A stretch of DNA of 22,661 bases. Origin: an uncultured Fibrobacterota bacterium (GTDB lineage Bacteria > Fibrobacterota > OXYB2-FULL-49-7 > JAEUSG01). Positions 1 through 22,661 of this stretch are shown piece by piece; within the stretch, counting starts at the first letter, position 1, and every line of letters begins with the position of its first letter. Below the pieces are notes generated by a model. The model was not told where the DNA came from and did not search any database. It saw only the letters and a program-made list of their open reading frames with translations. The stretch is from positions 1-22,661 of the forward strand of contig CAZPWS010000051.1 of NCBI GenBank assembly GCA_964590225.1. Direction: 5' to 3'. The position numbers and the translations under genes were made by a program.

Positions 1-29
1 TGCCAAATCTTTTTCTATTTTCTCGGGAT

Positions 30-1235
30 ATGCTTAAAAAACCAGAAATATCCATGCGCAGCAGGCAGGTACCAAAATCTGCAATCCGTAAACTTATCCC
101 ATTATCCTTGCAGGCAGAGCAGCGGGGAATAAAGGTTCATAAACTCAATATTGGTCAACCCGATGTCGAAACTCCGAAGGAGTTCTGGACGGGAGTAAAA
201 AACTTCAAGGAGAGGGTTCTTGCCTATTCGCCCTCCGAAGGACGGCCAGAGTTTGTTAATTCAATGGTTGAGTACTATCGCCGCAACGGGATTAATGTAA
301 GTAAAGACCAGATTATTACTCTTGCAGGCGGAATCGAGGGTGTTCAGTTCGCATTGCTAACAGTTGCAGAGTCGGGCGACGAAATAATTACGCCGGAGCC
401 CTACTATTCGAATTATGTTGGTGTATCTACCATGACTAATGTCCGATTTGTTCCCATTACTACCACTTCGGAAAATGGCTACCACCTGCCTGATATTAGC
501 GAATTCGAAAAAAAGGTTACAACCAAAACCAAAGCCATTCTGATAACTACGCCCGGGAATCCAACTGGATGTGTATATACGCCAAAAGAGATGGCCGATA
601 TCGCTGCCTTCGCAAAAAAGCATAACCTATTTATCATTTCCGATGAGGTTTACAGGGAGTTTTCGTACGAAGAGGCCCCAGTTACAAGTATAATGCAGAT
701 TGATGGCATTGAAGATCACGCGATACTTATCGACAGCGTTTCAAAACGGTATAGTGCCTGTGGTGCCCGTCTTGGTTGCATCTTAAGCCGTAATGCGGCC
801 TTTATGGAAGCTGTTAAGGGCTATGCCACGGTCAGACTCTCTGCTCCTACTCTCGACCAAATAGGCATTGCCGAGTGCATAAACACACCAAAAGAATATT
901 TTGAACAGGTGCGGAACGATTACCGTGAGCGGCGGGATATTGTTGTCAAAACAATGAACGAGTTAAAAGATGTTTATTGCCCGACTCCTGGCGGTGCTTT
1001 TTATGCAATGGTAAAAATCAACGGGGTTGACACGGAGGATTTCGCGCAATGGCTCCTTACAGATTTTTCCTTTGAAAACGAAACTGTACTTGTTGCCCCT
1101 GGCGCTGGATTTTATGCAACGCAGGGGCTTGGCCGTGACGAAATCCGTCTTGCGTATGTATTAAAAACGGATGAGATGAAAAGAGCCGCGCTTGTGCTAC
1201 AAAGGGCTATTGAATCTTACCGAGAAAAAAAGTGA
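30..1235 (+). CDS. PLP-dependent class I/II (fold-type I) aminotransferase, aspartate/aromatic aminotransferase-like
   Basis: 401-aa ORF. Family motifs include LNIGQPD near the N-terminus, TTPGNPTG, ISDEVY and the PLP-lysine context SVSKRYSACGARLG. An alternative ATG lies at 54. Confidence 0.85.
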   Translation: MLKKPEISMRSRQVPKSAIRKLIPLSLQAEQRGIKVHKLNIGQPDVETPKEFWTGVKNFKERVLAYSPSEGRPEFVNSMVEYYRRNGINVSKDQIITLAGGIEGVQFALLTVAESGDEIITPEPYYSNYVGVSTMTNVRFVPITTTSENGYHLPDISEFEKKVTTKTKAILITTPGNPTGCVYTPKEMADIAAFAKKHNLFIISDEVYREFSYEEAPVTSIMQIDGIEDHAILIDSVSKRYSACGARLGCILSRNAAFMEAVKGYATVRLSAPTLDQIGIAECINTPKEYFEQVRNDYRERRDIVVKTMNELKDVYCPTPGGAFYAMVKINGVDTEDFAQWLLTDFSFENETVLVAPGAGFYATQGLGRDEIRLAYVLKTDEMKRAALVLQRAIESYREKK

Positions 1236-3196
1236 ACAGTAAAACAAAGACTTCCATTTTATTAATTCTTGCATTTGTTTTTTCCACCTACGCGCTTGTT
1301 TACACTCCAAGGATATCAATAAAAGGGCAGGACGACTATCACTCCCTTGAGTCGATACTATCAACTGTTATTTCAGACCAAATGACAAATGCCCAAAAAG
1401 CAGAAGCAGTGTGGCGCTTTGTATTATCGGCAACCTTTCACTATAAGGCTCCGGAGGAGGGCTTAATTGATAATAGCCTCAAGTTTGAAATGAATACGCT
1501 TGAGGATCCTGTTAAGCTTCTTAACTCTTATGGCTATGCTTATTGTTTCTCCAATGTGTCAATTTTAACAAAATTATGGGAGGTTGCCGGTTTTGATTCA
1601 ACGCGGACATGGGGTATTGGTGGCCACATGATCGCGGAAGTATTTTACGATGGCGCGTGGCACCATTACGACAGCGACCAAAGTGTTTCTGCTTATTTTA
1701 TCAAGCATGACGGCAAAACAGTAGCATCTGTATCCGATATTATTGAGAGTCCAAATTTTTATATAATCGACCCAAAATATCGGTCAATTCCGCAAATGCC
1801 TTATGATAAAAATCCGATTTATTCTCACGAATCCCGTGCCGTACTTGCAAGCTATTATGCGTCGAAAAACGATAACTATATTCGGGATAGAATTGGCATA
1901 CTAACTCATAGAATGGATTATTACCTCAGAAAGAATGAGGAGCTGACTCTTTACTTTCATCCGACGGGAAAATGGCGACATACCGGTATGGATGTTTCAG
2001 TAATTAATCCGGCGTTAGGCCCTTACGACGCACATGGAACAAGAACCTATGGAAATGGAGTATTTGTTTACAAGCCAGATTTATCTTCTATTGCGGCCGT
2101 GGAAGACGGTCTTCATTCGTACAATAATGTTGTTATAAATAAAGGGATCAGACCGGCAGATCCCTCTAAAATTAGTAAGACTGTAATAAAAGTTCTTTCT
2201 CCATGGGTAATTACTGGCAGACCATTAAGTCCATCTGCTTCTGTCGATAAATATGTCGATTACTGCGATGCGGCCGTTGTTTCTGGGTTTCTAAAAAAAA
2301 CAGAGGACAAATCAGCAAAGAATGGCCCATTACTCTTCTCAATACAAATAAAAACAGAAAAACAGCCAGAATGGCAACATGTTTACTCGCAGCAACGGGA
2401 GGGATATTTCACCGTTGATTTGTCTAAATGGTTTTCTGAGGCTAATTACTACTACGAACTATCCTTTATTTTTGGTAAGGATTCCGGAAATGGATCCATT
2501 GAAGAACTGCAGATTACCACATCAGTTCAGGTTAATCCTGCTTCTCTTCCGCAACTCAAACCAGGCAATAATGAACTGATCTATTCTATGGACGGACCTG
2601 CCGTGGACAAAATATCGGTAGAAAATGGCGCTATAATTGGTCAATGCGTTGAGAAATACATCCATTCAACAGAAAATATTACAGTAACAAATGAGCAAGT
2701 CCGTCGCTTCGTGCAAACCGATAATAAAAAACCTGCGACAATAATTCTTAAACAACTGATGGAGGAGGGTACTGTAATCGACTACTGGTATGAAATGTTG
2801 TTTCACCAGAGAAAAAGTAGTACGGTGACAATAGAAAAAGCGGAGAACAAGACGGAAGAATGGGGTCTTATCGAAAAGAAAGATAAAGTACACCACGACC
2901 ACTGGGCCGAATGGCATTCTAAAATATTTAAGCCATCAACAGGGAATGCAAAAACTGTTTACTATCGCGTTACGCTTAGTGGTGGTTCTGCTTTAGTTTT
3001 GTTTAATGGCGGATACAGATATGCGTATAAGCCACCGGAGGGAAGCATCTCTGTTGAGCAAACGGCCATAATTGACGGAAAAGAGAAAGTTTTTAAATGG
3101 AACTTTAAAGAGCGCAATGGCAAAAAAGAAATTTTGATAGATGGTAAATCAGTTATCAATAAAAGTATCCGTTTTGTCTGTGGAAAACAGCCTTAA
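1232..3196 (+). CDS. Exported or membrane-anchored transglutaminase-like (Cys-His-Asp) protein with a long uncharacterised C-terminal region
   Basis: 654-aa ORF. The GTG start overlaps the upstream stop (GTGA at 1232-1235). N-terminal hydrophobic signal/anchor SILLILAFVFSTYALV. Transglutaminase-core-like context: AEAVWRFV..., YGYAYC105FSN, GGH132MIAEVFYDGAWHHYD147SD. I recognise no motif in the remaining ~480 aa. Confidence 0.6.
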   Translation: MNSKTKTSILLILAFVFSTYALVYTPRISIKGQDDYHSLESILSTVISDQMTNAQKAEAVWRFVLSATFHYKAPEEGLIDNSLKFEMNTLEDPVKLLNSYGYAYCFSNVSILTKLWEVAGFDSTRTWGIGGHMIAEVFYDGAWHHYDSDQSVSAYFIKHDGKTVASVSDIIESPNFYIIDPKYRSIPQMPYDKNPIYSHESRAVLASYYASKNDNYIRDRIGILTHRMDYYLRKNEELTLYFHPTGKWRHTGMDVSVINPALGPYDAHGTRTYGNGVFVYKPDLSSIAAVEDGLHSYNNVVINKGIRPADPSKISKTVIKVLSPWVITGRPLSPSASVDKYVDYCDAAVVSGFLKKTEDKSAKNGPLLFSIQIKTEKQPEWQHVYSQQREGYFTVDLSKWFSEANYYYELSFIFGKDSGNGSIEELQITTSVQVNPASLPQLKPGNNELIYSMDGPAVDKISVENGAIIGQCVEKYIHSTENITVTNEQVRRFVQTDNKKPATIILKQLMEEGTVIDYWYEMLFHQRKSSTVTIEKAENKTEEWGLIEKKDKVHHDHWAEWHSKIFKPSTGNAKTVYYRVTLSGGSALVLFNGGYRYAYKPPEGSISVEQTAIIDGKEKVFKWNFKERNGKKEILIDGKSVINKSIRFVCGKQP

Positions 3197-3205
3197 AAAG
3201 AAAAT

Positions 3206-3234
3206 TTGACTTAATTTTTTGTGAGTTATATATT
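3206..3234 (+). promoter_or_regulatory. Sigma-70-type promoter for the first ars operon (TTGACT-N17-TATATT)
   Basis: TTGACT at 3206-3211, a 17-nt spacer, then TATATT at 3229-3234, about 40 nt upstream of the arsR ATG at 3274. A short dyad ATATG-AC-CATAT (3238-3249) just downstream of the -10 is a weak operator candidate. Confidence 0.55.
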
Positions 3235-3273
3235 CCAATATGACCATATAGCCATTATTGATTGGGATGTAAT

Positions 3274-3609
3274 ATGAAAAAGACGATTACAGATTCAAAA
3301 AACGGTACAAAGTATAAAGAACGGGCAAACATCTTTAAGGCGTTGGCCCACCCAACAAGGCTTAGGATATTAGATGAATTGTCAAAAGGTGAAAAATGTG
3401 TTTGCGAACTTATAGGTCTCGGTGATAGCGATCAATCAACAATATCCAAACACCTTGCATTAATGAAATCAGCCAAGATTCTTGAATCTGAACGAAGAGG
3501 TACGCAGGTTATATATAGGCTGAAAATGACCTGTGTTGTCATGTTTCTTTCGTGTATTGACAACTCAATAATTGCCGCTGCTAAAGAGAAAATCAAGGGG
3601 CTTTCATGA
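3274..3609 (+). CDS. arsR: ArsR/SmtB-family metalloregulatory repressor (copy 1)
   Basis: 111 aa from ATG 3274; the track ORF starts at an upstream TTG at 3262. Winged-HTH signature HPTRLRILDEL...STISKHLALMKSAKIL. A CVC pair (C42, C44) sits at the alpha3 position used for As(III) binding in R773-type ArsR. The stop overlaps the next start (ATGA at 3606-3609). Confidence 0.85.
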   Translation: MKKTITDSKNGTKYKERANIFKALAHPTRLRILDELSKGEKCVCELIGLGDSDQSTISKHLALMKSAKILESERRGTQVIYRLKMTCVVMFLSCIDNSIIAAAKEKIKGLS

Positions 3610-4904
3610 GTATAAAAGATGAAATCAAGCCATTTTTCTGGCTAATTGGTGGCTTTATTCTCGCATACTATTTACCCTTAGGCACAACCCGTTTTGACAA
3701 TGCAATATTCGAAGCATTTCATCTTGTAAAGTGGTATGCCCGTGAACATGTTCTGCTCTGCCTTGTTCCAGCTTTTTTTATAGCTGGAGCCATTAGTGTT
3801 TTTGTAAGCCAAGCATCCGTGATGAAATATCTGGGTGCAAAAGCGAATAAAGTTCTTGCTTATGGAGTTGCTTCTGTTTCCGGAACGGTACTAGCCGTTT
3901 GTTCATGCACGGTGTTACCACTATTTGCAGGTATATACAAAATGGGAGCAGGAATTGGTCCGGCCACTGCTTTTCTTTACTCTGGCCCAGCTATTAATGT
4001 TCTAGCCATTGTAATGACAGCACGAATCTTAGGTGTGGAAATGGGAATCGCAAGAGCTGTTGGCGCTATTGGCTTTGGTTTGATTATTGGGCTCGTAATG
4101 CAGTTTATTTTCAGAGAAGATGAAGCAAAAAAGATTGCCGTACAAAAAGAGATGCCGGATCCTGAAGGTGTCAGACCTCTTTCCCACACAATCATCTATT
4201 TCGCTTCCATGATAGCCATTCTTGTGTTTGCTAATTTCGGTAAAACCGAATCGACGACAGGAGTTTGGCATGTAATTTATTTAAGCAAATGGATACTGAC
4301 CTCTGTCGCAGGAGTTGTGTTCGCCTTTACCCTTGTTGCTATTATTAAAATAAAATTGTGGAAAGTAATTTTATCTTCATTGGTAGTTGCTTTTCTGGGC
4401 TTAAAATTCGGCAATAATCCTCTTGTTCCTTTTACCATTGGCGCACTTATGCTTTCGTGGATGACTGCAACAGATAAAAATGAAGGCAGTGACTGGTTTT
4501 CTTCCACATGGGGATTTATAAAGCAGATAACACCTCTCTTAATTATGGGTGTTGCGGCTGCCGGCTTCTTTTTGGGGCGCGTAGGTAATGAAGGGGTTAT
4601 TCCATCAGAATGGATTGCAAAACTTGTTGGGGGAAATTCACTGCCTGCTAACTTTTTTGCTTCGATTGTAGGTGCGTTCATGTATCTCGCAACACTCACA
4701 GAAGTTCCGATCATTCAGGGACTCATGGGAAGTGGAATGGGAAAGGGACCGGCTTTAGCGCTTCTATTGGCAGGGCCTGCGCTATCGCTTCAAAGTATGC
4801 TAGTACTCAGCACGATAATGGGTTGGAAAAAGACAGCCGTTTATATCACCCTTGTTGTGGTAATGGCAACGACATCCGGTTTGATGTATGGAAATTTATT
4901 TTAG
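3606..4904 (+). CDS. Polytopic permease of the ArsP_1/DUF318 type (ArsP-like putative organoarsenical or metalloid permease)
   Basis: 432 aa with many hydrophobic segments. Motif AVCSCTVLPLFAGIYKMGAGIGPATAFLYSGPAINVLAI is typical of the predicted-permease family. That family is commonly found next to ArsR and a small thioredoxin. Translationally coupled to arsR. Confidence 0.65.
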   Translation: MSIKDEIKPFFWLIGGFILAYYLPLGTTRFDNAIFEAFHLVKWYAREHVLLCLVPAFFIAGAISVFVSQASVMKYLGAKANKVLAYGVASVSGTVLAVCSCTVLPLFAGIYKMGAGIGPATAFLYSGPAINVLAIVMTARILGVEMGIARAVGAIGFGLIIGLVMQFIFREDEAKKIAVQKEMPDPEGVRPLSHTIIYFASMIAILVFANFGKTESTTGVWHVIYLSKWILTSVAGVVFAFTLVAIIKIKLWKVILSSLVVAFLGLKFGNNPLVPFTIGALMLSWMTATDKNEGSDWFSSTWGFIKQITPLLIMGVAAAGFFLGRVGNEGVIPSEWIAKLVGGNSLPANFFASIVGAFMYLATLTEVPIIQGLMGSGMGKGPALALLLAGPALSLQSMLVLSTIMGWKKTAVYITLVVVMATTSGLMYGNLF

Positions 4905-4913
4905 CTCACTATT

Positions 4914-4990
4914 AGACTCTGTATCGAAAAGATATACGCTTTTTGCGGATATCTTTGACGATTACAGAGTCTTATTTCGGCCTTAGCCGA
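4914..4990 (+). promoter_or_regulatory. Extended imperfect stem-loop (about 24 bp in 59 nt) followed by a 5-bp hairpin, just upstream of the thioredoxin RBS; function unknown
   Basis: AGACTCTGTA (4914-4923) pairs with TACAGAGTCT (4963-4972). Inner helices are TCG/CGA, AAAGATAT (4928-4935)/ATATCTTT (4949-4956), and CGC-TTTTT-GCG at the apex. A second hairpin TCGGC-CTTA-GCCGA (4977-4990) is followed by TTT, AGGAGA and the ATG at 5005. Confidence 0.45.
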
Positions 4991-5004
4991 TTTAGGAGAA
5001 TATC

Positions 5005-5238
5005 ATGAAGAGAATACAAGTACTTGGAACGGGATGTCCAAAATGCAAAAAACTTGCTGAAGCAGCTGACACTGCTGCAAAGGAACTTGGGTTAGAGTAT
5101 GAACTTGTAAAGGTTACGGATATTAACCAGATTATGGATTTTGGTGTTATGATGACACCGGCACTGGCTGTTGATGGGACTGTTAAAGTTGTTGGTCGGG
5201 TTCCTACAGTTGAAGAAATAAAAGGATTAATTAATTAG
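5005..5238 (+). CDS. Small cytoplasmic thioredoxin-fold protein (redox-active disulfide protein 2 / Thioredoxin_3 type); possible ArsE equivalent
   Basis: 77 aa. N-terminal MKRIQVLGTGCPKCKKL with a CPKC redox motif. No signal peptide. Strong RBS AGGAGA at 4994-4999. Confidence 0.8.
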   Translation: MKRIQVLGTGCPKCKKLAEAADTAAKELGLEYELVKVTDINQIMDFGVMMTPALAVDGTVKVVGRVPTVEEIKGLIN

Positions 5239-5262
5239 CTTTTTTAAAATAGGGAGAATGCG

Positions 5263-5772
5263 ATGGATCATAAAACAAAAAAAATGGCAAAAAGTATTCT
5301 GATAATTGTGGTTGTTGCATTTGTTTTGGCTGGCATTGCCGCTGGAACCGCAAAAAGTTCAGCAACTAAAATCCCAGAAGACACCACAGCAGCAAAAAAA
5401 GATACTATTGCGACAAAGGTTTCCGAACCTCTTGCTGCTTCACAAACTATTGTCTATTACTTTATGACTACATACCGTTGCAGATCATGCAATTTTATTG
5501 AGAACACTACAAAAGCTGCAATCGAACAAAATTTTGCAGACCAAATTAAAAACGGTAGTATGGTATTTAAAACAATCAATGTTGATGAAAATCAGAACAA
5601 GCACTTTGTTAATAAATATGGTTTATACACAAAAACAGTTGTTGTTTCTTCTGTAAAAAATGGCGAAGAATTAAAGTGGAAGAATCTTGATCAGATCTGG
5701 AACCTCATTGGTCAGGATGAATCATTTAAGGTTTATATTGCTAACGAAATTAAAGCCTTTCTGAAATTGTGA
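5263..5772 (+). CDS. arsF: Membrane-anchored thioredoxin-fold-like CxxC protein, predicted to face the periplasm; resembles proteins currently named nitrophenyl-compound nitroreductase subunit ArsF family
   Basis: 169 aa. Lys-rich N-terminus (MDHKTKKMAKS) followed by one TM segment (ILIIVVVAFVLAGIAAGTA) gives an N-in topology by the positive-inside rule. CRSC motif in YYFMTTYRCRSCNF. RBS GGGAGA. The ArsF name comes from my memory of annotation usage, not from a search. Confidence 0.5.
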   Translation: MDHKTKKMAKSILIIVVVAFVLAGIAAGTAKSSATKIPEDTTAAKKDTIATKVSEPLAASQTIVYYFMTTYRCRSCNFIENTTKAAIEQNFADQIKNGSMVFKTINVDENQNKHFVNKYGLYTKTVVVSSVKNGEELKWKNLDQIWNLIGQDESFKVYIANEIKAFLKL

Positions 5773-5781
5773 AATAAGATA

Positions 5782-6471
5782 ATGGAGAAATTTTTTCTGG
5801 ATTTCTGGATTGCTCTATGGCTTGGTATTACAACTTCAATAAGTCCATGTCCTCTTGCAACTAACATAGCAGCAATTTCATATGTAGGCAGACGCGCCGG
5901 TACAGTGCGCGGAATAATTACCGCTGGACTCCTTTATACGCTTGGAAGAATGATTTCTTATTTGGCAGTCGGTTTTATAGTTACAAAAAGTCTTCTATCG
6001 ATACCTCAGCTTTCCATGTTTCTGCAAACACATATGAATCAGATAATTGGTCCGTTGCTGATTGTTGTCGGTCTTGTACTGTTTGGATTCATAGACTTCA
6101 GCACAGGTGGAGGAGGTTTTACAGAAAAACTCAAGGCAAAAGTAGATAAAGCCGGAGTTTGGGGAGCCTTGATTCTTGGTTTATTATTCGCGCTAACATT
6201 CTGTCCTGTTTCTGCCGCTCTCTTTTTTGGAAGTTTGATTCCCATAGCTGTCCGCCACTCTTCGACATTTATAATCCCATCAATTTATGGCATAGGTACG
6301 GCCGTTCCAGTTCTGGTGTTTGCAATAATCATGGCTTTTAGTGTTAGGGCGGTAGGTAAGGTTTTCAGCAAAATCACTTCCATAGAAATATGGATTCGGA
6401 GGATTATGGCTCTGGTTTTCATCGGTGCCGGTGTTTATATGACACTTGTTCATACGCTGAAATTGCTGTGA
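5782..6471 (+). CDS. arsG: CcdA/DsbD-transmembrane-domain-like membrane protein (DsbD_2 type); resembles proteins currently named aromatic aminobenzylarsenical efflux permease ArsG family
   Basis: 229 aa with about 6 hydrophobic segments. Two membrane-embedded Cys-Pro motifs, SISPC23PLATN and LTFCPVSAALFFG, are the hallmark of CcdA-type thiol-disulfide transporters. The ArsG name is from memory. Confidence 0.5.
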   Translation: MEKFFLDFWIALWLGITTSISPCPLATNIAAISYVGRRAGTVRGIITAGLLYTLGRMISYLAVGFIVTKSLLSIPQLSMFLQTHMNQIIGPLLIVVGLVLFGFIDFSTGGGGFTEKLKAKVDKAGVWGALILGLLFALTFCPVSAALFFGSLIPIAVRHSSTFIIPSIYGIGTAVPVLVFAIIMAFSVRAVGKVFSKITSIEIWIRRIMALVFIGAGVYMTLVHTLKLL

Positions 6472-6488
6472 GTCCAAAAAAATAATAA

Positions 6489-6517
6489 TTGGTAGAGATA
6501 TTTTTATTTATTATATT
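6489..6517 (+). promoter_or_regulatory. Candidate promoter of the second ars operon (TTGGTA-N17-TATATT)
   Basis: TTGGTA at 6489-6494, a 17-nt spacer, then TATATT at 6512-6517. It lies in the only sizeable gap (6472-6560) inside the ars island, 44 nt upstream of the arsM ATG. Confidence 0.4.
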
Positions 6518-6535
6518 TCGTTATGTGGCGAAATA
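6514..6535. promoter_or_regulatory. Perfect 7-bp inverted repeat TATTTCG-N8-CGAAATA; candidate ArsR operator
   Basis: TATTTCG at 6514-6520 and CGAAATA at 6529-6535. The repeat overlaps the putative -10 and the expected transcription start. Confidence 0.4.
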
Positions 6536-6560
6536 AGAACATATAAATCCGGAGAATTTC

Positions 6561-7364
6561 ATGAACCCAATCTCAGTAAAATCAATGGTTAAAAAAAAAT
6601 ACGCTTCAATTGCAACAGGAGGGGGCAGCGGGTGTTGTTCTTCCGGCTGTTGCGGCAGTGGTGAGGTTGACTATTCAATATTTAGCGATGATTATTCCAA
6701 ACTGGATGGCTATGTCCCTGAAGCCGACCTTAACCTTGGCTGCGGAATGCCAACAAAATATGCTGCCATAAAAGAGGGACAGACTGTAGTCGATCTTGGA
6801 TCGGGGGCCGGTAACGACTGTTTTGTGGTTCGCAGAATTGTCGGCGAGACAGGAAATGTCATTGGTCTTGATATGACCGAAGAAATGGTGACCAAGGCAA
6901 AAGAAAACAATAGGAAAATGGGTTATACAAATGTCGATTTTCGCTTAGGTGACATAGAGGACATGCCTATTGAATCCAATATTGCTGATGTTGTAGTCAG
7001 CAACTGCGTGTTAAATCTTGTACCAGATAAAGGAAAAGCTTTTTCTGAAATTTTGCGCATACTCAAGCCTGGTGGCCATTTTTGCGTCTCTGACATCGTA
7101 ATTAAGGGTGAGATGCCGGAGAAACTAAAACGAGTTGCTGAACTGTACGCAGGCTGTATTTCAGGAGCACTTGCAAAGAGTGAATATCTTGATATAATTA
7201 GTTCCACAGGTTTTGAGAGTGTTAGCATCGAAAGTGAAAAAGAATACCATATACCAGATGAAGTATTAGCCGAATACATGGATATAAATGCGTTGCAGAA
7301 TTTTCGAAAGAGTAATGTTAAAGTACTAAGCATAACGGTTGTTGCAAAAAAACCGAAGGGATGA
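6561..7364 (+). CDS. arsM: Arsenite S-adenosylmethionine methyltransferase
   Basis: 267 aa. Cys-rich N-terminus GGGSGCCSSGCCGSG. Conserved LNLGCGMP. SAM-binding motif VVDLGSGAGNDCF. Also VVSNCVLNLVPDK and conserved LYAGCISGA. RBS GGAGA at 6551-6555. Confidence 0.9.
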   Translation: MNPISVKSMVKKKYASIATGGGSGCCSSGCCGSGEVDYSIFSDDYSKLDGYVPEADLNLGCGMPTKYAAIKEGQTVVDLGSGAGNDCFVVRRIVGETGNVIGLDMTEEMVTKAKENNRKMGYTNVDFRLGDIEDMPIESNIADVVVSNCVLNLVPDKGKAFSEILRILKPGGHFCVSDIVIKGEMPEKLKRVAELYAGCISGALAKSEYLDIISSTGFESVSIESEKEYHIPDEVLAEYMDINALQNFRKSNVKVLSITVVAKKPKG

Positions 7365-7723
7365 TTATGAAAGAAATTGTTGCCATTGCCAAAGCTTTAT
7401 CTGATGAAAATCGTGTCAAGGCTCTATTGCTTTTATGTAAGCGGGAAGTCTGCGTTTGTCAGATTGTTGACTTTTTAAAGTTGGCGCCTTCCACTGTCTC
7501 GAAACATATGAGCATTCTTAAAGCTGCCGGCCTTGTGGAGAGCCGAAAGGAAGAGCGATGGATGTATTATCGACATGCTCAGAAAGGAGTTTCTGCTGTA
7601 GTTGACGAGGCTTTGTCATGGCTATCAAAAAACTTAAACTGTGATATTAACAAAAAAGAATGCTGCGGCATTCAAATACCGAGAAGCATATTGGAGAAAA
7701 AATGTATAACAAAGAAAAACTAA
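7361..7723 (+). CDS. arsR: ArsR/SmtB-family metalloregulatory repressor (copy 2)
   Basis: 120 aa. The ATG overlaps the arsM stop (ATGA at 7361-7364). LLLC26KREVC31VC33QIVDFL followed by the HTH segment STVSKHMSILKAAGLV. Extra C-terminal cysteines at C94, C101, C102 and C115. Confidence 0.85.
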   Translation: MIMKEIVAIAKALSDENRVKALLLLCKREVCVCQIVDFLKLAPSTVSKHMSILKAAGLVESRKEERWMYYRHAQKGVSAVVDEALSWLSKNLNCDINKKECCGIQIPRSILEKKCITKKN

Positions 7724-8145
7724 AGATATTGTTTCTTTGTACAGGAAATTCCTGTAGAAGCCAAATGGCTGAAGGGTGGGCACGATACTTAAAAGGGGAT
7801 ATTATTGAAGCATATTCTGCGGGAATTGAAACACACGGTCTTAACCCAAATGCAGTGAAAATAATGGCTGAAGCTGGGGTTGATATTTCAAACCATGCAT
7901 CAAAAAATGTTCGGGATTTAATGCACATTAAATTCGATTATGTAGTAACTGTTTGTGGCCACGCCAACGAAAACTGCCCTTTTTTTCCCGGAAAAGCAAA
8001 AATTGTTCATAAAGGATTTGATGACCCACCGCAACTTGCAAATAACTCAAGAAATGAAGAGGAAGCGTTAAATCACTATAGACGGATAAGAGATGAGATT
8101 AGAGATTTTATAAAGCAGCTCCCAGAAAATCTTTCCACTTTATAG
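7702..8145 (+). CDS. arsC: Arsenate reductase, LMW-PTPase family, thioredoxin-coupled type
   Basis: 147 aa from ATG 7702; the track ORF begins at 7660 inside arsR. P-loop LFLCTGNSCRSQMAEGW (CX5R). A second Cys pair in TVCGHANENCPFF is spaced like C82/C89 of pI258 ArsC. Overlaps the arsR 3' end by 22 nt. Confidence 0.9.
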   Translation: MYNKEKLKILFLCTGNSCRSQMAEGWARYLKGDIIEAYSAGIETHGLNPNAVKIMAEAGVDISNHASKNVRDLMHIKFDYVVTVCGHANENCPFFPGKAKIVHKGFDDPPQLANNSRNEEEALNHYRRIRDEIRDFIKQLPENLSTL

Positions 8146-8162
8146 TTTACAAAGGATTAACT

Positions 8163-9242
8163 ATGGAAAACAATAAAAATATTGGCATAAATTTTTTTGA
8201 AAAATATCTCACTGTTTGGGTCATACTTTGTATGATTACAGGGGTCTTAATTGGTAAATTTTTACCAGCCATACCTGCCTTTCTTTCAAATTTTGAATAT
8301 GCGCGAGTCTCTATTCCCATCGCCATCCTCATCTGGTTAATGATTTATCCAATGATGATGAAAGTTGATTTCGCAAGTATTAAAGATGTTGGCAAGAATC
8401 CAAAAGGATTGTTTTTAACATGGATCATAAACTGGTTGGTTAAGCCATTTACAATGTATGCGATTGCATGGTTTTTTTTCTACATTGTATTCAAAAACAA
8501 TATCTCCCCCGACCTTGCAAAGAGCTATTTAGCCGGAGCTATTCTGCTTGGCGCTGCACCATGTACGGCTATGGTATTTGTCTGGAGCCATTTAACAAGA
8601 GGCAACCCTGCTTATACGGTAGTACAGGTTGCAACAAACGATATTATAATTCTTGTAGCATTCACACCAATAGTCGGATTTCTTCTTGGTATTAGCAACA
8701 TTGTTATTCCATGGAACACTTTACTCCTGTCTATGGTTCTTTTTGTTGTTTTTCCTCTTACAGGAGGCATAGTCACAAGATTATTGATTGTAAAAAATAA
8801 AGGCGAGGAGTACTTTACAAAATCATTTATACCAAAGTTCAGCAGTGTAACAATCGGGGGGTTGCTTCTTACGCTGATTCTGATCTTTTCGTTTCAGGGA
8901 GAAATTATTCTTAATAAACCTCTCCACATATTCATTATTGCTATCCCGTTAATAATCCAGACCGTTTTAATATTCTTTATTGCCTATTTGGTAGCCCGAA
9001 AACTAAGACTGCCACATAATATCGCAGCTCCTGCCGGAATGATCGGCGCGTCAAACTTTTTTGAACTTGCTGTTGCTGTTGCAATCGCACTTTTTGGAGC
9101 AACCTCCCCAGCTGTGCTTGCCACAATTGTTGGGGTTCTGGTAGAAGTTCCTATAATGTTAATGCTGGTACAAGTAGCAAATAAAACGGCGTATCTTAGT
9201 ACTCAAAACTCCACCAGTACCAAGCATTTAGACCTACACTGA
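8163..9242 (+). CDS. acr3: ACR3-family arsenite efflux transporter
   Basis: 359 aa. Motifs LMIYPMMMKVDF, the conserved Cys context LGAAPCTAMVFVWS, and the conserved Glu in GVLVEVPIMLML. RBS AAGGA. Confidence 0.9.
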   Translation: MENNKNIGINFFEKYLTVWVILCMITGVLIGKFLPAIPAFLSNFEYARVSIPIAILIWLMIYPMMMKVDFASIKDVGKNPKGLFLTWIINWLVKPFTMYAIAWFFFYIVFKNNISPDLAKSYLAGAILLGAAPCTAMVFVWSHLTRGNPAYTVVQVATNDIIILVAFTPIVGFLLGISNIVIPWNTLLLSMVLFVVFPLTGGIVTRLLIVKNKGEEYFTKSFIPKFSSVTIGGLLLTLILIFSFQGEIILNKPLHIFIIAIPLIIQTVLIFFIAYLVARKLRLPHNIAAPAGMIGASNFFELAVAVAIALFGATSPAVLATIVGVLVEVPIMLMLVQVANKTAYLSTQNSTSTKHLDLH

Positions 9243-9876
9243 TATCTTTTTCCTTTATGCCACTTATTGGAAATGAAATCGCCCAATTGTGTGGGGTTTC
9301 TTTTATGCCAAACCAAAATCCCGGATCAATCGAGAAGGTTATTGCCGTTGCAGCAGTGCCGTAACTTTTGGCTGGATTAAATTCAAGAAACGGATAAAAC
9401 TGATCAGGAATTGATTTATAAACTATGCCAAAACTCGCCCAGACCGTTCCCTCGCTAAAGTCAGAGGCCGAAAGGTCAAGCGCTGCATTTAATTCTAATA
9501 CGACTTTACTAAACTCCTTATTCAAGTGATATTGCGGAGAAAAAGACCAATTATCAAAATCGGTACCAATTTTAAGAGCAAGGACATTGCTTTCATTTAA
9601 CGCAAATCGGGGCATTACCTCAACACCACCCCATGAAAAATCGTTTAACGGTGAGATCTTTGAGAGATTAACTATTGCGTCAAACCTTTCGCCAATCCCA
9701 AAAGCTGTGTTAATATCCAGAGTTGAAGAGCCAAAATCTGAGATACCTCCTCCCCAGATTGTTGGTGCAATGGCAAGTGTTCTATTGCCGGTCATTGTTG
9801 TCCACGCGGTATAGGTGTAACAAAAAGAGAGCGATACCATAGCAATAAGTAGTAGATATATCTTCTTGGCTAACAT
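9196..9876 (-). CDS. Hypothetical secreted protein, outer-membrane beta-barrel-like
   Basis: 226 aa from ATG 9876 with RBS AAGGA; the track ORF extends to 9915. Signal-like N-terminus MLAKKIYLLLIAMVSLSF. Alternating aromatic/polar strand-like segments. Aromatic C-terminus ...NAWYWWSFEY resembles an OMP beta-signal. I recognise no family. Confidence 0.45.
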   Translation of the reverse strand: MLAKKIYLLLIAMVSLSFCYTYTAWTTMTGNRTLAIAPTIWGGGISDFGSSTLDINTAFGIGERFDAIVNLSKISPLNDFSWGGVEVMPRFALNESNVLALKIGTDFDNWSFSPQYHLNKEFSKVVLELNAALDLSASDFSEGTVWASFGIVYKSIPDQFYPFLEFNPAKSYGTAATAITFSIDPGFWFGIKETPHNWAISFPISGIKEKDISVGLNAWYWWSFEY

Positions 9877-9955
9877 GTAATTCCTTTCAGATTTAAATGG
9901 ATTCTTTTCAACCATGCAAATATACGGTATTGATGGGCATCGTGCTCATGGTATT

Positions 9956-10447
9956 TTAAGTATGATGATAAGCCATCTTCAGCGCCATCGCAACTTCAGG
10001 ACAGGTAAGCGGGTTTGTATATTTAGTGCAATTAATACAGCCCAAATAAATTTTATTGTAAAGATGTTTTTTTGAAATTCTTCTGAATCCAAGTTTGCTG
10101 AAAAATTTTGGCGAAAAGGTAAGAAGAATTATTTTTGTTGGTCGCAACTCCCTGATATGTTCAATAACCCGTTCTACAAGAGCTCGCCCAATGCCATGTT
10201 TATGAAGGCCTTTTTTTACGCATAAAGATACAATTTCAATTATATGCTCCGTCTCTTTGCCAACTTCTGGCAAAACCTTGTAAGCCACAACTCCGACAAT
10301 TTCTTTTTCTTCTCTATAAACAAAAAAACGGTCGATATTTATTGTTATATCCGAAATAGATCTCGGAAGCACCTCAACCGGATACTCTTTTATCAAATGA
10401 TAAATATCAAAAACATCCTTGAAAAATGCCTTCTCAACAGCACCCAT
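9956..10447 (-). CDS. GNAT-family N-acetyltransferase with a Cys-rich C-terminal tail
   Basis: 163 aa. Acetyl-CoA-binding-type motif VKKGLHKHGIGRALVERV. C-terminal tail GCINCTKYTNPLTCPE. RBS GAGGGGG lies directly after the recO stop. Confidence 0.75.
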   Translation of the reverse strand: MGAVEKAFFKDVFDIYHLIKEYPVEVLPRSISDITINIDRFFVYREEKEIVGVVAYKVLPEVGKETEHIIEIVSLCVKKGLHKHGIGRALVERVIEHIRELRPTKIILLTFSPKFFSKLGFRRISKKHLYNKIYLGCINCTKYTNPLTCPEVAMALKMAYHHT

Positions 10448-10459
10448 TTACACCCCCTC

Positions 10460-11227
10460 TTAACTGATCATACTTTTTAATATCGAGAGGCTCGATAATC
10501 TAATATTTCGTCCGAAAGAAACACCAAGAAAAGAATCGATAATTTTGCTTATTACATCTGTATCGATAAATGCAACCAGATGGAGATTATCTGCTGTAGC
10601 TGTTACAAGGGCAGTGATCTCATTAAGTGTTTCTCGCTTTACCCAAATTGTATCAGATTCTAATTTATAGCATTTGTTGCAAACGCATCCTCCATGCGAA
10701 ATCACAATTGCTATCCGCTCAATAAAATTTGTTTCTCCACATTTTACACATTTATTTAGCACCGGCTCTCCACCCATAATCCGTAAAAAATGAATTATAA
10801 AAAGCCAAGCTGCCTTAAGCAGCCAGCAAGGTTCATACTTAACTTTTTTATCAAGCCTCTCAAGATAGGCTTTTACAAGCTTGAAAAGAGCACGCTGTTC
10901 TGCTCCTGCATGAACTGTGTTGAAAACAAGTTCTATTGCGCTTTCTGCAGCGGTTATTTTGTCACAGTCGTTTCTTATATGCGAGTAATAATTTATAATT
11001 AACGCACTGGAAAGGGGTAAGACCTCCCTATTTCTGCTTGCAGATGCGGTAAATTCGCAAAAAGCAAATGGTTCAAGTGCTCCGCGAAATGGTGAATTTT
11101 TCCTAAAGGCTCCCCGTGCAGAAAAGGTAACAAGTCCGTGGTTTTCAGTCAAAACAGAAATAATCGCACTGCTTTCCGCAAAGCGGGTAACTTTAAGAAT
11201 TAGTCCCCGATGAATTAAATTTTCCAT
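10460..11227 (-). CDS. recO: DNA repair/recombination mediator RecO
   Basis: 255 aa. N-terminal OB-fold-like GLILKVTRFAESSAIISVLTENHGLVTF. Zinc-finger cysteines CVKCGE...GGCVCNKC. Confidence 0.8.
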   Translation of the reverse strand: MENLIHRGLILKVTRFAESSAIISVLTENHGLVTFSARGAFRKNSPFRGALEPFAFCEFTASASRNREVLPLSSALIINYYSHIRNDCDKITAAESAIELVFNTVHAGAEQRALFKLVKAYLERLDKKVKYEPCWLLKAAWLFIIHFLRIMGGEPVLNKCVKCGETNFIERIAIVISHGGCVCNKCYKLESDTIWVKRETLNEITALVTATADNLHLVAFIDTDVISKIIDSFLGVSFGRNIRLSSLSILKSMIS

Positions 11228-11304
11228 TAGTAGAAGAATCTAAATTGTTGCACACTACTGTGAAAAGACTCATCAGAAGATTAACATAATGTATTTTTAT
11301 ATTT

Positions 11305-13305
11305 GTGGTTATTCCTTTTTTTTTACTCCTAACAGCAGTAGCATTTACTCAAACAGCGAATCGTGATACTTCGTTTGTAGTTGATGTTAATGGGCATGAA
11401 AATGAGCTTGTGTGGCAACATAATAGCAATAGCCGTAGGATTTTAAAGATTGATCGCGCTGCAGCTATTTATGGACAAAAAGGCATTCAGATAATACGGG
11501 ATCTCAGCAAGAGCGCAGAGGGGTATTTAACGCAAAGTACGCTGTTTATAAAAGAGTCATGGCAAAGATTTTACTTTTGCATCGACTCCATAATTCCGGG
11601 CCAAGATTCCTTATATAAAAATCATTTGATATTCCTCCAATACATGGTTTCAGAAAAACTAGGCCCTCAGCAACCCGACAATATTGTTTTCTTTACCATA
11701 GTAAATAATGCACCAGAAAAGACAAATTTGCTAACCATAAGCAGCATCGGCATATCAAAAAAAGAACCATTAGTATGTGCCAATTTTCCGCTAACTACTG
11801 GTAAACCATATTGCGTTGAAAGCAGGCTAACTTTTTTCTCGACGGATAGTGTTGAGCTTGTTTTTTGGATAGATGGAATTGAGATCGGCAATTGCCGGAT
11901 TGCCTACCATTTCCCAAAGGAAGAATTCCGCGTCACCGTATCCAACCAGGGATGGATGGACTTCTGTAAATGGTATCTCTCTTTCGATGAATTTGTTTTT
12001 TCCGATAAACGAATTATGGGGCTGCCAAAACCCCCTACAAATATCGCCATCAATATTTCCGGCAATAGCGCATGGATAAAATTTCCTCCATTTAGATCTA
12101 CTTACCTTAATGAGAGCGCTGTTTCGATTCAGAGTACCCTCTTTAGACACGATGAATCAGACTTTCCAATTTATAATTCAGTGGATCCGGTTAGCGTATA
12201 TTTAAATGATTACCTAATTCCTGCTCTGTTAGACAGCGGAAATTTTCTGTATCGCGTACGGTATCTTAATAACTTTGGCAAATGGAGCGACTGGACAAAT
12301 AGAGTTATACACATCGATTCTGCAAGGACAGTAAATGTAAAAATTGAACAAGTGGTAATTACAGAAGCCGGTTTTAAAACAGTCACCAACGAAATAACTC
12401 CTGGTAAATGGTACGACATCAATCTTCATATTGATGCTAAAATTGCGTGGAAAGACATTGCCTACACACTTATTTGGCTAAACGATACCAGCTACACTTT
12501 TGGGCACGCATTAAATAAAGGCGGGAGGTTCTTTAAAGAGTCAAGTTATATTCTGAACCTTTCCATGCTCGACCACAACTATCTTCTTTTTGAAAAAGAG
12601 AGGGAAAACTCAGGAAGATCAATATGCCTGCCTCCGGAAACCACCGGTAAATATCTTGACGGGACTAAAAATGGCTTTGCTGTTGATACCATAAGCGGCC
12701 ACATTAGACTCCGATTCCGGCTCCTTGAGCAATCAAACAAGGGGGCGTGGTCTGTTTCTACCGTAGTCGCTTATCGTAATAAGAAGGAGGAAATCCCAAA
12801 TAAAAAGGAAAAAACTACTGATAATTTTTCTAATATTTACCGTTTTAAGATTTATGTAAATGACAAGGAAAATGATAAGCCGTATAGTATAATTCTACTG
12901 CTTTCTTTTTCCGGCATAGCATTAGCACTGCTAATATACCGCCAAAAACGATCTCTTAAAGGACAAAGTGAATTAACCATGCCTATTATTAATGCAAAGC
13001 TGCTTGATTATATTGATAATAATCTATCCGAAAAGCTAAGCGCCGAAAAAGCATACAAAGATCTTAAGATGCGAAAGCACCTCTTTTATAAAATGCTTCG
13101 CGATTCCGGAATAACATCTTTTCCAAATTTTGTAAATGCACGAAGAATCGAGAAAGCAAAAGCCCTTCTTAAAGACCAGACCAAAAACATCACTGAAATA
13201 GGCTACTTGGTTGGTTTCGAAAACACTGCCTATTTTATAAAGCTATTTAAAGACATTGAAAAATGCACACCAAAAGAGTATCAATTGGCACAAAACAGAT
13301 ACTAA
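11305..13305 (+). CDS. Membrane-tethered AraC/XylS-type transcriptional regulator with a large extracytoplasmic N-terminal domain
   Basis: 666 aa with a GTG start. N-terminal hydrophobic leader (VIPFFLLLTAVAFTQ). About 500 aa with no catalytic motif; residues ~243-335 look FN3/Y_Y_Y-like (FLYRVRYLNNFGKWSDWTN). One TM at aa 527-545 (nt 12883-12939) followed by RQKR. C-terminal AraC HTH: NFVNARRIEKAKALLKDQTKNITEIGYLVGFENTAYFIKLFKDIEKCTPKEY. Confidence 0.7.
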   Translation: MVIPFFLLLTAVAFTQTANRDTSFVVDVNGHENELVWQHNSNSRRILKIDRAAAIYGQKGIQIIRDLSKSAEGYLTQSTLFIKESWQRFYFCIDSIIPGQDSLYKNHLIFLQYMVSEKLGPQQPDNIVFFTIVNNAPEKTNLLTISSIGISKKEPLVCANFPLTTGKPYCVESRLTFFSTDSVELVFWIDGIEIGNCRIAYHFPKEEFRVTVSNQGWMDFCKWYLSFDEFVFSDKRIMGLPKPPTNIAINISGNSAWIKFPPFRSTYLNESAVSIQSTLFRHDESDFPIYNSVDPVSVYLNDYLIPALLDSGNFLYRVRYLNNFGKWSDWTNRVIHIDSARTVNVKIEQVVITEAGFKTVTNEITPGKWYDINLHIDAKIAWKDIAYTLIWLNDTSYTFGHALNKGGRFFKESSYILNLSMLDHNYLLFEKERENSGRSICLPPETTGKYLDGTKNGFAVDTISGHIRLRFRLLEQSNKGAWSVSTVVAYRNKKEEIPNKKEKTTDNFSNIYRFKIYVNDKENDKPYSIILLLSFSGIALALLIYRQKRSLKGQSELTMPIINAKLLDYIDNNLSEKLSAEKAYKDLKMRKHLFYKMLRDSGITSFPNFVNARRIEKAKALLKDQTKNITEIGYLVGFENTAYFIKLFKDIEKCTPKEYQLAQNRY

Positions 13306-14186
13306 CCAATTTTAGATTCAGTCGTAGCAGCTACTATTTCGCGTGCTGCGTCAACTAACGCTTCCGAGATATCGTTGGTAGGTATCCATTTCGCAAACTT
13401 AACGGGGTCATTAATAGAAGCGAAGGAGTCCAATTTTCGCATTACTGCTGCATCAACCCCTTTGCTTTTCAGCATTTGTGAAAGTTCCGTTGTGGTTGAT
13501 TCGAGTGCTTCAAAATTATATCTCGCCCCAAGAAAGCGCCTTAGTATTTCTGACAGTTTAAGATGGAATTCCTTAACCTCTCCCTTATCGAGATGGTGTG
13601 CCGAAATAAGTCCTTCAATTTCCCTATTGAATACATTTAAAGGAGGTTCCGGCGGAGGGGGCGGAGGGACAAAAACTTTTCGCCTCTTTCTTACGAAGCG
13701 GTCGAATAATAGAAGCGAAACAATCAGTAATACTACTACAAGAACGATTACAACCCAAAATAAACGGGAAAGTGGCAAAGAGAGAGGACCATGTATGTCT
13801 TGTATATCCGCTGTATCACTTGGCAACAAAGATGATTTGACAATAACACTAACCGAATCAGTAAGTTTTTTGATAGCAGTATCTGTTGCCAAAATAACAA
13901 CAAGTTGCGGAACAACTACGGTTCCCAATTTAAACACTTGAAGGCTATACTGTTTTTTTTCGATTATCCGGCCATTTTTTTCCTCCTGCTCTGCTCGCAT
14001 GTCTCTTAACTCAAAATCTCCAAAGGAAGCATCAGGAGCGGGAAAGAGCAGTTTTTCGTTTTTGTCCCTTTCTGCGGTCAGAGTAAGAGTTAACAATTCG
14101 CCCAGTTGAAGCGAGGTTCTGTCAACCGACCTTGTTAATTCAAAGCCCTGTATATGAAGAATCAGCAATAGGATTACTATTATCAT
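13302..14186 (-). CDS. Bitopic membrane protein, BatD-like N-terminal region plus DUF4381-like C-terminal region (tentative)
   Basis: 294 aa. N-terminal leader, then ELTRSVDRTSLQLGELLTLTLTAE, which is BatD-like. Central TM LFWVVIVLVVVLLIVSLLLF followed by RKRRK and PPPPPPEPP. The C-terminal helical region ends ...INDPVKFAKWIP, which is DUF4381-like. Assignment is from memory of these families. Confidence 0.4.
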   Translation of the reverse strand: MIIVILLLILHIQGFELTRSVDRTSLQLGELLTLTLTAERDKNEKLLFPAPDASFGDFELRDMRAEQEEKNGRIIEKKQYSLQVFKLGTVVVPQLVVILATDTAIKKLTDSVSVIVKSSLLPSDTADIQDIHGPLSLPLSRLFWVVIVLVVVLLIVSLLLFDRFVRKRRKVFVPPPPPPEPPLNVFNREIEGLISAHHLDKGEVKEFHLKLSEILRRFLGARYNFEALESTTTELSQMLKSKGVDAAVMRKLDSFASINDPVKFAKWIPTNDISEALVDAAREIVAATTESKIG

Positions 14187-14271
14187 ACGGTAATAAAATT
14201 ACATTAAAATCTCCATTGACTTCAAGCAATAGCTTTTATTGTTCCCAATCACTTACTATATTACACGGTAT

Positions 14272-14475
14272 ATGAGTAAAAAAATTTTTATATCGTTAGC
14301 TGCTTTTATATTTCTATCAAAGTGCTCTTCGGAAACAGGAAAAATAGACCACGCAAAATTCGAAATAGAACAGGGCAATTTCGCTTCTGCGCGCCGTTAC
14401 CTTGCAGCTGTGGACTCTACCTCTCCTCTTTTCAGATCGGCGGATTCAATTCTTAAATCAATAGAGGGACGATGA
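14272..14475 (+). CDS. Small putative lipoprotein
   Basis: 67 aa from ATG 14272; the track ORF starts at 14239. Signal plus lipobox-like MSKKIFISLAAFIFLSKC. One TPR-like helix pair (EQGNFASARRYLAAV). The stop overlaps the ftsX start (ATGA at 14472-14475). Confidence 0.5.
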   Translation: MSKKIFISLAAFIFLSKCSSETGKIDHAKFEIEQGNFASARRYLAAVDSTSPLFRSADSILKSIEGR

Positions 14476-15320
14476 GAAAACTCTCCTTTATTCTGAGTGA
14501 AGCGCTGAGAAATCTTATGCATAATAAGTTTATGACGCTTGTCGTAATAGTAAACATCTCAATTTCCCTTTATTTCGCCTCTGTTTTTATGACCTCTTTT
14601 CTCCATTTGAGCCGGCTGATAGGCGATGCCGAAGATCGAATAAGCCTTGAGGTCTTTCTTGAGGACGATAAAACCGACACTGCAATAGTTCGCAGCGACA
14701 TAATGGCAACAACTGGCATTGCTTCGCTCCGTTACATCTCAAAACAGGAGGCTCGCGATATATTCGTTAAAGAAGTTGGCAGCGAAATACTTAATGCCGT
14801 TGAAGGCAACCCTCTTCCTGCATCTTTTCGCTGCGCTATTCTTCCCGAATACCGTACGCCCGAAAAAATTGCTGTTATAAGAAATTCACTTAAAGGCATT
14901 AAGCAGGTCGAAGATGTAAGCGAAATGCGAGGATGGGTACCGTTGTTGCAAAAAGTTAGAAGGATATTCGCTGCGGTTTCTCTTGTAGCAATCTCAATTC
15001 TTAGTATGACAATATTTTTCACGGTCTTCTCAACTATACGCCTCGCATATCAGTCACGACATGAACATATAAAGGTTATGTCTCTTGTTGGTGCATCAGA
15101 ATTCGATATCAAGATGCCCTTTATTATTGGAGGGGGAATACAGGGATTTTGCGGTGGCCTTTTATCCGTTGCAGCTCTTTATATCACAATCCATTTCGCT
15201 CGTAAATTTATAAGCGGAATAGTGTATGATCCACGAATACCCTTAATTCTTGTTATTACCGGATTTCTTCTTGGAACACTTGCCAGTTTTCGCTCAATAC
15301 CTACGGAGGAGCGGGTTTAA
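14472..15320 (+). CDS. ftsX: Cell-division ABC-transporter-like permease FtsX
   Basis: 282 aa. Typical N-terminus LSEALRNLMHNKFMTLVVIV. A periplasmic loop of ~100 aa. Three C-terminal TM segments. Confidence 0.85.
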   Translation: MRKLSFILSEALRNLMHNKFMTLVVIVNISISLYFASVFMTSFLHLSRLIGDAEDRISLEVFLEDDKTDTAIVRSDIMATTGIASLRYISKQEARDIFVKEVGSEILNAVEGNPLPASFRCAILPEYRTPEKIAVIRNSLKGIKQVEDVSEMRGWVPLLQKVRRIFAAVSLVAISILSMTIFFTVFSTIRLAYQSRHEHIKVMSLVGASEFDIKMPFIIGGGIQGFCGGLLSVAALYITIHFARKFISGIVYDPRIPLILVITGFLLGTLASFRSIPTEERV

Positions 15321-15322
15321 TT

Positions 15323-16474
15323 TTGTTTATTCAATCGTTAGTTTTAGTTGTTATGCTTGCATTTTCTGCCGCCTTCACTGACGACGATATTGACAACAGG
15401 CGTAAAGAACTTGAATCAATAAAAAAAGATATCGATAAAAATAGGTCGGAAATAAAAAAACTCTCTTCAAGAGAGAGTAATCTCATGAACCTTTTAAAAC
15501 GACTCGATAATGATATAGCATTAATTACAAGATACATGAAAAAACTTGATGATCAGGAATTAGCGCTAAAGAAAGATGTAAATTATACTGAATTTTTGCT
15601 TAATAAAACATCCGGCAATCTTGATGAAAGAAAGTCTTTATTAAAAAAAAGAATAAGAAATATTTACAAAAAAGGACGCTATGACGACCTTGATCTTCTT
15701 TTTAATTCGGCCTCTGTCTCCGATTACCTGAGGCGCAATGCTTTTTTTCGTTACATAGCTGATAGCGACCGCGCTCTTATAAAGGGTATAACCAAGAAGC
15801 AGACAGAATACGAGAATATCAAAAATCGGCTCGAAAATAGACTTTCCGATGTTCACGCGGTGCGAAATGAAAGAGAGAAAGAGCAGATTTCCCTTGAGAA
15901 GCAAAAAAATGCACGGGCAAAAGTACTTAACGAAGTAAAAGGAAAAAAGGGAGAATATACGCGGCAAGTAAGAGAGCTTGAACAGCGACAAGCTGAAATC
16001 AACAAAATCATAGCTGCTCTTCAGTCAGCAAGAAGGAAAAAGACAGCTGTCCCACTAAGCGCCAACTTCGGAGAATTTGGCAAATTAAGAGGCTCCATGC
16101 CATGGCCAGTTAAGGGAAACATAATCAAGCCTTTTGGAACAAACATCCATCCTGTTTATAAAACGCGTACCGTAAACAATGGTGTCGATTTTGAAACCGA
16201 TGATGGAGCTCCGGTTATTTCCGTTGCTAATGGTGAAGTTGCATACACCGGTGTTTTGGGCAGCTTCGGCAATATTGTAATCATTGAGCATAGTGACGGT
16301 TTTTACACCCTTTACGCAAACCTTGAGAAAATAAGAGTAAAAAAAGGGGAAAAGGTCGGTGCTAAAAGTATAATTGGTTCAACCGGATCGACATCTTCTA
16401 TTGACGGAGCAAAACTTCATTTCGAATTACGCCGAGAGAGAAGCGTAATGGATCCAACGAACTGGCTTGAATAA
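15323..16474 (+). CDS. envC: EnvC-like coiled-coil protein with a degenerate M23/LytM domain (probable amidase activator)
   Basis: 383 aa. TTG start 12 nt after GGAGGA (15305-15310). Signal-like N-terminus. About 230 aa of Lys/Glu-rich coiled coil. C-terminal LytM domain in which the HxxxD motif reads N285-N-G-V-D289, the YxHL motif reads YAN333L, and the HxH motif reads K364-L-H366. Confidence 0.75.
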   Translation: MFIQSLVLVVMLAFSAAFTDDDIDNRRKELESIKKDIDKNRSEIKKLSSRESNLMNLLKRLDNDIALITRYMKKLDDQELALKKDVNYTEFLLNKTSGNLDERKSLLKKRIRNIYKKGRYDDLDLLFNSASVSDYLRRNAFFRYIADSDRALIKGITKKQTEYENIKNRLENRLSDVHAVRNEREKEQISLEKQKNARAKVLNEVKGKKGEYTRQVRELEQRQAEINKIIAALQSARRKKTAVPLSANFGEFGKLRGSMPWPVKGNIIKPFGTNIHPVYKTRTVNNGVDFETDDGAPVISVANGEVAYTGVLGSFGNIVIIEHSDGFYTLYANLEKIRVKKGEKVGAKSIIGSTGSTSSIDGAKLHFELRRERSVMDPTNWLE

Positions 16475-16475
16475 T

Positions 16476-17039
16476 TTATTCTTTTTTTGCCTCGACTATC
16501 GATTCCACCTGAAAAACAAATAAATCAACATCATCACTTTTATAACTATCGGAGGAAAGACCTGCCTTTTGAGTACAGAGTATGGATAAAAAGGTATCGA
16601 TATCCCACCCAGTTTCGATGGCTACCTGCGGCAGAAAAACACCACTTCGTTGCCCTTTCCTTATCCAAACTCCATCAATGCCAAGATTTATCTCTTTGTA
16701 TGAAATTATTTTCTGCATTGGAGTGAGAATTGATATTTCAATAACAACATCTCCAAGCTCGCTTCTTGTAATCTTTTTAAAACGGTAGTCATTAAAAGCG
16801 GCCGCTTTAGCCATTTCCGCTACTGCCACATAAAGCGGATCGGAAGCAACCATTTGTCCTATGCAGCCACGAAGATTATTATTAAGCTTAAGCGTGACAA
16901 ATACAGCACGGCGCTCTCTCAGTTTTGGATTGGCTGGTTCTAAGCAAGGACATATACAGGATTTATCCAATGTTGAGGCAATTGACGCCCGTGCAATGTC
17001 AATAAGATATTTTTTTTCGTCATCAGTATATGTACTCAA
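16476..17039 (-). CDS. AMMECR1-domain protein (AmmeMemoRadiSam system protein A)
   Basis: 187 aa. TTG start with RBS AAGGGGA. Hallmark motif LRGCIG in NNLRGCIGQMVA. Lies immediately downstream of the Memo and radical SAM genes. Confidence 0.85.
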   Translation of the reverse strand: MSTYTDDEKKYLIDIARASIASTLDKSCICPCLEPANPKLRERRAVFVTLKLNNNLRGCIGQMVASDPLYVAVAEMAKAAAFNDYRFKKITRSELGDVVIEISILTPMQKIISYKEINLGIDGVWIRKGQRSGVFLPQVAIETGWDIDTFLSILCTQKAGLSSDSYKSDDVDLFVFQVESIVEAKKE

Positions 17040-17051
17040 GATAGTTCCCCT

Positions 17052-17888
17052 TTAGTTAAAAACCATGGCCGAATATCCCACTACACCATTAGCACGACTA
17101 TCCGGAACCGTGTCACCGCTTGTTTCATACATTATAAGCCTTCCATGCTCTTTATCAAGTTCGTTTAGAGCGGTGAAAAAAGCTATAAGAGCATAATAAG
17201 CACAAAGTTCGCATTCCCGCGATTCCAACAGTTGAAATAACATATCATAATCGCCACTTACTATAGAGCTTATAGCTTTCCGGTCCATCCGGAGAGCCTC
17301 ATCGTATTTATGATAATGAGACATATCTGTACTTACCACAATCAGTGTATCCATCCATTTTGTTTTAACTGCTTCAGCTATGGATTTTCCGAGTGCGACA
17401 AGAGCACTATGCTCATTTGTAGCAGTTAATATTGGTACAATTTGAGGCTGGTCCATATAATAGCGAATAAATGGAAATAGTGCTTCAAGCGAATGCTCTT
17501 TTTCGTGAATCTTTTTATCGAATTTCGCTTCTGTATTTTTCATAAGTAAAAAGTTAGCGATTTCCAAGTCTTGCTCAAGACTGCCAATGGGTGTATCCAC
17601 CTTTTCCCAGTCGGAAAAAGCGATTGTTCCATCAAGGTACTTGTGGCTTGTTCCAAGAAGTATAATCTTATCAATTTTTTTTCCACCAACAGCCTTAAAA
17701 CCAGAAGCTGCTGTTCTGCCGCTATACGCGTAACCGGCGTGCGGGACCATAAGCCCAAAAGGATTATCTATTTTATCCACCACAACAGCGGTATTGTCAA
17801 GCACATTAAGCGTGGCAAGAAGCTCATCTCTTTCGGAAGGATACCACAAACCACTTACCGCACATTTTCTTATGCTCTCTTTTCCCAT
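17052..17888 (-). CDS. Memo-like protein (AmmeMemoRadiSam system protein B)
   Basis: 278 aa from ATG 17888, preceded by AAGGAG; the track ORF starts at GTG 17921. Hallmark MVPHAGYAYSG. Additional His/Asp/Cys ligand-type positions (STDMSHYH, ECELCAY). Confidence 0.85.
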   Translation of the reverse strand: MGKESIRKCAVSGLWYPSERDELLATLNVLDNTAVVVDKIDNPFGLMVPHAGYAYSGRTAASGFKAVGGKKIDKIILLGTSHKYLDGTIAFSDWEKVDTPIGSLEQDLEIANFLLMKNTEAKFDKKIHEKEHSLEALFPFIRYYMDQPQIVPILTATNEHSALVALGKSIAEAVKTKWMDTLIVVSTDMSHYHKYDEALRMDRKAISSIVSGDYDMLFQLLESRECELCAYYALIAFFTALNELDKEHGRLIMYETSGDTVPDSRANGVVGYSAMVFN

Positions 17889-18907
17889 TTTCCGTATATC
17901 TCCTTTCCACAATTTCTGCACTTCCCGTCAACCATACTAATTGACTCTATACAATATCCCGATCTTGATACAGATGTAGATAAGCAGCGCGGACAGACTG
18001 TATTATCGTACTCAGAATTATGCATGTTTCCCGCATAAACAAAATTCATCCCCCTTTCTTTTGCCCTGTTGCAAATAGAGAGCACAAGTTCTGGAGGAGT
18101 CGGCTTATGGCCAAGAAGCTTAAATGAAGGGAAAAAACGGGAAAAGTGCAAAGGAACATCCACACCAAGATTTTTAATAACCCACTCAATCAATGCATCA
18201 ATTTCACCAATATCATCGTTCACTTGAGGTATGATAAGGTTCGTAATTTCCATGTGAATTTGTCGCTTCTTTATACTTAATAAAGTATCAAGTACCGGCC
18301 TCAATGAGCCGCCGGTATATTCATGATAAAAGGCTTCGGAAAATCCTTTGAGATCAATATTGGCAGCATCGATAAAAGGAGCAAGCTCCGTAAAAGGGGC
18401 AGGGTTTATAAATCCATTACTTACGAGAACTGTTAATAAGCCATTCCGTTTCGCTTCCACTGCGGTCTCAAGCACCATTTCAAATGAAACTATTGGTTCA
18501 CTATAAGTAAACGATATGCTTTGGCATCTATTTTTAAGTGCCTTATTGACCAATTCCATAGCGGATACTTTGTGTGCAAGAATTTCACCTGAATAGACCT
18601 GCGAAATTGAGCTGTTCTGACAAAACAGACACTTTAGATTACAACCAGCTGCACCCAAAGAGAGCGTTTTACTTCCAGGTAAAAAATGAAATAGTGGTTT
18701 TTTTTCAATTGGATCAATGTTTAACGCTACTACTTCATTATGTGTGGCCGCATAGAGATTTCCTGAGCAATTGATTCTTGCGCCGCACAAACCTCTTTTA
18801 CCTTCAGATATCCTGCACCCGTGCGGACAAAGAGTACAGATAACTGTTGAATTCTCTCCTTTTTCAAAATAGTTAGCCTGTTTCATATTACTTACAATAA
18901 AATACAT
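17870..18907 (-). CDS. AmmeMemoRadiSam system radical SAM enzyme (PflA-like activase family)
   Basis: 345 aa; an alternative ATG lies at 18886. N-terminal CTLCPHGC...GLCGAR. Radical SAM cluster motif GCNLKCLFCQN. C-terminal zinc-ribbon-like CPRC...CRNC. The 3' end overlaps the Memo gene by 19 nt, or 52 nt if the GTG start is used. Confidence 0.85.
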   Translation of the reverse strand: MYFIVSNMKQANYFEKGENSTVICTLCPHGCRISEGKRGLCGARINCSGNLYAATHNEVVALNIDPIEKKPLFHFLPGSKTLSLGAAGCNLKCLFCQNSSISQVYSGEILAHKVSAMELVNKALKNRCQSISFTYSEPIVSFEMVLETAVEAKRNGLLTVLVSNGFINPAPFTELAPFIDAANIDLKGFSEAFYHEYTGGSLRPVLDTLLSIKKRQIHMEITNLIIPQVNDDIGEIDALIEWVIKNLGVDVPLHFSRFFPSFKLLGHKPTPPELVLSICNRAKERGMNFVYAGNMHNSEYDNTVCPRCLSTSVSRSGYCIESISMVDGKCRNCGKEIYGKWEKRA

Positions 18908-18926
18908 ATCATCATTTATCTTATGT

Positions 18927-21116
18927 TTGATGCTTAAAATCGCCTACATATTTGCACTCGTAGTCTTAAAAGCCGCAATTTTTCCGGAAGGTGCGGTTAC
19001 AGATTTAAATTCTTCAAAATGGCTATCCGGTCCGCTGTTCGGCAGAGCAGGGATTTTCGATACCGTTTTTATTAAAAAGAATGGAATTAATAGGCCATTA
19101 TCTGAATCTGACAAGCCAGAAATAATAACGCTTCAGCCATTAGAAAAGTTTTACCTTACAGGAACGGCAAAAGTTGACATAACAGCTCTGGACAGGTCGT
19201 TGGACGCAATTAATGCAACGGTTGCCCATTCCCTTGGCATAAAAGGAAAGGGCGTTGCTATCGGAATATACGACACAGGCATCGACTGGACACATGCAGA
19301 TTTTACCAACAGCGATGGAACAACCCGCATAGCAGCTCTATGGGATCAATCCATTAATCCAAAGGGAACTGAGAAAAGTCCATCCTATAACAACTGTGGG
19401 TTTGGCGTAGAATATACCTCCGATGATATAAACAGGGAGCTACGGGGCGAAACAAATGGCAATGTCCGCTCCCGTGATTACAGTGGGCACGGAACCCATG
19501 TTGCCGCAATTGCCGCATCAAACGGACTCGCCCGCAATGAGCGAAGTCCTACTACCGGATACTCTGGAGTGGCTCCCGAGGCCTCACTAATAATTATCAA
19601 AGGCAGCTATGGCGATGGAGCGGTAAGTGCTGGCCTCGAATATATGGTTAAAAAGGCTGCCGATCTTGCTGTTCCGCTTTCTGTTAATTTTAGCTTTGGG
19701 GGGCACACCGGAGCTCATGATGGCACAAGTGAAACTGAAAAAAAGATTGATTCTCTTTTTAATGCAACCATTTCAGGGAGATTTATCACTGTTGCCGCGG
19801 GTAACGATAATCTTGATAGTATTCACTTATATAAATATTTCCAGCGGGGCGAAGACAAATGGGAGATCCCCTTTTCAATTGCTCCATATACCCCAGTGAC
19901 TGGACAATATAATGACGCGGTTGCCTTCTCTTTCTGGCATTCCGGAGGAAGAAACAACCGCATTACGGTATCTCTTTTAGGGCCAGATTCAAACGGAAAT
20001 CCAACAAGAGAGTTTGGTCCGTTTCAATACAGTCTAATGGCCCCCGCAAAAGGTCAATTGATAGACAGTCTTGGTTATGTGGAAGTATATAATGCTACAA
20101 ATACTGCGAACGGCAAGGATCAGATTATTGTCTATCTTGTTGATTCAATAGTGAATGAAAGACCTATACAGCCAGTTGAAGGCAACTGGAAAATTGTATT
20201 AACAAGATCAGGAACATCCTCAACCGGTGAAATCCATGGCTGGTACCTTACCCATCCTGAAGGTTTTGACCACACCTCAATACATGCATCGATACCTTCA
20301 GCCGACAACACACATTCAGTGGTAGTACCGGCAACCTCAAAGGAAGCGTTAACAACAGGAGGGTTTATATCAAAAAACCATTGGGTTGCGTCAACGGGCG
20401 ACACAGTGAACTACTATATGGCAGATTGGCCCTATTATCCAGGTATCGATACATTGCCTGTTGTTGGTTCGCTATACCCGGAAAGCAATGCCGGACCAAC
20501 AGTTGACGGCAGAATGAAGCCTGAAATTGTCGCTCCTGCGCAAGCCATCACGGCTTCAAGATCAATAAATCTTTCGTACAATGTAGCTGGTCTTAATTCG
20601 TGGGATACAATTCACCTCATAAATTCCGGTACAAGCATGGCGGCACCACATGTAGCTGGTGTTGCTGCCCTATTTCTTTCTATCAATCCTTCGCTTAACC
20701 AACAATCATTAAAAAGTTTGCTGATGCAATCCGCAAAACGGGATAACTACACCGGTGATAGCGCATCAAGCGCCTACTGGGGGGCAGGTAAACTATGGAT
20801 CGACTCAGAAATGTTTAGTAACGCTTCTAATAATCGCGTTCACATTGAAAAACAGCAGCCAATATTTATCTCTCCGAATCCCTTTTCGCGCTCAATTAAT
20901 ATCCACTTTAATGCCCCCAGTAGAGGGGTGTGGAAACTCAAAATTTTTTCCATAAACGGACAATTAATCTCTGCTTCAAGCCACGGAGTGGAAAAAATAG
21001 GCCACAATAAAATCAGATGGGTTAATAGCGACAGATACATCCATGAAAACATCCTTTTTATTACACTTTCAAACGAAACCCACCGATTTTGCAGCAAAAT
21101 TATCCAGTTAAAGTAA
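18927..21116 (+). CDS. Secreted S8-family subtilisin-like serine protease with a T9SS-type C-terminal sorting domain
   Basis: 729 aa from TTG 18927 or ATG 18930. Signal peptide. Catalytic D116 (IYDTGID), H188 (SGHGTHVAA), N293 (AAGND) and S570 (SGTSMAAPHVAG). C-terminal ~80 aa (FISPNPFSRSINIHF...KLKIFSINGQLI...) match the Por-secretion-tail pattern. Confidence 0.85.
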   Translation: MMLKIAYIFALVVLKAAIFPEGAVTDLNSSKWLSGPLFGRAGIFDTVFIKKNGINRPLSESDKPEIITLQPLEKFYLTGTAKVDITALDRSLDAINATVAHSLGIKGKGVAIGIYDTGIDWTHADFTNSDGTTRIAALWDQSINPKGTEKSPSYNNCGFGVEYTSDDINRELRGETNGNVRSRDYSGHGTHVAAIAASNGLARNERSPTTGYSGVAPEASLIIIKGSYGDGAVSAGLEYMVKKAADLAVPLSVNFSFGGHTGAHDGTSETEKKIDSLFNATISGRFITVAAGNDNLDSIHLYKYFQRGEDKWEIPFSIAPYTPVTGQYNDAVAFSFWHSGGRNNRITVSLLGPDSNGNPTREFGPFQYSLMAPAKGQLIDSLGYVEVYNATNTANGKDQIIVYLVDSIVNERPIQPVEGNWKIVLTRSGTSSTGEIHGWYLTHPEGFDHTSIHASIPSADNTHSVVVPATSKEALTTGGFISKNHWVASTGDTVNYYMADWPYYPGIDTLPVVGSLYPESNAGPTVDGRMKPEIVAPAQAITASRSINLSYNVAGLNSWDTIHLINSGTSMAAPHVAGVAALFLSINPSLNQQSLKSLLMQSAKRDNYTGDSASSAYWGAGKLWIDSEMFSNASNNRVHIEKQQPIFISPNPFSRSINIHFNAPSRGVWKLKIFSINGQLISASSHGVEKIGHNKIRWVNSDRYIHENILFITLSNETHRFCSKIIQLK

Positions 21117-21155
21117 TTTTTTTGTTGGTTTGGAGCTTTTGAGTTATATTTTCCT

Positions 21156-21182
21156 TAAAGTTCCCATAATTTTTGCCGATAT
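21156..21182 (+). promoter_or_regulatory. Sigma-28 (FliA)-type promoter upstream of flgM
   Basis: TAAAGTTC-N11-GCCGATAT compared with the enterobacterial consensus TAAAGTTT-N11-GCCGATAA. Match is 7/8 plus 7/8 with exact spacing. It ends 19 nt before the flgM ATG. Confidence 0.7.
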
Positions 21183-21201
21183 CCTTCTACAGGAGTAGTC
21201 T

Positions 21202-21513
21202 ATGAGAATAGGTGCAATTATTCAAAGCCTTAATGTTGAGAGCACAAAGAAGCTCGATCAGCAGAAGAAAACTACTGTTGAAAAGAGTTCTAAGGCTGTA
21301 AATACAGACTCCTCTTTTATTTCTGGGGACGCAAAAAGATTAAGCGAAAGCTCTGCCGACGCTTCAATAGTTAAGATGCGAGCTGCGCACGAACCAGAAA
21401 TCCGAATGGACAAGGTACAGGAAGTTCGCGAAAAGATAAAAAGCGGCTATTATAACTCCTCCGAATTTGCCGACATTTTAGCTGAAAAGATGATTAAAGA
21501 GTTCAAAATTTAA
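21202..21513 (+). CDS. flgM: Anti-sigma-28 factor FlgM
   Basis: 103 aa. Disordered Ser/Lys-rich N-terminal half. C-terminal FlgM signature IRMDKVQEVREKIKSGYYNSSEFADILAEKMI. RBS AGGAG. Confidence 0.8.
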   Translation: MRIGAIIQSLNVESTKKLDQQKKTTVEKSSKAVNTDSSFISGDAKRLSESSADASIVKMRAAHEPEIRMDKVQEVREKIKSGYYNSSEFADILAEKMIKEFKI

Positions 21514-21547
21514 TATATACCCTGTATAAGGGACGATTACAGAGGGG

Positions 21548-21585
21548 CCGGTTGAACAGAAAGCGTTTGACCGGTTTTTTATTTT
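21548..21585 (+). terminator. Rho-independent terminator after flgM
   Basis: CCGGTTGAAC (21548-21557) pairs with GTTTGACCGG (21565-21574) as a 10-bp stem with two G-U pairs and a 7-nt loop, followed by TTTTTTATTTT. Confidence 0.75.
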
Positions 21586-22112
21586 AACCCGGCTAACTGG
21601 TTTTTATAGATAGCCCTCAGATTATTAAAAAACCTTAAATAGTGCTCACTTCCATAGTCTTTGTAGGTGTGCTCAAACGGCATAAAAGTCTTACCCTTAT
21701 ATCGCAGCGTCACCTCTTCGTATATACCATCACGGATATAAATTCTGCAAAAGTTGTCCTTTGTGGACGCAAGAAAAAGTTGTCCCAATGTAAGATAGCC
21801 TGGATCTAAATTGCAACACCGCGAGCCATCAGGAGAAAAGTATTCTTTTTCCATAACAATGGTTTTTCTTTTTATATCAGGAAGAGTTGTTCGATTGGCC
21901 AACTCATGAAAACCAACAAAAACTCTTTTTAGATTACTTCCCATTTCGTCCTTATAGTAGTCCGAAAATAAAGAGAAGTCAACAGAGGAGCTTTCTGTAT
22001 CGATGGCTCCAATCTTTTCTGTCAAAGCCTTCTTAACAATATTAAAATCCATTCCCTCAGAAAGAATTATTCCGCAGAACAATTTTACTAAAACAGGTTC
22101 TTTTTCTATCAT
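21579..22112 (-). CDS. DUF4416-like protein of unknown function
   Basis: 177 aa from ATG 22112, with RBS AGGA and an upstream TTGACA-N17-TATCTT promoter. The longer track ORF to 22271 runs through that promoter. Motifs VKLFCGII, FSDYYKDEMG, CNLDPGYLTLGQLFLASTKD. Family recalled from memory. Confidence 0.55.
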   Translation of the reverse strand: MIEKEPVLVKLFCGIILSEGMDFNIVKKALTEKIGAIDTESSSVDFSLFSDYYKDEMGSNLKRVFVGFHELANRTTLPDIKRKTIVMEKEYFSPDGSRCCNLDPGYLTLGQLFLASTKDNFCRIYIRDGIYEEVTLRYKGKTFMPFEHTYKDYGSEHYLRFFNNLRAIYKNQLAGLK

Positions 22113-22127
22113 AACAGTCCTATTTTT

Positions 22128-22156
22128 AAGATATAAAACAAAAATAAATATGTCAA
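22128..22156 (-). promoter_or_regulatory. Sigma-70-type promoter for the DUF4416-like gene
   Basis: On the minus strand, TTGACA (22156-22151), a 17-nt spacer, then TATCTT (22133-22128), 15 nt upstream of the ATG at 22112. Confidence 0.5.
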
Positions 22157-22158
22157 CT

Positions 22159-22292
22159 TTTACGAACATATTTAAAAATACGCAGATAAAAAGGTTGTCA
22201 TGCAGCCTTGCTTGCCTGAAAAAGAGAGGCACGAGCCTTACATAGCAACCACGAATAATTAAACAAAGCAACGAACATAATTTACGAACAGA
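22159..22292. repeat. Short direct repeats of the ACGAACA type in the divergent control region
   Basis: TTTACGAACA occurs exactly at 22159-22168 and 22281-22290. ACGAACATA occurs exactly at 22162-22170 and 22271-22279. A related ACGAATAAT lies at 22251-22259. Confidence 0.5.
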
Positions 22293-22303
22293 TTATTAAA
22301 ACA

Positions 22304-22333
22304 TTGACTAGCGAAAACAGCATATTATATATT
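22304..22333 (+). promoter_or_regulatory. Sigma-70-type promoter for the tandem-HTH gene (TTGACT-N18-TATATT)
   Basis: TTGACT at 22304-22309 and TATATT at 22328-22333. Followed by GGAGG (22361-22365) and the ATG at 22371. Confidence 0.55.
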
Positions 22334-22370
22334 CCAATTATAGAAACCTTAACTGTATAGGAGGGTCAGA

Positions 22371-22661
22371 ATGGCAAGAATCTCGAAAGCTGAGCTTGTT
22401 AAGCTCCAGAAAACACTCAAGACGGACGCCCTTATTGGGGATAAGTTCGGTATTTCACGGCAGGCAGTTCACCAGCTCCGCCAGAAGTACGGTCTTGACT
22501 ACAACAAGACCAAAAACAAAGAGAGAAACGACAAAATCATGTCTCTCTACAAAAAGAATGTAACCGGGACAAAGATCGCCGAAGCAGTTGGCGTATCAAT
22601 TTCTCAGGTTTACCGTATCATTGCGATTGGCAAAAGAGCTGCAAAAAAAGGCAAGAAATAA
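22371..22661 (+). CDS. Small basic DNA-binding protein with two tandem helix-turn-helix motifs
   Basis: 96 aa, complete, with TAA at 22659-22661. HTH-1 is DALIGDKFGISRQAVHQLRQK. HTH-2 is GTKIAEAVGVSISQVYRIIAI. Lys-rich tail KRAAKKGKK. Strong RBS. Confidence 0.65.
   Translation: MARISKAELVKLQKTLKTDALIGDKFGISRQAVHQLRQKYGLDYNKTKNKERNDKIMSLYKKNVTGTKIAEAVGVSISQVYRIIAIGKRAAKKGKK

Follow-up and report, generated by a model that had tools for sequence, protein, structure and literature searches.

The arsEFG genes of an uncultured Fibrobacterota bacterium as a possible transmembrane cysteine relay linked to an ArsP-family permease

Introduction

The closest described relatives of the genes analysed here are arsE, arsF, and arsG of Shewanella putrefaciens 200, which are found in the same order (E-F-G) and in the same ars context. 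In the one experimental study said to exist for this family, Chen, Zhang and Rosen (2019) reportedly attributed the reduction of nitro groups to ArsEF and an efflux function to ArsG, with a phenotype for arsG. Expression of the Shewanella arsEFG genes in E. coli reportedly led to amino products and to resistance. The names given to the three proteins (“nitroreductase subunit”, “aminobenzylarsenical efflux permease”) have been carried by automatic annotation into thousands of genomes. Attention had been drawn to the trio, and to a possible flow of electrons across the membrane, as early as 2010 (Castillo and Saier 2010); ArsEFG is a known system and the relay idea itself is not new.

The composition of the trio resembles that of the CcdA/DsbD relays (TrxA-CcdA-ResA/CcmG/TlpA, SoxV-SoxW, ScsB-ScsC), which combine a cytoplasmic thioredoxin, a six-helix membrane protein with Cys-Pro motifs, and an exported CxxC protein with a thioredoxin fold. 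ArsEFG differs from these relays in bringing its own thioredoxin and in being inherited, as a system, together with an ArsP-family permease under the control of ArsR. There is also a resemblance to the Mer system, in which cysteine pairs inside the membrane and at either face of it (MerP, MerT, and the N-terminal domain of MerA) handle a thiophilic element. The Mer and ArsEFG proteins are, however, non-homologous and the direction of Mer is import, not export.

A shorter module composed of arsR, a PF03773 permease gene, and a Trx_3 gene (redox-active disulfide protein 2) recurs on plasmids of Citrobacter, Acinetobacter, Rhodobacter, Cereibacter, Pseudosulfitobacter, and Chlorohelix. Most of these modules lack ArsF and ArsG. 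The 22,661-nucleotide stretch of DNA analysed here (the window) carries the same module at positions 3262-5238, extended by the ArsF-ArsG pair.

Organization of the Locus

The list of open reading frames of the window confirmed three consecutive ORFs on the + strand between the ArsP_1 permease gene and arsM (Table 1). Their sizes, the CPKC, CRSC, SPCP, and FCPV motifs of their products, the Lys-rich N-terminus of the second product, and the absence of a signal sequence from the first are exactly as described in an earlier note on this DNA. The family matches of the three proteins (Pfam and NCBIfam scores) are far beyond chance. All three exceed the curated NCBIfam cut-offs of the respective families (ArsE: TIGR00412, 112.5 bits vs. 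62; ArsF: NF040494, 108.3 bits vs. 60, covering residues 64-165; ArsG: the equivalog model NF040495, 281.2 bits vs. 200), so that the name ArsEFG given in the note is correct. By these scores the trio falls within the ArsE/ArsF/ArsG family of arsenic resistance, which had been named before, and has nothing unusual about it. The locus is not set apart by its sequence from the one of S. putrefaciens 200; it is only the interpretation that differs. Among the downstream genes, arsC codes for a protein whose matches are strong yet below the curated cut-offs (TIGR02691, 155 bits vs. 174.3; NF010053, 153 bits vs. 215).

Table 1. Features of the arsEFG locus and of its surroundings in the window.
Feature	Position	Strand	Basis
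ArsR/SmtB repressor (ArsR1), opens the conserved cassette	3262..3609	+	HTH_5 E 9.8e-11; NF033788 87 bits
ArsP-family (PF03773) permease	3606..4904	+	ArsP_1 E 1.1e-67; C52 and C99-S100-C101
Nested hairpin in the permease-arsE spacer	4914..4972	+	RNA fold
ArsE, MTH895-type mini-thioredoxin, 77 aa	5005..5238	+	Thioredoxin_3, TIGR00412
ArsF, anchored/exported thioredoxin-fold protein, 169 aa	5263..5772	+	NF040494
ArsG, CcdA/DsbD-type membrane protein, 229 aa	5782..6471	+	DsbD_2, NF040495
Classical ars genes, downstream context	6561..9242	+	NCBIfam/Pfam
arsM	6561-7364	+	NF008823 338 bits, above its cut-off
arsR2	7361-7723	+	NF033788 83 bits, above its cut-off
Trx-type arsC	7660-8145	+	Pfam LMWPc E 2.2e-20; TIGR02691 and NF010053 below cut-off
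acr3	8163-9242	+	TIGR00832 385 bits, above its cut-off

Predicted Properties of ArsE, ArsF, and ArsG

ArsE carries its CPKC motif at residues 11-14 and has a cis-Pro at P52. It matches Pfam Thioredoxin_3 with an E value of 4.9e-28 and resembles MtH895 in the PDB (1ILO; E 6.9e-18). C11, C14, and P52 are present in 73 of 73 relatives. With these features, and with no signal sequence, ArsE is predicted to be a cytoplasmic thioredoxin of the MTH895 type, canonical in its possession of the cis-Pro.

The N-terminus of ArsF (MDHKTKKMAK) leads into a single hydrophobic segment (residues ~11-27) that forms part of a signal or anchor (residues ~4-27), followed by a flexible linker and by a thioredoxin-fold domain (residues 60-168). 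The CRSC motif (residues 73-76), preceded by R72, is located at the start of helix 1. In the AlphaFold2 model the mean pLDDT is 89.8 and rises to ~97-99 in the domain; its best matches in a Foldseek search of the PDB are all thioredoxins. Searches of the PDB with the sequences of ArsF and ArsG and with their profiles gave nothing meaningful. The earlier note had suggested an HMM search of the three proteins, which assigned ArsE and ArsG to Pfam families; ArsF found no Pfam match even at E values up to 1, models of the AhpC-TSA, Redoxin, and Thioredoxin_8 type included. Matches of its relatives to the thioredoxin clan of Pfam are all sub-threshold and limited to a minority (Thioredoxin_2 in 20 of 118). 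A CxxC motif is nonetheless found in all 159 ArsF relatives and an N-terminal hydrophobic segment in 153 of them. In the aligned relatives C73 is conserved in 118/118 and C76 in 117/118, the R72 adjacent to C73 is invariant, and H114, N106, N112, and W146 are conserved elsewhere in the domain. The net charge of the anchor flanks is +2.9 on the N-terminal side and −0.3 on the C-terminal side, the N-terminal flank being the more positive one in 145 of 156 relatives. ArsF is predicted from these charges to have its N-terminus inside and its CxxC domain outside the membrane, the orientation that had been proposed for it. A lipobox-like motif is present in 25 ArsF relatives, and one relative (P0174) combines a lipoprotein signal with a Cys-rich extension made of CP repeats.

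ArsF shares with ResA, TlpA, and CcmG an exported or anchored thioredoxin fold and a CxxC at the start of helix 1. The assignment of ArsF to the ResA/TlpA/CcmG type made in the earlier note has nevertheless to be abandoned, because the thioredoxin cis-Pro that lies opposite the CxxC is never present. The position is occupied by T125 in ArsF and by Ser (89 sequences), Ala (14), Thr (10), Gln (3), His (1), or Met (1) in the family (n = 118), and none of the 118 relatives has a Pro at any of positions 120-126. The Pfam matches of the ResA/TlpA/CcmG proteins are missing as well. The cis-Pro is described to keep metals off the CxxC active sites of thioredoxins (Su et al. 2007, as cited in PMC2757866 and PMC2665069), and ArsF may bind metalloids. 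An Fe-S cluster on ArsF, an idea suggested by the missing cis-Pro, was judged unlikely for a protein that is apparently exported by Sec and carries no twin-arginine motif.

ArsG has its SPCP and FCPV motifs at residues 21-24 and 140-143, and all 62 sequences compared share P22, C23, P24, C141, and P142 without exception. The three cysteine pairs, whose conservation had been put forward as a check of a thiol relay, are accordingly kept throughout or nearly so in the three families. ArsG matches Pfam DsbD_2 (E 4.1e-14; 53.4 bits vs. a gathering cut-off of 24.9) and not DsbD_TM, in which it differs from the canonical relays; some of its close homologues also match PF02683. Alignment to a canonical PF02683 CcdA with hhalign (probability 91.8%) superimposes both cysteines at an identity of only ~25% over the alignment. 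The structural model, of moderate confidence (pLDDT 66), has six transmembrane helices broken at the two cysteines (P22-C23-P24 in TM1 and C141-P142 in TM4). Its one close fold match is CcdA (5VKV; probability 1.00, TM-score 0.55/0.56 over the full length), with a weak Foldseek E value of 0.027. Lys and Arg cluster in loops 1, 3, and 5, which predicts an N-out/C-out topology as in DsbD-beta. A DsbD-type domain, Cys-Pro motifs in TM1 and TM4, and, at moderate confidence, a six-helix 3+3 N-out fold are therefore all found in ArsG. The model describes it as a probable CcdA-type six-helix membrane protein, whose fold is compatible with an exporter (LysE superfamily) or with an electron carrier (CcdA). 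The earlier statement that the trio shows no transporter signature was too strong in this respect: the exporter superfamily LysE includes the DsbD family, which is kin to heavy-metal exporters (PMC4608589), and automatic pipelines have labelled ArsG relatives as exporters of the TauE or LysE type.

Conservation of the Cassette

Related loci were collected by a scan seeded with ArsG, the alignment of ArsF being too variable for this purpose. Locus counts are from the best 80 of 574 loci, a sample that leans to closer relatives. These 80 loci come from more than 15 phyla of mostly uncultured anaerobes, and the identity of their ArsG proteins is 48-58%. The gene immediately 5′ of arsG is arsF in 78 of the 80, distributed over more than 15 phyla, and the two genes mostly overlap by 4 nt or 1 nt; a single ArsF-ArsG fusion protein was also found. 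In the same sample arsG is preceded by a permease gene in 56 of the 69 loci where the region is visible and by an ArsR gene in 52 of 66. The arsE gene comes on the 3′ side of the permease gene, at a median distance of 15.5 nt, and is absent from ~10 of 73 visible loci. The permease is retained even where the gene order is permuted (Prevotella, Fulvitalea, and locus L094), and permease, arsE, arsF, and arsG then still stay together. Its CSC motif, a hallmark common to the metal exporters SaoE and SO_0444, is present in 53 of 56 relatives, and C52 is also conserved. ArsR1 has a CVC motif at residues 46-48 in addition to C91 and C98; Cys46, Cys48, Cys91, and Cys98 are kept in 54, 44, 51, and 51 of 58 relatives, respectively. 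As far as gene order and residue conservation tell, the conserved unit is arsR, the gene of the CSC-motif ArsP-family permease, arsE, arsF, and arsG.

The search of plasmids gave the thioredoxin in 150 records and a true ArsG in only two. The permease adjoins Trx_3 in 8 of 10 sampled plasmid contexts, 7 of these 8 having no arsC in the stretch inspected. In a Sulfuricella plasmid the Trx_3 gene is directly 5′ of arsC. On Cereibacter pORIO3 the arsR-permease-Trx_3 cassette carries a thioredoxin with a signal peptide (PF00085, CAAC, cis-Pro) and a canonical CcdA (PF02683). These two proteins occupy the position corresponding to ArsF and ArsG, with a rhodanese gene between them and Trx_3; it is a single example. 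Judged by these neighbourhoods, ArsF and ArsG are an obligate, translationally coupled pair and the ArsE-like thioredoxins are mostly partners of the permease.

A Putative Cysteine Relay

The folds, membrane orientation, and gene neighbours of the three proteins favour a permease-linked cysteine relay over the “nitroreductase plus efflux pump” of the published description. ArsEFG may be a relay in the style of DsbD/CcdA, in which three cysteine pairs connect the two sides of the cytoplasmic membrane, and part of a five-gene cassette controlled by ArsR and including the CSC permease, a reading to which we give an even chance. The Cys23/Cys141 pair of ArsG would be reduced from inside by the CPKC motif of cytoplasmic ArsE. 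ArsG would then, like CcdA, show this pair alternately to either side of the membrane and pass the reducing equivalents to the CRSC motif of ArsF, exported and either tethered or released on the outer face. We infer this direction of flow, as well as electrons rather than arsenic as the cargo. The final substrate would be a thiol-reactive trivalent (organo)arsenical expelled by the permease, which dithiol ArsF would bind or handle, or else the thiols that the arsenical attacks, which ArsF would repair. Since ArsF has no metal-excluding cis-Pro, it could be kept as a dithiol for such arsenical handling or thiol repair.

This proposal is supported by the Trx_3/MtH895 homology of ArsE, the CcdA fold and aligned cysteines of ArsG, the exported thioredoxin-fold CxxC domain of ArsF, the pairing and the fusion of ArsF with ArsG, the analogous replacement in Cereibacter, the linkage to the permease, and the role that the missing cis-Pro could play. 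Several observations speak against it. The experimental work reportedly gives nitro-reduction to ArsEF and efflux with a phenotype to ArsG; the ArsG model is of moderate confidence and its Foldseek match to CcdA is weak; the cis-Pro loop of all classical relay acceptors is missing from ArsF; and both the Cereibacter replacement and the fusion protein are lone examples. Furthermore, ArsE is absent from some loci of the best 80 of 574 (see above) and elsewhere pairs with the permease without ArsF and ArsG, which leaves it a putative dedicated donor. The transmembrane thiol relay drawn in the earlier note is supported in part, as regards folds, predicted topology, and cysteines; it had to be changed in the type of acceptor and in the triad as its unit, because arsR and the CSC permease travel along and the ArsE-like thioredoxins are mainly partners of the permease.

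A wider version of the relay proposal would be an ancient envelope system of four proteins (ArsE, ArsF, ArsG, and the CSC permease) under ArsR control, in which the permease expels a natural thiol-reactive arsenical (e.g., methylarsenite or arsenite) and the CcdA-like relay keeps cis-Pro-less ArsF reduced to capture the arsenical, or to repair its damage, outside. The published ArsEFG assignment would then be a side effect of heterologous expression. We advance this version tentatively, and doubt it more than we believe it. If a trans-membrane cysteine relay does serve an ArsP-family exporter, the current ArsEFG annotations mislead, the native substrate must be something other than a synthetic poultry drug, and arsenic resistance acquires a thiol-based branch outside the cytoplasm, similar to what the Scs and Sox relays are for copper and sulfur.

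The cysteine pairs could instead pass the trivalent arsenical itself and not electrons, following a logic like that of Mer. ArsE would then be a cytoplasmic chaperone, Cys23/Cys141 of ArsG would carry R-As(III) by alternating access, and ArsF would receive it outside. ArsG would remain the efflux permease of the published work, as NCBIfam names it, in agreement with the kinship of the DsbD family to the heavy-metal exporters of the LysE superfamily. ArsF would suit such a role: it always lacks the cis-Pro by which CxxC thiolates are kept from binding metals, it has the invariant Arg72 next to Cys73 and the other conserved His, Asn, and Trp residues of the domain, and its relative P0174 has the lipoprotein signal and Cys-rich extension. 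However, an export route is already provided by the separate and highly conserved CSC permease of the cassette, the Cereibacter cassette has canonical electron-relay proteins in the corresponding place, and a cis-Pro in every ArsE relative argues against a metal-chaperone function of ArsE. We regard arsenic as the cargo of the relay as unlikely.

Taken literally, the published model states that ArsE and ArsF form a nitroreductase converting Rox(III) and Nit(III) to their amino forms and that the products are expelled through ArsG, a conventional efflux permease. All three proteins pass curated NCBIfam models named from the work of Chen, Zhang and Rosen, and the genes are in an ars island, adjoining arsM, arsC, and acr3; arsC, acr3, or arsM is also found within 8 kb in 23 of the 41 fully visible loci (best 80 of 574). 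The products and resistance reported for E. coli point in the same direction. E. coli has nitroreductases of its own, though, and the reported conversion could therefore be indirect. None of the three proteins has a flavin, Fe-S, or nitroreductase fold: the folds are those of a thioredoxin (MtH895), a thioredoxin, and CcdA (5VKV), with no nitroreductase or flavodoxin-like match in Pfam and NCBIfam, unlike the flavin nitroreductases of the NfsA/NfsB type and in line with what had been noticed from the sequence. The coupled, obligate pair is ArsF-ArsG and not ArsE-ArsF, and the predicted location of ArsE inside the membrane and of ArsF outside would make one soluble enzyme impossible. Roxarsone and nitarsone, furthermore, are synthetic drugs of the 20th century; with the cassette present in more than 15 phyla (best 80 of 574 loci) they cannot be the native substrates. 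We consider the literal model quite improbable.

It is highly improbable that ArsE is the dedicated thioredoxin of the downstream ArsC, with ArsF and ArsG as unrelated passengers. A role in serving ArsC was proposed for the trio in 2010 (Castillo and Saier 2010), and the earlier note offered it for ArsE as an alternative; it is favoured by the ArsC of the window being closest to the thioredoxin-coupled pI258 type (TIGR02691, though below its cut-off) and by the Sulfuricella gene order. Against it, no ArsC lies within 8 kb in 24 of the 40 ArsE-containing loci that are fully visible (best 80 of 574), arsE trails the permease gene, and the plasmid thioredoxins adjoin the permease, mostly with no arsC in the stretch inspected.

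Other Features of the Window

A GNAT protein encoded at positions 9956-10447 was tried as ArsN and rejected (44.5 bits vs. a cut-off of 125). The scan for promoters and terminators was at chance level, with 18 promoter-like sites for 18.5 expected, and does not give the operon boundaries. No Rfam family matched anywhere in the window, including the hairpin between the permease gene and arsE (Table 1). The 10-nt arm of this hairpin has no further exact copy in the window; its only match with one mismatch, at 16574-16583, is a number within chance. The hairpin itself is strong: positions 4905-4990 fold at −36.7 kcal/mol with a z-score of −9.0, and 0 of 200 shuffled sequences folded as well.

Gene content and identity of the locus

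The three consecutive plus-strand ORFs described in an earlier note, which gave the name ArsEFG for homologous trios, are present with their motifs in the ORF listing of the window (table below). Their products all score above NCBIfam curated cut-offs (ArsE/MTH895 family, 112.5 bits vs. 62; ArsF, "nitrophenyl compound nitroreductase subunit", 108.3 vs. 60; ArsG, "aromatic aminobenzylarsenical efflux permease", 281.2 vs. 200), so that name was right: the genes form a previously named system, represented here by a typical locus. The gene names were reportedly given by Chen, Zhang and Rosen in 2019, after work of 2010, with a model in which ArsEF is said to reduce the nitro group of trivalent roxarsone or nitarsone and ArsG to export the amino products. 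Four points are added here: ArsF lacks the thioredoxin proline opposite CxxC (cis-Pro), ArsF and ArsG form an obligate pair, a CSC-motif permease is a constant fourth partner, and in one cassette a canonical thioredoxin and CcdA replace ArsF and ArsG. They make a mechanistic conflict with the current ArsEFG annotation explicit and testable.

Features of the window discussed in the text
Feature	Position	Strand	Remarks
ORF, 654 aa	1232-3196	+	no Pfam or NCBIfam match
arsR1	3262-3609		upstream of arsEFG
PF03773 ArsP_1 permease	3606-4904		upstream of arsEFG
hairpin	4914-4972	+	permease-arsE spacer
arsE	5005-5238	+	77 aa; CPKC at 11-14
arsF	5263-5772	+	169 aa; Lys-rich N-terminus; one hydrophobic segment; CRSC at 73-76
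arsG	5782-6471	+	229 aa; SPCP at 21-24; FCPV at 140-143
promoter-like site, inverted repeat	6489-6545	+	5' of arsM
arsM, arsR2, thioredoxin-type arsC, acr3	6561-9242		downstream of arsEFG
arsR2	7361-7723
arsC (longest ORF)	7660-8145
ORF, 239 aa	9196-9915	-	immediately follows acr3, opposite strand; no match in Pfam or NCBIfam
ORF, 294 aa	13302-14186	-	sole match weak, LB_053 family
AMMECR1, Memo-like, radical SAM genes	16476-18907	-	adjoining

Conserved gene neighbourhood

Gene order was compared among the best-scoring 80 of 574 ArsG loci from GTDB genomes (48-81% identity), scored with profiles of the window proteins. These 80 loci come from Fibrobacterota, Zixibacteria, Planctomycetota, Ignavibacteria, Acidobacteriota, Myxococcota, Nitrospirota, Chloroflexota, Bipolaricaulota, Omnitrophota and others. 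Within them arsF lies directly upstream of arsG in 78, mostly with a 4-nt or 1-nt overlap, and arsG is also preceded by arsE (63 of 73 visible cases), the PF03773 permease (56/69 visible) and ArsR (52/66 visible); arsC, acr3 or arsM is found within 8 kb in 23 of the 41 fully visible loci. Permuted orders in Prevotella (arsR-F-G-E-permease-arsC-acr3) and Fulvitalea (arsR-E-F-G-permease) keep E, F, G and the permease, and in locus L094 an F-G fusion is followed by arsR-permease-E. Look-ups centred on ArsF return the same arsR/permease/E/F/G cassette. Of 10 plasmid contexts sampled, 8 have an ArsE-like thioredoxin adjoining a PF03773 permease without ArsF or ArsG, five of the eight pairs lying directly behind arsR. 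ArsE-like thioredoxins are far commoner than ArsFG, with 150 plasmid records as compared with 2. From synteny counts, permuted orders and plasmid contexts, the conserved unit is not just the triad singled out in the earlier note: it comprises arsR, the permease and arsE, to which the obligate arsF-arsG pair is added. C52 is conserved in the permease, and 53 of 56 relatives show a C99-S-C101 motif. The CSC motif is a hallmark common to this permease and the SaoE and SO_0444 metal exporters, in which it is sometimes Sec-Ser-Cys (bioRxiv 10.1101/2022.07.06.499078).

Two arrangements are represented by a single example each. The fusion (P0186, L094:1195-2373) is one 392-aa protein comprising a signal sequence, an ArsF domain and ArsG, with arsR, permease and Trx_3 following; as a singleton on one 4.4-kb Logan contig it may be a frameshift artefact. 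The Cereibacter azotoformans plasmid pORIO3 (L088, 2143-6751) encodes arsR, permease, Trx_3, rhodanese, a signal-peptide thioredoxin (PF00085, CAAC, cis-Pro present), a canonical CcdA (PF02683), a CDF transporter and DsbB, the thioredoxin and CcdA standing in the place of ArsF and ArsG. On other plasmids, rhodanese, OsmC, DUF2703 and MBL-fold genes lie behind permease-Trx_3 pairs, which hints at a wider link of these cassettes to sulfur or thiol stress. Some cassettes hold extra genes between permease and arsE (loci L007, L016, L034, L079) or between arsE and arsF (L015, L032, L053, L096). One type encodes a polytopic protein of ~410 aa with GDLCGSS and GGC motifs, resembling by eye the YeeE/YedE sulfur-transport family; the other a protein of ~125-140 aa, in L096 a Pfam DGC-domain protein.

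Predicted structure and topology of ArsE, ArsF and ArsG

Structure and topology statements on the three proteins are predictions. ArsE is a Thioredoxin_3 protein (Pfam E 4.9e-28) homologous to the solved MtH895 structure (1ILO, E 6.9e-18). It has no signal sequence, and 73 of 73 relatives retain both C11 and C14 as well as P52, the cis-Pro.

ArsF belongs to no Pfam family; its own family counts 3,120 clusters at 50% identity. CxxC is present in all 159 sampled relatives and the N-terminal hydrophobic segment in 153. The AlphaFold2 model built with a 118-sequence alignment (mean pLDDT 89.8, about 97-99 over the domain) comprises a helix (4-27) that a loose linker connects to a beta-alpha-beta-alpha-beta-beta-alpha domain (60-168), with C73 and C76 at the start of its first helix. 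Its Foldseek matches in the PDB are thioredoxins almost throughout and include no flavoprotein. Net charge is +2.9 N-terminal of the anchor and -0.3 after it, the N-side being higher in 145 of 156 relatives; a lipobox-like motif occurs in 25 relatives. The CxxC domain is thus predicted outside the membrane, as proposed earlier. The profile alignment to E. coli thioredoxin stops two residues before the cis-Pro, and its extension pairs Pro76 with T125. This position is Ser in 89 of the 118 sequences, Ala in 14, Thr in 10, Gln in 3, His and Met in one each and Pro in none, nor does the alignment contain a Pro nearby. Across the thioredoxin-fold class the cis-Pro is conserved more strongly than CxxC, according to the fold atlas. 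Arg72, directly before Cys73, is invariant, and E80, N106, N112, H114, W139 and W146 vary little or not at all. Judged by these own invariant residues and the missing cis-Pro, ArsF is a distinct thioredoxin-fold family outside ResA/TlpA/CcmG, the classical relay acceptors, which possess the cis-Pro whereas ArsF mostly has Ser, Ala or Thr. The cis-Pro is described as preventing metal binding by CxxC thiolates (PMC2757866 and PMC2665069, both citing Su et al. 2007), and the ArsF active site seems able to admit a metal or metalloid.

The ArsF relatives P0174, P0158 and P0210 have lipoprotein signals. In P0174 (L095:5001-5810) the ArsF domain is also preceded by a long Cys-rich CP-repeat stretch with 16 Cys; its gene lies in the setting arsR-acr3-arsC-permease-[P0174]-Trx_3-[163 aa]-DsbD_2. 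Some ArsF proteins are tandem pairs of ArsF domains with one CxxC each, and at some loci two adjacent arsF genes precede arsG; examples of these arrangements are P0131, P0132 and the loci L047, L059 and L079.

ArsG matches Pfam DsbD_2, and all 62 homologues share P22, C23, P24, C141 and P142; the cysteines highlighted in the earlier note are thus conserved in all three proteins. The ArsG model, of moderate confidence (pLDDT 66), has six helices with breaks exactly at both cysteines. Its sole real structural match is CcdA 5VKV, a membrane electron carrier (probability 1.00, TM-score 0.55/0.56, E 0.027), and profile comparison with canonical PF02683 CcdA (probability 91.8%) aligns both cysteines. 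Lys and Arg residues cluster in loops 1, 3 and 5, so that an N-out/C-out topology is predicted, as in DsbD-beta. The LysE superfamily includes DsbD-type proteins alongside heavy-metal and amino-acid exporters (PMC4608589), so a transport role is compatible with the ArsG fold.

Mechanism

The best explanation, which we hold with moderate confidence, is a CcdA-type relay from ArsE to ArsG to ArsF; it is indicated by the folds and topologies, the conserved cysteines, the coupling of F to G and the replacement in Cereibacter. The relay of the earlier note is retained in this form, its ResA/TlpA/CcmG-type acceptor is not. Cytoplasmic ArsE would pass reducing equivalents to ArsG, and ArsG to ArsF. 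The function of the relay is most likely linked to the permease: this would expel a thiol-reactive trivalent arsenical, and ArsF, held reduced in an oxidising compartment, might bind the expelled arsenical or repair thiols under its attack. Castillo and Saier (2010) had already noted the trio; they considered trans-membrane electron flow and judged it "less likely".

The main rival, in which the cysteine pairs pass on the arsenical itself rather than electrons, would reconcile the published permease role of ArsG with its CcdA architecture and agrees with the missing cis-Pro of ArsF and the Cys-rich fusion P0174. We consider it rather unlikely, given the separate permease in the cassette and the canonical thioredoxin/CcdA pair in Cereibacter. 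Slightly less probable still is the published model taken literally. None of the three proteins has a redox cofactor fold, the predictions place ArsE and ArsF on different sides of the membrane, the obligate pair is F-G and not E-F, and synthetic drugs as native substrates cannot be reconciled with so broad a phylogenetic distribution. That ArsE serves as reductant of ArsC, the alternative in the earlier note, is very improbable, since 24 of the 40 fully visible ArsE loci (best 80 of 574) have no ArsC within 8 kb.

Other features of the window

ArsR1 has a CVC pair (C46/C48) with no third Cys nearby, and C91 and C98 are also conserved (51/58 relatives), making its sensing site atypical. The second ArsR has VCVC and a C-terminal Cys cluster. 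The longest arsC ORF shares 64 nt with arsR2; since the family match begins only at residue 19-23, translation probably starts at the Met near 7702. The permease-arsE spacer contains a perfect 10-bp inverted repeat (AGACTCTGTA / TACAGAGTCT) around a second hairpin (RNA fold of 4905-4990, -36.7 kcal/mol, z-score -9.0). It has no strong U-run behind it and no Rfam match; its 10-bp arm has no further exact copy in the window, a one-mismatch match at 16574-16583 being within chance. The hairpin is not conserved in the relative locus L001, where the equivalent spacer is merely 5 nt. Upstream of arsM, a promoter-like TTGGTA, 17 nt, TATATT is followed by the short inverted repeat ATTTCG-N8-CGAAAT, which could be an operator for the second ArsR. 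This suggests that arsM-arsR2-arsC-acr3 may form a transcription unit apart from the arsR1-permease-EFG cassette.

The AMMECR1, Memo-like and radical SAM genes form a known conserved trio of unknown function. They belong to the remaining, housekeeping genes of the window, with an aminotransferase, RecO, FtsX and M23 peptidase, subtilase and FlgM. The closest relatives come from Fibrobacterota metagenome bins.
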